A stretch of 63,027 bases of DNA, filler included, from an uncultured Thermoplasmatales archaeon (GTDB lineage Archaea; Thermoplasmatota; E2; DHVEG-1): NCBI GenBank assembly GCA_964517155.1. It is 5 parts of 5 records of this genome, joined end to end, with 100 filler letters (N's around TTAATTAATTAA, not from the genome) between each part and the next. Parts side by side here need not be neighbours in the genome. Positions count along the whole stretch, not along the records: positions 41,534 to 50,573 come from CAZFAZ010000046.1; 4 more parts are not named here. The stretch is one strand, 5' to 3'. Both the position numbers and the translations under genes were made by a program. The notes below the pieces were generated by a model. The model saw only the letters and a program-made list of their open reading frames with translations. It searched no databases and was not told the DNA's origin. Positions 1-63,027 of this stretch are shown here, in pieces (positions within the stretch are counted from its first letter, which is position 1; each line of letters starts with the position of its first letter).

Positions 1-2
1 CA

Positions 3-86
3 GGTACACCCGGCTTTGAGCTATTAACACTAATCGCAGCAATCGGTGTAGCATTCATACTACTCAGAAGACGCAGAAACAAATAA
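3..86 (+). CDS. 3' end of a cell-surface protein with a PGF-CTERM (archaeosortase) sorting signal; partial
   Basis: Manual translation gives GTPGFELLTLIAAIGVAFILLRRRRNK*: PGF motif, hydrophobic helix, Arg-rich tail. Not in the ORF track. Confidence 0.9.
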   Translation, partial: GTPGFELLTLIAAIGVAFILLRRRRNK

Positions 87-99
87 AAACAAAAACTCA

Positions 100-132
100 G
101 AGGGATTTTTTCCCTCATAAAACTTTTTTTTT
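100..132 (+). terminator. Probable terminator after the PGF-CTERM gene
   Basis: GAGGGA...TCCCTC stem followed by a long T tract. Confidence 0.5.
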
Positions 133-192
133 AATTTTTTTTAATAAAGCTTTTTTAACATTGTCTTTATAACGTATTTTATCAGCTATAAG

Positions 193-894
193 GTGATCTA
201 TATTACAAAAATCTCTGTTGTTCTTCCAACTATAAATGAAGAAAAAGGAATAGGTAAAACAATTGATGCGATAGATAAAGACTATTTTAAGAAAAACAAA
301 TGGGAGCTAGAAATAATTGTTGTTGATGGAGACTCAAAAGATAAAACCCAGGAAATTGCAAAAAATAAAGGTGCAAAGGTCATAGTTGAAAAACGTAAAG
401 GCTACGGACGTGCATACAAGACAGGTATGCCAAAGGCAACAGGTGACATTATTGTCACAGGTGATGCTGATGCAACTTATCCTTTTGAAAGAATTCATTT
501 GTATGTAAAACAGCTTTTAGATGAAAACCTTGATTTTATTACAACAGATAGATTTGCAGAACTTGGTCACGGCTCAATGAGTATTAAGCATTATTTTGGA
601 AATTTTATACTTGCAGTAGCTCTTAGAATTCTTTATTTTGTAAATCTTAAGGATTCTCAATCTGGTATGTGGATTTTTAAAAAATCTGCTCTTGATAAAA
701 TAAAGTCTTTAGAAAGTTTTAATGATGGAATGCCTTTTAGTGAAGAAATAAAAATTGAGATGTTTAAATCAAAACATGTTAAAGCAAAAGAAATTGCATC
801 TGCTTTGTATGCTCGTGAGGGTGAGGTAAAACTTGAAAGTTTTAGCGACGGCTGGCGGAATTTAAAATTTTTGTTTATTAAGCGTATAACGTAA
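193..894 (+). CDS. Family 2 glycosyltransferase (DPM1/AglJ-like dolichol-phosphate hexosyltransferase)
   Basis: SVVLPTINEE, IIVVDGDSKDKT, KGYGRA, GDADATY (DxD), DSQSGM motifs. Confidence 0.9.
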   Translation: MIYITKISVVLPTINEEKGIGKTIDAIDKDYFKKNKWELEIIVVDGDSKDKTQEIAKNKGAKVIVEKRKGYGRAYKTGMPKATGDIIVTGDADATYPFERIHLYVKQLLDENLDFITTDRFAELGHGSMSIKHYFGNFILAVALRILYFVNLKDSQSGMWIFKKSALDKIKSLESFNDGMPFSEEIKIEMFKSKHVKAKEIASALYAREGEVKLESFSDGWRNLKFLFIKRIT

Positions 895-909
895 TACGCT
901 TAATTTTTT
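877..909 (+). terminator. Hairpin plus T-tract terminator overlapping the GT2 stop codon
   Basis: ATTAAGCGTAT (877-887) / ATACGCTTAAT (894-904) 11-bp inverted repeat, then a T run. Confidence 0.55.
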
Positions 910-1044
910 AAAAATAAATATTAACTTATAATTCTATAAAGGTTTTTTTCAAGTTTTACCTGTTAAGCATTTTTAACTTAAGAAATATTTTTTATATTTA
1001 TACAAACACGTGACATTTATAAGTATGATACAAGTTGCATTTTT

Positions 1045-1590
1045 GTGAAAAAACAAAAACCTTTAGCTGTTCATTTGATGAACTGGTTAGAAACCTCAAA
1101 AGAGTTGGTTCCAGAAGAAAGAGAGGGTATTTTTTATCCGACTAAGGAACAAATAATAAGTTTACATGATTTTTTAATAAATGAATTCCAATCTGAAGGC
1201 GAGCCTAATGTCCATCCTGGATTGTTAAATGATGGTCCTTTGGATTTTATAGGGATAAAATATTATGAAGAAAACAAGGATAATAACTGGGAAAATTTAA
1301 TCTATAAAGGAGCAAAATTATTTAACTTGTTTTTAGAAGAGGGGCATCCTTTTATTGACGGTAATAAAAGAACTGGTTTTGTTACTCTCTGGATATTTTT
1401 AACAATTAATAATTTTAATATTAAATTTGAATATCTTAACTATAATGATCATTATAAAAAGATTAGAGGATGGGCAGATATAAATTCTGAGGATAATATC
1501 TATAAAATATCTATGTGGATAAAAGAAAATGAAACACTTTTCCAAAAAATTAATAGGTATACAATAAACTTTTTAATGAAACTAAAATAA
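1045..1590 (+). CDS. Fic/Doc family toxin (Doc-type motif)
   Basis: HPFIDGNKRTG motif, with Lys in the GNKR position as in Doc; N-terminal LHDFLI helix. Confidence 0.85.
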   Translation: MKKQKPLAVHLMNWLETSKELVPEEREGIFYPTKEQIISLHDFLINEFQSEGEPNVHPGLLNDGPLDFIGIKYYEENKDNNWENLIYKGAKLFNLFLEEGHPFIDGNKRTGFVTLWIFLTINNFNIKFEYLNYNDHYKKIRGWADINSEDNIYKISMWIKENETLFQKINRYTINFLMKLK

Positions 1591-1710
1591 CTAAATTTTT
1601 GATAATTTTTTTAATAATTTTTCGTTTTTCTTTACAAATTTATTAAAATCTTTTGAAATGTCGAAAGCGACAACTTTTTCGCCATTGCGCATTACATATT
1701 TTTTTTTCAT
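1591..1710 (-). CDS. 39-aa small protein, candidate Doc antitoxin peptide
   Basis: Manual translation MKKKYVMRNGEKVVAFDISKDFNKFVKKNEKLLKKLSKI*; GGAG just upstream; stop codon abuts the Doc stop codon. Confidence 0.55.
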   Translation of the reverse strand: MKKKYVMRNGEKVVAFDISKDFNKFVKKNEKLLKKLSKI

Positions 1711-2005
1711 TTTTAACTCCGGATTTGTGCCTATATAATTATCTTGATGTCACAATATGTACTATTTGTGATTATATAACAATAACATATCCTAAACTTA
1801 CATTAATGTTTATATCATGCTAAATATTTAAACATTTCTTGTTATTTTTACATCTGGAAGTATTTTCTGTGTATTTTATTGACTTACTGTTATGTATCGA
1901 AAATATCCTTCTTTTTCATGTCGCAAATAGTTTTTGTTAAATTGGCTTGTTATTATAATACTATCAAAAAGTTTCAATTCAATATAAAAAAAAGTTATGC
2001 AGCTT

Positions 2006-3868
2006 TTAAACAACCTTCTCTATCTCATTTTTTAAGATACTACTTATCATTTTTCCATCTGCTCTCCCACGTAGCTCTTTCATTATTATGCCCATAAGTG
2101 GTCCTACGGCCCCTAGGCCTTTTTGTTTTACAAAATCAAGCCTTTCCTGTATTATTTTTTCTGCAAGTTTCTCTATTTCTTTTGTATCTGTTGTAGAAAG
2201 CTCACAGTTTTGTATTGCTGTATCTATTGTTGCTTTTGGGTTTAATGCCAGATATCTTAAAAGTAGGGGTATAGCCTCTTTTGCATATTTTTCTTTTAAA
2301 AGCCCAGAAAAGACGTTTGAAAGCATTTCTTCTGTGATAATGGATATGTCTATGTTTTCTTTTGAAAGCTCTGAAAACGTGTTTAAAAACGTTCTAATAA
2401 TAATATTTTTCATGCTTGGATATTTTTTTACTAAGTTTTCAAAATCGTTTTCATATCCACTTGACAAAATCTGTTTTGCCTGCTCTTTGTTAAGATTATA
2501 CTGTTTTATAAATCTATTATGTTTCTCCTTTGGTCTCTCTGGTAAATTTTTAATAATTTTATTCTTTTTTTCCTCTGTAATCTTTATAGGCTGTACATCT
2601 GTCTCAGGATACATTCTTGCAGCCCCAGGCATTGGTCTTAAATATTCTGTTGAATCATCTATAACTGCTCGTCTAACCTCGTTTGTAACGCCTAAAAGCG
2701 AGCTTTTTGCCCGCTCTATTACTGTTTTAAGTGTTATATCAACAATTGTTTCTTTTCCAATTGCAATTACAAAAGCATCATACTCTTTAGTCTGTATTAT
2801 TTTATGTAGCTCTTCTACATCTTTTTGTGTAAGTCCATAGCCTGGCAGTTCGTCACTGTGTATTATTCCGCCTATCCCACAAGCAATTCTTGCATGTACA
2901 GCAAATTCTTTACCAAGGCGTGTTTCTTTTTGTTTTAAAAGACCACTAAAACCTGGTAACTTTATTGCTTTTGCACAACCATTTTTTATCTGTTTTTGAA
3001 CAATATTTGATTTACAAATCTGTAGATTTTTTGTTATATCAAGAATTTTAATGTTTTCTAAATCCTTTACATTTATACGTTTATTTAGTGTTTCTTTTAT
3101 CTTTATAAGACCAAGCTGCCTTAAAACTTCATTTTCTGCAACTTTTGAAATAGAGCTTAGTGATTGTACTCCTTTTATTTCAACACGTGCTCCATTACTA
3201 ACAGATACATTTATGTCTTGACGTATAGTTCCAAGGCCTTTCTTTACTTTACCTGTCGCCCTTAATAAAAGCCCTATTTTTTCTGCGGTTTTGCGTACAT
3301 GCTCCGGGTTTTTTATATCTGGATCTGTTGCGATTTCAATAAGTGGTATTCCAAGTCTATCCAAACCATAGTTTACAGTTTTTCCTTTCTCATCAATTTT
3401 TCTTGCTGCATCTTCTTCAAGTGCAATAGTTTGTATACCTACATCATCAAGTTTACCGTTAAGAGCAATAAGTCCGGTTCTTTGAAAACCACTAGTGTTA
3501 GAGCCGTCGATTACAATCTTTCTCATAAAATGAATTTCATCAACAATACTGCAGTTAAGCAAAACAGCCATAGTAAGACAGGTATCTACAGCCTCAATAT
3601 TTGCGTTATGCGGCGGCTCTTCATCTGCTTCTACAAGACATGTTGATTTATTACTTGCAGTATACAAAAAACACCGGTTTTTTTTTGCTTCAGCAAGTGC
3701 TGCACGGTCGACATCGCCTAGTTCACTTTGAGTAGGCCGCAGGAAACGTGTGAAAGAATAATCTATATCTTCAGTTATTTCTGAGCAGCAGTTACAAAAC
3801 AGTTTATGTGTATCAAGCTGTTGATGTATTTCAAGACCTGCTTTAAAACCTATCTTTTTATAATCCAT
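2006..3868 (-). CDS. gatE: Glu-tRNA(Gln) amidotransferase subunit E
   Basis: GLEIHQQL, MRKIVIDGSNTSGFQRT, LDRLGIPLIEI, GTIRQD, RMYPETD. Confidence 0.98.
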   Translation of the reverse strand: MDYKKIGFKAGLEIHQQLDTHKLFCNCCSEITEDIDYSFTRFLRPTQSELGDVDRAALAEAKKNRCFLYTASNKSTCLVEADEEPPHNANIEAVDTCLTMAVLLNCSIVDEIHFMRKIVIDGSNTSGFQRTGLIALNGKLDDVGIQTIALEEDAARKIDEKGKTVNYGLDRLGIPLIEIATDPDIKNPEHVRKTAEKIGLLLRATGKVKKGLGTIRQDINVSVSNGARVEIKGVQSLSSISKVAENEVLRQLGLIKIKETLNKRINVKDLENIKILDITKNLQICKSNIVQKQIKNGCAKAIKLPGFSGLLKQKETRLGKEFAVHARIACGIGGIIHSDELPGYGLTQKDVEELHKIIQTKEYDAFVIAIGKETIVDITLKTVIERAKSSLLGVTNEVRRAVIDDSTEYLRPMPGAARMYPETDVQPIKITEEKKNKIIKNLPERPKEKHNRFIKQYNLNKEQAKQILSSGYENDFENLVKKYPSMKNIIIRTFLNTFSELSKENIDISIITEEMLSNVFSGLLKEKYAKEAIPLLLRYLALNPKATIDTAIQNCELSTTDTKEIEKLAEKIIQERLDFVKQKGLGAVGPLMGIIMKELRGRADGKMISSILKNEIEKVV

Positions 3869-3903
3869 TTAAAAACATGATAACAAGGAAGGTATATTAT
3901 TTT

Positions 3904-5052
3904 TTACCCTACAACGCCCATTTCATGCTCGATTTTTTTATCTTTAAACCTGGTAAGATTCAAGCTTTCAAGTATCTGAGGATTTTTACCTTCAACTATA
4001 TATTCACATAAAATTTTTGTAACCATTGGTGAAAGCATAAAACCATGACCTGAAAAACCATGACAGTGAATAAAACCTTTCAAATCCTTTGTTTCGCCAA
4101 TAATTGGTCTTGAATCTGGTGTTACATCATAAAAACCAGTCCAATGCCTAAGCATATTTACATGTTTAAGAACAGGAGCATAACGTGTGAGAGTCTTGCT
4201 CATATGATGTAAAAAAGATACAGTTGGAGCAGTTATGTATCCTGCTTTCTGCTCAGGAATAGGTATTCCTCCAACAATTTGCCCGTCAGGCTGCTGACTA
4301 AAATAAATACCATCTTTAAAAGATATAACCATTGCTTCAAACAAGGGTTTTAACCTTTCTGTTGCCATAATTTCTTTTCTAAGAGGTTTATTTGGAATTT
4401 TAATGTTAACCATATCACATATCTCTTTTGAAAAAACCCCTGCAGCGTTTACAACAACATCTGTTTGAATGCTGCCTTTATCTGTTATTACTTCTTTTAC
4501 CGCTTTATTTTGGGTTTTAATTGCGGTAACTTTTGTATGAGTAAATATTTCTGCACCATGTTTTCTTGCTGCATTTGCATAAGCAAAATTTGTTTTAAAC
4601 GGGTTTGCATGTCCATCAGTTGGACAAAATGTTGCAGCAATAGCATTCATGCATTTAACATCAAGAATTGGTACAATTTCTTTAATTTCCTCAGTAGTTA
4701 TAATTCTAACAGGAATGCCAAGGGATTTTTGCATTTCAACGTTTTTTTCTGACTGCAAAAGCTCTTCTTCATCATGTACAGCAATAAGATAACCGCCTTG
4801 ACGAAGCTCAATGTCTCCTCCAAGTTCTCTATTTAGTTTTTCAAATATTTTTACACTGTTTAGGGAAAGCATAGCGTTTTCATGGGTAGACCACTGCTGG
4901 CGTATGCCTGCGCCGCATGCACCTGTTGCACCTGATGATAAATATTTTTTTTCAAAAACTACTACCTTTACACCTTTTTTTGCAAGATTATACGCAAGCC
5001 CGCAGCCGTTAACACCGCCGCCAACTATTACAACATCTGCTTTCTTTTTCAT
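3904..5052 (-). CDS. pdhB: FAD-dependent oxidoreductase, dye-linked L-proline dehydrogenase / sarcosine oxidase beta-like subunit
   Basis: GGGVNG FAD motif, GATGACGAGIRQQ, YDVTPDSRPIIG, GFSGHGFM; last gene of a 4-gene cluster. Confidence 0.8.
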   Translation of the reverse strand: MKKKADVVIVGGGVNGCGLAYNLAKKGVKVVVFEKKYLSSGATGACGAGIRQQWSTHENAMLSLNSVKIFEKLNRELGGDIELRQGGYLIAVHDEEELLQSEKNVEMQKSLGIPVRIITTEEIKEIVPILDVKCMNAIAATFCPTDGHANPFKTNFAYANAARKHGAEIFTHTKVTAIKTQNKAVKEVITDKGSIQTDVVVNAAGVFSKEICDMVNIKIPNKPLRKEIMATERLKPLFEAMVISFKDGIYFSQQPDGQIVGGIPIPEQKAGYITAPTVSFLHHMSKTLTRYAPVLKHVNMLRHWTGFYDVTPDSRPIIGETKDLKGFIHCHGFSGHGFMLSPMVTKILCEYIVEGKNPQILESLNLTRFKDKKIEHEMGVVG

Positions 5053-5321
5053 TTTTCATCACTTGCAAGTGTTCCAAGGCTGACAGGTATTAATGGAGGA
5101 CGAGCCTTTGGAAGGTTTTTAACTGGTACTTTTTTACCAGTTTTTTTCTCCAAAATCTTTTGAACTAGTTGAATGCATACCCTCCCTTGACAGGGGCCCA
5201 TGCCGATGCGAAGTTTTTTTCTAAGCTCCTCAAAATCTGTGTAACCTGCATCTATTGCATTTTCAACATCTTCAAGTGTTAAATCTTCGCATCTGCAAAC
5301 AATTGTCTTTTTTTTATTCAT
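5049..5321 (-). CDS. BFD-like [2Fe-2S] small subunit (PdhX-like)
   Basis: IVCRCED...GMGPCQGRVC...RPP. Confidence 0.85.
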   Translation of the reverse strand: MNKKKTIVCRCEDLTLEDVENAIDAGYTDFEELRKKLRIGMGPCQGRVCIQLVQKILEKKTGKKVPVKNLPKARPPLIPVSLGTLASDEK

Positions 5322-5325
5322 AATT

Positions 5326-5787
5326 TTATACCTTTATGTTTCTAACAGTCATTAAAAGATCTTTTTTAACTTCAATAGTAACAACTAATGTTTTACCTTT
5401 TTTTACTACTTTTTTTACCAGAGATTTTCCTACAGTTTTACCTGTTCTATCTAAAGCAGATACTTTATCTCCAACAACAGGTTCTGGTAAAAACTCATAA
5501 GGAAGAGTTATAAGTGCTTTGTCATCTTTTATTTTAACTACAAAAATTGCAAGACCTGGACATATCCCAACGCATTTGCCGCATGCTGTACATTTATCGT
5601 AATCAATTTTTGGTAAATCATTTATGTCTTTCATGCTAATTGCGCCAACAGGGCAAGAATCAACACAAGGGTTACAAGGAATTTTTTGAATGCATTCAAT
5701 TATCGCAACACCTTTTTTGAGTTGTTTTTCAGAAGGAAAATTCAAAAGTTTTTCATCAAGTATGCCATCTTTTTCGTAACTATGCAT
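5326..5787 (-). CDS. 2x[4Fe-4S] ferredoxin subunit (PdhF-like)
   Basis: CIQKIPCNPCVDSCP and CTACGKCVGICPG. Confidence 0.88.
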   Translation of the reverse strand: MHSYEKDGILDEKLLNFPSEKQLKKGVAIIECIQKIPCNPCVDSCPVGAISMKDINDLPKIDYDKCTACGKCVGICPGLAIFVVKIKDDKALITLPYEFLPEPVVGDKVSALDRTGKTVGKSLVKKVVKKGKTLVVTIEVKKDLLMTVRNIKV

Positions 5788-7255
5788 CTTTTGCCTCCAT
5801 TATTTTTTCAATTTTATTTTTTGCAACTCTTGCTTTTTCACCAAAGGGGCCTGCTCTTAACTTTTCCAGATCATCTAAATATTTTTTCTGTAGTTTTTTT
5901 GCATCTTTGTTATAACCAAGCAGTATTGCTGCAGATACACCTGCGATTTTTCCTTCAATCATAGCAGTTGATGCTTCTTCTATACCTGATGAATCACCTG
6001 CGACAAAAACGCCTTTGTTTGTTGTCTGCATAAAATTATCATGCACAGCAACATATCCACCTGCTTCACCTATAAAATCCATTTTTACTCCAATTTGTGA
6101 AAGAAGTCTTGTTGAAGGCGTAAGGCCAACAGCAAGGCATACCGTATCACATGTAACTTTTTCTTCAGAGCCTGAGACAGGATTCCAGTTTTTATCAAGT
6201 TTTACAACAATGGCACCTTCTACACAGTCTTTACCGTAGACTTCTTTTATAGAGTAAGAAGTATAAATCGGTACACCACAGCGTCTAAGTTTTGCTGCAT
6301 GAACATGATATCCTCCAATAAAAGGCGCTGCTTCTACAACCCTATCTACAGATATACCTGCTTGCAATAGTTGATAAGATACAATAAGTCCAACGTTTCC
6401 TGCGCCAACCATTAAAACTTTTTTACCAGGTTTTACGCCAAAAACATTCATAAGAGTTTGTACCGCGCCTGCACCATATACTCCGGGTAAATCATTACCC
6501 GGGAAAAGCAGCATGTTTTCCATTGCCCCACATGCAAGAATTGCAGTTTTACAGTTTATTTCTATTAAAAAACTATCATAATCTTCTCTTTTAACAACCA
6601 TGAATTTATGCAGATTTTTCTCTCCTTCATAATAACCAATAACCGTAGAGTTAAGCATAACATGTATCTTACCTGTTTTTTCAAAGTCTTCTACTTCTTT
6701 TTTTAAATCATCAGATATAGAAATCCCGCGTGTCCCTGCTTTTTCATTTTGAGAGCCAAAAAATTTATGGGTCTGTTTTATAAGCTGTCCTCCGACACAT
6801 AAATTTTCATCAACAAGAAGTACAGTTGCGCCTTGTTTTGCAGCTTCAATACTTGCGCAAAGCCCTGCAGGGCCTGCACCAACGACCAACACATCAACAA
6901 GAATTTTTTCTTTTGGTTTTTCTTTGAATTCTGCACTGGGTAAATCAGCAAATTTAGCCTGCATTTCAACTTTTATACCTTGTTTTAATGGTGCAATACA
7001 TGTTCTAACATTAGGAATGTCATTGACGCGCATCAGACAAGAGGAGCATTTACCAATTCCGCAGAAAAAACCTCTTGGTAAATCATATTTTAAACTTTTA
7101 GTTAAAATCTTTACGCCTTGCGCATGTAAAGCGCTTGCAATAGAATCGCTTTCAAAACCAGTCATTTTTTTATTATTAAAAATAAAAGAAATTTTTTTTG
7201 TAGGTATAAAGTCAATTATAGGATGATTTTTTATTCTCAAAAAATCCTGCCCCAA
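5780..7255 (-). CDS. pdhA: 2Fe-2S/FAD/NAD oxidoreductase, proline dehydrogenase / sarcosine oxidase alpha-like subunit
   Basis: RGFFCGIGKCSSC, GAGPAGL, GGQLIKQTHKFFG, FPGNDLPGV, GAGNVG; exact start uncertain. Confidence 0.8.
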   Translation of the reverse strand: MGQDFLRIKNHPIIDFIPTKKISFIFNNKKMTGFESDSIASALHAQGVKILTKSLKYDLPRGFFCGIGKCSSCLMRVNDIPNVRTCIAPLKQGIKVEMQAKFADLPSAEFKEKPKEKILVDVLVVGAGPAGLCASIEAAKQGATVLLVDENLCVGGQLIKQTHKFFGSQNEKAGTRGISISDDLKKEVEDFEKTGKIHVMLNSTVIGYYEGEKNLHKFMVVKREDYDSFLIEINCKTAILACGAMENMLLFPGNDLPGVYGAGAVQTLMNVFGVKPGKKVLMVGAGNVGLIVSYQLLQAGISVDRVVEAAPFIGGYHVHAAKLRRCGVPIYTSYSIKEVYGKDCVEGAIVVKLDKNWNPVSGSEEKVTCDTVCLAVGLTPSTRLLSQIGVKMDFIGEAGGYVAVHDNFMQTTNKGVFVAGDSSGIEEASTAMIEGKIAGVSAAILLGYNKDAKKLQKKYLDDLEKLRAGPFGEKARVAKNKIEKIMEAKDA

Positions 7256-7308
7256 ACCCAGTATATGCGATGTATTTAAAAATTATATTGTTTGAAAAAA
7301 AAACCAGG

Positions 7309-7734
7309 TTATTTTATTTGTACATCTTTAAGGTTATGATGTCGTTTGGCAAGCTGGCGTATCATTTCTATGTTTTTACCGCCTTTACCAATGATTTTTG
7401 ATTTATCACTTGTTTCTACTTCTACTTTTGCAACAGTGTTTTCATTTTCACCTTCAAGTATTATGTTTTTAACAGTATATGGTTTGCAAAGGTTTTTTAC
7501 AAAGTTTTCTTTATCAGTGTTGTATTCAATAAATTTAATGCTTTTTTTGAAAAGATTTCTAAGTTTCTCAAGGTTTTTTGCTTTTGAACCAATTGCAATG
7601 CCTAGTTGGCCGTGATGCACGATAAAAATTAGTTTATCCTCTGTTATAACGCAGTCTAATATATCGGCTTTGGTAATTTTAACTGCCATGTTTATATACT
7701 GCATGTTTTCGTTTGATAGTAAAATATCTGTCAT
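7309..7734 (-). CDS. nusA: Archaeal NusA (two KH domains)
   Basis: AIGSKAKN and IIGKGGKNI KH motifs; position after L30e in the RNAP operon. Confidence 0.93.
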   Translation of the reverse strand: MTDILLSNENMQYINMAVKITKADILDCVITEDKLIFIVHHGQLGIAIGSKAKNLEKLRNLFKKSIKFIEYNTDKENFVKNLCKPYTVKNIILEGENENTVAKVEVETSDKSKIIGKGGKNIEMIRQLAKRHHNLKDVQIK

Positions 7735-7753
7735 AAGTCAAAACTCGTTTTTT

Positions 7754-8050
7754 TTATTTTTTCATGGCCGAAAGTATATTTGAGCCGCCGTCTTCAAGCA
7801 CAGCAAAGGTAGATACTGCAAAGGTTTTACCGCAAGTATAACCAAGCTCTATAGAGTTTGAACTAGAGGTATACACAGGTATATTTTTTTTGTCTGCAAG
7901 ATTTTTTATTTCAGTTGAATAAGGACAGTTTTTTGAAATTATTATTAGTTTTGCACTACCATCGGTTATGCATTGCTTTGTTTGTTTTGCACCAACTTTT
8001 ACTTTTCCTTTTTTTACAGTGTTTTTTAATGTTTTTTCTATATCAACCAT
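7754..8050 (-). CDS. rpl30e: 50S ribosomal protein L30e
   Basis: GKVKVGAKQT, KLIIISKNCP, ELGYTCGK; operon context. Confidence 0.95.
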   Translation of the reverse strand: MVDIEKTLKNTVKKGKVKVGAKQTKQCITDGSAKLIIISKNCPYSTEIKNLADKKNIPVYTSSSNSIELGYTCGKTFAVSTFAVLEDGGSNILSAMKK

Positions 8051-8075
8051 TACTTATTTCACCTTATTTTTTTTA

Positions 8076-12199
<4,124 letters not shown>

Positions 12200-12213
12200 G
12201 TTTTTTACCCCCT

Positions 12214-15200
12214 TTATACAAGCGACTCCAATCTAATCCTTGGTGCAATAACCAACGATTTAAGTTCATCAATCAAAAGTTTGAAAGCATAGCTCATCTC
12301 AATAGGATAAATATCTGCTCTGTCACTGCATACTGGGCAGCGAAGTGCACCATGTCTATCCTGTATTGCAACGTGTCCACATGTATTACATACGTATTTA
12401 ATAGTTAAATCAGATTCATCAAGAAGTCTGTCTTTTATGACCATACTTGCACCATGACCTATAAGGCAGTCTCTTTCCATTTCACCAAATCTTAGACCTC
12501 CTTCACGGGCACGACCTTCAGTTGGCTGACGTGTAAGAATCTGCACAGGTCCGCGACTACGCGCATGTATTTTTCCTGCTACCATGTGATGAAGCTTCTG
12601 ATAATAGATACATCCCACAAAAATATCACATTCAAGTGGTTTACCTGTTTCACCGTTATATAATAGCTCTTTACCGTTATTTTTAAAACCATTTTCAACA
12701 AGTAATTTTCTAAGTATTTCTTCTGATTCGCCGCCAAATGCAGTTCCGTCAACATTGCGGCCTTCAATTGATCCTACTTTACCACCAATCATCTCAAGAA
12801 CGTGTCCAACTGTCATACGGCTTGGAATTGCATGAGGATTAATCACAAGATCAGGACTCATCCCTTTTTCATTGAAAGGCATGCTTTCCTGTGGTACAAG
12901 TATTCCAATAACTCCTTTCTGACCGTGTTTACTTGCAAATTTATCTCCTAGTTCAGGTATTCTTTGTTCTCTGACTTTTATTTTTACCATTCGTGAACCA
13001 TTAACACTTTCAGAAAGCATTACTTTGTCAACTGTTCCGCCTTCTCCATGTTGAACAGTTACGGAGGTTTCACGACGTTTTTGAGGTGTTAAAAAATCAG
13101 TTGGCTCTTCTAAGAAACGAGGTGGGCTTGTTTTTCCAATAAGGACATCCCCACCATTAACATTGCATTCTGGAGAGATGAGACCATCTTCTCCAAGATT
13201 TGTATAAGCTTCTTCACTCCTTACTCCACGGCAGTCAGGGTCAGGTACCTCAAAATGATCTTCCTGTCCGCCAGGATATCTTTTTTCTTCACTGCTGTAT
13301 GTTCTAAAAAAACTACTGCGGGCAAGACCGCGCTCAACACTTGCTTTACTCATAACAAGTGCATCTTCCATGTTGTATCCTTTGTATGATGCGACTGCAA
13401 CGATGAAGTTTTGACCTGCAGGTCTTTCTGCAAATTTAATGTATTTAACTGGATGGGTTTGTACAAGTGGTGCCTGTGGATAATGCATCAAATGACTGCG
13501 TGTATCAGGACGGATTCTATAGTTACTTGCTCCAAAACCAAGACTTTGTTTACCCATACCTGCACCCATTGTGATACGTGGGGAACTGTTATGTTCAGGA
13601 TATGGAACAAGAGATGAGCCAATTCCAAGTATACACATTGGATCCATTTCCATATGTGTATGATCGGAAGTAATGTTTTCTTTTTTTAATGCGATGAGTG
13701 TATTTTCTTCTTCTTCAGCGTCGATGTATTCTACTATTCCTTCATTTATTAAGTCTATCCATTTCTTTTTACCTGTTTTTAAATCTTCCACGTATTTAGA
13801 ATTTAAAAGTAGTTTACCATTCTCAACTATTGATAAAGGTCTGCGTAAACGTCCACAGTCACAATTTACGATTACATCATTTGCATCTTCATAAAAGGCA
13901 ACGTTTACTTCGTTGTTTAAAAGGCCTTTTCTGCGTCTTTCTCTAAGTTTATCAACTAGTTCTTTACCGTTTGGATGCATGCCAATAAGATCTCCGTTTA
14001 AATAAACACGGGTTCCAGTTGATTTTTTAGATATTTCTTTTATTCCAAGGTCTTTTAGTATTCCTTCTACTTCTTTTTCTGGAAATCCTTCTGATATTTC
14101 AACTGCAAGTGCTAGATTTTTTACAAGACCGCAGTTTGGTCCTTCAGGTGTTTCATTTGGGCATAATCTACCCCATTGAGTACTATGTAAATCACGAGCT
14201 TCGAAATGTGGCTGTGAGCGAGTAAGAGGACTTGTTACACGACGCAAGTGAGATAAAACGGCAAGGTTGCTTGTTCTGTCTAAAAGCTGAGATATACCGG
14301 CACGACCGCCTACCCAGTTACCTGTTGCAAGTGCATGATGTATTCTTTGACTTAATACATCTGAACGCAGGCTTGAGGAAATCTTTATTTCTTTTCCTTT
14401 TGCATGTATTCGTTCTATTTGATATTTTAAATCTTTACATAATGCAGTGAATGCTACACGGAATAAATCTTCCATTAAGTCTCCTGCAAGTTTCAAACGT
14501 TTGTTTGCATAATGATCTTTATCATCAGGTTCACGTTTTCCTAGTGCAAGCTCAAGAACTGCCATTCCCATACGGGCCATAAAAATTGCTTTTGTAAGTC
14601 TATCTGTTGGTTCGTTTCCAAGGTGTGGTAATAGGTTTTTATCCATCAATGTTTCTACACGTTTTACGCGGTATTCTTTTGCTTGACCGCCTGCGAATTT
14701 TTTACCAAGATATGCTACTGCTTCTTCTTGAGTTGTAATGCCGTATTCGTTTGCGCATTCCTCAATGTTTGCCAAAACATACGGCTCCATTTTTGGATCA
14801 ACGCTTATTACATCTACGATTTCTTCATCGTTTTCCATACCAAGAGCGCGAAGTAAAATCATTAATGGAATTTGTCCATATGTTGTTGGTAGTGATACCA
14901 TTAGCATCCCATCTTTCTTTTTTTCTACAACTGTGAGTGCGCGGTATCCTTCTTTTTGTGAGAAAACTTTTGCAACTTCAATGTCATGACCATAGCGACT
15001 GCTTGTTTCAACAAGTACTCTATTTGGTGCTAAATCTTCAACTGTTATTAGAACACGCTCTGTACCATTACTTATAAAATATCCGCCAGGGTCTAATGGA
15101 TCTTCTTGTAGTTTCTGTAGTTCTCTTTTATATTCTGGCCAGTCTAAATCATGTCCTTTTTTTTCTTCCATTGTTTGTTTTGCAAGGTTGCCTGCTTTTG

Positions 15201-15588
15201 ATTTAATCATTATAGGTAGTTCGCCGATTCTTACTTCTTCAGGGTCGTACTCTACATCATCTTTTACAGGAATAAACTCAAGTTTTAATGGGGCTTCATA
15301 GGTTAAATCTCGTAGCCTTGCTTCCATTGGCGTTAGTGGTCTTACTGTTCCATCTGCTTCTTTTACCTCAGGTTTTCCGACGGTTATTTTTCCAAATTTT
15401 ATTTTATATCCTTCTATTTCAGGATATATAAAACCGCGTTCCATTTCTTCTTCTTGGCCGATTATTGTGCTGTCAACTATATTTTGAAGTCTGCGGTCTA
15501 AAAAATCGTTGTATGATGCTATTTGGTGGTTAACTATACTTCGCTCCCTATAAAAAGTATCAATAAGCTCCCTCATTTTATATTTCAC
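12214..15588 (-). CDS. rpoB: RNA polymerase subunit B (unsplit Rpo2)
   Basis: [34 protein letters not shown]-terminal Zn finger; single 1124-aa ORF. Confidence 0.99.
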
Positions 15589-15599
15589 CTTAATTTTCT

Positions 15600-15863
15600 T
15601 TAATCATTACTTTCTACAACAAATCTATATATTACTGCATTTTTTGCAGTAGTACTTTTACGTGTAATTTTTACTATTTGTCCCGGTTTTGCCCCTATTG
15701 ATAAACAAACTGGATCGGTATCCAAAACTTTTGGAAGTTGATCTGGTGTTATATTATATTTTTTAAAAAGTTGTTTTTTTTCGTCTTCAGAGATTAATTC
15801 ATGGTTTGGAACTAGTTCATGGTTTAATATTTCAAATTGTTGTTTTTTAGTTTCTTTTGCCAT
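15600..15863 (-). CDS. rpoH: RNA polymerase subunit H (Rpo5)
   Basis: [28 protein letters not shown]. Confidence 0.97.
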
Positions 15864-15905
15864 GTTGGGTTCTTTCCTCCTAGTGGGGCATCGTTTTTAT
15901 AAGAG

Positions 15906-15979
15906 CGGGCCTGGAGGGATTCGAACCCTCGGCCACCTGGTTAAAAGCCAGATGCTCTACCTAGCTGAGCTACAGGCCC
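15906..15979 (-). tRNA. tRNA-Lys(TTT), intronless, CCA not encoded
   Basis: Reverse complement GGGCCTGTAGCTCAGCTAGGTAGAGCATCTGGCTTTTAACCAGGTGGCCGAGGGTTCGAATCCCTCCAGGCCCG folds as a cloverleaf with anticodon loop CT-TTT-AA. Confidence 0.96.
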
Positions 15980-16086
15980 ATTAAAAACAGGCCGGGACTC
16001 AGTTTTTTTATTTTTATATATTACACTCTAACAGATATTAACGATGTAAACAGACTACCCGCTATAATACTTCTTATATATATAAT

Positions 16087-16491
16087 TTATGGGGCAGGAT
16101 TTTTTAGAATTAATTGATCTTTTTGTTTTTTAAAAATTATTTCATAATCTTCGAAAATAGGGTATCTGCCAAGTAGGACAGGTATGTCATTTCTACTGGA
16201 GATATGTATCTCTAACTCATCATATTTTACAAACTTTTTTTTGCTTCCTATTATTAAATCTAAATTTGATTTAAATAAAGATGTTGTACCGCCCGCAGTA
16301 TCTACAGAGCCTGCTCTTTTAAGTTTTAAACCTAGGTATCTTGCAATTGGCATTGGTATTACTATAAAGTCTCCACCTGAATCTAGTAATGCATCTATAA
16401 AAGGTGTTTCTTTTTGTGTTTCTTTAAATTGAAATTTAACAGGTACGACAGGGTATCTTAGATATTCAAATGTAAATTCGGTATTGGTCAT
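16087..16491 (-). CDS. Retropepsin-like (clan AA) aspartyl protease
   Basis: DALLDSGGD catalytic motif and C-terminal VLLGR motif. Confidence 0.85.
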   Translation of the reverse strand: MTNTEFTFEYLRYPVVPVKFQFKETQKETPFIDALLDSGGDFIVIPMPIARYLGLKLKRAGSVDTAGGTTSLFKSNLDLIIGSKKKFVKYDELEIHISSRNDIPVLLGRYPIFEDYEIIFKKQKDQLILKNPAP

Positions 16492-16557
16492 GATTTCACC
16501 TGTAATAAAACATCATAATGATAATACTTTTGATGAGATGTTAAAAAATTAGTTTTT

Positions 16558-16773
16558 TTAGAATTCTCTTATTGTTTTATCCATTATCTTTGAAATTTTT
16601 ATTTCATCGTTTGGGAATCTTTCTTGAGGAAATTTTTCTTCGCAGGTTTTTAGTATATCTTCTATGTTTGCGCTGTGGTCTACTATTTTGTCGTTGAACA
16701 GCAGAATCCATTCACCTGAGAATTCTTGAGGCATTTCTTCTTTTTTCATCATTTTACACTTACCTTGTATCAA
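16558..16773 (-). CDS. Small DUF5678-like protein
   Basis: FSGEWILLFNDKIVDHSANIEDIL resembles the YxGxW-x-x-x-x-x-x-x-IV pattern; lies upstream of the retropepsin. Confidence 0.65.
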   Translation of the reverse strand: MIQGKCKMMKKEEMPQEFSGEWILLFNDKIVDHSANIEDILKTCEEKFPQERFPNDEIKISKIMDKTIREF

Positions 16774-16917
16774 GTATTTAAAATTTATGCCGTTTTTTTG
16801 GTATTTTTATCTTATTTTAGAAATTTTAATCTTATATTTGCAGAAAATTATTTATACTAGAACCTACACACTATATTACACGTTTTAAGACTAAAATGCA
16901 AGAAGAGGTTAAAAATT

Positions 16918-17325
16918 ATGAATATTATAACACTAGATGAGTTGTCAAAAGCAATAGCAAATAGAGTTGGAATAGGTATAGAAGAAGCAAAAAGAGATGC
17001 AGGTTTTGTAATGGATATATTTGGTTTTCAAGACCGTGTGATAGATAACGTTTTAGATCCAGAAGACCGCCAGCTTTTCTATATACTTGAAGAGGAAGGA
17101 ATGCTTACAACTGAGCGTGAGGAAACAACACTTTACGATGGTCGTGAATGGCGTACGCATTACTGGATTATAAAAAAGGATATAATACTTAAATATTCAC
17201 AGGATCAAAACAAAAGAACCCGCAGTGTTCTCTCAGATAAACAAACACTTGAAGATATATCTGATGAAGCAATATATGATGCATTGGATGACCAAATGTG
17301 GGTCACACGCAAAATAGAAGAGTAA
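16918..17325 (+). CDS. Conserved Thermoplasmatota protein (DUF6015-like)
   Basis: DIFGFQDRVIDNVLDPEDRQLFYILEEEGMLTTEREETTLYDGREWRTHYW; family assigned from recall. Confidence 0.7.
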   Translation: MNIITLDELSKAIANRVGIGIEEAKRDAGFVMDIFGFQDRVIDNVLDPEDRQLFYILEEEGMLTTEREETTLYDGREWRTHYWIIKKDIILKYSQDQNKRTRSVLSDKQTLEDISDEAIYDALDDQMWVTRKIEE

Positions 17326-17345
17326 ATATTCCAATTGGAATATTT
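17324..17345. promoter_or_regulatory. 22-bp perfect palindrome (terminator or operator) upstream of metK
   Basis: AAATATTCCAATTGGAATATTT is self-complementary and is followed by a T tract. Confidence 0.55.
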
Positions 17346-17429
17346 TTTTCAAAAAAATTTATATTCTTTTTCTTTTTTTTCAGCTACAAATTAAATTAGA
17401 GGCTAAAAATAAATTTTGTAGGTGAAGAT

Positions 17430-18605
17430 ATGGCAAAAAGAAAAATAATTATAAGTTCAGAATCTGTAACAGAAGGTCACCCTGACAAAATGTGTGATCT
17501 TATATCAGATGCAATACTTGACGAAGCACTAAGACAAGACAGCAACTCTCGCGTAGCTGTAGAAACAGGTACAAAAAACGGTGGAGTAATGGTCTTTGGA
17601 GAAATGACTACACAAGGATATATAGATATACCAAAAATTGTAAGAAATGCGATAAAAGACATAGGATACACAAAATCGGAGTATGGTATAGAATGGGAAA
17701 CATGCTCAGTATGGGTACAAATAACAGAGCAAAGCCCAGATATATCTCAAGGCGTAACAGAAGGAGATGGGCTTCATAAAGAACAAGGCGCAGGCGATCA
17801 GGGTATGATGTATGGATATGCATGCAACGAAACAAAAGAACTTATGCCTCTGCCAATTTCACTTGCACACAAACTTACAAAAAAACTTTCAGAGGCAAGA
17901 AAAAGAGGTGAAATTACTTATCTTAGACCAGACGGTAAATCCCAGGTTTCAATAGAATACGATGAAAAAGGAAAACCACTTCGTGCAGATACTATTGTTG
18001 TAAGCACCCAACATGATGGCGCAGTATCTCATGAACGCATCCAAAAAGATGTGATTGAAAAAATAATAAAACCAATATGTAACAAATGGATTGACAAAAA
18101 CACTGTTTTTCATGTGAATCCCACTGGTGCATTTGTACGTGGTGGACCATATGCAGACGCGGGACTTACAGGTAGAAAAATAATTGTTGATACATATGGT
18201 GGTATAGGAAGACACGGCGGCGGAGCATTTTCAGGTAAAGATCCAACAAAAGTAGATAGAAGTGCAGCATACGCATGTCGTTATATCGCAAAAAACATTG
18301 TTGCTGCGGGCCTTGCGGATAAATGCGAAATTCAACTTGCATATGCAATAGGTGTTGCAGAACCTGTATCAATAAATATTGACTGTTTTGGTACAAACAA
18401 AATACCTATTGATAAAATTGAAGATCTTGTCCGAGAGTTTTTCCCGCTTAAACCAGGTGAAATAATTAAACACCTTGATCTTAGAAGACCTATATTTTAT
18501 AAAACTGCAGCATATGGTCATTTCGGTCGAGAAGACCCCGATTTTCATTGGGAAAAAACAGACAAAGCAGACCTTATTTGTAAAGAAGCAGGTCTGAAAA
18601 AATAA
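17430..18605 (+). CDS. metK: S-adenosylmethionine synthetase, bacterial/eukaryal type
   Basis: [56 protein letters not shown]. Confidence 0.98.
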
Positions 18606-18649
18606 CTTTTTTTCTTATTTTTTATTTTTTCGTTAGTTATAAGTAGTTT

Positions 18650-19360
18650 TTGATAGTTATTCTATTTGTGGTTTTTAGAGGAGAAAAAACAGGTAATTGG
18701 TTTTATGTTGGAATTGCAATTTTTGTAGTAGTGTTAATACTATTAACTGTTTTATTTACTACAAACACTTTGTTTCAGGCATATGTTGAAGATCGTTTTC
18801 TTGTCGATGGTTGGATTGAATCAGGTGAACGTCCATATAACGAGCAGTTGTTTGGGCTTGAAAAACAATCTACTTTCAAATATATAGTTGATAGTGGTTC
18901 TAAAAATAGTTATACTGCTTTTTTAACAGTTACAAGTATTAAAACAATTTTTACGATTAATGAAGAAGAACTATTAGGTAAAACAATTGAAACGATTTTT
19001 AATGCAGCTAGTGCGAGAAACATTACTATTTATAATTCTTCAAAGATAACTGGCTTTAGATCTTTAAAAAATGGTCATAATACTTATTTTGTTGTTTTTA
19101 ATGGCACACAGACAATAGATAATTTTGTCGAAAATGTAAAAATAATAGGGGAAACATGGAATTGTGCTAGGTCCTCGATATCAGTTATATGTATAGGTGT
19201 TGCTCAGACTACTGATGTTAAAAATGGTAATAATTCTGAAAGTTTTATTCATTGGTCCAAAATAATTGGTGATGAAAAAGGAACATTTACAGAAATATAT
19301 GGTTATAATGATTTTATAAACTCTGCTGGGTTAATATTTAACGTTAGATGTCATGAATAA
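18650..19360 (+). CDS. Hypothetical membrane-anchored extracellular protein
   Basis: One N-terminal TM helix, then a beta-rich domain with N-x-S/T sequons; start uncertain (GTG at 18668 is in frame). Confidence 0.6.
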   Translation: MIVILFVVFRGEKTGNWFYVGIAIFVVVLILLTVLFTTNTLFQAYVEDRFLVDGWIESGERPYNEQLFGLEKQSTFKYIVDSGSKNSYTAFLTVTSIKTIFTINEEELLGKTIETIFNAASARNITIYNSSKITGFRSLKNGHNTYFVVFNGTQTIDNFVENVKIIGETWNCARSSISVICIGVAQTTDVKNGNNSESFIHWSKIIGDEKGTFTEIYGYNDFINSAGLIFNVRCHE

Positions 19361-19366
19361 ATTTTT

Positions 19367-19792
19367 TTATATTTCTCGTAACTCTACTTTTTGTAGTTTT
19401 TTACCAATAGGGCACTTAATTTCTTCAAAAACTTTTACTATTTCATAGTTTTTATCCTTATTTAAGCTGATTTTGCATAGTTCATAATGTTGACAGCCTA
19501 TACTTTCACAGGGTTTTTGATTTAAAGTTGTTATTGTGCCTTCACTATATTTTTTATCAATGCATGTTATTATAGGCAGTTCTTCTACTTCTACGACTAC
19601 TGCAGATCCTTCATGAACATTACAGCTGTGTTTTTTATCCCGTATATTGATAATTTTGTATTTTCTACCCATTTTTAGATTAAAACAAACAGTTTTTAAT
19701 TTACAATTACGGCAGTCGTTATTTGGCCCGATATATGTAAATTCTGCGTCTTTTTCTGCTATTTTTTCTCCTATTAATGTAATTAATGCCAT
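19367..19792 (-). CDS. UPF0179 family protein
   Basis: ITLIGEKIA, CRNCKLKTVC, C..H, CESIGC..C, CP Cys pattern; adjacent to egsA. Confidence 0.85.
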   Translation of the reverse strand: MALITLIGEKIAEKDAEFTYIGPNNDCRNCKLKTVCFNLKMGRKYKIINIRDKKHSCNVHEGSAVVVEVEELPIITCIDKKYSEGTITTLNQKPCESIGCQHYELCKISLNKDKNYEIVKVFEEIKCPIGKKLQKVELREI

Positions 19793-19793
19793 T

Positions 19794-20882
19794 TTATATT
19801 ACACCTGTTATTTTTGCAAGTTTTCTTGCTGCATCTTGTGTAAGACCTGTTTCGCCAAGTATTGTGTAGCGTTCTGGTCTTATTTCATGTGCACGAACTA
19901 ATGCTTCTATTATTTTTTTCTTTGATACGCCTAATTCTTCTGATGTTATAGGAGCACCAATTTTTTTAAGAGTTCTTTTAACTAATTGCCAGTCTCCACC
20001 ATGAAGGTATACCATCATTATTGCACCTATCCCGCATTGTTCTCCATGAAGTGGTTTTTTATTTTTTCGGCCTTTGAGCATTATTCCAGGTCCTAGATGA
20101 TCAAGCATGTGTGAAAACATATGTTCTGCACCTGATGCAGGCCGTGTAGTTCCTGCAACGCTCATGGCGACACCTGATACAATCATTGCTTTTACGCCCA
20201 GCCATGCAGAATCTTCAGAATCTGGTCTTATATCATCTACGTTTTCTATTAGCATTTCAGCTGCAGTTTTTGCAAGAACAGCACCGTGTGTACTAAATTC
20301 TTCACCTTTCAGCCTGTATGCAAGTTCCCAATCCATTACAGCAGATATATTTGAGATTACATCTGCACAACCGCTTGCAAGCATTTGGTATGGTGCTTTT
20401 GCAATTATTTTTGTGTCAGCGAGAACTGCAAGAGGTGATACCGCAGTTTTTGAGACAGATCCTTTGCTGTGTTTTAAAGAGGCTCTTGGCGATGCTATTC
20501 CATCGTGTGCTGCTGATGTTGGAACACTTACGAAAGGTTTTTTAAGCTCATATGCTGCAATTTTTGTTACATCTATTACGCTACCGCCACCTACTCCTAA
20601 AAGTAATTCTATGTTGTTTTTACTTGAATAATTAATTACTTTGTTTACTTCATTGATATTTGGTGCAGAAACAATTACTTCTTTTACATTGTAATTTGAT
20701 TTTGAAAGTATCTTGCGTATTTCATCACCAGATAGTTTTTTTGTTTTTTTGTCATCGACTACTAATACATTATCTCCACTGCCAATTCTATCACATAGCT
20801 CGGATATCTGTTGAGTGGCGTTATGTCCCACTATTATTTCTCGGGGAAATACCATTGTTTTTGATTTTGTAAACCGGTCCAT
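19794..20882 (-). CDS. egsA: NAD(P)-dependent glycerol-1-phosphate dehydrogenase
   Basis: GVGGGSVIDVTK, SVPTSAAHDGIASP, RPASGAEHMFSH, LHGEQCG. Confidence 0.95.
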   Translation of the reverse strand: MDRFTKSKTMVFPREIIVGHNATQQISELCDRIGSGDNVLVVDDKKTKKLSGDEIRKILSKSNYNVKEVIVSAPNINEVNKVINYSSKNNIELLLGVGGGSVIDVTKIAAYELKKPFVSVPTSAAHDGIASPRASLKHSKGSVSKTAVSPLAVLADTKIIAKAPYQMLASGCADVISNISAVMDWELAYRLKGEEFSTHGAVLAKTAAEMLIENVDDIRPDSEDSAWLGVKAMIVSGVAMSVAGTTRPASGAEHMFSHMLDHLGPGIMLKGRKNKKPLHGEQCGIGAIMMVYLHGGDWQLVKRTLKKIGAPITSEELGVSKKKIIEALVRAHEIRPERYTILGETGLTQDAARKLAKITGVI

Positions 20883-20943
20883 AATAAAATGGGTAAACCA
20901 TGGGTTTAATATATTATTTTTTCCTTTCAGTCAAGGAAAACAT

Positions 20944-21987
20944 ATGAAAATTGTTGATAATATATGGAATAATAAGGAAAAAATACTTTTATATTCCCTT
21001 ATTTTAGTTGCAGCTGTTGTTATAACTGGAGTTTTTTTGTTTCCACGCATTTTTTATGATAACTGGATTTGGAAATACTACTGGGGCCCTGTAGTTGCTG
21101 ATTCATTTAATTCAGGCGGTACAACTGTTTTTAATGGTGTTGCTGCAAGTGAAGGATATACAATGGTTTCAGAGCTAACATACGGTGTCATCTTAATTAT
21201 TGCTTTGTATTATATTTATCGTCTACTTAAAAAACTAAAAATTACCGTTGATTGGCGTTTTGCACTTGCGCTTATGCCTTTTATTTTACTTGGTCCTGTA
21301 ACACGTGTTTTAGAGGATACTGGTTATTTTCAGGAGCCTTTGGTTTATTGGTTTATTTCTCCTTTTATTTATATGATGATTGCTTTTTTTGTAATTTTGT
21401 TTTTATTCATTGGTCGTTATCTTGAAGATAAAATTAATTCATCTAAAATTACTGTTAACAGAGTTTTATTTGTTGGTGGTTTGTTTGTTTTAATACCTTT
21501 TCTTATACCGATAGTTAGTTGGATTCTTGGGGCTCGTTGGGATAGTACCACTGGAATTAATTTTGATATTTTTTTAATTGTAGTTGGAATTGTTTCTTTA
21601 ATTGTTTTTTTAGTTTATTTTATAGCTAATTACTTTAAAGAAAACAAAAAAATTGTTGTTTATAAAAATCCTTTGAATCTTGCAATGCTTTGTGGGCATA
21701 TGATAGATGGTATTGCAACATATATCAGTATTAAAGATCCTTTTTTTATGGGTCTTTCTTACGCAGAAAAACATCCTGCATCTAATTTTTTACTTGATAT
21801 CTGGGGTCCACTTTTTCCGATTGTTAAGTTTTTATTGATTATTTTTGTAATTTATGTTTTTGATGTTTTATATAAAGAAGAATTAGAAGAACACAAAACT
21901 CTTGTTAATCTTTTAAAAATTGGTATATTGATACTTGGTTTTGCGCCAGGCCTTCGTAATCTTTTAAGGGTTACAATGGGAGTATAA
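20944..21987 (+). CDS. DUF63 family polytopic membrane protein
   Basis: YYWGPV, GYTMVSELTY, RVLED, GHMIDG, YAEKHP, LGFAPGLRN. ATG at 20944 preferred over the track start, which overlaps egsA. Confidence 0.8.
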   Translation: MKIVDNIWNNKEKILLYSLILVAAVVITGVFLFPRIFYDNWIWKYYWGPVVADSFNSGGTTVFNGVAASEGYTMVSELTYGVILIIALYYIYRLLKKLKITVDWRFALALMPFILLGPVTRVLEDTGYFQEPLVYWFISPFIYMMIAFFVILFLFIGRYLEDKINSSKITVNRVLFVGGLFVLIPFLIPIVSWILGARWDSTTGINFDIFLIVVGIVSLIVFLVYFIANYFKENKKIVVYKNPLNLAMLCGHMIDGIATYISIKDPFFMGLSYAEKHPASNFLLDIWGPLFPIVKFLLIIFVIYVFDVLYKEELEEHKTLVNLLKIGILILGFAPGLRNLLRVTMGV

Positions 21988-21992
21988 TTTTT

Positions 21993-22838
21993 ATGCGTCG
22001 TCACCCTGATTGGTTAAAGGTTGGTATTCCTGGTGGAGAAAACTTTGTTAAAATGAAAACTCTTCTTAGGAGTGCTAAGCTTCATACCATTTGTGAGGAG
22101 GCAAAGTGTCCTAATATTGCTGAGTGTTTTGGTTGTGGTACAGCAGTTTTTCTTATTCTTGGAAATGTTTGCACTCGTAATTGTAGGTATTGTAATGTTT
22201 CTCACGGAGTCCCCGGTGTTTTAAATCCTAGTGAACCTGATGATGTTGCAGAAAGTGTAAAAAAACTAGATTTGAAATATGTTGTAATTACGTCTGTTAC
22301 AAGAGATGATTTATCAGATGGTGGTGCCAGTGTTTTTGCAGAGACTATACACAAAGTTAAGTCTTTGAATATAAATTGTATGGTTGAAGTTTTAATTCCT
22401 GATTTTAAAGGTAATATCTCTGCTTTGAAGACAGTTATTTGTTCAAAACCTGATGTTGTTAATCATAATATCGAGGTTGTAAAAAAGTTATTTCCTCAGA
22501 TTAGGCCTGAAGGAGATTATAAAATTAGTCTAAATTTACTTTCAAATATTAAAAAAATTAAGGCAGATATAAAATCTAAATCTGGTTTTATGGTTGGACT
22601 TGGAGAAACTTCTGATCAGATAATTAATACTATGAAAGATTTAAGAAGCTCAGATGTTGATTTTTTAACTATTGGACAGTATCTGCAGCCTACAAAGAAT
22701 CATGCTGAAATTAAGAAATATTATACGCCTGAGGAATTTAAAGAATTTAAAAAAATCGGTTTAGACCTTGGTTTTAAACATGTTGAATCAGGTCCTCTGG
22801 TTCGCAGCTCATATCATGCTGCAGATGTTTTTAAATAG
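21993..22838 (+). CDS. lipA: Lipoyl synthase
   Basis: CEEAKCPNIAEC, CTRNCRYC, TSVTRDDL, RSSYHA. Confidence 0.97.
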   Translation: MRRHPDWLKVGIPGGENFVKMKTLLRSAKLHTICEEAKCPNIAECFGCGTAVFLILGNVCTRNCRYCNVSHGVPGVLNPSEPDDVAESVKKLDLKYVVITSVTRDDLSDGGASVFAETIHKVKSLNINCMVEVLIPDFKGNISALKTVICSKPDVVNHNIEVVKKLFPQIRPEGDYKISLNLLSNIKKIKADIKSKSGFMVGLGETSDQIINTMKDLRSSDVDFLTIGQYLQPTKNHAEIKKYYTPEEFKEFKKIGLDLGFKHVESGPLVRSSYHAADVFK

Positions 22839-22871
22839 ATTTAAAAACCTGTTTTTAATTCTTTTTTTAAG

Positions 22872-23156
22872 ATGAATTCTAAATCAGTGTATAAAGTCCC
22901 TAATGGTAAATTGCTTAAGATTTCTCTAAAATATGATGATAGAACTAGGCAGATTTTGGATTTGCGCATTACTGGTGATTTTTTTGCTTATCCTGAGGAA
23001 GCAATAGAAATTCTTGAAAAAAATTTATTAAATGCTACTTTGAATGAAAAAATTTTAAAAGATAAAATTGACAATATTGTCAAAGAAAATAAACTAGAAT
23101 TTATAGGACTTAATACCGAAGGTCTTGTAAATGGTATATTGATGTGTTTTAAATGA
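22872..23156 (+). CDS. lplB: Lipoate-protein ligase accessory (C-terminal) subunit
   Basis: KVPNGKLLK, ITGDFFAYPEEAIE; overlaps lplA start. Confidence 0.85.
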   Translation: MNSKSVYKVPNGKLLKISLKYDDRTRQILDLRITGDFFAYPEEAIEILEKNLLNATLNEKILKDKIDNIVKENKLEFIGLNTEGLVNGILMCFK

Positions 23157-23917
23157 GTGAGAAATGGCGTTATCTGGTTACAAAAGACAATTCTGCGGCA
23201 AAAAACATGGCAATTGATAGAGCAGTATTAGTTGCTAATAGTGAAGGAAAAACCCTGCCTACTGTTAGGTTTTATACATGGAGTCCTCCTGCGATTTCTA
23301 TTGGATATTTTCAGGGACTCTCTGAAGAAATTGATCTTGAAAAATGCAAAGAATTTGGTGTAGAGTATGTCCGTCGTATAACTGGCGGCGGTGCTGTTTT
23401 TCATGAAGATGAGTTAACGTATAGTATAGTTATTCCTGAGAGTCATTCTCAAATTCCAAAAAATATTATAGAGAGTTATGGTCGTATTTGTGGAGCTGTC
23501 ATGAAAGGCTTAAAAAATCAAGGAATTGATAGTGTTTATGCTCCAATTAATGATATTGTCTCTGGAGGGCGTAAGATTTCTGGTAATGCTCAGACGCGTA
23601 AATTAAAAACTGTTCTTCAGCATGGTACTGTTTTATTGGATGTTGATGTTGAAAAAATGTTTTCACTTTTAATTGTTCCAAATGAAAAAATACGCGATAA
23701 AATGATTGCAGATGTTAAACAGCGTGTTACTTCCGTTAAACATATCCTTGGTAAATATGTTTCTTTTGATGATTCATTAGATGCTATGAAAAAGGGTTTT
23801 GAAGAAGAGTTTAACGTTGAGCTTGTAAGGGGTAAGTTAACAGAGTATGAACAGGATTTAACAGAAAAATTTGAAAAAGAATGTTTTGCAAACCCTGATT
23901 GGAATCATAAAAGATAA
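23153..23917 (+). CDS. lplA: Lipoate-protein ligase catalytic subunit
   Basis: NMAID, RRITGGGAVFH, KISGNAQ, LQHGT. Confidence 0.92.
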   Translation: MSEKWRYLVTKDNSAAKNMAIDRAVLVANSEGKTLPTVRFYTWSPPAISIGYFQGLSEEIDLEKCKEFGVEYVRRITGGGAVFHEDELTYSIVIPESHSQIPKNIIESYGRICGAVMKGLKNQGIDSVYAPINDIVSGGRKISGNAQTRKLKTVLQHGTVLLDVDVEKMFSLLIVPNEKIRDKMIADVKQRVTSVKHILGKYVSFDDSLDAMKKGFEEEFNVELVRGKLTEYEQDLTEKFEKECFANPDWNHKR

Positions 23918-23921
23918 ATTT

Positions 23922-24695
23922 TTAGTATTCATCAAGATTAATCTGCATTCCATCTGATGCAGCAATGACTTTTACGCCTGTTTTTTCACTAAGTTTTTCT
24001 GCGATTTTCCATGGTTTTGCTTTAATCATAGTCATGCCAAAATGGGTAATAACACAAAGTTTAGGTTTATTTGCTGTAATTATTTTTTCAGCATCGTTAA
24101 CATCCAGATGAAGGATATGGTCTTTTTTTTCATGCATTACAAGATTAATAATCAGAATTTTGCCTTTGTAAAATTCTTCAAGGTTTTTAAAGTATTTTGT
24201 ATCAGATATAATTGAGATTGTATGGTTCTTACTTAAAAAATTCAGTCCATATGTTTCAACACCATGAATATGTTTTACAGGAGTATTGAAATTAATGTTA
24301 CCTATTTTGTATTCTTTATTTTCTTCTAATCTGATAACTTTTTCAACTTTTTCAAGGAAATGTTTCAGTATTACTGGATCTGTGTCAATTGCATCACTTG
24401 GTGCAAAAAGTACTCCTTTTTTGTTCCATCCTCCATTTGTCATAGCTTCAATCATCAGGTTAACATCGTTTGAATGATCAAGGTGTTTGTGAGTAAGTAT
24501 AATTCCGTCAAGTTTTTGAGGATTTAGTTTAGGTCTGCTTGCATGGCAGCGAGTAAGTGTTCCCGGGCCTGGATCGATTAGCAGGTTTGTGTCATCTAGA
24601 TTAAGCCATATTCCAGCAGCTTGTCTGAGCTGGTTTATTAAAACGAAACGTCCGCCACTGGTTCCAAGGAATTTTATATAGTTCATTTTTATCAC
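23922..24695 (-). CDS. Metallo-beta-lactamase-fold hydrolase (RNase Z/PhnP-like)
   Basis: FLGTSG, IDPGPG, THKHLDH (HxHxDH), SDT, THFG. Confidence 0.88.
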   Translation of the reverse strand: MIKMNYIKFLGTSGGRFVLINQLRQAAGIWLNLDDTNLLIDPGPGTLTRCHASRPKLNPQKLDGIILTHKHLDHSNDVNLMIEAMTNGGWNKKGVLFAPSDAIDTDPVILKHFLEKVEKVIRLEENKEYKIGNINFNTPVKHIHGVETYGLNFLSKNHTISIISDTKYFKNLEEFYKGKILIINLVMHEKKDHILHLDVNDAEKIITANKPKLCVITHFGMTMIKAKPWKIAEKLSEKTGVKVIAASDGMQINLDEY

Positions 24696-24740
24696 AGTTG
24701 TCTTAGAAAACTATTTGCACCTTGTAATTATTTTACCAAT

Positions 24741-25070
24741 ATGAATCTTACTGATTATACTTATTATCTTGTTAGGCAGATTCCATCTGGTAGGGTTTCT
24801 ACTTATGGTGCTGTTGCAAAAGCACTTGGAAATAAAGGTTATGCTCGTGCTGTTGGTAAATATATGAATAAGAACCCTGATGCTAATACTATGCCTTGTT
24901 TTAAAATAGTAAAATCAGATGGTAGTCTTGGTGGTTTTGGACTAGGTATTGATGATAAAATAAGGCGTCTAAAGAAGGATGGAATAACTGTTAAAAATGG
25001 TAAAATTGTTGATTTTGAAAAAGTTTTTTTTGATGATTTTAAAACAAAGTATCCTTTGAAGAAAAAATGA
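24741..25070 (+). CDS. MGMT/Ogt-family alkyl-DNA-binding protein, C-terminal domain only
   Basis: IPSGRVSTYG, ARAVG; PCFKIV in place of PCHRV; LGGF. Confidence 0.85.
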   Translation: MNLTDYTYYLVRQIPSGRVSTYGAVAKALGNKGYARAVGKYMNKNPDANTMPCFKIVKSDGSLGGFGLGIDDKIRRLKKDGITVKNGKIVDFEKVFFDDFKTKYPLKKK

Positions 25071-25072
25071 TT

Positions 25073-25835
25073 TTATAAGTCTTTTAGGTCTTTACTTGAA
25101 ATAACAGGTATTTGGTATTCTTGGAACCATTTTTTGTATTCTGTTACTTGTGATTTTTTAAGTGATTTTTTATGCAGGTATGCTCCTTGTACGTTTGGTG
25201 TTGCATTAAGTGTTTTTTTTATTATTTCTTTATTTATGTTTCCTGAATCTATCTGATAATTTGGTATCATATGTCCAAATGCTACGTTTTTTGAAAGAGC
25301 AATATCTGTAAATCTTGGTGCGTAGTGTCCTCCACCTATTCCTATTATCACTGGTATTTCTTTTGGTAAATCTTTTTCACATTGGTAATTATCTAGTAAT
25401 TCTAATAGTGATTCTGCAATTATTTCTGCTGGTTTTTGTTTTTCCCATTCTTCTTGGTTGCTTCCTACTTCAGTAAAAAGTGTTGGAATGCTAAGATATG
25501 GTCCATGGTGTGTTACTTCAAAACATACTTGGTGATATGTTTTTTTTATTTCTGCATTTTTTTTAATTATCCTAAGTAGTTGTGTCATTAGTCTTGGTGC
25601 AGAAGGTGTTAGTGTTTGTGTTTTTCCTCCGAATTGTGCCTCTCCGTAGTTTCCAATCGGGTGTGTTGTAAGCGTTGGCTCTCCTGTTTTGCTTCTGTGT
25701 CTGGTTATATATATTGCTTGTTTTGGTTTGATTTTTAGTTTTTGTTGTATTTCTTGTTCTATGTTTTCGTGTTTTATTGTTCTGTCTTTTATTGTTATCA
25801 TTATTATGTTTTCATGGTTGTTGTTTTTGTAGACT
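25073..25835 (-). CDS. dtdA: D-aminoacyl-tRNA deacylase (archaeal DTD2), 5'-truncated by contig end
   Basis: RHRS, LTTHPIGN, FEVTHHGP, EVGS, GIGGGHYAP; frame is open to the contig edge. Confidence 0.92.
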
Positions 25836-25935
25836 NNNNNNNNNNNNNNNNNNNNNNNNNNNNNNNNNNNNNNNNNNNNTTAATTAATTAANNNNNNNNN
25901 NNNNNNNNNNNNNNNNNNNNNNNNNNNNNNNNNNN
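25836..25935. other. Artificial contig linker
   Basis: N run - TTAATTAATTAA (stops in all six frames) - N run. Confidence 0.98.
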
Positions 25936-28162
25936 AAACTAGATTTGAAACATTACAAATTTTAGTACCATTTGACTCAGCAATACCAATACTCGAGCCA
26001 ATATCAGGGCTAGTTTGAATACTCCAATTAAAAAGATCACCATTGTTATCTGAAAGCTCAATACTTAAATTTGTAATATCAACAGATATATTTGTTGAAC
26101 CATTAACAGGATCAGGATCAGCCTGGTTGACTGGGTCATTAAAATACACTGTATTTAACCTAAGAGCCTGTGCAGGATCACCAAAAAAATGAGTACTATA
26201 CCATGTATAACACCAAGCACGAGAACTAAAAGAAATTACTGCGGCCATTTTATCCTGTGCATAAGCCATTGCTTTACCAAGCTGCCAATTGCTATGATCA
26301 TCAGATTGATTATTTAAAAAATAATCCCAAAAATAAGCCATCATATACTGACTTGCACCATTGGTTGAAGCTCCAGACCCATAACCATAACCAGTGTTAA
26401 GCACAAGAGCAAAAGCATGTTTATCAGGATATTTACAAATAAGTTTTTCACAACCTGCTTCGCCACTTTGATATCTACCTGCAAGACAACCTTGAGACAC
26501 GCCTAAAAATGGTTTAGTATTTGAAATACTATCCCAATTTACAAGACTTAAAGGATTAGTCCAACTGCTGTGATCAAGATGATTAATAATAGATGCATTA
26601 TCATCTTCAACTGACTGTTCAAAATATGTTTTGTAACCTGAACCTAAATCTGCATGATACACCCTTTCAGAAGTATCAAACACATATTCAGGATATAAAT
26701 CATTAAACTCTTCAAAACCTGTAAACGTTCTATACGTATCGGTTCCAAGTCTTATCTCTTCCATATAATCCTTTGAAGTAACAGACCATTTATCACCAAG
26801 ATTGCCACCCCAAAAAGACACCGTTCTAAGCCAACTATCTGAAAGACTTTCGTTTGTATCATAATTTATTATTTTACTTACGGCATTTGAAACCATTTCC
26901 GCGTTTGAAACAGTTATCCGCCCAACAAAAAGCTCGGAATACAAATCATTTACACCACTGTTTACACCACCACCCCAATAACCTGAATCAGAGTGATACC
27001 AATCACCATCCAGATGACTATAATACATATCACAAGCCATATCATTATATTCTTCTGGTTCAAATATATCTGTGAAAAGACGATAAGGCACTATCTGATG
27101 ACTTGGAGTTGAATCCCAATCACCTGCAAGTAAAATATATTCTGTATCCCACTCCTGATAAGCATCTTTACAAAATTCTCTAATACGTGCCTGTGTATCA
27201 TTAAAAAGAGCAGACTCATTAAAGTATGCACTACAAGAATTTATTTCTTCAACAGAGACAATTATTCCTGAAAGCCCGCTATAACTCTGCCGATGAGAAA
27301 TAAGATTAGACCAATTATAATCATAACCTGTTGTATCCTTCAATGAATCAGAAGTAATTATAACATACTCATATGTTTCAGAAGGATCACACAGACCACC
27401 AGGATAACTTAAGATTTGATCCCCTGCTAAAGGGATATTTACACCCGAACTATATGTTTTAATATCAGAAGGATTTTTAACAATAGCTGAAACTATCTGT
27501 TCATCTTTTTCAGATCCTCTAAAAAAACTATTTACGTTTGATAATAAAACATCATCTTCAAAATTAACAGTAATGGTTATTTTGTCAGCATAATAAATTA
27601 AGCCATTTTTAGGAATATACTGAATGGGATACAAAAAAACAGTTAAAATTTCATAACCGCGACAAAAGCCTATACTACCTATGCTAAACACATTTTCAAA
27701 TACAGGATTATTTGATTCATACAAACTTTCATTTTTCATAAAAGATTTTTCATCTACATCAACACTAAAAGGAAAAGCCTCCTGCTGAGGAACAACAGGT
27801 TTTGTAACTAAATCATTTTTAATTAAAACAAAAGGGCTATTTGAAATACTGATATCTAAAACTTTTTTTCCATTTGGAATAAGAATATTTACTGGATAAA
27901 CAGGCAACGTAGGATCACCAGGACTTGCCGCAAAAGGCACACAATCTTGCATTTTAATCTGAGTAAAAACATTATCACTAATTGTAATATCTTCAAACAT
28001 GGGTTTGGTAAAAAAAACATCAAAAACAATAGAGTTACTATCCGTTTTTGCAAAAGAGATATTTGCAGAAAAAAATGCATTAAAAACAATAAAAATCGTC
28101 AAAACTAATACTGAATAACGCTGCTTTCCGCTAAGGAACTTAAGAGGCGCATCCCAACGCAC
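25936..28162 (-). CDS. Secreted gingipain-like cysteine peptidase (family C25) with propeptide, 3'-truncated
   Basis: N-terminal signal/TM; propeptide (PGDPTLP..LIP, LYPIQYIP); EYVIIT, IREFCK, YILLAGD, CDMYYSHLDG, ELFVGRI; putative catalytic His (NHLDH) and Cys (SQGC); FFGDPA. Confidence 0.9.
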
Positions 28163-28433
28163 GATATCCCATCCAACTTTAAAAAATTAAACCTATGAGT
28201 GCTTTCCAAAAACCATATCATTAAATGTTTATATAAGTATTACTGCAAAAAAAATTATTTAAAAATCAAATAAAATTTTTTAAATACTTTAAAGTTTATA
28301 TTTAAAAACGAATTATATCTCAATATACAAAAAGATTTTTTGAAACAAATTGCATTAAATACAAACTTTTTTAAAAAAAATTGTTACCAATTTAACATAT
28401 ATTTAAATAATAGAAAGGCATTTTGTTAAAGAT

Positions 28434-28967
28434 ATGGCAAAAAACAGTGTAAAACAAATTCAAAAAGATGAAAAAACAATACTAGAAGAACTAGCAAAAA
28501 ATGCAAACAAAAGTATAAATGAAATTGCAAAAACATGTAATTTCTCAAGACAAAAAGTATGGAGAATAATAAAAAACCTAGAAAAAAACCATACAATATG
28601 GGGATATGTTGCAGTAATAGACGAAGAAAAACTAGACAAAAAAAGCTACATGATATTTATAAAAAGAACAAACAAACCACTATCACAAGAACTAATAAAT
28701 AAAATAGTAAAAAGAGAAATAGTAACAAAATCAAAAAAATCAGGAATAGAAGTAACAAACAGCATATATACACATGGGATTTATGATTGGATAATATGCT
28801 TTGATGCAAGTGATATACGAGAAGCAAAAGGATTTGTAGAAGAAATAAACAAAACATTTGAAGGATTTATATCAGAAATACATCTAATTGAAAAGATGTT
28901 CTCAGCTGCAAGCTGTGGAATTACAAATCCGGAAATTAAAAAATTAAACAGTTTCTTCAAACTTTAA
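28434..28967 (+). CDS. Lrp/AsnC family transcriptional regulator
   Basis: N-terminal HTH (SINEIAKTCNFSRQKVWRIIKNLE), IWGY, HGIYDW in the RAM domain. Confidence 0.88.
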   Translation: MAKNSVKQIQKDEKTILEELAKNANKSINEIAKTCNFSRQKVWRIIKNLEKNHTIWGYVAVIDEEKLDKKSYMIFIKRTNKPLSQELINKIVKREIVTKSKKSGIEVTNSIYTHGIYDWIICFDASDIREAKGFVEEINKTFEGFISEIHLIEKMFSAASCGITNPEIKKLNSFFKL

Positions 28968-28998
28968 CTGTATACTTTAAAAAAAGAATATAATTTGA

Positions 28999-29223
28999 TT
29001 ATACTGATGAAGAACCTTTAACCTCAACATTATTTTTTTCTTCTTTAACAACATCTTTAGATTCTTTTTTGCCACCACTTTTAAACTCAGTATAACCGCA
29101 TTTACCACAACTGAAACGATCTTTATGCTCTGCAATAAAAACAGCAGGACCGCATTTAGGACAATGACGTCGTATTCTATTGATTTTATTTCCTTCAACT
29201 TTGAAAAACTCGTATTTTTTCAT
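28999..29223 (-). CDS. rps27ae: 30S ribosomal protein S27ae
   Basis: CPKCGPAVFIAEHKDRFSCGKCGYTE. Confidence 0.96.
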   Translation of the reverse strand: MKKYEFFKVEGNKINRIRRHCPKCGPAVFIAEHKDRFSCGKCGYTEFKSGGKKESKDVVKEEKNNVEVKGSSSV

Positions 29224-29229
29224 ACTAAA

Positions 29230-29979
29230 TTACTCCTTTTCATCCTCTGCTTTTTTATCTTTTTTTTCTTTCGAGTCTTCTTCATCTTTCGGTGCAACTG
29301 CTTTTTCTTCAGATTCTACAGCAGATACTTCCTCACCAGGCTTCTCAGATTTAATTTCTTCCAAAGGTTTTTCTTCTTCAACTTGTACTTCTTTTTCAAC
29401 TACCTCTGCAACAGCCTCATCTGACTTTGGCTCATCCGCAGCAGTTTCCACCGGAGCTTGCTCTACAGGTGCCTCAGATACAGCTTCAGCTTTATCATCA
29501 GCAGGTTTTTCTTCGACTGCAGGTTCAGAAGGCTCTTGTACTGCCACAGGAGTTTCTTGAGCAACAGGCTCAACTTTAACTTCGGGCTCTACTTCTTTAA
29601 TTTCCGGCTCTGCAGGCTTAACTTCTGCAACAGGTGCTACATCAGCAGATGCTTCAGAGGGTTTTGCCTCTTTTTTATCTTTTTTTGTCTCACCTATTTT
29701 ATTGCGTTTTAAAATATATTCATTTTCTAAATCCTTTGAGTTCTCAGCAGAAGTATAAACCTTAGCATAACCTGTTGTCACATTTATTCCAAAACCTGGT
29801 TTTATGATATTTACTATTATGTTTTCCTTTTTTGAATTCAGTTTATCAGCAAGTTCACTTCTGATTAACTCACGATTTGGAGTACCCTCTCCAGCATGTT
29901 TTACTGTAAAATATACCTCTGTTCGCTTTAAGAGAGGATTGTTTTTCTTTGAATCGATTTCTATTTCCATATTACTCAC
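29230..29979 (-). CDS. rps24e: 30S ribosomal protein S24e with long acidic C-terminal extension
   Basis: NPLLKRTE, GTPNR, GYAKVY, YILKRN, then ~150 aa of E/P/A/K-rich tail. Confidence 0.93.
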   Translation of the reverse strand: MSNMEIEIDSKKNNPLLKRTEVYFTVKHAGEGTPNRELIRSELADKLNSKKENIIVNIIKPGFGINVTTGYAKVYTSAENSKDLENEYILKRNKIGETKKDKKEAKPSEASADVAPVAEVKPAEPEIKEVEPEVKVEPVAQETPVAVQEPSEPAVEEKPADDKAEAVSEAPVEQAPVETAADEPKSDEAVAEVVEKEVQVEEEKPLEEIKSEKPGEEVSAVESEEKAVAPKDEEDSKEKKDKKAEDEKE

Positions 29980-30481
29980 ATCTCATTATATCAAGTACTT
30001 TTTTAACCTTATCCTTAATTTCTTTTGTTGGTTTAACAACTAAGACCCCCTTATCCGGCAATCCATATATTATAGTTACGTCGCTAGGAGCAAAAAACAG
30101 CACTATAAGACTTGCAAGATCTTCCTCGCCTTCAACTTCAATACGAAAAGGACCACTATTTAAGTTTTCAAAAATAATTTTAATAACTTCACATAAATCA
30201 TCAGTAATAACACCAGGTGGATTCTTGACATTTATACTTTTCTTTCCAAATGACTTAATTTTACTAATCACTTCGTCTTCACAAACACCCCTATGTGTTT
30301 TATAATCAACTATGCAAAAAACTGGTTCAAAACCATTTTTTAAAAGTGTATAAGTTACAGTATCGCCAATTGAAATGATTTTTTCTTTATCTTTTAAAAT
30401 CTCTAAAAGTTTTTTTTCATCAACCAATCTACCAATCGGCTCTTTTAGAATATCTCTTAAATTTTCAGGTACAATATACAT
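29972..30481 (-). CDS. GTP-dependent dephospho-CoA kinase (DUF359/UPF0218)
   Basis: LKEPIG, IGDTVT, IVDYKT, NPPGVIT, EGEEDL, YGLP; typical rpoE-spt4-DUF359-S24e context. Confidence 0.9.
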   Translation of the reverse strand: MYIVPENLRDILKEPIGRLVDEKKLLEILKDKEKIISIGDTVTYTLLKNGFEPVFCIVDYKTHRGVCEDEVISKIKSFGKKSINVKNPPGVITDDLCEVIKIIFENLNSGPFRIEVEGEEDLASLIVLFFAPSDVTIIYGLPDKGVLVVKPTKEIKDKVKKVLDIMRCE

Positions 30482-30496
30482 AACACTAAAAAAAAT

Positions 30497-30682
30497 TTAC
30501 ATTACTTTTAAAGCATATTTACCAGGTTTTTTAATGTTCATATGTTCTGCAACCTGCGAATCCTCAGGGTTACGTATTATAACATATCCTCTCCATCTTT
30601 TAGATGTAGGACTAGAACAAAATGGACAACTATCTTTCTCAGTTAAATAATGACAGGTTTTACATGCCCTTACAATCTTCAT
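30497..30682 (-). CDS. spt4: Transcription elongation factor Spt4 (RpoE'')
   Basis: RACKTC..CPFC, WRGYVII, PGKYALKV. Confidence 0.95.
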   Translation of the reverse strand: MKIVRACKTCHYLTEKDSCPFCSSPTSKRWRGYVIIRNPEDSQVAEHMNIKKPGKYALKVM

Positions 30683-31284
30683 TTCTTACCCTTCTTATTT
30701 TTTTCTTTTTCTTGTGTTTTCTTTTTTTCTTCTTCAACAGGTGCATAAATCCATTCATGAGCACCAAGAGACGGCTGCCTCATAGTAAGACCAATTTTAC
30801 TTTCACGCGCAGAAAGCTCATTAAGACTTACTGCTACAACCCTTGCACGCACTGAATCATTCTTCCTAATTGTTAATTTTTTTTCTTTACCAGTTATTAC
30901 TTCACTATCAGAATCAACTTCTACATAATCATTCATTATCTGACTCATATGAACAAGTGCATCAAGTGGCCCGATATGACAAAATGCACCAAACTCTACT
31001 ATTTCACAGACAACAGCATCAATTACCTCTTGAAGTTCAGGTTTAAAGGTTAATGCCTCAAATGCGACTTTCTGATACATAGCTCCATCACCATGTATTA
31101 CTATACCGCTGCCAACAGGTTCTATATTTTCTGCTACAACTATAACACCATAGTCTTTTCGCATAATTCCTTCGAAAGTATCCTGAACTATCTTTGTTAC
31201 AACTTCATCCAAATCATCACTAAATTTGTTTGGAGGTATGCGAATTGTGTCTTGAATTTTTACTTTGTAATACATAAATATCAC
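30679..31284 (-). CDS. rpoE1: RNA polymerase subunit E' (Rpo7)
   Basis: IRIPP, HGDGA, EFGAF, DALVHMSQ, KIGLTMRQPSLG. Confidence 0.96.
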   Translation of the reverse strand: MIFMYYKVKIQDTIRIPPNKFSDDLDEVVTKIVQDTFEGIMRKDYGVIVVAENIEPVGSGIVIHGDGAMYQKVAFEALTFKPELQEVIDAVVCEIVEFGAFCHIGPLDALVHMSQIMNDYVEVDSDSEVITGKEKKLTIRKNDSVRARVVAVSLNELSARESKIGLTMRQPSLGAHEWIYAPVEEEKKKTQEKEKNKKGKK

Positions 31285-31357
31285 TACTTTAAATTAAATA
31301 TAATGGGTTTGTTGGAATATATTTACTGTTTATATTCTTTTTGAATGCTATGCTTGA

Positions 31358-33406
31358 TTATGCTAATGCGATTATAAGTGGTAAAAATACCAAGCTTACA
31401 ATACTCATTAGTTTAATTAGAATATTCAAAGATGGACCAGATGTATCTTTAAATGGATCCCCTACTGTATCACCTATAATTGTTGCTTTATGTGCAGCAG
31501 ACCCTTTTCCACCAAGATTACCTGCTTCAATGTATTTTTTTGCATTATCCCATGCCCCACCAGAGTTTGCAAGAAATACTGCAAGCAAAAACCCTGTTGC
31601 AATAGAACCTATAAGAAGCCCACCAAGCCCTTCGGGTTTTAAAACTATTCCCACAACTATTGGGGATATTACTGCAAGCAAACTTGGCAAAATCATCTCT
31701 TTTAAAGCCTGCTTTGTACTAATTGCAACACAACCTTTGTAATCGGGTTTGTTTTTGTCACTTTTTAAAAGGCCAAGTTCTTTGAACTGCCTTCTAACTT
31801 CCTCTACCATCTGATATGCTGCACGTCCTACTGCACCCATTGTAAGTGCAGTAAACACAAATGGAAGCATAGCACCAATAAATATTCCAACTACGACATT
31901 TGGATTTGCCAGATTAAGAGATAGATTGTAGCCAAACACAGTTTCTGCTGTTACTATGTAGGTAAATATCAAAGCAAGCGCTGTAATCGCTGCAGAACCT
32001 ATCGCAAAGCCTTTACCCATCGCAGCAGTAGTGTTTCCAACTGCATCAAGCTGCTCAGTTCTTTCTCGTACTTCTTTACCCAGCCCAGCCATCTCAGATA
32101 TTCCTTGTGCATTATCTGCAACAGGCCCATAACAATCAGTTGCAAGCGATACACCAAGAATAGAAAGCATTCCAACCGCAGATATTGCTACTCCATAAAA
32201 ATCTGCAAAATAATATGCTGCGAGCATCGCTACTGAAACTGCCATTACCGGAATTATTGTACTCATCATCCCAATTTGTAAACCTTGAATAATTACTGTT
32301 GCAGGACCAGTTCTTGATGATTCTGCAATGCTTTGAGCAGGTTTTCGCTTCTCGGAAGTGTAGTACTCAGTGCTGAGACCAATAACCATTCCTGCTGCAA
32401 GGCCCGCAAGTATAGCATAAAAGGGATTCATATCTTCAAGCATATACCAAGTCATAACACCTGCAAGTATTGCTGTTAAAATTGTTGCCACATATAAAGA
32501 GTTTCTAAGAGCACCATAAATGTTTTTACCTTTACCAAACGTAACGATTAACACACCTGCAATTGATGCAAGTATTCCAACTGATGCTATAACAAGTGGA
32601 AGCCGCAATGCATCTGCTCCATAAGTTGTCATTGCAAATCCGCCTGAGATTGCTGCAAGCGCCATTGTTGCAATGAGTGAATCTACATATGACTCGAAAA
32701 GATCTGCACCCATCCCTGCAACATCGCCCACATTATCCCCTACTTGATCGGCTATTACTGCAGGGTTTCTTGGATCATCCTCAGGGATTCCTGCTTCAAC
32801 TTTACCGACAAGATCTGCTCCAACATCTGCTGCTTTTGTGTATATTCCACCGCCTACGCGAGCAAATAACGCAATTGATGATGCCCCAAAACCAAAACCA
32901 AACAACATATTTGTGGCTGTTCCAGCGCTAAATGAAAATAGTTCAGTAAATGCATAAAAAAGACCAAATACACCAAGTACTCCAAGACCTACAACGCACA
33001 TTCCCATAACAGCTCCACTTGAAAATGCTATTGAAAGACCTTTTGAAAGACTGCTTTTTGTACCCTCAGCCGTTTTTACATTTGCCATTGTTGCCATACG
33101 CATTCCAATGTTGCCTGAAAGTGCTGAAAAAATCGCACCTATAACAAATGCAATCGAAAGTCCTGCCTCAATATTGCTTCCTTCAATAAATGACGCGGCA
33201 AATAGTAGCGATGAAACAATTACCACGAATATTATCAAAACTTTATATTCGCTGTTTAAAAAAGCCATTGCTCCTTCGCGTATAGCAGAGCCCAACTCTT
33301 TCATTTTTTCGTTTCCAGAGCTTTGTTTTTTAACAGAAAAATACAAAAATACTGCAAAAAGCAAAGCCAATATGCCTCCAATTGGTATAATTAGTGATAT
33401 TTCCAT
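31358..33406 (-). CDS. hppA: Membrane-bound ion-translocating pyrophosphatase (K+-dependent, probably Na+-pumping)
   Basis: [54 protein letters not shown]. Confidence 0.96.
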
Positions 33407-33602
33407 AATAACCTCTCACCCTTTTTCCAATGAACAAAAATCAGTTATTTAACAATTATGTTTTATCTAAAAATTTAGAACAAAAATATAAATAGGTGTG
33501 AATTGTAAAGATAAAGATATAAATTATAATTAACATTATATATTAATTACTGTTAACGTTTCAAATTAATAAATATGAAGAGTATCAGGATAGTTCTTAA
33601 AA

Positions 33603-36600
33603 ATGCTTAAGCAACTTGGACATTTCATCGAAAAAAGACCATGGCTGGTCGTCACTATAATTTTACTAATAACAATTGTTTTTTCCACATTGATACCATC
33701 GATAAAAATGGAGACCACAACAGAAGATTTTATGCCAGATGACGAAATAGTAAACGCAAATAAAAGAGTGACAGAATATTTTGGGAAAACTGGCGAGGCA
33801 GTACTTATTTTTGTTGAAAAACAAAACGAACAAAACGCAGTTACACCAAAAGCATTGCGCGAAGAATACAAAATTTTACAAACGTTATACGAGAATTTTG
33901 ATGAAATTGAAGGATTTATAGGCGTAGCAAGCTTTGTTGACACAATGTGTCAACTTGAATTTGGCGACACACTTATTAATTGTACAGATGAACAGATAAT
34001 AACTGCGTATAAAGACATGATGGATGAGCCTACAAAAATTGAGTTAAAAATGCTAAGTATAGATGACCCAAACGAAGAAGTTGATTTTAATGCTTATCCG
34101 AGACTTTCAAAAGGAAAAAATATAGATTGCCTTGACATAAAAAACTATTATATCAATGCAAATGATGAAACATTAACATTTAGCATAGAAGTACATGACC
34201 TTTCAACATTTGAAAATGAAATTTCATCACCTCATAAAAAAATTAATACCTGGGAATGGTACATAGATTTTAAAAATTTAATAACACCTTATGAAGAACT
34301 AGACCTAGAGTATCAAATAGCCGCACACATCGAACCATCTCAACCAATATGGACAATAGGAAATGGTTTGATAGACAACTTGAAAGCTTTATTTAACAAT
34401 ATCAAAAATAGCCAAGTATTAAATTCATATAAATCAGAGGTATATCTTTGGATAAAACCACCCGGTCAAGATATTTCTTTTCCAATTACTTTAAAAACAG
34501 GAAATATAACATTTAACACTCATGAAAACAAAATTGAAATAAAAGTTGAAAAAACAGAACTTGGAAAATTTGGCATAGCGCCAAAATTTGGAAGCTTTGA
34601 GCTACCTGCAAAAATTGGTGACACAAAAGCAGGCGTTAGAATATATCAAACACCAATCCTTAATCAACCCTGGTCAAAAATTATCTTTAACACAAGTTAT
34701 CTACAGAAGACAATAGAACAAATTCAGACAAGACCAATAATAGATAAGGTTTCTACAAAAATATTACAAAAAATTGGCGATTTTTCATGGGAAGATTTCG
34801 ATGAAATATTTGAAATGTTAAACAGTGAAGAATTTGCAAAAGACAGCCTATCTTTAAAAGATCTATCTGACCGCTGGGTTGTTTTAGACGAAGCACCTGA
34901 TGAAAGACAATCTGAAAAAAGTTTTTTTATAAAACCATTTTTTGTTGAAAGCTTAAAGACCTCATCAATTATGTTTTTATCTCCTGATTTTGATAAACCC
35001 GCAGGACCAAGTACAACTCTTATGATGATTTATCTAAATGCAACTATAAAATATACTCAATTAGGAGAAATAAGTGCTGAAATAAAATCAAATATAATTG
35101 AGCTAAACAGCAAACAAAATTATGTTTCAATTAAGGCAACAGGCACAGGAATTATTTCAAATGATATGAATGAAGTTACAATGGAAGCAAATATGATAAT
35201 TATGCCAGCTATATTTATCATAATATGCTTAATTTTACTTATTATGTTCAAAAGCTTTTCATATGTTATTTTACCATTGCTAAGTCTTGCAATATCTGTT
35301 ATTTGGCTTTTCGGAAGCATGGTTCTTCTTGGAATAACTTTTAACATAATGATGGTAGCAATTGTACCATTACTAATGGGACTTGGCGTAGATTACTCAA
35401 TTCATCTGTTTCACGAATATAAATCCGAGTTGAAAAAAGGTAAAAAATCAGGACCTGCAATTGTTGCAGCAATAAGAGATATAGGTATGGCAATGTCTCT
35501 TGCAACGATTACCACAGTTATTGCATTTTTATCTTTTTTAACTGCAACTATTGAACCACTTCGTACGTTTGGTATTCTCTGCGCCCTTGGAATTATATAT
35601 ACACTTATCACAGCAATTACTTTTCAAGCAGCAGTAAGATATATCATTGACAGAAAGAAAACTAAACTTTTGCCAAAAAATAACCATAAAATATCACTTG
35701 ATTGCTATATGGAAAAGTTCTCAGATTTTGTTTTAAAACAACGCAAAAAAATAATTGTCGCCTCAGTTATTGTAACTATTTTTATGCTACTTGGCGCCAC
35801 TCAAGTTGAAACTACTTTTGATATGCATGATTTCTTGCCAGAAGGAAATGAATCTATGGAGCTTATGATGAACATAGGAGAATATTTCCCTTCATCAAGC
35901 GAGAATCAGGAATATATATTAATAGAAGGAAATGTAGCAACAGTTGCAGCTTTAAAAGGAATATCTGAGACATATGATAATTTAATAGATAATAAATACA
36001 TAGCAAAGACGCCAACTGGAGAGCCAAAAAGAAAATGCATTCTTTCAATTATAAAAAATGCTGTAAAAGATAACTCTTCAATAGCCTTAGATTTCAACCT
36101 TAACTCAGAAGGAATACCTCAAACAAATACAGAAGTAGTAAAACTTTTTGATTATTTCTACAACAACCCAGATTACATGATGGAAGTACGCAGTGTGCTT
36201 CATTACGACGGCCGCAAATATGATGCTACAGTTATAAGAGTTTATACAAGTATTAGCTACTCAGACTCTGAAGAATTAGATACAACCAAACAAGCAGGTA
36301 TGCTATATGATAGTTTAAACCAAGATATGACAAGCTATGGTGATGCAGAAGCTATAGTTACAGGACCATCATCTGCACTTTATACAATTGTTGGCTCTAT
36401 GACCAATAGTCAAATTATATCAACTTTTATCTCAATTATACTTGCAGCACTAGTTCTAATTATAGTATTTAAAAATCCATTACTTGGACTAATCGCAGTT
36501 ATACCAGTTGGAATATGTATGATATGGATAATTGGAACTATTTACTTTATAGGATACTCATTTAATATCATGACCATTATGGTAACAAGCCTAACAATCG

Positions 36601-36935
36601 GCATAGGAATAGACTATGCAATCCATGCAACACAAAGATTCAGACTTACAGCAGATAGAACAGGCGATGTTGAAAAAGCAGTTTGTCAAACAGTAGGCCA
36701 CACTGGAGGTGCACTATTTATAGCAGCACTTACAACAGTCGCAGGATTTGGGCTACTTGTTCTTGCACCAATGCCACCTGAGCAACAATTTGGAATTATA
36801 ACTTCAATGACCATAATTTATGCATATATCACTTCAATTATCGTGTTACCTCCAATTTTAATGAAATGGGGAAAATGGAGAAAAAAGAAGAAAGGTTTTA
36901 TAATCTCACCAAACCCGCCCAAAAATGATGAATAA
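33603..36935 (+). CDS. RND-superfamily (MMPL/HAE3) exporter
   Basis: Two TM repeats with GLGVDYSIH and GIGIDYAIH, two large extracytoplasmic loops. Confidence 0.9.
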   Translation: MLKQLGHFIEKRPWLVVTIILLITIVFSTLIPSIKMETTTEDFMPDDEIVNANKRVTEYFGKTGEAVLIFVEKQNEQNAVTPKALREEYKILQTLYENFDEIEGFIGVASFVDTMCQLEFGDTLINCTDEQIITAYKDMMDEPTKIELKMLSIDDPNEEVDFNAYPRLSKGKNIDCLDIKNYYINANDETLTFSIEVHDLSTFENEISSPHKKINTWEWYIDFKNLITPYEELDLEYQIAAHIEPSQPIWTIGNGLIDNLKALFNNIKNSQVLNSYKSEVYLWIKPPGQDISFPITLKTGNITFNTHENKIEIKVEKTELGKFGIAPKFGSFELPAKIGDTKAGVRIYQTPILNQPWSKIIFNTSYLQKTIEQIQTRPIIDKVSTKILQKIGDFSWEDFDEIFEMLNSEEFAKDSLSLKDLSDRWVVLDEAPDERQSEKSFFIKPFFVESLKTSSIMFLSPDFDKPAGPSTTLMMIYLNATIKYTQLGEISAEIKSNIIELNSKQNYVSIKATGTGIISNDMNEVTMEANMIIMPAIFIIICLILLIMFKSFSYVILPLLSLAISVIWLFGSMVLLGITFNIMMVAIVPLLMGLGVDYSIHLFHEYKSELKKGKKSGPAIVAAIRDIGMAMSLATITTVIAFLSFLTATIEPLRTFGILCALGIIYTLITAITFQAAVRYIIDRKKTKLLPKNNHKISLDCYMEKFSDFVLKQRKKIIVASVIVTIFMLLGATQVETTFDMHDFLPEGNESMELMMNIGEYFPSSSENQEYILIEGNVATVAALKGISETYDNLIDNKYIAKTPTGEPKRKCILSIIKNAVKDNSSIALDFNLNSEGIPQTNTEVVKLFDYFYNNPDYMMEVRSVLHYDGRKYDATVIRVYTSISYSDSEELDTTKQAGMLYDSLNQDMTSYGDAEAIVTGPSSALYTIVGSMTNSQIISTFISIILAALVLIIVFKNPLLGLIAVIPVGICMIWIIGTIYFIGYSFNIMTIMVTSLTIGIGIDYAIHATQRFRLTADRTGDVEKAVCQTVGHTGGALFIAALTTVAGFGLLVLAPMPPEQQFGIITSMTIIYAYITSIIVLPPILMKWGKWRKKKKGFIISPNPPKNDE

Positions 36936-40583
<3,648 letters not shown>

Positions 40584-40673
40584 AAATTTTTTTTATTTTT
40601 TCTTCTTTTTTATATATTTTTTGCAAAGACTATTTTATTTGTTTAGCATTACCATTTTTTAGGTGCACCAATT

Positions 40674-41433
40674 TTGGAGAAAAGAGCAAAAGAGATAGGA
40701 GACATCATAAAAAAATCTAAAAAGATTCATATTGTAAGTCATATCGATGCCGATGGCCTTACAGCTGGAAGTATTGCATATAAAACACTGGAGAGACTTG
40801 GCAAAGATTTTTCTATTGAATTTGTCAAACAAATAGATGAAGAGGTTGTAAAAAACCTTAAAAATCAAAATCATGAACTTGTATGGTTTACAGATCTTGG
40901 AAGTAGCATCAGCACAATCTCAGATATAAACATGATTATAACTGATCATCATGAATGCCCAGAAAACGCAAATAAATCGTTTCATTTAAACCCTCATCTT
41001 TTTGGTATAGATGGAGGTTTTGAAATAAGTGGTGCAGGAACAACGTATCTTGTTTCAAAAGCAATAAATAAAGAAAACATGGATTTATCTGCTCTTGCAA
41101 TAGTTGGAGCCTGCGGAGATATACAAGATAAAAAATACAGCAGACTTATGAGTTTAAACCGGGATATTTTAAACGATGGGAAAAAACTAGATGTTATTGA
41201 TTCAAGAATTGATATTCGCTATTTTGGTCGCGAAACAAGACCTGTGTATAAACTTTTACAATATGCAAGTGACCCAGCAATACCAGGAATAACTGGGAGA
41301 GAATCATCATGTATTTCTTTTTTGCAAGAAATTGGGATAAAATTAAAAGATGGCGATTTTTGGCGCCGTTGGATCGACCTTACAAAAGATGAAAGAACCC
41401 TTGTTATTTCAAATATCGCACAAACTCTTCTAA
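40674..41433 (+). CDS. DHH-family phosphoesterase (RecJ/GAN-like), 3'-truncated
   Basis: SHIDADG, FTDLGS, TDHH, HLNPH, GACGD. Confidence 0.9.
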
Positions 41434-41533
41434 NNNNNNNNNNNNNNNNNNNNNNNNNNNNNNNNNNNNNNNNNNNNTTAATTAATTAANNNNNNNNNNN
41501 NNNNNNNNNNNNNNNNNNNNNNNNNNNNNNNNN
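41434..41533. other. Artificial contig linker
   Basis: N run - TTAATTAATTAA - N run. Confidence 0.98.
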
Positions 41534-41534
41534 A

Positions 41535-44500
41535 TCTGATAAAAACCAGAAACTTGAGAAAAAAACAAATGATTATGAAAACCTTAAACAAAAAGTATTA
41601 CTCATAGACGAAAACATAGAAAACATTAGAAATGAAATTGATGAAAAAGACCAAGAGATAGAAAAAACAAAAAACTTGCTTTTTGAAAAAGAAGAAGAAC
41701 TAAACGATAAAAAAAGAGAAATAACACATCTAGAAAAAGAGTTAGACGAAGAGAAAAAAAGCAGTAAAAATCGTAATGTTAAAAAACTTAAAAAAGAGCT
41801 TGTTCATAAAGAAAAAGAGTTATCAGATAAAACAAATAAATTAGAAGAATTAAAAGCCAAATATGAAGCAAAACAAAAAGATTACAAAGAAATTAATGAA
41901 CAACTAAGCATAGAAAAAGAAAAATTTGAATCATTAGAAAAAGAATTAAATCAAACTTTAAAAAGTCTTAATGACCTGGAAACAAAAATAAATACAAAAG
42001 ATGAAAATATATCAGAAATAAATGAAGAGCTGGAGCAGAGAACTTTAGAAATTAAAAAACAATATGATAAAATTGAAACATTAGAAACAGAACTACAGGG
42101 TCGTTTAAATGATCTTGAATTCAGAAATACAGAGCTTAGTAAAAGCAGAGAAGAAATAGAAAAACTACAACAAAACACAGAAAACCTACAAGACCAACTA
42201 GATAGAAAACAACAAGAAATAACAGATATACAAACAGAACTGGAAAACAAACAAAATGAAATTTCCAGTTTAAAGTTAGATCTTATAATGAGAAATGAAG
42301 ATTTAAGATTAAGCAAACTTGAAACCCAGGAAAAAAATGATGAAATACAAAATATCAAAAAAGAGCTAGAAGAAAAAATATTTCTGATAGATGATATTCA
42401 AACACATTTATCAGATAAACAAAGCGCCCTTGAAAAACTAGAGTTTGAAATAGCTGAAAAAGAAGCAGCGCTTGAACAAACATGTACTGATTTTGAATCA
42501 TTTAAAAGTGATTTAGAAGAAAAAAATCTGTTGATAAATAAGCTAAATACAGAACTGGCAAATGAAAAGGAAAAATCAGAGCCTCTTTCAGAAGAGCTTA
42601 GAAAAGCACGTGAGAATTTAGAAGAAAATTTATTAGTTTTAAATGAAAAAGAGCAAAAGATATGTGATCTGCAAGTTCAAATACAGGATAAAAAAGAACA
42701 ATTATCAGAGATACAAGCAGATCTTTTTGATAAAGAAGATGCACTTAACACTCTAAACTTGGAAATTGAAACAAGAAACCAGATAATAGAGCAAATGCAG
42801 CAGCAAATCCACAAAGATAATGATTTAATGTTTGAAAAAGTAGAAAAAGCAAACAAACTAGAAATACAGCTTGCAAAAAATCAGGAAGAACTCAATGAAA
42901 AATCAACATTGCTTTTCTCTAAAGAAGATTTTATTAACAGCCTTAAAAAAGAATTATCAGATAGACTTGAGGATTTACAATGGAGAAACAGCGAGTTAAA
43001 CAAAAAACAAGATGAACTAGAAAAAACAACTTATGAATTAAAAAAGATGCAAACAGAGCTGGAAAATAAAAACTTTGCATTTGAAAATCTTTTAAGTGAT
43101 TTTGAAAATAAAAATATTCAGTTAAATAATCTTAAAAGTTTGATAAGTGAAAAAACACTTGAAGTTGAAACTTTAACTAGCGAGCTAGAAAACAGAAACG
43201 AGATAATAAATCAGATAACTCAACAGCTTGCACAAAATCATGAAACATTAATTACAAAAGCAAGTACTGTAGGCAGTCTTGAAACACAACTATCTGTAAA
43301 TCAGCATCAGATGAAGCAAGCAATGGAGAAACTAAATTTTAAGGAAAATGAAATTTTAAAACTTGAGGAAGAACTAAATAAAAAAACCCAGTTTATAAAA
43401 GCAAGAGACAATCTTATATCACGACAGCAAGATGAACTAAATAGTATCTGTTTTGAGCTTGAAACAAAAAAACAAGAATATGAAACTCAATTTGAGAATC
43501 TAACTAATCTTGAAAAAGAACTAAAGACAAGACAAACAGAGATAGAAACATTATATGCAGATATTGAAACAAGAAACCAGATAATAAATGAAATAAAACA
43601 ACAGTTAACGCAAAATCATCTGCAGCTAGTTGATAAAACAAATACTTTAGCAGGTTTTGAAAAAGAATTACTTCTCAAAGACGAAAATATAACAAGTCTG
43701 CAAAAGGAACTAAAAGATAGAACAGAAGATTTAGAATGGCGAAACAATGAATTAAACAAAAAACAAGATGAAATAACTGCTCTTCAGACAAATATACAAA
43801 ATATACAAGTGGAACTAGAAAATAAAACTCAGGAGTTAAATTCAAGTAAACAGCTATTAGAACAAAAAACAAGTGAAATAACTAGGTTAGATACAACTTT
43901 AAAGCAAAATCAAGAAGAACTAAACATTAAACACAGTGAAATAATAAAACTAGAAACAGAACTGAAACACAAAGGAGAAGATTTAGAATCAGCATTAAAT
44001 GATTTAAAGAATCGCAATAATATAATTGATAATTTAAAAAATCAGCTTCATGATAGGCAATCGCATATACTTGAAAAAACACATTTTGAAGAAAAACTAA
44101 GAAATGAAATACAGCTTAAAAACAAAGAACTTGAAGATAAAACAACAGTGATTTCACAGCTTAACACTGAGCGCGATAAACTCTTTGTTAACTTTTCAAA
44201 TCTTCAGAATTCTATTCCAAATCCTGTTTTAATCACAGATTACAATGGAAACATTACAACTATAAACAAAAGAGCAGAAGAGATGTTAGGCCTTGATATA
44301 AACCGTATCAAAGGCTCAAAAATACATGAAATTGATGTATTAAACGATGAAAGAATTCTTGATGCAAATAAAAAAGCGCAAACTAGTAAAAAACAAATAA
44401 AAACAAGCTCTTTTGCACTTACAGATAAAGAAGGAAGCATAAAATTAACAGATGTATTTCATATGCCACTTGTTGATACAAAAGGCGGTGTGCAAGGCTC

Positions 44501-46649
44501 AATAATTGTTTTTGATGATATCAGTAAAATAGCAGGTCTTCAAGCAGAAATAGAGCAAAGAGATGAGGAATTCAATAATCTTAATGCACGTTTCCAGCAG
44601 TCGTATAAAAGGTTGAGTCTGGTTGACCAGGAGATAGAGCTGACAAATGAAGAGCTTAGAAAAAAGAAACAAGAAATCTCTGGAAAAGAACAAACACTGC
44701 AAACTTTAAAAGATGAACTAGAAACAACAAAACTAGAGTTAACAGATAAAGAACAAATCTTAAAACATACTCAAGATGAACTTTTAGAAAGGCAAACAGA
44801 AATAGAAAAACTTGAGTTGGATTTAGAAAATACAAGGCTTTCTTTATCTGATAAACAAGAGGAAATAAAAACAATTCAAAATGATATATTTGAAAAAACA
44901 AATAAGTTAGAAGAAAAAACTAAAGACCTTGGATTTTTATCAGAAGAGCTTAATTCTACAAAAAATAAATTAGAACAAAGGGAAAATGAGCTAGTTGAGC
45001 TAAATCAGAGGTTACATGTTAAAACAGGAGAGATACAGGAAAGCCAACAGCAGATAATGAGTCTTGAAACAGAACTTGCCCAAAGGCAAAACAAACTTGA
45101 GGAGTTAACAGATAAACTTGAAGAAAAAACTGATGAAAATGTTCAATTACAGTTAAAATTAGACCACAGATTAGAAGAATTAAATCAGAAAACAAATGAT
45201 TTTGAAGTAATACAAAAAGCCTTGCAAGAAAAAACACAAACTCTCTCAGAGCTTGAATCAAACTTTGAAAAAACACAAAATACGCTAGATGAAAAAACAA
45301 CTGAGTTATCTGATAAAAACATGCAGATAAACGAACTTACTGAAGAACTTAAAGCAGGTAAATCTGCACTTAACTGGTTTAAGGTAGAAGTTGAAGAAAA
45401 ACAAAGAAAAATAGAGCAGGTCACCTCTGAGCTTACAAAAAGACAACAAGATTTTGAAGAATTAACAAAAAATTTGCATACCCATAAAGAGCTTGTTGAT
45501 GCAAAAACACTTGCGATCGATAACCTGCAAAAAGAACTAGAGGATACCTCGGAAGTTTTAAAATTAAAAGATTCAGAGTTAGAAAGTACAAAATCAGATT
45601 TGCAGGATAAATTACAAAATATCGCAAATCTTGAAGAACAATTAGAGAAAAAACAAGAGGATTTAACTATTAGAAACAGTAGGCTTATATCAAGAGAAAA
45701 ACAGATAAATGAGCTGCAAACAGAGCTGGGAAACACCTTAAAACAACTAGAGTCTGCAAACAGCGAGCTTTTAAAACAAAGGCAAAACATTGAAAAATTA
45801 CATAATGAAAGACAAAGTCTTGTCTTTGAATTTAATCAGATGAAAAACTCTATTTCTTCTTCAATTGTAATTCTTGATAAAGATAACAACATAATAAACT
45901 GGAATAAAAAAGCAGAAGAGATGCTAGGTTTAGAATCTGACATTTTAAAAGGTTTGAATGCATCAAAACTAGATCTTATGAAAAAAGAAAGAATAATTGA
46001 GAAGATGAACGAGTTTGATAAAAATAAAAAACCTGTAACTGTAAAATCTATATCTGTTAAAAACAAGAAAGGAGAAATCACTCTTACTGATATTACAAAG
46101 CTTCCTATGCATAAATCAAACGGTGAATTACACGGATCTATTATGATACTTGATGACGTGAGTAGAACTGCGGAGGCAGAAGCAGAGCTTGAGCGTAAAA
46201 CAAAGGATTTGCAGATTCTTGATAGTAAATTTAAAGATGCTTATACTAAACTTAAGCTTGTAAATCAGGGTAAAATTGCTGTATCCGATCATATTGCAAA
46301 TCTTTCCGAGAATAAAGAAAAAGAAATAAGACATATCGGAAGGGTTCTTGAGGAGAAACAAAAAGAGTTAGAAGTAATAAATAACACTATTTTGTCTAAA
46401 ACAAGTGAACTTGAAAATATTACAGCAAATCTTTCTGATAAACAAAATACTCTGCAGATAATTCAAAGTGAGCTTAATATGAGAAAAGCAGAGATTGAAA
46501 CAACTCCTATGACTGAAGAGGTTTTAAGTAAAACGTTAAAAGAAAAACTTAAGCTTTATGATGAAATTGATAAAACATTGGGTCTTTCTGAAGAAGAAGT
46601 AATTAAAACAAAAAAGTTAGATAATGATTTAGAGTTAGAAGATAAATAA
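41535..46649 (+). CDS. Giant coiled-coil protein with two PAS domains, 5'-truncated
   Basis: Frame is open from the contig edge (SDKNQKLEKK...). Heptad E/K/L/Q-rich sequence. Two PAS-like units: SIPNPVLITDYNGNITTINKRAEEMLG and SISSSIVILDKDNNIINWNKKAEEMLG, each ending GSI..xDD. Confidence 0.85.
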   Translation, partial: SDKNQKLEKKTNDYENLKQKVLLIDENIENIRNEIDEKDQEIEKTKNLLFEKEEELNDKKREITHLEKELDEEKKSSKNRNVKKLKKELVHKEKELSDKTNKLEELKAKYEAKQKDYKEINEQLSIEKEKFESLEKELNQTLKSLNDLETKINTKDENISEINEELEQRTLEIKKQYDKIETLETELQGRLNDLEFRNTELSKSREEIEKLQQNTENLQDQLDRKQQEITDIQTELENKQNEISSLKLDLIMRNEDLRLSKLETQEKNDEIQNIKKELEEKIFLIDDIQTHLSDKQSALEKLEFEIAEKEAALEQTCTDFESFKSDLEEKNLLINKLNTELANEKEKSEPLSEELRKARENLEENLLVLNEKEQKICDLQVQIQDKKEQLSEIQADLFDKEDALNTLNLEIETRNQIIEQMQQQIHKDNDLMFEKVEKANKLEIQLAKNQEELNEKSTLLFSKEDFINSLKKELSDRLEDLQWRNSELNKKQDELEKTTYELKKMQTELENKNFAFENLLSDFENKNIQLNNLKSLISEKTLEVETLTSELENRNEIINQITQQLAQNHETLITKASTVGSLETQLSVNQHQMKQAMEKLNFKENEILKLEEELNKKTQFIKARDNLISRQQDELNSICFELETKKQEYETQFENLTNLEKELKTRQTEIETLYADIETRNQIINEIKQQLTQNHLQLVDKTNTLAGFEKELLLKDENITSLQKELKDRTEDLEWRNNELNKKQDEITALQTNIQNIQVELENKTQELNSSKQLLEQKTSEITRLDTTLKQNQEELNIKHSEIIKLETELKHKGEDLESALNDLKNRNNIIDNLKNQLHDRQSHILEKTHFEEKLRNEIQLKNKELEDKTTVISQLNTERDKLFVNFSNLQNSIPNPVLITDYNGNITTINKRAEEMLGLDINRIKGSKIHEIDVLNDERILDANKKAQTSKKQIKTSSFALTDKEGSIKLTDVFHMPLVDTKGGVQGSIIVFDDISKIAGLQAEIEQRDEEFNNLNARFQQSYKRLSLVDQEIELTNEELRKKKQEISGKEQTLQTLKDELETTKLELTDKEQILKHTQDELLERQTEIEKLELDLENTRLSLSDKQEEIKTIQNDIFEKTNKLEEKTKDLGFLSEELNSTKNKLEQRENELVELNQRLHVKTGEIQESQQQIMSLETELAQRQNKLEELTDKLEEKTDENVQLQLKLDHRLEELNQKTNDFEVIQKALQEKTQTLSELESNFEKTQNTLDEKTTELSDKNMQINELTEELKAGKSALNWFKVEVEEKQRKIEQVTSELTKRQQDFEELTKNLHTHKELVDAKTLAIDNLQKELEDTSEVLKLKDSELESTKSDLQDKLQNIANLEEQLEKKQEDLTIRNSRLISREKQINELQTELGNTLKQLESANSELLKQRQNIEKLHNERQSLVFEFNQMKNSISSSIVILDKDNNIINWNKKAEEMLGLESDILKGLNASKLDLMKKERIIEKMNEFDKNKKPVTVKSISVKNKKGEITLTDITKLPMHKSNGELHGSIMILDDVSRTAEAEAELERKTKDLQILDSKFKDAYTKLKLVNQGKIAVSDHIANLSENKEKEIRHIGRVLEEKQKELEVINNTILSKTSELENITANLSDKQNTLQIIQSELNMRKAEIETTPMTEEVLSKTLKEKLKLYDEIDKTLGLSEEEVIKTKKLDNDLELEDK

Positions 46650-46666
46650 TAACTCTATTTATTTTT

Positions 46667-47296
46667 TTATTCAAATGTTATAATTGATTTCATAGGCATT
46701 GGTGCTTTAAGTATTGTCGTGCGTGTTATGCCGCTAGAGGGAAACATTGTTATTTTTATTGTATCGTATTTGCTCATTTGCATATCTGTTGGTAATTTGA
46801 ATACTAGATAAGCATTATCGCTGTTTTCGTTTAAAACATGATAATTTGTTATTGATTCATCTATATCCATTATGCTTATAAGTCCAAAGTTTTCAATACT
46901 AATATCATCCCAAAGTGTATGTTCGAATAGGGATTGAACACCTATTTTTGCTGAGTTGCTGTTGTAATAAAGCATTCTTATTGTTTCACCGTTGTCTATT
47001 TGGATTGTGAGTTGAGTCATATCTATGTTTTGTGATACTAGTGGCGATATAAGTAGCGCTATTTTTTGGATTTTTTGAACATTATCTGTTTTGTAGTACT
47101 TTCCTTTTTGATCTTTTATCTGTATGTAAGATGTTATTTCATCAATTACTTCTCTAGTTATTTGCTCTAAATCTTGTTCTTCTGTAGTTGTAGAAGTTGT
47201 TTCTTCTGTTAAAACAGATGCAGCTGTTACCACTATAAGCATTATTGCAATCAGTATTATTACTGTAGCTATTCCTGAGCTCCCCCAGTTTTTCAT
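46667..47296 (-). CDS. Archaellin (FlaB/ArlB)-family protein, divergent
   Basis: Class III signal MKNWG|SSGIATVIILIAIMLIVVTAASVL; IDMTQLTI, FGLISIMDID, NSDNAYLVF match the archaellin layout. Confidence 0.8.
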   Translation of the reverse strand: MKNWGSSGIATVIILIAIMLIVVTAASVLTEETTSTTTEEQDLEQITREVIDEITSYIQIKDQKGKYYKTDNVQKIQKIALLISPLVSQNIDMTQLTIQIDNGETIRMLYYNSNSAKIGVQSLFEHTLWDDISIENFGLISIMDIDESITNYHVLNENSDNAYLVFKLPTDMQMSKYDTIKITMFPSSGITRTTILKAPMPMKSIITFE

Positions 47297-47596
47297 TTTT
47301 TATCACTTATCGTTTTCCTAGATATATCTTAGTAAACATTATTATTTAAAGCTTATTATACAAATGTTATCAAAATAATGTGTATTATGAAGAAAAAGTA
47401 ATTTTTGTTATTTATTTTTTTAAATATTTTTGACAAAATGTCATTTTGAGGTTTTTGCCATTTCCGCCCTTTTTACAGATATGACAGTATACCGGGGAAG
47501 CTTTAAATAGTGTTAATTGAGAACAGATAACATGAAATACATTAACATGCCGTGATGTGGCATGGTAATGAAATGAAAGAAAGGTGGTGAAAAGAA

Positions 47597-48484
47597 ATGG
47601 AAAAAAAGTATATGGAAAGGCTGATTGGACGATATTGTAAAATCGTAACAAAAGAACCCGGCGAGAGAAGAGCAAGTGTCGTTACAGGCACCCTTGAAGA
47701 TGTAGACTACCAAGATGGTTTTGTTTTAGTAGACTCAGAACAAGGATTAGGGTGTCTAAGAATAAGCACAATAGTTGCTATAAAACCAGGCAGAAAACAT
47801 AAACTTGAAAGTGAAAAGAAAATTAAAGATAATGAAGAAGCTTTAGTAGGTATTGGTACCCTAATTATTTTCATTGCAACAATTCTAATTGCAGCAGTTG
47901 CAGCATCAGTGCTGATTAATACATCAGAAGAACTGCAATCAAGAGCAAAAACTGTAGGTACACAAACCATACAAGAAGTATCAGCAGGTATCGCGATAGA
48001 ATCAATCACAGGATATACAAATGAAGATAAAACATACATAGAATATTTAGCATTAACTGTCAGACCCCGAGCAGGAAGCAAAGATATAGATCTTAGCCTA
48101 TGTACACTAACTGTATTATACGATAACTTAAGTGTATTAAAGCTAGATTCAACATTAGTACAAGAAGTAAACATAGACAATGCAAGTTTATTTTATACCC
48201 CAATTGTATCCGGATCAAACTACACCATTATGGGAAACACAACAAGCACAACATTCGGAGTAATATCAATACATGACCCAGATGGCTCTATAACAAATAC
48301 AAATGGTATGAACTCAGGAGACAGATGTATTATAATAGTAAATCTAAGTGCAATAATATCTGGCGGCGGATTACCCCCTCGACAAGCAGTATCTGGAACA
48401 ATAACACCAGAAATAGGTATAAAATCACAGTATGATGTAACAGCACCAGCGGTATTTTCAAAAAGAATAGTTGCATTAAACTAA
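47597..48484 (+). CDS. flaB: Archaellin (FlaB/ArlB) with ~80-aa N-terminal extra domain
   Basis: VGIGTLIIFIATILIAAVAASVLINTS..LQSRA..VG, RPRAGSKDIDL, FGVISIHDPDGS, MNSGD, GLPPRQ; SD-like AAAGGTGGTGA before ATG. Confidence 0.9.
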   Translation: MEKKYMERLIGRYCKIVTKEPGERRASVVTGTLEDVDYQDGFVLVDSEQGLGCLRISTIVAIKPGRKHKLESEKKIKDNEEALVGIGTLIIFIATILIAAVAASVLINTSEELQSRAKTVGTQTIQEVSAGIAIESITGYTNEDKTYIEYLALTVRPRAGSKDIDLSLCTLTVLYDNLSVLKLDSTLVQEVNIDNASLFYTPIVSGSNYTIMGNTTSTTFGVISIHDPDGSITNTNGMNSGDRCIIIVNLSAIISGGGLPPRQAVSGTITPEIGIKSQYDVTAPAVFSKRIVALN

Positions 48485-48507
48485 ACAAAAAAATAAGAAA
48501 ACAATTA

Positions 48508-48546
48508 GGGGCAAAAAAAGCCCCATTAAATTTTTTTTGATTTTTT
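48508..48546. terminator. Probable terminator between convergent archaellin and PAS genes
   Basis: GGGGC-A7-GCCCC stem flanked by A-rich and T-rich tracts. Confidence 0.5.
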
Positions 48547-49793
48547 TAATCTTTTTTAACATCGCGTTTTTTAAAAACAAGAACCTCTGCTTTCTCCCCA
48601 TTAAAAAAAGTAGGTTTTGTATCAACTTCAACATTTATTTTAACATTACCAGACTGCAAAATTACTGTTTCAAAACCTGAAACATCGTCACCTTTAAGCC
48701 TGTTAAAATAATATTGCTCAATACCAGAAAAACCAGAGGGATCAATAAAATCAAAAATACTCTTATCAATTATCTCATTAGAATCATAACCAATTAAACC
48801 GACAAAAGAAGAATTTACCTTCTTAAGAACACCTCTTTGAATAATTACTGCACTATCCTCAAGCTCATCAATCATAAATTTATCAGATTCTTCCAAAGTA
48901 TCAACCTTTGCTCTTAATTCATGACCAACAGGAGGATCTGAACTAATTTTTTCCAATGCTTTTTCTTTATTTTCAACCCATTTAACCCTACTTTCTATGC
49001 TGCTTTCAAGCTCTTCTAATTTCTCACGCCAACGAATAAATTCATTCTTACGTTCATTAATCAATTGCTTCTCATTTTTAAGTCTAGTTTCAAGCCGGAT
49101 CAAACGTTTTTCACGTTCATCAAGCTCTTGCATTAAAGCATGCAATTCTTCACGATTTTTTAAACTACCAAAAACATCAGAGAAACGGTATAATCCTCTT
49201 TCAACTATCTCTTCGGCACCAATAGTTTGAGAAGATTTCTTAGATTTTAATTTTTCAAGCTTTTTTTCAAGTTTTTCATTTATTTTCTCAAGTTCTTTAT
49301 TCTTTTTTTCAAGCTCAAGTACTACTTTTTCAAACTCGTTAAAATAATCTTGCTCAGGCGGACTTAAAACCTCTGCCTGTTTATTAATCAAAGGCTTTTC
49401 AAAATCATGTCCATATGAAACAATTTGGCCTACAAGACCGATATCTTCTACCTTACCACCATAATTACTCACAGGAAAGCTACTCCATGAAACCATAATC
49501 TCCTGACCATTACTTGTCAAAACAGGAAGGCTAAAATCATCGATAAGTTTGTTTTCACGAACAGCACCAATAATCTTTTTCCATTGTGCCATACATCCTG
49601 AAGGAATTAAAAAACCAAAAAAATCTTTATCAAGAACATTATCTTTTTCATATCCCAAAATTTTTTCACATTCATCATTAAATTTTATAATTTTAAAATT
49701 TTGATCAATTGCCAAAATTAAATCTTTATCAAAAGAATCTTTACTGCGCTTCTTGATATAATCCTCTTTTTCCGTTGACATTTCTATCTCCAA
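48546..49793 (-). CDS. PAS - coiled coil - PAS protein with no output domain
   Basis: N-terminal PAS (LILAIDQNFKIIKFNDECEKILGY), central heptad region, C-terminal PAS (AVIIQRGVLKKVNSSFVGLIGY...IIDKSIFDFIDP). Confidence 0.82.
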   Translation of the reverse strand: MEIEMSTEKEDYIKKRSKDSFDKDLILAIDQNFKIIKFNDECEKILGYEKDNVLDKDFFGFLIPSGCMAQWKKIIGAVRENKLIDDFSLPVLTSNGQEIMVSWSSFPVSNYGGKVEDIGLVGQIVSYGHDFEKPLINKQAEVLSPPEQDYFNEFEKVVLELEKKNKELEKINEKLEKKLEKLKSKKSSQTIGAEEIVERGLYRFSDVFGSLKNREELHALMQELDEREKRLIRLETRLKNEKQLINERKNEFIRWREKLEELESSIESRVKWVENKEKALEKISSDPPVGHELRAKVDTLEESDKFMIDELEDSAVIIQRGVLKKVNSSFVGLIGYDSNEIIDKSIFDFIDPSGFSGIEQYYFNRLKGDDVSGFETVILQSGNVKINVEVDTKPTFFNGEKAEVLVFKKRDVKKD

Positions 49794-50047
49794 ACAAAAA
49801 CAACCAAGTCAATTTATTCTTTCAATAACCCCACTTAACTATTCTTTAACTATTTTTAATACTTTTTGTTTTACAAAAAAATATTTTTTGACAATAATTA
49901 CCAAGAGTATAAATAACATAAAATAGATTCAAAATAGTATTAAACATAAATTTATCTTAAAATAAAACTATAAATACAAGATTATAGTTATATAGCATAT
50001 TAGCTATAACTTACTAGGTGCAGGAGGGGTGTAAAATAAAGTTAAAG

Positions 50048-50573
50048 ATGGGAAAAGAAGGTGAAGAGTCAGCAGAGCAACCAGAAGGTGAAGCCAAAGA
50101 GCAGCCAAAAGAAGAAATAGTTGCACCAGAAAATAACGAAGAGCCTGAAAAGAAAAAAGAAGACGTTGATAAACTCAGAAAAGTAATAAAAATTGATGAT
50201 AAAAAACCAGAAAAAAAAGAAGAAAAACCTTCACAAGATGCTGAGTTAGAACCTACTTCAAGAGAAGGACTTGAACAAAAAAGGGCGATTTTACAAAGTA
50301 TAAAAGATTTTGATTTTCAAATAAAGAAAAATCAGGAAGAAATAACTGCTTTAAATAATAAATTAGATGGAGTGTCAAAAGACCTTGATGACCTTGTAAG
50401 TCTTTATGAAATAGTATCTGAACAGATGAATCCTTTTGTTGGTCTTTCAAAAGTTACTAAGAAAAGACTTGATGCACTTGAAAATTTTACAAAAGAAATA
50501 GAAGATTTAAAAGATAGACTTGGGGATATAGAATCATTTGCTGTAAGGGCTGGTGCAGATTTAAATACTATGC
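50048..50573 (+). CDS. Archaellum accessory ArlC/D/E (FlaC-like) protein, 3'-truncated
   Basis: Charged low-complexity N-terminus, then coiled coil ending LDDLVSLYEIVSEQMNPF, which resembles the FlaC LYE.VS...NPF motif. Confidence 0.7.
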
Positions 50574-50673
50574 NNNNNNNNNNNNNNNNNNNNNNNNNNN
50601 NNNNNNNNNNNNNNNNNTTAATTAATTAANNNNNNNNNNNNNNNNNNNNNNNNNNNNNNNNNNNNNNNNNNNN
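50574..50673. other. Artificial contig linker
   Basis: N run - TTAATTAATTAA - N run. Confidence 0.98.
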
Positions 50674-51209
50674 ACAACAACTTTTCTAAGTGCTCTATCA
50701 CTTATATCCATTACACGAGGCCATACAATATACCGGGGGTCGATATGAAATTCGTCTCCATAATGAATATGATTATCAAGAAGACTTGCAAGTAAGTTAT
50801 GTGCACTAGTAATAGCATGCATGTCCCCTGTGAAATGAAGGTTTATATCTTCCATTGGAACTACTTGTGAATAGCCACCGCCTGCGGCACCTCCTTTCAT
50901 ACCCATAGTGGGGCCAAGACTTGGCTCACGTATGCAAAGCATTGTTTTTTTGTTAAGTTTTGAAAGTGCTTGGGCAAGACCAATGGTCATAGTGGTTTTT
51001 CCTTCACCCTCTGGAGTAGGATTAATAGTTGTTACAAGAATTAGTTTACCATTTTTGTTGTTTTTAATGCGGTCGAAAATTCTAGGGTGAACCTTTGCTT
51101 TAAACCCGCCCCATGGAATTACTTCATCTTCATTAATTCCTATTTTTTTGGCAACACAATAAATATCTTCAAGTTTTGCCTCGCGAGCGATTTCAATGTC
51201 AGTTTTCAT
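50674..51209 (-). CDS. fhs: Formate--tetrahydrofolate ligase, N-terminal part (truncated)
   Basis: [43 protein letters not shown]. Confidence 0.97.
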
Positions 51210-51549
51210 AATTAAAAATGTAAAGAAAAGAGGAAGTACTTAAAAGATTTGTAAAAAACTTGCTAATTATAATTGTTTGATATTATAAATACTATATTTT
51301 TGTTAGAATTAATACTTTTAATTACCTGTTATTGAATTTTATAAGATACGGAAAAGATGTAATCTAGATTTTAATAAAAAGAAAGGAGGTAAAAAAAGTT
51401 ATTGAATGAGAAAAAAAATTAAGAGGATCTGTTAATTATAGAAATAAAAAGGGATTTTTGAAAGATATGAACGAGAAACAAAAGAAAAAGAGATATAAGT
51501 AGAAAACCTTATATAAGTATAATTACATATATTACTTAAGGGTAATAAT

Positions 51550-51777
51550 ATGACAAATATGACTCTTGGAATACCTGAAGAATTGCATAAGATAATAAAA
51601 AAACATAAAGAAATCAAATGGACTGAAATTGCAAGACAAGCCATGTGGGAGCAAGCTCGTAAACTCGAAATCATGGATAATCTTCTTTCAAAAAGCGAAT
51701 TAACAGAAAAAGACGCAATAGAAATTGGAAGAAAGATTAAACATGAAATTGCAAAGAGACATGGTCTTGTTAAATGA
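51550..51777 (+). CDS. Ribbon-helix-helix antitoxin (VapB-like)
   Basis: [14 protein letters not shown]...[11 protein letters not shown]; 4-bp overlap with the PIN gene. Confidence 0.8.
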
Positions 51778-52187
51778 AGTTAGTAGTTGACACAAATATA
51801 ATAATAGCCGCTCTAATAAGTGATGGAATTAATAGGAAAATTCTATTTTCACCATTTATTCAGTTTTACACAACAGACTATTCATTAGAAGAAATTAAAA
51901 AACATAAAAATTTAATTTGTGAAAAGGCAAAATTAAACAATTATGATTTTCAAATAGTGTTAAATATCATATTTGAAAAAATTCAGATTATTCCAAAAGA
52001 ACAATATCAAGATAAACTAAAGCAAGCTCAAACAAAGATAGAAGATGTAAATGATGTATCGTTTGTTGCACTTAGTCTTGCATTAAAAACTGATGGGATA
52101 TGGACTAATGATAAGCATTTTAAAACTAGGAGAGATCTTTTAATTTTTCGAACAAAGGAGCTTGCTTTAATATTTAAATCAATGTAA
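51774..52187 (+). CDS. PIN-domain ribonuclease toxin (VapC-like)
   Basis: [25 protein letters not shown]. Confidence 0.9.
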
Positions 52188-52260
52188 CAAAATTCTATAT
52201 CCCTCAAATTAGCTTATTAACTAATTAAGCCAATATGTCAATAAGATATGTAAGATATGA

Positions 52261-53925
52261 TTAATACATTTTATTGTTTACAATGTTTAAAATTTCGTCT
52301 GTTTTATTTCTTGTTTTTTCCTCTAATGAATCTAATTCAGATGAAAGTTTTTTTATAAATTCTTCATCTTTTATTGACCCAAGATTAATTTTTACATTAA
52401 GAATCGCACCTATTACTCCTGCTTGAGCCATAAGTGCTGATACCGCTGCATCAGTAATAGAGTTTGTATTTCCCTTTTCTGCTACAACTTTTGCAACATC
52501 AAGTATTTCTGCGCAGGTGTGAGCCGTTTTGAGCGGTACCTGTGCTGCTGTTTTGTATCCGTGCTGAATTGCTTCACTTCGTTTCTTTTTTTGTTCATCT
52601 GTTTCTTTTGGCATTTTGAATGCTTTTATCACATCGTTGAAAGCATTTGTGTCTTCGTCGATTAATTCTTCAAGATTTTTTCTAATTTTTTCACTTTGTT
52701 TTAAAACTTTTTTTATTTCATCTTTAAAATCTTCATATTTTTCTTTACCAACTGTTAGATTACAAACCATTGAAGTAAGTGCTGCGCCAAGTGCTCCTGA
52801 TAATGCTGCTACACTTCCGCCACCTGGTGCCGGACTACTTGATGCCAGCTCTGATAAAAAACTATTTATTTTCATTGATGCAAGTGGCCCTGTTTCTTTT
52901 ATCATATATTCGATTACTTTTTCCTCGACTTTGAATGGATAAAGTTCTGAAAGACCTAGTTTTTCAACTGCAAGATTTATCAATTCTTCTTCATCAGATA
53001 TTTTTAAACCTTCTTTTTTTTCGTAAAATTTTCCTGCAAGTATGAGTGATTCAGCAGGTACAAGCCCTACTATTTCGCTACCTGTTGCTTTTGCACCAAG
53101 TTTATTTGCTTCTTCTTTTACTGCTTCAAAAACATCATGCAGGTTTACTTCTTTGTAATTGAGCAAGTTCATTGATACTTGTGCAGTGTTTTCATCATAC
53201 ATCATGCCGCCTGCTTGCAATCCTTTAAATCTGCCAGGTATGCGCTCTGCTTTTCCATCAGGCCCTATTATTTTATTTCCGTTTTTGTCTTTTTTAAGAG
53301 TACCACTCGTTCTTATTTTCCCTGCTATTTCTGAAGCAATTTCTTTATCATTTGTGTTAAGGTTTATGTTATAAGCAAGTAAAATATCTCTACATCCTGT
53401 GGCTGTTGCACCACTTTTTGGAACAAAAATGGGTTTTCCATAGTCCGGTTTAAAGCAAGAGTCTTTGAATTTTTCTTCAAGTGCTTCATATTCTCCTTTT
53501 CTGATATCTGGAAGTTTTATTCTATCAGGCTTGCTTGCAGATTTTGCGTATAAAAAAACAGGTATTCCTAGTTCTTCTGCAATTTTTTTACCAAATTTTT
53601 TAGAAAGCTCTATGCAATCTTTATCAGCGACACCTTTAATTGCAATAAAAGGACAAACATCAAGTGCACCCATGCGGGCATGTTCACCTTTGTGTTTTGT
53701 CATATCGATAAGTGCTGTTCCTATTTTTGCCCCTTGAAATGCTGCTTGTAGAACTGGTTCGGGTTCACCTACAAAAGTATAGACTGTACGGTTAAAATCT
53801 TCACCAGGGTCAACATTTAGTAGTTTTACCCCTGAAACTGATTCAATTGCTGCTGAAATCGCATTTATTACTGCTTTATCTTTTCCTTCGCTGAAATTTG
53901 GAACACATTCAACAATTTTTTGCAT
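52261..53925 (-). CDS. ftcD: Bifunctional glutamate formimidoyltransferase / formiminoTHF cyclodeaminase
   Basis: ECVPNFSEG, HKGEHARMGALDVCPF, QVSMNL, SEIVGL; C-terminal PAPGGGSVAA...NVKINL. Confidence 0.95.
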   Translation of the reverse strand: MQKIVECVPNFSEGKDKAVINAISAAIESVSGVKLLNVDPGEDFNRTVYTFVGEPEPVLQAAFQGAKIGTALIDMTKHKGEHARMGALDVCPFIAIKGVADKDCIELSKKFGKKIAEELGIPVFLYAKSASKPDRIKLPDIRKGEYEALEEKFKDSCFKPDYGKPIFVPKSGATATGCRDILLAYNINLNTNDKEIASEIAGKIRTSGTLKKDKNGNKIIGPDGKAERIPGRFKGLQAGGMMYDENTAQVSMNLLNYKEVNLHDVFEAVKEEANKLGAKATGSEIVGLVPAESLILAGKFYEKKEGLKISDEEELINLAVEKLGLSELYPFKVEEKVIEYMIKETGPLASMKINSFLSELASSSPAPGGGSVAALSGALGAALTSMVCNLTVGKEKYEDFKDEIKKVLKQSEKIRKNLEELIDEDTNAFNDVIKAFKMPKETDEQKKKRSEAIQHGYKTAAQVPLKTAHTCAEILDVAKVVAEKGNTNSITDAAVSALMAQAGVIGAILNVKINLGSIKDEEFIKKLSSELDSLEEKTRNKTDEILNIVNNKMY

Positions 53926-53983
53926 TGCCTCGCACCGTAAACCCTTAATCTAGGTTATTCTTTTAACTGTTTGGGAAAACCAC

Positions 53984-55204
53984 ATGGAAAAAGTAGATAT
54001 TTTAATCAAAAATGCCAATGAATTACTTACTCTTAAAGGCTCAAATTCTCCTAGAAAAAAGAAAGAAATGAGCGATATCGGAATTATTAAAGGTGGTTCT
54101 GTCGCAGTTAAAGATGGTGTTGTTGTCGATGTTGGAAAAAATCTTTCGTATAAAGCTGAAGCCGTAATTGATGCAAAAGGAAAAACTGTGATGCCTGGTT
54201 TTGTAGATCCTCATACACATTTGGTTTTTTTAGGAAGTCGTGAGTTTGAGCTTGACTGGAAATTAAAAGGTTTATCATATATTGATATTAAAAAGAAAGG
54301 TGGAGGGATTTTTTATACTGTTGAAAAAACCAGGAAAGCATCTGCTGCTAAACTTTTTGATGAAGCACGAAGTAGATTAGATAGAATGCTTTTGTATGGT
54401 ACAACTACTTGTGAAGCAAAAAGCGGTTATGGTCTTAACACAGAAACCGAACTTAAGATGCTTAAGGTGCAAAAGAAACTTAATGATACTCATGCTGTAG
54501 ATATTGTTTCAACTTTCCTTGGTGCACATGCAATTCCAAAAGAGTATTCTGCATCAGATTATGTAAAAATTTTAATTGATGAAATGCTTCCAAAAGTGTC
54601 AAAATATGCAGAGTTTTGTGATGTTTTTTGTGAAAAAGGATTTTTTACTTATGTTCAATCTAAAAAAATCCTTCAGGAAGCAAAAAAATATGGACTTATT
54701 CCTAAAATTCATGCAGATGAAATAGTAGATACTTGTGGTGCTTCTCTTGCATCAGAATTAGGTGCAATTAGTGCTGAGCATCTTTTGATGACTTCTGATA
54801 AAGGAATAAAAGATATGGCAAAAAACGGTGTGATTGGTGTACTTCTTCCTGGAACACCATTTTGCCTGATGATGAAAGATTATGCACCTGCAAGAAAGAT
54901 GATTGATTCAGGTGTTGCAATAGCTCTTGCAACTGATCTAAATCCTAATTGTTATGTTGAAAATATGCAGTTTATAATTCAGCTTGCTTGTTTTAATATG
55001 AAAATGACGCCTGCTGAAGCAATAACTGCTTCTACTTTTAATGCAGCATGTGCAATTGGCAGACAAGATAGTGTCGGCTCTATTGAAAAAGGCAAACAAG
55101 CCGACATAATAATTTTAGATGTGCCAAATCATTTGTTTATTCCTTATCATTTTGGTGTTAATCATGTCGAAAAAGTAATTAAAAAAGGCTGTGCATTAAT
55201 TTAG
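53984..55204 (+). CDS. hutI: Imidazolonepropionase
   Basis: PGFVDPHTH, GGGI, EAKSGYGL, TFLGAH, DVFCE, KIHADE, SAEHL, ATDLNP. Confidence 0.96.
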   Translation: MEKVDILIKNANELLTLKGSNSPRKKKEMSDIGIIKGGSVAVKDGVVVDVGKNLSYKAEAVIDAKGKTVMPGFVDPHTHLVFLGSREFELDWKLKGLSYIDIKKKGGGIFYTVEKTRKASAAKLFDEARSRLDRMLLYGTTTCEAKSGYGLNTETELKMLKVQKKLNDTHAVDIVSTFLGAHAIPKEYSASDYVKILIDEMLPKVSKYAEFCDVFCEKGFFTYVQSKKILQEAKKYGLIPKIHADEIVDTCGASLASELGAISAEHLLMTSDKGIKDMAKNGVIGVLLPGTPFCLMMKDYAPARKMIDSGVAIALATDLNPNCYVENMQFIIQLACFNMKMTPAEAITASTFNAACAIGRQDSVGSIEKGKQADIIILDVPNHLFIPYHFGVNHVEKVIKKGCALI

Positions 55205-55283
55205 AATATATCCGGGTCATAAAATAATTTTAAGAAGAATTTAACAAATTATAAATAGTGTCTTTTTTTATAGACTGATTGAG

Positions 55284-55442
55284 ATGAGGTATAAAAAACA
55301 AATTGAAATGTTTAAAAGAAACTTGAGATTAATTGATGTTTTTTGTATGACCTCTGCTTTTATGTTAAGTATCATGCGTTTTTATGTAAATAAAATAAAT
55401 GCAGAATTTTTGCAGGTTATGAGGCGTACTTACTATGATTAA
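55284..55442 (+). pseudogene. Short ORF resembling the N-terminus of the nearby APC permease (duplication remnant)
   Basis: MRYKKQIEMFKRNLRLIDVFCMTSAFMLS... compared with permease TLRRDLSLFDVFCIASGAMISS; both share the DNA TTGATGTTTTTTGTAT. Confidence 0.55.
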
Positions 55443-56694
55443 CATTATCTTAATGATGCTTTTGATACTTGTTATATCGCGGCTTTTTGGTGAGTTATTT
55501 GAACGAAGGCGCTTGCCTGTTATAGTAGGGGAGATAATAGCAGGGATACTCATTGGCCCTGCTGTGTTAGGGCTGGTCAAACCTGGACCTGAATTTGGCG
55601 TGATTATAGATTTAGCTCTTTTTTTTATTATCTTTACTACAGGGCTAGAGTTTTCTTTGAGTCATGTAAAAAAGGACATACATCGAAGTATATGTATTTC
55701 GTTTGTGGGAAATGGCGTTGCCTTCTTGGCAGGTATGTTCATAGCTATTGCTCTTGGTTTTGAGTTGATAGAAGCATTGTTTATCAGTTGTGTTTTCTCA
55801 CTTACTGCACTACCTGTTGCTTTAAGGGTTCTTATGGACATTGGAGTACATAAAACTCGGTTTGGGCATCTTGTTATCTCTTCATCTATTCTTGATGATC
55901 TGTTCAGTATAATCTTATTATCTCTAATCATACCATTATCTCTTGCTGAGACTTATAACATTGAGATCATATTCAGCTTAATATTGAAGATGACGTTCTT
56001 TCTTTTAATTATTTATATTCTCAACCGTTTCTTTAAATGGCGTCATGAATTACCAACGCATTACATTAAGCATTATATCCGTAAACTTCATAGTCGTGAG
56101 GGTGAATTTACTATCATCCTTTTGATAGGATTGGGTCTGGCATTTCTTGGTGAACTAATGGGTGTTACTTATATCATTGGTGCTTTTTATGCTGGTGCTA
56201 TAATAAGTGAAAGAGTGGTTGGTGAATGGGTCTTCAAGAAGACAAATTCTGTTTTAAATACTATCAGCTTTGGCTTTTTTGGTCCTTTATTCTTTGCTTA
56301 TATTGGTATGAATTTCATAGAACGAAACTTTTGGTTCGAATCTGGTTTCAGCAAGAGTTCATTATTTTTACTCATAGCCGGTGTATTCATTTTATTTGCG
56401 TTTATCGGGAAGGCTGGTGGAGTTTATTTAGGCGCCCGTTTATCAAAGGTCAAGAAAAAAACTGCTGCTACAATTGGCATGGCTATGAATGCTAGAGGAT
56501 TGATGGGGCTTGTTATTGCAGGTTATGGATACGAGATGGACATTATCAGTGAGAAAACCCTTTCTCTGTTGATTATTATGAGTATAGTAACAACACTTAT
56601 GACGCCTTTAATTCTTAAACGAATTCTTAAAAAAGATTCGACTATCCAAAATCTTCAGGAAGAACCTGATTTATTGCAAGATGAAGATTATTAA
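55435..56694 (+). CDS. Cation:proton antiporter (CPA2/KefB-NapA-like), no RCK domain
   Basis: GEIIAGILIGP, FTTGLE, SLTALPV, ILDD, IIGAFYAG, FFAYIG, MNARG. Confidence 0.9.
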   Translation: MINIILMMLLILVISRLFGELFERRRLPVIVGEIIAGILIGPAVLGLVKPGPEFGVIIDLALFFIIFTTGLEFSLSHVKKDIHRSICISFVGNGVAFLAGMFIAIALGFELIEALFISCVFSLTALPVALRVLMDIGVHKTRFGHLVISSSILDDLFSIILLSLIIPLSLAETYNIEIIFSLILKMTFFLLIIYILNRFFKWRHELPTHYIKHYIRKLHSREGEFTIILLIGLGLAFLGELMGVTYIIGAFYAGAIISERVVGEWVFKKTNSVLNTISFGFFGPLFFAYIGMNFIERNFWFESGFSKSSLFLLIAGVFILFAFIGKAGGVYLGARLSKVKKKTAATIGMAMNARGLMGLVIAGYGYEMDIISEKTLSLLIIMSIVTTLMTPLILKRILKKDSTIQNLQEEPDLLQDEDY

Positions 56695-56722
56695 TATTAG
56701 AAATCCTTGTTATGCAATAGAA

Positions 56723-56736
56723 AGGACATATGTCCT
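56723..56736. promoter_or_regulatory. 14-bp palindrome upstream of the APC permease
   Basis: AGGACATATGTCCT, shortly upstream of a TTATATA TATA-like element at ~56764. Confidence 0.35.
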
Positions 56737-56792
56737 GTCCTAACACAATATTTTAGCAATAGTTATATACAAAAGTCGTATATTATAACCAA

Positions 56793-58673
56793 ATGAGTTG
56801 TGCCAAAGAGAGCAAAACTTTAAGGAGAGATCTCAGCCTCTTTGATGTTTTTTGTATCGCCTCTGGTGCTATGATAAGCTCAGGGATTTTTGTTTTACCT
56901 GTGATAGCATATCAACAAACTGGGGCATCAGTTATTATATCTTATTTAATTGCAAGTCTTTTTCTGATTCCCACAGTATTTTCAATTACTGAGCTTGCTA
57001 CAGCAATGCCAAAAGTGGGTGGAGCATATTTTTTTATAGATAGGAGTATGGGTCCTGCGGTTGGAACTATTGGTGGTCTTGCGGCTTGGTTTTCTTTGAG
57101 TTCTAAGACAGCATTTGCACTTATTGGAATAGGTGCATTTGTTCAATTATTCAACCCGGGAATAACTGAGTTTGATATAAAACTAATTGCAGTTATATTT
57201 TGTATAATTTTTACTTTAATTAATCTGTATGGTGTTAAGCATGCTGGAAAAACACAAGTGATATTAGTAACAGGGTTGATAGCCATACTTATCGTTTATA
57301 TTATAGCAGGTTTTTTCTTTATTAAACCTTCACAATATGAACCTTTTATGACTGGAGGTATTCCTGCAGTTTTTGCAACAGCAGGTCTTGTTTTTGTTGC
57401 TTATATGGGTCTTACAAATATTTGTAGCATTGCTGAAGAGATTAAAAACCCAAAAAGAAACATACCTCTTGGGATGTTTTTAGCATGGGCTATTGTTTCA
57501 GTATTATATGTCCTGGTAGTTATTGTAACTGTAGGAGTATTAGATCATAGTCTGCTTAACGCCTCACCTCCTCCTTTGATGCCTATTTCATTAGGTGCAA
57601 AAGAATTTATGGGGGAAATAGGGCTAGTAGTTTTATCAGTTGCAGCAATTCTTGCTTTTATATCAACTGGAAACGCTGGTTTGCTTTCATCATCTCGTTA
57701 TCCTATGCCTATGAGCAAAGATCAACTTTTACCTGGATTTTTTTCAAAAATTTCTAAAAGAGGTATACCTGTTACGTCAGTATTGCTTACTTCTGGTTTT
57801 ATGATATGTCTTATTTTGTTTTTAGATCTGGAAGGATTGGTTAAAACTGCTTCAACACTTGTAATTTTAATGTTCATACTTCTGAATTTATCTGTTATTA
57901 TGATGCGGGAGAGTAAGATAAGGCATTATCGTCCAAGTTTTCATTCACCTTTATACCCTTACGTCCAGATAGCGGGTGTTATAGGTTATAGTGTGTTACT
58001 TATTTGGATGGGTGTTGTTCCTTTGGTTCTTGTTGGTTGTTTTGTTTTATTTGGTTTTGCATGGTACTGGTTTTTTGCCAGAGATAAAATATGGCGTGAG
58101 TATTCAATTCTTCATGTAGTAGAAAGAATCACGGGTGAGAAAAAAGCAAGTTATCTTTTGGATGAGGAACTAAGACAGATTCTTTTAGATAGAGATAATG
58201 TAACTGAGAAAAGATTTGAAAATTATATTAAAAATTGTGAAATCATTGATGTTTTTAAATATGAGCGTCCTGATAAGTTTGCATGGCTTATTGCTAATAA
58301 ATTAGCAGAAGATTTGAAAACAGACAAAGATGAATTATATGCTCTTTTAAAAAATCGTGAAAAAGATTCAAATATCCTTGTTCATCCAGGTATCGCTATT
58401 TTTTCACATATTATTAAGGGACGTGATAAATTTGAAGTAATCCTTGTGAGAAGTACTAAAGGAATTTTTATTTCAGAGGATGCTGATCCGATTCATGCAT
58501 TTTTCATAATTGTTGCTTCGCCTGATCAAAATAATTTTTATTTGCATTCTTTAATGTGGCTTGCTCAGATTGCAGAAGAAGTTGATTTTGAAAAAGAATG
58601 GATAAATGCAAAAGATACCGAAGAACTCAGAGATATCTTTTTAAAAGCATGGAAGCGGCGAAAGATACCATGA
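56793..58673 (+). CDS. APC-family amino acid permease fused to a C-terminal PTS EIIA-like domain
   Basis: GAMISSGIF, ELATAMP..GG.Y, AEEIKNPKRNIP; C-terminal LKNREK...GIAIFSH...PIHAFFII. Confidence 0.85.
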   Translation: MSCAKESKTLRRDLSLFDVFCIASGAMISSGIFVLPVIAYQQTGASVIISYLIASLFLIPTVFSITELATAMPKVGGAYFFIDRSMGPAVGTIGGLAAWFSLSSKTAFALIGIGAFVQLFNPGITEFDIKLIAVIFCIIFTLINLYGVKHAGKTQVILVTGLIAILIVYIIAGFFFIKPSQYEPFMTGGIPAVFATAGLVFVAYMGLTNICSIAEEIKNPKRNIPLGMFLAWAIVSVLYVLVVIVTVGVLDHSLLNASPPPLMPISLGAKEFMGEIGLVVLSVAAILAFISTGNAGLLSSSRYPMPMSKDQLLPGFFSKISKRGIPVTSVLLTSGFMICLILFLDLEGLVKTASTLVILMFILLNLSVIMMRESKIRHYRPSFHSPLYPYVQIAGVIGYSVLLIWMGVVPLVLVGCFVLFGFAWYWFFARDKIWREYSILHVVERITGEKKASYLLDEELRQILLDRDNVTEKRFENYIKNCEIIDVFKYERPDKFAWLIANKLAEDLKTDKDELYALLKNREKDSNILVHPGIAIFSHIIKGRDKFEVILVRSTKGIFISEDADPIHAFFIIVASPDQNNFYLHSLMWLAQIAEEVDFEKEWINAKDTEELRDIFLKAWKRRKIP

Positions 58674-58674
58674 T

Positions 58675-58821
58675 TTAATTTATTTTTTTCTTCTTTTTTG
58701 GTTTTATAATTTTTCCTACTGCTTTACCACCCTGAAGATATGCCTCAGAGATGTAATCTTTATCTTGCATAAGTCCATGTTTCTTTTTATCTTTTTTATT
58801 TCCACCAAATCCATGTGTCAT
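58675..58821 (-). CDS. 48-aa basic small protein downstream of ABCE1
   Basis: Manual translation MTHGFGGNKKDKKKHGLMQDKDYISEAYLQGGKAVGKIIKPKKKKKIN*; fills the intergenic gap. Confidence 0.5.
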   Translation of the reverse strand: MTHGFGGNKKDKKKHGLMQDKDYISEAYLQGGKAVGKIIKPKKKKKIN

Positions 58822-58866
58822 AAAACTCAAAAAAATAAATATCTATAATCTTTTTAATTGTTTTTA

Positions 58867-59916
58867 TTAAAGGCTGTAGTAATATTCACCTTCAGATCTT
58901 TGTTTTCTATCCATATATGAATCAGCTTTGTTTACACGAGGTCTATTTGTATCTTCATCACGGCGAAATGTTATATCTACGTCTTTTAGGAATTTATTCA
59001 TTCCTTCATGCAGGCTAAATGGACCGCATGCTCTACCTTTTTTACCAGGATTTCCATCAAAAACAATAAGTGCATCACTAATCATATCTATGAAATATAC
59101 ATCATGGTCTACAACCATTGCACTTTTACCTGTTTTTTCAATTACTCTTCTAACAGTTCTTGATGTTATCATACGCTGCTCACTATCAAGATATGCTGAG
59201 GGTTCATCAACAAGATATATATCTGCTTCTTGAACAAGGCAGTTTGCTGTTGCAACACGTTGCAGTTCTCCACCTGAGAGTGTTGATAATTCTTTGTCAA
59301 GTAGATATTTTAGGTTCATTGGTTCAAAGATTTCGCCTTTATAAAAAGATGATGTAAAAAGGCTTGGTGAAAATTTTTCAAAAAACATGCGAACAGTTCC
59401 ATCAAACTCAGGGCTTATATATTGTGGTTTGTAGCTTATTTTTATTTCATGCTCAACTTTTCCAGTTGTAGGCTCTACTACTCCTGCAAGCATTTTTACA
59501 AATGTTGTTTTACCAATAGCATTTGGTCCTACTATCCCAATTATTTCTCCTTGGCGTATAACTCCTTTTTCAATGTCAAGTGTGAAATCTTGATATTTTT
59601 TTGAAAGATTATCATATGTTACAAGTATATTCATTTGTTGTCTTTGTTTTGGTGCTTGTGCGAAAAACTCGATTTTTTCACCAAATCGAATGTTTTCTTC
59701 TTTTAGATATCCTGATAAATAAGTGTTTATTGCATGGCGTACACCGCGAGGGTTAGTTACTACCCCGTATGCTCCTTCGTCACCGTATACTAGATGTACT
59801 TGATCGCAGAGAAAATCAAGAATTGCAAGGTCATGCTCGATTACAATTACCTTTTTTTCCTGAGATAATTCTTTGATTATTCTTGCAACTTTTAATCTTT
59901 GATGTATATCAAGATA
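58867..59916 (-). CDS. rli: Ribosome recycling ATPase ABCE1/Rli1, 5'-truncated
   Basis: Frame is open upstream of the track start (YLDIHQRL..VIEHDLA..GAYG..ENIRF); GPNAIGKTT, YKPQY, LSGGELQR, DEPSAYLD, ITFRRD..RPRVNK. Confidence 0.96.
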   Translation of the reverse strand, partial: YLDIHQRLKVARIIKELSQEKKVIVIEHDLAILDFLCDQVHLVYGDEGAYGVVTNPRGVRHAINTYLSGYLKEENIRFGEKIEFFAQAPKQRQQMNILVTYDNLSKKYQDFTLDIEKGVIRQGEIIGIVGPNAIGKTTFVKMLAGVVEPTTGKVEHEIKISYKPQYISPEFDGTVRMFFEKFSPSLFTSSFYKGEIFEPMNLKYLLDKELSTLSGGELQRVATANCLVQEADIYLVDEPSAYLDSEQRMITSRTVRRVIEKTGKSAMVVDHDVYFIDMISDALIVFDGNPGKKGRACGPFSLHEGMNKFLKDVDITFRRDEDTNRPRVNKADSYMDRKQRSEGEYYYSL

Positions 59917-60016
59917 NNNNNNNNNNNNNNNNNNNNNNNNNNNNNNNNNNNNNNNNNNNNTTAATTAATTAANNNNNNNNNNNNNNNNNNNNNNNNNNNN
60001 NNNNNNNNNNNNNNNN
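59917..60016. other. Artificial contig linker
   Basis: N run - TTAATTAATTAA - N run. Confidence 0.98.
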
Positions 60017-60365
60017 AATCTTAAGTATGAAGAATTAAGTTAGAATTTTACAGTAGATCTTCCCAATAAAATAGAAATGTTTTTATAATATTATAAATAT
60101 CTATAATTGCATGGAATAGTAAAGTCCAAGTGGTTCGCTTGGGATAAAAAAATATATTAAAAGTAAAACAACAAGATGTTAATAGTATTCCGTGCATTAA
60201 GTCCATGCTAAAATATGATGTGGTAACAAGACTATAGAAAAATTACAACAAGATGGAGTCACATAAAAGCCACATAAAATTGAAAAAAATTCTTTTTTTG
60301 TTTAGTTTATGTAAGGACTTTATCCCTAGGGATTTCATCAAAATCGAAAAGGAGGTTGTATAAAT

Positions 60366-60455
60366 ATGTCAAAATGGGATGACATGGATGATGAGTATGG
60401 TGAATATGAGCCAATAATGGTTTGTAGAAACAAAAAAAGTGGAAAGTTCCAATAA
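60366..60455 (+). CDS. 29-aa peptide with strong ribosome-binding site
   Basis: AAAAGGAGGT upstream; MSKWDDMDDEYGEYEPIMVCRNKKSGKFQ*; followed by a hairpin terminator. Confidence 0.5.
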   Translation: MSKWDDMDDEYGEYEPIMVCRNKKSGKFQ

Positions 60456-60472
60456 AACATAAAGAGTTTTTA

Positions 60473-60513
60473 AACCGCTAAAAAAATAGTTATTTTAGCG
60501 GTTCTATTTTTTT
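60473..60513 (+). terminator. Hairpin terminator
   Basis: AACCGCTAAAA / TTTTAGCGGTT 11-bp inverted repeat followed by a T tract. Confidence 0.6.
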
Positions 60514-60552
60514 AGTAAAAATATTTGTATATCAAAACGTTTATTATTTTTA

Positions 60553-61320
60553 ATGAATTTTGAAGAAAAATGTTTTAATATCGGTGGAATAGTTGGAGTA
60601 TTCAGGGGCAAAAAATATTGCTATATCCCTAATGAGTCTATTGAGAAATATTTTCATAAGGGTGGATGTAAGTCCGCATACAATGGATATCTAGTTCCAG
60701 TTGATGACAAAGATGTTCTTAAAAAATATGGTTTTAATACAAAAATGGTTTGTGCTATTCAGAAGCATGTACTCGAAGATATAGATATAGAATCTGATGA
60801 GAGATATCGCCTTTTAAAAGATCATTTTATTATTAACCATGCTTTAGATAAATATTCTTTTATAGAAGGCAATAAACCAGAAGTTGATCATAAGCATCCA
60901 AGAGACTTTACTAAGAAAGGAATCAATTTTGACCCCGATAAAACATTTCTATATGAAGAATATACATATGACAGAAAACGACAAAAAATTGAGAAACACT
61001 ATCATATTAATTTCGAAGGTGATCAGGGAATTTTTCTAAATCGTTTGAAACATGTAGAATTGAAATCAAAGAATACTATTGTAGATTTACGTGAAAATAA
61101 AAACTCCATTCTCTTTGAAATAATAGATGACAAAGAAAATTATGTTTTAATTAATTTCTACAAAACTGTTGGAGATGTATATAGAATTAAAATTATTAAT
61201 ATTGGCGAAAGCGATGAATTACTTGATGAAATTGCCATTACTTTTAAAATTTATGCTGAAGACGTGCAAAAATTCCAAAAAGAAAATGGACTAAAAGTTT
61301 CAAGAATGACCAATTGGTAA
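60553..61320 (+). CDS. Hypothetical protein (contains EVDHKHP, HNH-like)
   Basis: 255-aa ORF with a TATA-like element upstream; the motif match is only partial. Confidence 0.55.
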   Translation: MNFEEKCFNIGGIVGVFRGKKYCYIPNESIEKYFHKGGCKSAYNGYLVPVDDKDVLKKYGFNTKMVCAIQKHVLEDIDIESDERYRLLKDHFIINHALDKYSFIEGNKPEVDHKHPRDFTKKGINFDPDKTFLYEEYTYDRKRQKIEKHYHINFEGDQGIFLNRLKHVELKSKNTIVDLRENKNSILFEIIDDKENYVLINFYKTVGDVYRIKIINIGESDELLDEIAITFKIYAEDVQKFQKENGLKVSRMTNW

Positions 61321-61365
61321 AAATATATGATAATTATCTTTTATAAGCATCATACATAGCAGGTT

Positions 61366-61950
61366 TTAGTCAAAGCTAAAAGTTGGTGGTAAGAAGGGCC
61401 TAAGCTTTATTGGCATAATGTCATCTAAATTCTCAACATCTTTGTCAGTAAGTTCAATAAGATTTTTCTTATATTTATTGTAAAAAGATTTCTTGACTTC
61501 TTTCCTTTTGTTATACTTTAGTTCATCTAAACCCCAAAACTCAATCCATACTTTCTGACCAATTGGGATAAAAAAATCACTATACACTTCTTCTTCAATA
61601 GGAACTCGTCGTTCATAGGCATGAACTATGCCTTTGTGATAAAGCCAATTATCAATTAATTGTTCGGCCCTAGATCTTACTTTGTGACCGTCTTCTGTTC
61701 TTATATTTGAAGGAAATTTTGCTCTAAAATCATGTTCTTCAGTTTCTCCAGAAGATGCTTTATAATCTTTAGATTTTTTATCTTCATTCTTTTTAAAAAC
61801 TAACCAACATTCATAGCATCGATCACCTGGATTTTTATTCCATTTTCCGCAATCAATGCATTTTGATATTTTTCCCTCTTCTTTTAATTTATTGCACTCT
61901 TTACAAAGGGGATAATAACCTGCTTTTTTACCACAAATTTGACATGCCAT
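61366..61950 (-). CDS. Zn-finger plus PD-(D/E)xK nuclease-like protein
   Basis: Four CxxC pairs; GHKVRSRAE..IDNWL...YE...SDFFI...WIEFWG. Confidence 0.75.
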   Translation of the reverse strand: MACQICGKKAGYYPLCKECNKLKEEGKISKCIDCGKWNKNPGDRCYECWLVFKKNEDKKSKDYKASSGETEEHDFRAKFPSNIRTEDGHKVRSRAEQLIDNWLYHKGIVHAYERRVPIEEEVYSDFFIPIGQKVWIEFWGLDELKYNKRKEVKKSFYNKYKKNLIELTDKDVENLDDIMPIKLRPFLPPTFSFD

Positions 61951-62096
61951 TGTATCTCATAATGGGATTATCTGATATATATTTTCTTAATTTGAGTAGT
62001 ATTTCCATATTGAGTTAATGTTTTCTACAATTTATAAAAAACCCAGAAATTATAAATGGATTTGACCATATTTCAGAATGGATATAGAGGATTATC

Positions 62097-62936
62097 ATGA
62101 CAAAATTTTGTCAAGTCTGTGGAACTGAAGGAGGAATGCTAGAAATCAGAAAAAGAAAACTTCCCCTTAGTGGACAAAAAATCTTATGTAAAAAGTGTTA
62201 TAATGAAATTAATTCAAAAGAACAAGCAGAATTAAATCAGATATATCTATGGAAGGAAACTATCCTGAGACGTTTTTATGAAGGAACTTTAAAACAATTC
62301 TGTAGAGAAGCTGGTGTTCCTGTATCGGAAAAAAGATGGACTACTGCAACCAGTCGACGTGGGACCCGTTATAAGAGAGAATATACTCATTATTATACTT
62401 ATGAAGAACTAATTAACAGAGTAAAAATCTCTGCTAGATTAGATACAATTATTGATTTTGCAAAAAGAAAGAAAGTACCAATAAGAGAAGTTGAATCAGA
62501 AATTGATAAATATTATGCAAATAAAGAATTTGTAGAAAATCAAGACTCCAATGATATCGATGATGAGAAATACAAACAAATCTTAGATTTTATTCATAAA
62601 TTTAATCCAATTATTGATAACTATCCAAATGAACTTCCATATCAAATTGATTTAGCTAGATATTTAATGCAATATTTTCCAGAAACTAAGGTTGAATTAC
62701 AAAAAGGATCAGCAAGACCAGATATAATTATTGACAATATTGCCATAGAAATCAAAGGACCAACTTGGGAAAACGGACTGCAGTCAATAGCAGATAAATG
62801 TCTAAGATATCCGCAATATTTTGAAAGAGGATTTATAATAGTATTATTCGACGTGAAAGTAACTAATCGTTTTTTCAATGACTGGAGCAACGGTATAAAA
62901 CAAAAGTTTCCTGAAGTTACAATTCTTAAAAAATAA
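62097..62936 (+). CDS. Zn-ribbon plus C-terminal PD-(D/E)xK restriction-endonuclease-like protein
   Basis: CQVC...CKKC; NELPYQ..L..YL; RPDIIIDNIAIEIKG. Confidence 0.72.
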   Translation: MTKFCQVCGTEGGMLEIRKRKLPLSGQKILCKKCYNEINSKEQAELNQIYLWKETILRRFYEGTLKQFCREAGVPVSEKRWTTATSRRGTRYKREYTHYYTYEELINRVKISARLDTIIDFAKRKKVPIREVESEIDKYYANKEFVENQDSNDIDDEKYKQILDFIHKFNPIIDNYPNELPYQIDLARYLMQYFPETKVELQKGSARPDIIIDNIAIEIKGPTWENGLQSIADKCLRYPQYFERGFIIVLFDVKVTNRFFNDWSNGIKQKFPEVTILKK

Positions 62937-63027
62937 AATTTTTACTTTATGTGCAGAATTGAAAATTGCACACAAACCCTATATTAAATGTGCAAAGCCG
63001 TAAATCTTTTTAAATAAATATTTTTTT

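What the first reader, a model, noticed from the sequence alone, without database searches (positions are those of the whole stretch)
41534..50573. Atypical archaellum-related locus wired to kinase-less PAS/coiled-coil proteins
Seen: one contig holds giant coil-PAS-coil-PAS (+), archaellin-like (-), archaellin with an extra domain (+), PAS-coil-PAS (-) and ArlC-like (+, truncated), in alternating orientations. No che genes and no arlF/G/H/I/J are visible. Known: euryarchaeal arl loci are usually co-directional arlB-CDE-FGHIJ operons and receive signals through CheY/CheF at ArlCDE. Inference: this may be an undescribed, Che-independent sensory or scaffold module in which PAS-bearing coiled coils couple directly to ArlCDE or a polar structure, or the archaellins may build a non-motility filament. 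This is the best candidate for a new system in the window.
Basis: partly seen in the sequence, partly recalled or inferred. Interest (0 to 1): 0.85.

Follow-up and report, generated by a model that had tools for sequence, protein, structure and literature searches.

The report
Archaellum locus with PAS and Sm-leader extras
The flagged stretch is the front end of an otherwise ordinary swimming-filament (archaellum) gene cluster of an uncultured sediment archaeon, split by the assembly, but it carries a conserved set of four extra genes, including a filament protein with a folded Sm-like leader and a kinase-less PAS sensor that occurs only in genomes that have the motor.

Summary
The five genes exist as described. 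The finding is one whole MAG contig (C46, window 41534-50573), because the window is five contigs joined by N spacers.

The claim that no arlF-J genes are present is an assembly artefact. The 3' end of C46 overlaps the end of contig C5 exactly over 99 nt. C5 carries arlD/E, F, G, H, two arlI, arlJ, four arlB and earA. The joined order is collinear with relatives.

No CheF, CheW or MCP was found in this 90.8%-complete genome, and they are rare in relatives.

What is unusual is a conserved four-gene block upstream of arlC:
- **PAS-coil-PAS protein.** It has no kinase or HTH domain. It was found in 22 of 24 ArlDE-positive relatives and 0 of 16 ArlDE-negative ones.
- **Archaellin with a long leader.** Its 82-aa leader is a confident Sm/Hfq-fold domain followed by a conserved prepilin-peptidase site.
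- **Minor archaellin-like protein.**
- **Giant PAS coiled coil.**

Relatives that deleted the cluster keep the Sm-fold ORF, which shows low dN/dS, and the giant protein. Direct coupling of these proteins to ArlC/DE remains untested. I class this as a new variant of a known system.

The parts
41535..46649 (+). GIANT: cytoplasmic PAS/coiled-coil protein, at least 1704 aa here, N-terminus cut by the contig start. The closest full-length relative has 2235 aa with three PAS domains.
   Evidence: Two PAS regions were found, with coil-type sub-threshold hits (SMC, crescentin, Fez1) between them. The frame is open to the contig start. No hydrophobic segment was found. The relative L038 giant has 2235 aa with PAS at 43-145 and two more PAS, and no kinase domain. 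The length varies from 274 to 2250 aa among relatives. The gene is retained in the arl-less relatives G004, G002, G014 and, as two ORFs, G001.
46667..47296 (-). AL209: divergent archaellin-like protein with a short class-III-type leader (MKNWG|SSGIA...), a putative minor filament or pilin-like subunit.
   Evidence: Pfam Arch_flagellin scores 51.4 bits against a cut-off of 29.5. NCBIfam 'flagellin' scores 69.9 bits, below its cut-off of 210. There is one N-terminal hydrophobic helix. It is 33% identical (E 2e-39) to a paralogue on contig C35 and 27% (E 3e-12) to ArlB1. It keeps its position next to ARCH295 in 35 relatives' ORFs. It has decayed in arl-less G004.
47297..47596 (.). Divergent intergenic region (300 bp) between AL209 and ARCH295, presumably holding both promoters.
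   Evidence: This follows from the ORF map and the sequence. Its similarity to other archaellin upstream regions was not above shuffles (z 3.4, score 31 against the best shuffle of 32).
47597..47842 (+). Leader of ARCH295 (residues 1-82): an Sm/Hfq-fold domain (about residues 1-65) plus a basic, disordered linker that ends in the predicted prepilin-peptidase site A82|L83.
   Evidence: This is the most conserved part of the protein. The model of residues 1-70 has pLDDT 92.6, with a helix followed by five strands. The best structural matches are Hfq/Sm proteins: 3hfo Z 9.4, rmsd 1.4 A over 57 residues; 2qtx Z 9.0. Foldseek ranks Sm proteins at E about 1e-2. No Pfam family reaches its cut-off; the best is RimP C-terminal SH3 at 17.9 bits against 26.3. 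Position -1 is A or G and position +3 is G in 13 of 13 homologues, as in the genome's own ArlB leaders.
47843..48484 (+). Mature archaellin part of ARCH295 (residues 83-295, plus the stop codon).
   Evidence: Pfam Arch_flagellin scores 106.4 bits. The model has a long N-terminal helix (86-129) and a beta-sandwich, with pLDDT 83.3 for the whole protein. The Foldseek top hits are solved archaellum filaments: 7ofq E 1.9e-18 with 34% identity, then 5z1l, 8rh5 and 5o4u.
48546..49793 (-). PCP415: cytoplasmic PAS / coiled coil / PAS protein with no kinase, HTH or transmembrane segment. It is transcribed divergently from arlC.
   Evidence: PAS domains lie at about 24-122 and 315-404. No hydrophobic segment was found. 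The conserved core is the coil plus the C-terminal PAS. It lies within one to three genes of arlC in 12 of 13 assessable neighbourhoods. It lies directly behind ARCH295 in 22 of 29 further loci. It was found in 22 of 24 ArlDE-positive and 0 of 16 ArlDE-negative relatives.
49794..50017 (.). Divergent intergenic region (224 bp, very A+T-rich) between PCP415 and arlC.
   Evidence: ORF map and sequence.
50018..50573 (+). 5' part (185 codons) of arlC. The gene continues on contig C5 (outside the window) to give a 307-aa ORF. It is followed there by arlD/E, arlF, arlG, arlH, arlI, a second arlI and arlJ.
   Evidence: FlaC_arch scores 41.5 bits. There is a 99-nt exact overlap with the reverse complement of the C5 end, the only overlap of at least 12 nt among the other 90 contigs in either orientation. 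The frame is continuous and gives a 307-aa ORF. ArlC of relatives L035 and L038 aligns across the junction, residues 43/46-307. The C5 genes were identified by Pfam and NCBIfam.

Best explanation
Contig C46 is the upstream end of a single archaellum locus of about 25 kb. The host is a Thermoplasmatota MAG in which no Che genes were found. By the names of its nearest public relatives it is of the MBG-D / 'SG8-52' type.

Shown:
- arlC runs on into a conventional co-directional arlC-D/E-F-G-H-I-I'-J operon, followed by four arlB genes and earA.
- Upstream of arlC sits a four-gene block (GIANT, AL209, ARCH295, PCP). It is conserved across the window's own family and a second family of its order.
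- PCP occurs only in genomes that have the motor.
- ARCH295 is a filament-type archaellin preceded by an Sm-fold domain and a leader-peptidase-type site.
- Relatives that deleted the cluster keep the Sm-fold ORF and GIANT.

Inferred:
1. PCP is a dimeric cytoplasmic PAS sensor or adaptor dedicated to the archaellum. It has no enzymatic or DNA-binding output, so it would act through protein contacts, most likely at the ArlC/ArlDE ring. This would give these mostly Che-less archaea a direct sensory input.
2. ArlK/PibD cuts ARCH295 at A82|L83. The mature subunit enters the filament as a minor archaellin, and the Sm-fold leader is released into the cytoplasm. There it has a function of its own, possibly together with GIANT, so that its supply is tied to archaellin processing.
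3. AL209 is a second minor subunit.
For: **Join.** There is a 99-nt exact overlap, and it is unique. The joined arlC ORF is continuous at 307 aa. Relatives' ArlC aligns across the joint. The order GIANT ... arlJ, arlB, earA, HhH-GPD is collinear with relatives, including the deletion remnants in G004 and G002.

**Core genes.** Pfam and NCBIfam identify them. A prepilin peptidase A24 gene lies on contig C7.

**Che.** No CheF, CheW or MCP was found in the own genome. CheF was found in 2 of 40 relatives and CheW in 3 of 40. This includes G009, a single-contig genome that has arl but neither gene.

**Synteny.** PCP lies near arlC in 12 of 13 assessable neighbourhoods. The block is seen in 22 of 29 further loci. 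At least one of those loci, L052, is the same contig as L033.

**Phyletic profile.**
- PCP: 22 of 24 ArlDE-positive relatives against 0 of 16 ArlDE-negative.
- PCP was not found at E<=1e-5 in 4 of 4 arl-less genomes, while the positive control scored 1.8e-52.

**No kinase or HTH.** Neither was found in PCP or GIANT, nor in the full-length relatives.

**Leader.**
- It is more conserved than the archaellin part.
- It has an Sm/Hfq fold.
- The cleavage motif is conserved in 13 of 13 homologues and matches the genome's own ArlB leaders.
- The fused form is seen in at least 837 protein clusters, and 119 of the top 120 carry PF01917.
- Up to 545 clusters are stand-alone forms.
- Stand-alone ORFs in arl-less genomes are intact. 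Among 15 alone-alone pairs, 13 gave dN/dS of 0.08-0.30 and 2 were saturated.
- In G004 the archaellin part has decayed while the Sm-fold ORF has not.
Against: - No direct evidence exists for any contact of PCP or GIANT with ArlC, ArlDE or the leader.
- GIANT persists without the archaellum, so it is not motor-specific.
- PCP co-exists with Che genes in G005, so it is not a straightforward substitute for Che.
- In 6 of the 29 further loci, and in G009, the PCP next to ARCH295 is a variant with a membrane-spanning N-terminus. It sits in an operon with two secreted proteins and is not next to arlC.
- The genome has about 14 stand-alone receiver proteins and about 12 HATPase_c proteins. These could supply a different input to the motor.
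- Cleavage of the leader is inferred from a motif only.
- The RNA-binding residues typical of Sm/Hfq are not obviously conserved. This is my reading of the alignment against recalled motifs.
- Related genomes are not independent, so the phyletic counts overstate the number of events.
- The dN/dS values rest on 64 codons.
- The genome is 90.8% complete, so the absence of Che genes is 'not found'.
Confidence: 0.6

Rival explanations
1. This is a self-contained, atypical archaellum-related system without arlF-J, in which PAS coiled coils and odd archaellins build a non-motility filament or a new sensory module separate from a conventional archaellum.
For: On the contig alone no motor gene is visible and the orientations alternate. 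In 6 of 29 further loci, and in G009, the block sits away from arlC.
Against: The contig joins to a full arl operon. The same arrangement lies on single contigs in relatives, for example L036, L038, L043, L045 and L046. PCP, AL209 and the archaellin part of ARCH295 are lost together with the motor. The own genome has no second ArlJ-type platform next to the block. Its other T2SSE-type ATPases lie on contig C52 and were not examined.
Confidence: 0.05
2. PCP, and perhaps GIANT and the Sm-fold leader, control arl gene expression rather than the motor. For example, PCP could act as a signal-dependent partner or anti-activator of EarA or of the basal transcription machinery. The Sm-fold protein could act on arl mRNAs. 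In that case the divergent arrangement with arlC would be a regulator-target pair.
For: PCP and arlC share a 224-bp divergent promoter region. earA lies in the same locus and is kept, like the Sm-fold ORF and GIANT, after loss of the arl genes. The leader has the fold of the RNA chaperones Hfq and Sm. The co-occurrence of PCP with arl fits a dedicated regulator as well as it fits a motor partner.
Against: PCP has no DNA-binding domain. The Sm/Hfq match is to the fold only, with no family hit above cut-off. No shared operator-like repeat stood above shuffles between the block's promoters and the arlB promoters.
Confidence: 0.25
3. GIANT, possibly with PCP, is a structural element. It would be a long coiled-coil scaffold at the archaellated pole, a candidate component of, or tether to, the euryarchaeal polar cap, whose proteins are not identified in the review I read.
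For: GIANT has a very long coiled-coil architecture. It keeps its position in the arl locus. The review PMC8978795 (section 12 read) describes the polar cap as a probably proteinaceous sheet associated with the motors and possibly contacting ArlC/DE, and names no component.
Against: GIANT is retained where the archaellum is lost. Its length varies about eightfold (274-2250 aa) and its sequence is poorly conserved. It is missing from the block in the second family of the order, seen in L033 and L034. No polar cap has been imaged in this lineage, and no homologue is known to me in Thermococcales, where the cap was imaged; I did not search for one.
Confidence: 0.12
4. The ARCH295 leader is not removed. 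The protein would then be a bitopic membrane protein: a cytoplasmic Sm-fold domain, one transmembrane helix and an outer archaellin-like domain. It would work like the ArlF/ArlG stator proteins as a fixed part of the motor, linking outside to inside.
For: There is one hydrophobic helix between the two folded parts. ArlF and ArlG are archaellin-like, and the model also matches them, although weakly, at E about 1e-4. Position -2 is not K/R as in the classical preflagellin site; that site is recalled.
Against: The genome's own ArlB leaders also lack K/R at -2 and share the [A/G]|xxGIG pattern with ARCH295. The outer domain is far closer to filament archaellins (E 1e-18, 33-36% identity) than to ArlF/G. 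The stand-alone Sm ORFs show that the domain can work untethered.
Confidence: 0.15

Closest known systems
Euryarchaeal Arl1-type archaellum cluster (arlB genes followed by arlC, D, E, F, G, H, I, J), as in Methanococcales, Thermococcales and Halobacteriales. Sources: review PMC10117864, passage read; PMC8978795, passages and section 12 read.
   Same: [quoted passage not shown] Several arlB genes and earA lie in the same locus. A prepilin peptidase is encoded elsewhere.
   Different: The arlB genes lie downstream on the opposite strand. There are two tandem arlI paralogues, 58% identical, both above the NCBIfam FlaI cut-off. Four extra conserved genes sit upstream of arlC.
The ArlCDE-CheF-CheY switch of Haloferax and Halobacterium. 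Sources: PMC7534055, search listing and abstract start only; PMC8978795, section 12 read.
   Same: ArlC and ArlD/E, the docking platform for sensory input, are present.
   Different: No CheF, CheW or MCP was found. The candidate input here is a PAS-coil-PAS protein with no receiver or kinase domain. No interaction has been shown.
Sm / LSm / Hfq small beta-barrel proteins, for example the Methanocaldococcus jannaschii Hfq-like protein 2qtx and Synechocystis Hfq 3hfo.
   Same: The fold is the same: an N-terminal helix followed by five bent strands, with Z 9.0-9.4 and rmsd 1.4 A over 55-57 residues.
   Different: No sequence-family match above cut-off was found. The domain is fused in front of a class-III signal-peptide-type site and an archaellin, an arrangement I found in no paper. 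Ring formation and RNA binding were not tested.
Assembly-coupled regulators of bacterial flagella: FlgM export, and the FliW-CsrA-flagellin partner switch.
   Same: The shared idea is that processing or export of a filament subunit changes the amount of a free cytoplasmic regulator.
   Different: This is an analogy only. There is no homology, and release of the leader is inferred, not shown.
   Same: It appears to describe the variant of the same block in which PCP follows two secreted proteins. I saw that variant in L044, L048, L049, L051, L059, L060 and G009.
   Different: In this window PCP stands alone, facing arlC. I found no duplicated promoter within the block.

Membership tests
Archaellin (Pfam PF01917 Arch_flagellin): ARCH295 | Family HMM above the gathering score | tested here: met
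   106.4 bits against a cut-off of 29.5, over residues 84-278.
Archaellin (filament subunit): ARCH295 | N-terminal hydrophobic helix plus beta-sandwich fold like solved archaellum filaments | tested here: met
   The model has pLDDT 83.3. Foldseek hits are 7ofq at E 1.9e-18, then 5z1l, 8rh5 and 5o4u, at 33-36% identity.
Archaellin (filament subunit): ARCH295 | Class III signal peptide that is short and cut by ArlK/PibD | tested here: inconclusive
   The motif [A/G]|xxGIG is conserved in 13 of 13 homologues and matches the genome's own ArlB leaders. However, the leader has 82 aa with a folded domain, and cleavage itself cannot be tested here.
NCBIfam NF006325 'flagellin' subfamily | Score above the curated cut-off (210 bits) | tested here: not met
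   ARCH295 scores 175.0 bits and AL209 69.9 bits. The genome's own ArlB1 scores 213.7 bits.
Archaellin-like (PF01917): AL209 | Family HMM above the gathering score | tested here: met
   51.4 bits against a cut-off of 29.5.
ArlC (Pfam PF05377 FlaC_arch) | Family HMM above the gathering score, and position directly upstream of arlD/E | tested here: met
   41.5 bits against a cut-off of 27.8. After the 99-nt join the gene is followed by Arch_fla_DE at 83 bits.
Sm / LSm / Hfq | Sm fold (helix plus a five-stranded bent sheet) | tested here: met
   The model has pLDDT 92.6. The best match has Z 9.4 and rmsd 1.4 A over 57 residues, and 20 chains score Z>=8, mostly Hfq, Sm and LSm.
Sm / LSm / Hfq | Sequence-family membership (Pfam LSM or Hfq models) | tested here: not met
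   At E<=10 the only hit is the RimP C-terminal SH3 domain, at 17.9 bits against a cut-off of 26.3.
Sm / LSm / Hfq | Hexameric or heptameric ring, and RNA binding | not testable with these tools
RNA binding needs an experiment.
Sensor histidine kinase | HisKA/HATPase_c catalytic core | tested here: not met
   Neither domain was found in PCP415 or GIANT, nor in the full-length relatives of 2235, 2247 and 403-657 aa. HATPase_c is found elsewhere in the genome, with 12 matches.
Archaeal chemotaxis system (CheA/W/Y/F plus MCP) | CheF, CheW and MCP signalling domains in the genome | tested here: not met
   There were 0 matches each for PF04283, PF01584 and PF00015 in the 90.8%-complete genome, and the controls rang. 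Receiver domains are present, with 18 matches. CheA-specific domains were not searched separately.

The most novel reading that the evidence does not exclude
These mostly Che-less Thermoplasmatota steer or gate their archaellum through a previously unrecognised route. A kinase-less PAS-coil-PAS protein would dock directly on the ArlC/DE ring, possibly within a scaffold built by the giant PAS coiled coil, which is a candidate polar-cap component. A specialised pre-archaellin would release an Sm-fold protein on each processing event. That protein, kept even by relatives that lost the filament, would feed information on archaellin export back into cytoplasmic, possibly RNA-level, regulation.
Probability: 0.2. 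Interest if true: 0.85.

Novelty: new variant of a known kind. Interest (0 to 1): 0.58.

Why it matters
How archaella are controlled in the many archaea that lack a chemotaxis system is an open question. So is what ArlC/D/E do in those organisms. The protein make-up of the polar cap also went unnamed in the 2022 review I read.

This locus offers three concrete and abundant candidates from a globally common group of sediment archaea:
- a PAS-coil-PAS protein whose presence tracks the motor;
- a giant PAS coiled coil encoded beside the motor genes;
- an archaellin family with a folded Sm-like leader, seen in at least 837 protein clusters in public data. Where a source names them they are labelled 'flagellin FlaB', 'archaellin/type IV pilin N-terminal domain-containing protein' or 'hypothetical protein'.

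A folded, independently conserved domain as the leader of a type-IV-pilin-like subunit would be a new twist on class III signal peptides. It can be tested in vitro without culturing the organism.

The case also shows that 'missing' motor genes in a concatenated MAG window can be a contig-break artefact.

Tried and rejected
- **Complex prediction** of ArlC (residues 78-185), ArlD/E and full PCP415, each with its own alignment. The verdict was 'no answer' (score 0.00, mark 0.32, controls not run). This is neither support nor evidence against binding.
- **Shared promoter elements** between the block's two divergent intergenic regions and other archaellin upstream regions. Only ArlB1 against the contig-C4 archaellin stood above 100 shuffles (z 7.4, score 41 against a best shuffle of 28). 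ARCH295 against the C35 AL206 upstream region did not (score 31 against 32).
- **Paralogy of PCP and GIANT.** BLASTP gave E 0.048, which reflects only generic PAS and coil likeness.
- **Tandem DNA repeats in the GIANT gene.** None of note was found, although the protein shows repeated coil modules by eye.
- **Protein atlas search for PCP.** It returned only the protein's own Thermoplasmatota cluster and generic PAS clusters.
- **Homologues of the two secreted proteins** (about 450 and 230 aa) that precede the membrane-type PCP variant in other genomes. None was found in the own genome by tblastn, and they have no Pfam family.
- **Che and the Sm-leader archaellin as mutually exclusive.** I considered this because the two ArlDE-positive relatives without the leader (G005, G038) are the two with CheW. 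I rejected it. In G005 the contig starts inside the archaellin gene that precedes PCP, and G069 of the same genus has two full-length copies.
- **5' extension of C46.** No contig end overlaps it, so the N-terminus of GIANT stays unknown.
- **Literature.** Searches were 'archaellin' + 'Sm-like' (0 papers), 'archaellin' + 'Hfq' (3 papers, unrelated by title and abstract start), 'Thermoprofundales' + 'archaellum' (4 papers), 'polar cap' + 'archaellum' + 'coiled-coil' (2 reviews), 'archaellum' / 'PAS domain' / 'ArlCDE' and 'Marine Benthic Group D' / 'archaella' / 'PAS'. None describes this block. PMC9585477 (passages read) only lists FlaI, FlaJ and FlaB in Thermoprofundales. Its supplements were not opened and could hold gene tables.

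Full report
**1. What the window is**

The 63-kb window is not one molecule. It is five contigs of a 91-contig, 1.585-Mb MAG (90.8% complete, 0.51% contamination), joined by spacers of 44 N + 12 nt + 44 N. The finding's coordinates, 41534-50573, are exactly contig C46 (9040 bp). Anything that appears cut at 41534 or 50573 is cut by the assembly.

**2. The observation**

ORF listing and Pfam/NCBIfam scans confirm all five genes.
- **GIANT (41535-46649, +).** A frame of at least 1704 aa, open to the first base of the contig. It has two PAS regions between long coil-type stretches. It has no hydrophobic segment.
- **AL209 (46667-47296, -).** Matches Arch_flagellin at 51.4 bits.
- **ARCH295 (47597-48484, +).** Matches Arch_flagellin at 106.4 bits, but only over residues 84-278.
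- **PCP415 (48546-49793, -).** PAS, coil, PAS. No kinase, no HTH and no transmembrane segment.
- **ArlC-like ORF (50018-50573, +).** Matches FlaC_arch at 41.5 bits and runs into the contig end.

**3. The missing motor genes are on the next contig**

The last 99 nt of C46 are identical to the first 99 nt of the reverse complement of contig C5. No other contig end overlaps either end of C46 by 12 nt or more.

Read across the overlap, the ArlC-like frame is continuous and gives a 307-aa protein. ArlC proteins of relatives align across the joint, for example L038 over residues 43-307.

C5 then carries, co-directionally:
- Arch_fla_DE (263 aa);
- ArlF and ArlG;
- ArlH;
- two ArlI paralogues, with NCBIfam FlaI scores of 671.7 and 677.1 bits against a cut-off of 550. 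They are 58% identical and both have a Walker A motif;
- ArlJ.

On the other strand C5 holds four canonical archaellins and, further along, EarA.

The same order lies on single contigs in relatives. The locus is therefore a conventional Arl1-type cluster with additions, not a motor-less system.

**4. Who it is**

The nearest public contigs are titled Thermoplasmatota, Thermoplasmatales or Thermoplasmata MAGs, for example 'Thermoplasmatales archaeon SG8-52-3'. By my recall these names belong to MBG-D / Thermoprofundales.

**5. Chemotaxis genes**

No CheF, CheW or MCP signalling domain was found in the genome, and the control genomes rang. Among 40 relatives, ArlDE was found in 24, CheF in 2 and CheW in 3. 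The single-contig genome G009 has arl and neither Che gene.

Two-component parts are plentiful, however. There are 18 receiver-domain matches, about 14 of them stand-alone proteins of 125-160 aa. There are also 12 HATPase_c matches and 45 PAS_9 matches. CheA-specific domains were not searched separately.

**6. The accessory block is conserved**

I fetched 14 arlD/E neighbourhoods from relatives. In 13 the region upstream of arlC can be assessed. PCP lies within one to three genes of arlC in 12 of them and is absent in 1, L039.

I also examined 29 public loci found through ARCH295 or its leader.
- PCP directly follows ARCH295 in 22.
- The contig ends first in 4.
- Another gene follows in 1.
- 2 hold only the leader domain.

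Of the 22 loci with PCP:
- arlC-J follows in 10;
- the contig ends in 6;
- in the remaining 6, PCP is a variant with a hydrophobic, membrane-type N-terminus in place of the first PAS. It sits behind two secreted proteins without any Pfam family.

G009 has both kinds of PCP. Some public loci duplicate handle genomes; L052, for example, is the same contig as L033.

AL209 homologues flank ARCH295 throughout. GIANT homologues flank AL209 in most loci of the window's own family. They vary from 274 to 2250 aa and are only 23-37% identical. The closest full-length one, L038 at 2235 aa, has three PAS domains, coils and nothing else.

**7. Phyletic pattern and natural deletions**

I used the conserved coil plus C-terminal PAS of PCP as the query at E<=1e-12. 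It was found in 22 of 24 ArlDE-positive relatives and in 0 of 16 ArlDE-negative ones. A separate search of four arl-less genomes found nothing at 1e-5, while the positive control gave 1.8e-52.

The leader domain of ARCH295 behaves differently. It is present in 30 of 40 relatives: 22 of 24 ArlDE-positive and 8 of 16 ArlDE-negative. All 30 lie in the two families f1 and f2 (30 of 32 sampled); none was found in the 8 relatives from the six other families sampled.

In ArlDE-positive genomes the leader heads a frame of 260 aa or more. In 7 of the 8 ArlDE-negative genomes that have it, the frame is short (66-142 aa). The exception, G034, is only 70% complete.

The loci of arl-less G004 (a single-contig genome), G002, G001 and G014 read: GIANT, the leader-only ORF, an unrelated gene, then earA and HhH-GPD in G004 and G002.

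tblastn shows the scars.
- In G004, a decayed archaellin part of ARCH295 with stops abuts a remnant of the ArlJ C-terminus. Remnants of AL209 and ArlB4 are also present.
- In G001, ARCH295 residues 1-81 abut ArlJ residues 530-588.

These are deletions that removed PCP and arlC-J. They also support the C46-C5 order independently.

The leader-only ORFs are intact in 6 of 6 such loci. Nei-Gojobori dN/dS over 64 codons is 0.08-0.30 for 13 of 15 alone-alone pairs; the other 2 were saturated. Fused-fused pairs give 0.07-0.15. The leader domain is therefore kept by selection without the filament. PCP, AL209 and the archaellin part are not.

**8. The leader is an Sm-fold domain in front of a peptidase site**

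In 13 homologues the first ~65 residues are the best-conserved part of the protein. A variable basic linker follows, and then [A/G]|xxGIG(T/S)L. The genome's own ArlB proteins have ...DVG|SIGIG and ...ETA|SIGIG. I therefore predict cleavage at A82|L83. An A24 peptidase gene is on contig C7.

AlphaFold gives the following:
- whole protein: pLDDT 83.3, with a barrel at residues 13-64, a disordered stretch at 69-81, and a helix at 86-129 followed by a sandwich;
- residues 1-70 alone: pLDDT 92.6.

The outer part matches solved archaellum filaments: 7ofq at E 1.9e-18, then 5z1l, 8rh5 and 5o4u. That is far better than its match to ArlF/G, at about 1e-4.

The leader matches Hfq, Sm and LSm proteins: 3hfo at Z 9.4 and rmsd 1.4 A over 57 residues, and 2qtx at Z 9.0. 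Foldseek E-values are about 1e-2. No sequence family reaches its cut-off.

In the 5.8-billion-protein collection the profile of the leader finds 837 longer proteins among the 8000 candidates scored. Of the top 120, 119 carry PF01917. It also finds 545 proteins of 36-158 aa among 740 candidates, some of which are contig-end fragments. Where a source names these proteins, the names are 'flagellin FlaB', 'archaellin/type IV pilin N-terminal domain-containing protein', 'hypothetical protein' or 'ribosome maturation factor RimP'.

**9. How it most likely works**

Shown:
- the locus structure;
- the conservation of the block;
- the co-occurrence of PCP with the motor;
- the architecture of ARCH295;
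- the retention of the leader and GIANT after loss of the archaellum.

Inferred:
- PCP is a PAS sensor or adaptor that acts through protein contacts on the archaellum, with the ArlC/DE ring as the obvious target.
- ARCH295 is cut, its mature part enters the filament, and its Sm-fold leader is released to act in the cytoplasm, perhaps with GIANT.

The main rival is control of arl expression rather than of the motor. A scaffold or polar-cap role for GIANT, and an uncleaved stator-like ARCH295, remain possible. I found none of these arrangements in print.

**10. Verdict**

The 'atypical, motor-less locus' is an assembly artefact. The block upstream of arlC is a real, conserved and undescribed addition to a known system.

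Noticed in passing
Contig C5 of the same genome (locus L009: 9501-11153 and 11184-12818, minus strand); not in the window: There are two tandem arlI paralogues. They are 58% identical, both have a Walker A motif, and both score above the NCBIfam FlaI equivalog cut-off. Adjacent pairs of above-cut-off hits are also listed in many genomes of the class, for example G018, G021, G025, G041, G048, G055, G057 and G084. I did not count them systematically, and I did not check whether model archaea have such pairs.
   Followed up: partly
Contig C35 of the same genome (locus L012: 4803-9770): This is a second locus pairing an AL209 paralogue (206 aa, 33% identical, E 2e-39) with PAS proteins. It holds a PAS-GAF-PAS-DUF835-winged-helix protein (670 aa), an HTH-PAS protein (181 aa), an unknown 267-aa protein and a stand-alone receiver.
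   Followed up: partly
window 25836-25935, 41434-41533, 50574-50673, 59917-60016: These are N spacers (44 N + 12 nt + 44 N) between concatenated contigs C43, C44, C46, C48 and C49. ORFs that read through them are artefacts. Examples are the apparent overlap of the ArlC-like ORF with a 195-aa formate-tetrahydrofolate ligase N-terminal fragment at 50622-51209, and the end of the DHH-family ORF at 40674-41489.
   Followed up: yes
Contig C5 upstream of arlB1 and contig C4 upstream of its archaellin gene (loci L009 and L010): The two archaellin upstream regions share a similar stretch of about 110 nt (local score 41 against a best of 28 in 100 shuffles, z 7.4). It contains repeated ACCTGCATAT-like words and is probably a shared promoter or operator.
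   Followed up: partly
Loci L044, L048, L049, L051, L059, L060 and L128 (other genomes): A variant of the PAS protein has a multi-pass hydrophobic N-terminus instead of the first PAS. It is encoded behind two secreted or anchored proteins of about 450 and 230 aa without any Pfam family, and next to the Sm-leader archaellin rather than arlC. This probably matches the earlier scan note e1-2792582.
   Followed up: partly
Loci L037 (G015) and L041 (G022): The arlF position is occupied by much larger proteins (483, 456 and 1005 aa in L037; 465 aa in L041) that match ArlF over only 58-120 residues, at either end of ArlF. This suggests expanded stator-like proteins.
   Followed up: no
Loci L122 (G004) and L124 (G002): EarA, the euryarchaeal archaellum activator family, is retained at 77-87% identity in relatives that have deleted the arl operon and the arlB genes. 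It may therefore control other genes as well.
   Followed up: no
Whole genome G000: About 14 stand-alone receiver-domain proteins of 125-160 aa are encoded, although no CheW, CheF or MCP was found. Their targets are unknown.
   Followed up: no

Follow-up and report, generated by a model that had tools for sequence, protein, structure and literature searches.

Why should an archaellin carry 82 residues, including a predicted folded domain, ahead of its N-terminal helix, and what becomes of them when the subunit is exported? The question arises from one gene in a window of 63,027 nucleotides, the whole stretch of DNA analysed here, from an uncultured Thermoplasmatales archaeon (assembly GCA_964517155.1). 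Class III (prepilin-type) leaders are regarded as short, disposable peptides, and no earlier case is known to us in which a folded domain stands ahead of a class III signal peptide. The central observation of an earlier note on this DNA, an archaellin with a folded pro-region ahead of its export leader, is confirmed. The features of the locus are collected in Table 1.

Table 1. Features of the fused archaellin locus; positions count along the whole window.
Feature	Position	Strand	Basis or remark
Archaellin-like gene, 209 aa, short leader ending in G	46667..47296	-	Divergent from fused gene; PF01917 51.4 bits
TATA-box-like TTTAAATA	47502..47509	+	~90 nt upstream of ATG
Conserved box TTGAGAACA	47517..47525	+	Directly downstream of TATA box, near expected transcription start
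Predicted 5'-UTR hairpin, 6-bp stem CATGCC/GGCATG, 7-nt loop	47546..47564	+	RNAalifold on alignment A3
Shine-Dalgarno-like GGTGGTGA	47583..47590	+	6 nt before ATG
Fused archaellin ORF	47597..48484	+	295 aa
Sm/Hfq-fold domain, aa 1-64, predicted cytoplasmic	47597..47788	+	AF2 models, VIA-align, Foldseek
Linker, aa 65-82, basic and disordered, with A82 as last residue (-1 of putative class III site)	47789..47842	+	pLDDT, alignment
Predicted mature archaellin, aa 83-295	47843..48481	+	PF01917, full-length AF2 model
Terminator-like GGGGC/GCCCC hairpin and T run	48508..48538	.	Read directly; between fused gene and convergent PAS gene
FlaC-like gene, start of arl motor genes	50018..50573	+	PF05377 FlaC_arch, E 1.6e-10; cut by contig end (N run from 50574)

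The protein is a bona fide archaellin behind an N-terminal domain. Arch_flagellin (PF01917, Pfam) matches residues 84-278 of the 295 (E 2.5e-30; 106.4 bits, cut-off 29.5) and TIGR02537, the archaellin/pilin N-terminal domain, matches residues 79-110 (28.2 bits, cut-off 20); 82 residues therefore lie ahead of L83-V84-G85-I-G-T-L, the number that the earlier note had estimated. With PRK08541 (NCBIfam) the fused protein scores 175 bits, under the subfamily cut-off of 210. The note had also started the protein at the first ATG, on the grounds that an SD-like sequence precedes this codon and that no in-frame ATG, GTG or TTG follows Met6. Both points hold: a script run on the window's gene found no such triplet from codon 7 to the helix, and GGTGGTGA stands at the expected place, its GGTG core nearly invariant across 39 aligned homologous upstream regions. 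In the window and in these regions a Shine-Dalgarno-like element precedes M1 only, and initiation at the first ATG fits both this conserved element and the invariance of the first eight residues. One gene caller put the start of the window's protein at M6 (290 aa).

The frame is free of stop codons in all 50 distinct fused frames and unbroken in independent assemblies from many samples. Its N-terminal part is full-length in 120 of 120 homologues among the matches listed (of 950), at 72-100% identity, and is found at 25 of 28 species-representative loci. Proportional differences over 703 pairs amount to a pN of 0.08 against a pS of 0.68. The gene is genuine, and purifying selection acts strongly on it from the first ATG onward.

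The earlier note had recognized an Sm/Hfq pattern in the N-terminal segment and proposed a structural comparison with Sm/LSm/Hfq/SH3 folds. The fold is borne out, but the link at the level of sequence is not. In the AF2 model a helix (residues 3-8) is followed by strands at 13-18, 27-37, 42-47, 50-55 and 59-64, with pLDDT above 90 across about residues 10-60. The top structural matches in VIA-align are Hfq and archaeal Sm proteins (Z 9.6-8.5), led by Hfq 3hfo (Z 9.6, rmsd 1.7, 58 aligned residues), with the Hfq-like protein of M. jannaschii (2qtx, Z 9.3), SmAP (6tfl, Z 8.7) and RimP (5gl6, Z 8.0) among the other matches; most of the 24 matches with Z >= 8 are Hfq and Sm chains. The best Foldseek matches are archaeal Sm proteins as well, at E about 5e-3, and none reaches E <= 0.001. 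From these models we predict, with high confidence, an Sm/Hfq-like barrel for the N-terminal domain. Neither disorder nor lack of conservation in orthologues, two of the outcomes that the note had set against its own proposal, was found: the domain is confidently folded in the model and the fusion is conserved.

Sequence comparisons give a different picture. Neither the Pfam LSM (PF01423) nor the Hfq profile matches the window protein at E <= 1; hhalign against the two canonical LSm proteins encoded elsewhere in the same genome returns probabilities of 0.1% and 0.8%; a profile search of the PDB with the domain gives nothing significant (best E 0.068, an unrelated protein); and the canonical Sm1 and Sm2 motifs are not detectable in the domain. 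The only hints lead to the RimP C-terminal family PF17384 (DUF150_C) and to small Sm-clan DUFs (DUF6897, DUF2642, YolD). PF17384 matches the window domain at E 0.004-0.02, under the gathering cut-off, and gives similarly sub-threshold matches in 28 homologues, nearly all of them stand-alone, with one of the 28 over the cut-off. The context differs from that of RimP, however, as it is not one of ribosome maturation and there is no RimP N-domain. The domain thus shares with Sm, SmAP and Hfq proteins the predicted fold, an N-terminal helix and five bent strands, and a similar size (~65-70 aa), while lacking LSM or Hfq sequence membership and bearing an acidic loop at the Sm1 position. It defines a new Sm-fold family without a Pfam model. 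In the ESM Atlas we found one cluster of 70-aa Thermoplasmatota proteins under the automatic name 'putative KOW domain-containing protein'.

The Sm-like domain is also the best-conserved segment of the protein, with a mean pairwise identity of 86% compared with 49% in the globular archaellin part and a pN/pS of 0.117. In the loop aligned to the Sm1 motif, E34, D35, D37 and D40 are invariant, and this acidic loop would argue against a canonical Sm RNA pocket. An RNA-binding role of the domain is doubtful because of that loop, the lack of an LSM or Hfq HMM match and the hhalign probabilities below 1%. By analogy with Sm and Hfq proteins the ligand of a released domain could be RNA; it could also be a protein. 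A homo-oligomer prediction with residues 1-66, run for four copies only, gave a score of 0.20 (mark 0.42), which speaks neither for a ring nor against one.

Between the domain and the helix, the linker has pLDDT below 50 at residues 69-81 of the full-length AF2 model and is poorly conserved, with a mean pairwise identity of 0.28 and a length of 14-35 aa among 38 proteins. The junction at its end is another matter. Three positions ahead of the G-I-G motif, at -1, the 50 distinct fused proteins have Ala (42) or Gly (8); +3 is Gly throughout, +1 is Met in 17, and -2 is occupied by 10 residue types. The canonical archaellins of the same family have Gly (21/41) or Ala (20/41) at -1, Gly at +3 in 41/41 and an equally variable -2, and those of the window's own genome show the same junction. 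This genome also holds a Peptidase_A24 gene (33.7 bits, cut-off 26.5). As the signature of the cleavage site in the lineage's archaellins (A/G at -1, G at +3) is kept, processing could plausibly release the pro-region, although the small -1 residue could be retained for reasons other than cleavage; in species with Met at +1, to which the window does not belong, internal initiation could also yield a leaderless archaellin. The earlier note had put the Sm-like domain in place of the short leader and had let processing release it as a possible RNA-binding or ring-forming barrel that could report filament assembly. Of this, the 82-aa pro-region and the plausibility of release stand, but the leader end and cleavage site are retained, the domain having been added in front of them, and RNA binding, ring formation and the reporting role found no support.

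Beyond the junction, the full-length AF2 model (mean pLDDT 78.5) has a hydrophobic helix at residues 86-129 and strands from 131 to 293 forming a beta-sandwich. The beta-sandwich part of the window protein carries 6 N-X-S/T sequons; among 38 proteins, the part behind the helix has 5.58 on average and the part ahead of it 0.11, a distribution that supports a helix topology with the N-terminus inside. With the canonical archaellins (ArlB/FlaB, PF01917) the fused protein has in common the N-terminal helix, the beta-sandwich, the cleavage-site signature and the usual place just upstream of the arl motor genes. It differs from them in its leader of 82 aa with a folded 64-aa domain, where canonical archaellins have a short unstructured one (in the same genome, roughly 10-25 residues from a possible Met to the site), and in its phylogenetic position. 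The fused archaellins form one group in a quick tree (SH-aLRT 100), a distinct and slowly evolving paralogue group, and at least 14 genomes keep two fused copies with the domain present in each. Both the single clade and the duplicates that keep the domain count in favour of selection for the fusion itself.

According to the available part of PMC8978795, archaellins are usually first in the arl cluster and are cut by ArlK/PibD. The fused gene lies just upstream of arlCDE-F-G-H-I-J, on the same strand, in 16 of the 23 loci whose downstream flank reaches at least 3.6 kb, and apart from these genes in the others. In the window, the contig breaks off within the FlaC-like gene; at two related loci (L007 and L026) the same gene order continues with ArlF, G, H, I and J. 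The ArlF/ArlG-like genes of related operons are separate, with best NCBIfam matches of 58-103 bits, under the 110-bit equivalog cut-off. On the other side, the divergent 209-aa archaellin-like gene is a conserved partner of the fused gene; tblastn places it upstream, on the other strand, in 21 of 26 loci. The GGGGC/GCCCC hairpin downstream probably serves as a terminator.

The upstream region is conserved in its own right. In the upstream alignment, fused and stand-alone orthologues share the motif TTTAWATA, from which a promoter role of TTTAAATA may be deduced, and TTGAGAACA is conserved in the upstream alignments and forms part of covariance model R1. In the predicted 5'-UTR hairpin, 89.7% of cells are paired compared with 79.3 +/- 1.5 in shuffles, none of 500 shuffles reaching the observed value; double-change cells number 29 against 9.9 in shuffles, and slid controls are 14-45% paired. 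No Rfam family matches positions 47300-47700 at E <= 1. The stand-alone loci examined (L027, L028, L046 and L068 in alignment A3, L082 by model R1) all have the same promoter and 5'-UTR module, and the CATG hairpin is absent from distant stand-alone paralogues. EarA-type activation was considered and rejected, since the layout differs: the boxes conserved here are situated downstream of the TATA box, whereas EarA sites are positioned upstream of the BRE according to the available part of PMC5512572.

Within Thermoplasmatota, one order (Thermoprofundales/MBG-D-like) shows the fused build as a conserved trait. Among 53 sampled family genomes, ArlI (E <= 1e-150) is present in 45, of which 43 have the fused form. 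None of the 8 genomes without ArlI has the fused form, and in 6 of them the Sm domain stands by itself in an intact ORF of 68-94 aa with 63-88% identity; 5 of these 6 have no PF01917 match at all. In the one-contig genome of an archaellum-less member (L082), a 60-aa remnant is all that is left of the adjoining archaellin-like gene, next to the intact Sm ORF. The stand-alone copies have a pN/pS of 0.134, which would suggest selection after the loss but does not prove it, because pairwise pN/pS mostly spans the time before the deletions. More distant stand-alone paralogues of 65-75 aa also exist, and the neighbourhoods of 12 of them have no neighbour gene in common.

Based on these data, we propose, with a probability of roughly 0.55, that the 82-residue pro-region is cleaved and released as an autonomous cytoplasmic Sm-like protein. 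Within the pre-archaellin, this pro-region would comprise the 64-aa Sm-fold domain, followed by a spacer that is basic and disordered, and would end in a class III cleavage site of the usual kind. Its hydrophobic helix would insert with the N-terminus inside, the A24 (ArlK/PibD-type) peptidase of the genome would cut after A82, and the mature archaellin, from L83 onward, would be glycosylated and built into the filament, so that each processed subunit would leave one free Sm-like protein of ~82 aa in the cytoplasm. Since the stand-alone gene persists in lineages that have lost the archaellum, the released domain would have an independent function. Against this reading it counts that, were the fused protein a major filament subunit, far more of the freed domain would be produced than a regulator requires.

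The domain might instead act in cis, before cleavage only: as a cytoplasmic chaperone, docking factor or timer it would bring this archaellin to the peptidase or the ArlJ/ArlI platform, perhaps marking the subunit as first or last, and would be degraded once cut off. Such a role would agree with the distinct, slowly evolving paralogue group, with the place just upstream of arlCDE-to-arlJ in 16/23 loci, with the retention of the domain in each duplicated copy and with a linker of at least 14 aa in all 38 proteins, as though some distance to a partner embedded in the membrane had to be bridged. A purely cis-acting helper should decay with the archaellum, however, and 6 of 8 ArlI-negative genomes keep an intact domain-only ORF, the stand-alone loci examined all preserve the promoter and 5'-UTR module, and distant stand-alone paralogues exist; we regard a cis module as possible, though rather improbable. 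A protein that stays uncleaved and bitopic, its Sm domain facing the cytoplasm and its archaellin fold the exterior, for example as a basal filament anchor or a stator piece, is unlikely. It would find a parallel in ArlF and ArlG, which are about 140-150 aa long, share the archaellin-like helix, beta domain and arl-cluster location, and are described in the available part of PMC8978795 as archaellin-like proteins without a signal-peptide site. The window protein shows weak NCBIfam similarity to ArlG and ArlF (30.8 and 13.9 bits, failing the equivalog cut-offs of 110), and a folded domain near the site might hinder the peptidase. Against this, the -1/+3 signature is present in 50/50 fused proteins exactly as in cleaved canonical archaellins, the helix is archaellin-like and not ArlF/G-like, and the operon has ArlF and ArlG genes of its own. 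In archaellum filament structures the N-termini are packed tightly in the core, so that an appendage of 82 aa would find space only at the very base.

It is highly improbable that the long ORF results from faulty annotation or assembly, or that it yields two proteins by internal initiation, the Sm and archaellin genes being functionally separate. The Met at +1 in 17/50 homologues, the gene caller's choice of M6 and the existence of stand-alone versions of the domain would speak for it, but the window's gene offers no in-frame start between codon 7 and the helix, the 50 fused frames are free of stops and continuous in independent assemblies, and the SD stands before M1 alone. Release of the pro-region, our preferred reading, has a more far-reaching extension, in which the A24 peptidase does double duty: each maturation would free an Sm/Hfq-like post-transcriptional regulator of mRNAs that share the promoter and 5'-UTR module, namely its own mRNA and the mRNAs of secreted surface proteins that are abundant and rich in sequons, and would thereby feed back on surface-gene expression. 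We consider this extension improbable. Were it true, it would be the archaeal equivalent of control by FlgM or FliW-CsrA, achieved through another mechanism, and the stand-alone gene of non-motile relatives would be a regulator kept for its surface-protein targets. In bacteria, FlgM/sigma-28 and FliW-CsrA-flagellin couple filament export to gene expression, and intramembrane proteases release cytoplasmic domains. The likeness would concern the logic of a regulator alone, a factor freed or removed in step with export; there is no homology, and the factor here is covalently part of the precursor, to be freed, as proposed, by a prepilin-type peptidase.

The Sm-domain-fused archaellin is apparently undescribed. 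We found no description of this build in the literature on archaellins, on the archaella of Thermoprofundales/Marine Benthic Group D, on long prepilin leaders and on Lsm in Haloferax swarming, supplements aside; in the available parts of these sources, the nearest work on long prepilin leaders concerns conjugative propilins, and that on Marine Benthic Group D mentions archaellum genes only in general. A whole order of widespread sediment archaea puts a folded, extremely conserved domain in the leader position and keeps it after loss of the archaellum. If the pro-region is cleaved, one gene would give, in a strict 1:1 ratio, both a filament subunit for the surface and an Sm-like protein for the cytoplasm; the precursor would represent a new substrate class for prepilin peptidases and offer a testable handle on the coupling of archaeal filament biogenesis to cytoplasmic processes. 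There is also an annotation problem, as sources label the fused proteins plainly 'flagellin FlaB' or 'hypothetical'.

The fused gene lies on a 9,040-base contig (C46, positions 41534-50573) of a window made up of five contigs, in which N-filled joins (25836-25935, 41434-41533, 50574-50673 and 59917-60016, with paired 44-base N runs) separate genes that are not genomic neighbours. Amino acids 84-278 of its product match Pfam Arch_flagellin (E 2.5e-30, 106.4 bits, cut-off 29.5) and amino acids 79-110 match TIGR02537, the archaellin/pilin N-terminal model, so that 82 residues stand ahead of L83-V-G-I-G-T-L. As the earlier note had claimed, ATG, GTG and TTG are all absent in frame from codon 7, just after Met6, to the helix, and the first ATG is preceded, 6 nt upstream, by the SD-like GGTGGTGA, the GGTG core of which is nearly invariant among 39 homologous upstream regions. 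With pS 0.68 (saturated) and pN 0.08 over 703 pairs, the Sm-like domain is evidently translated and under strong purifying selection, and we consider it highly improbable that the fused ORF is an artefact or that translation begins internally.

Coordinates of the fused gene, its neighbours and the upstream hairpin in the window
Feature	Position	Strand	Remarks
Fused archaellin ORF	47597..48484	+	295 aa
Divergent archaellin-like gene	46667-47296	-	209 aa; PF01917 51.4 bits; short leader ending in G
Long coiled-coil protein gene	41676-46649	+	at least 1657 aa; two PAS domains; cut by contig start
PAS/coiled-coil/PAS protein gene	48546-49793	-	415 aa
6-bp hairpin of fused and stand-alone orthologues	47546-47564		predicted independently by RNAalifold

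The Sm/LSm-like fold suggested in the earlier note is predicted by structural modelling. An AlphaFold2 model of the N-terminal part, built from a 23-sequence alignment (mean pLDDT 83, above 90 over about residues 10-60), consists of a helix (3-8) and five strands (13-18, 27-37, 42-47, 50-55 and 59-64) followed by disordered residues 65-83; the full-length model has the same N-terminal fold, plus a helix (86-129) and a beta-sandwich. Compared with 48,161 chains by VIA-align, the domain is closest to Hfq 3hfo (Z 9.6, rmsd 1.7, 58 residues aligned), Hfq 1kq1 (Z 9.4), the M. jannaschii Hfq-like protein 2qtx (Z 9.3) and the archaeal SmAP 6tfl (Z 8.7), with Z >= 8 in 24 chains and other Sm-fold proteins, including GerQ, YaeO, Gemin6/7 and RimP, next in rank. 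Foldseek likewise places archaeal Sm proteins first, at E about 5e-3, no match reaching 0.001. At the sequence level, Pfam returned only sub-threshold matches to RimP-C and small Sm-clan DUFs, hhalign against the two LSm proteins of the same genome gave probabilities <1%, and a PDB profile search gave no significant match, which rules out calling the domain a demonstrable LSm. Since it has structural matches but lacks LSM/Hfq sequence membership, the N-terminal segment, as modelled, adopts an Sm fold and represents a family that has not been described.

The earlier note proposed to check whether the fusion is conserved, and it is. A search with the fused protein returned 950 matches; the 120 listed among them are all full-length (72-100% identity, 96-100% coverage, 285-321 aa) and are named only 'flagellin FlaB', 'archaeal flagellin-like protein' or 'hypothetical protein' (Thermoplasmatales archaeon SG8-52 and similar). 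The complete fusion is encoded at 25 of 28 loci from species-representative genomes, at identities down to 51%. Mean pairwise identity over 38 distinct fused proteins is 0.86 for the Sm part, 0.28 for the linker, 0.74 for the hydrophobic helix and 0.49 for the globular archaellin part. A survey of 401 genomes of the phylum found the Sm-like domain in 49/53 genomes of the window's family, 4/4 of a sister family in the same order and 1/12 of one other family; it was absent from the remaining families of this sample. A quick maximum-likelihood tree built from 91 mature archaellin sequences has one branch, with an SH-aLRT of 100, that parts the 50 fused from the 41 canonical archaellins, as would fit a single fusion event. 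Two fused copies, each retaining the Sm-like domain, are present in at least 14 genomes.

The linker varies in both length (14-35 aa) and sequence, and in all 50 distinct fused proteins it ends at the putative cleavage site (-1) in A (42) or G (8), followed by an invariant G at +3. In the 41 distinct canonical archaellins collected for this family, -1 is occupied by G (21) or A (20), -2 varies and +3 is again G, a pattern shared by those on contigs C5, C37 and C4 of the same genome, which also encodes a Peptidase_A24 protein above cut-off. N-glycosylation sequons average 5.58 after the helix vs 0.11 before it. This signature is as expected if the protein inserts with its N-terminus inside and is cleaved, as we infer, like an ordinary archaellin; the class III signal peptides of archaellins are removed by ArlK/PibD, and ArlF/G lack such peptides, according to reviews (PMC8978795). 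Four of the 50 fused archaellins (loci L013, L015, L021 and L022) have Glu rather than Gly at +5. Their G-I-E-T-L is reminiscent of type IV pilins from bacteria, in which Glu5 is conserved.

The form of the domain is associated with ArlI. ArlI, called at E <= 1e-150, is present in 45 of the 53 family genomes, and 43 of these have the fused form (one gene truncated at a contig end, another interrupted by a frame break). The remaining two are G167 and G325; the first has a partial archaellin frame in the first 293 bases of its arl contig, and the miss there is probably due to a contig break. ArlI is absent from 8 genomes, and the fused gene occurs in none of them. Six of the eight, from five genera, encode the domain alone as an intact ORF of 68-94 aa with 63-88% identity; the five of these that were searched gave no PF01917 match and, as ATPases, only pilus-type ones scoring under the ArlI cut-off, whereas fused-form controls had two ArlI genes above it in 5/5. 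As two of these genera also hold fused, archaellated members, several independent archaellum losses are likely, absence meaning 'not found' in these genomes, which are 83-90% complete. The locus in the one-contig genome G385 (L082) runs from the coiled-coil gene through what is left of the 209-aa gene (60 aa) and an intact Sm ORF to a phosphofructokinase-like gene, so labelled from its sequence rather than by family search; L027 and L028 have a similar layout. More distant stand-alone paralogues in the lineage (65-75 aa, 35-57% identity) have no conserved neighbour genes. Several of them (L070, L074, L077, L079, L080 and L081) have a TTGACATTTTGACA-like direct-repeat box directly upstream of the TATA box, and two, L070 and L081, have long, structured leaders.

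We propose, with a probability of roughly 0.55, that the fused protein is a pre-archaellin whose cleavable pro-region leaves a folded Sm-like protein with its own function in the cytoplasm. Once cut by the peptidase, the mature archaellin would be available for filament building, while the folded fragment, presumably stable, would stay behind and act independently, which would explain why the domain outlives the archaellum. A purely cis-acting domain, serving as chaperone or docking device, has to be weighed against the intact stand-alone ORFs, and we regard it as unlikely. Less probable still is an uncleaved anchor, given a junction like that of canonical archaellins.

The observation in the earlier note stands, and its interpretation is borne out in part: the predicted fold and fusion hold, and RNA binding fares less well. 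An invariant, acidic loop occupies the Sm1 position and Sm motifs are undetectable in the domain, which makes an RNA pocket of the canonical Sm type doubtful; the ligand could as readily be protein as RNA. That the freed protein regulates mRNAs sharing a promoter/5'-UTR module is improbable, to about the same degree as the anchor, and this module is its only candidate RNA target. Upstream, fused and stand-alone orthologues share a TATA-like box, a TTGAGAACA box, a purine-rich stretch including the SD and a hairpin in which 89.7% of cells are paired vs 79.3 in shuffles (0/500 as high), with 29 vs 9.9 double-change cells and 14-45% pairing in slid controls. With so short a helix and sequences that are related to one another, the covariation evidence is moderate. 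A covariance model built on this region (R1) finds a second copy in the same genome (C68:5090-5172, or L113:1501-1583; 71.8 bits) upstream of a gene whose secreted, sequon-rich product of 238 aa belongs to no Pfam family, and further copies upstream of 409-aa (L015:15702-15786, minus strand, 65.5 bits) and 382-aa (L014:15713-15790, minus strand, 45.3 bits) secreted, sequon-rich proteins. The module is thus common to other surface-protein genes and may simply be a strong promoter with a stabilising leader. The L113 hairpin has another stem sequence in the same place.

On L007 and L026, contigs that are closed or long, the divergent 209-aa gene and fused archaellin are followed, in L007 only, by a convergent PAS/coiled-coil gene, and then by two ArlC/D/E-like genes, ArlF/ArlG/ArlH-like genes (best matches, under equivalog cut-offs), ArlI (two copies in L007) and an ArlJ-like gene (453-473 bits, below the 550 cut-off). 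The window follows the L007 order up to the contig end, inside a FlaC-like gene; in this genome, contig C5 carries the motor genes together with four canonical archaellins. By tblastn, the 209-aa gene is a conserved head-to-head partner, upstream in 21/26 loci, and arl motor genes lie downstream on the same strand in 16/26, or 16 of the 23 whose downstream flank extends for at least 3.6 kb. The long coiled-coil and 415-aa PAS genes flank the fused gene, and the former still adjoins the Sm ORF in the archaellum-less L027, L028 and L082. The 209-aa gene has a paralogue at C35:25770-26321. In this genome and in most ArlI-positive genomes of the family, ArlI occurs as two tandem full-length copies (C5:9510-11093 and 11193-12758, minus strand; L007:15784-17421 and 17496-19160), all about 670-680 bits (cut-off 550), and two matches are found in 40 of these 45 family genomes.

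In the literature searched, no archaellin or pilin was found described with a folded domain in front of its leader; the association of fused and stand-alone forms with ArlI and the junction statistics of fused and canonical archaellins are added by the present analysis. To judge by its title, a 2015 study by Maier et al., cited in PMC7824242, reportedly links an lsm mutation to swarming in Haloferax. A Thermoprofundales genomics paper mentions archaellum genes in general terms only (PMC9585477). It also reports a protein-degrading lifestyle (PMC9585477), which a 760-aa Peptidase_C25 (gingipain-like) protein with a propeptide domain, encoded at window positions 25880-28162 on the minus strand, fits.
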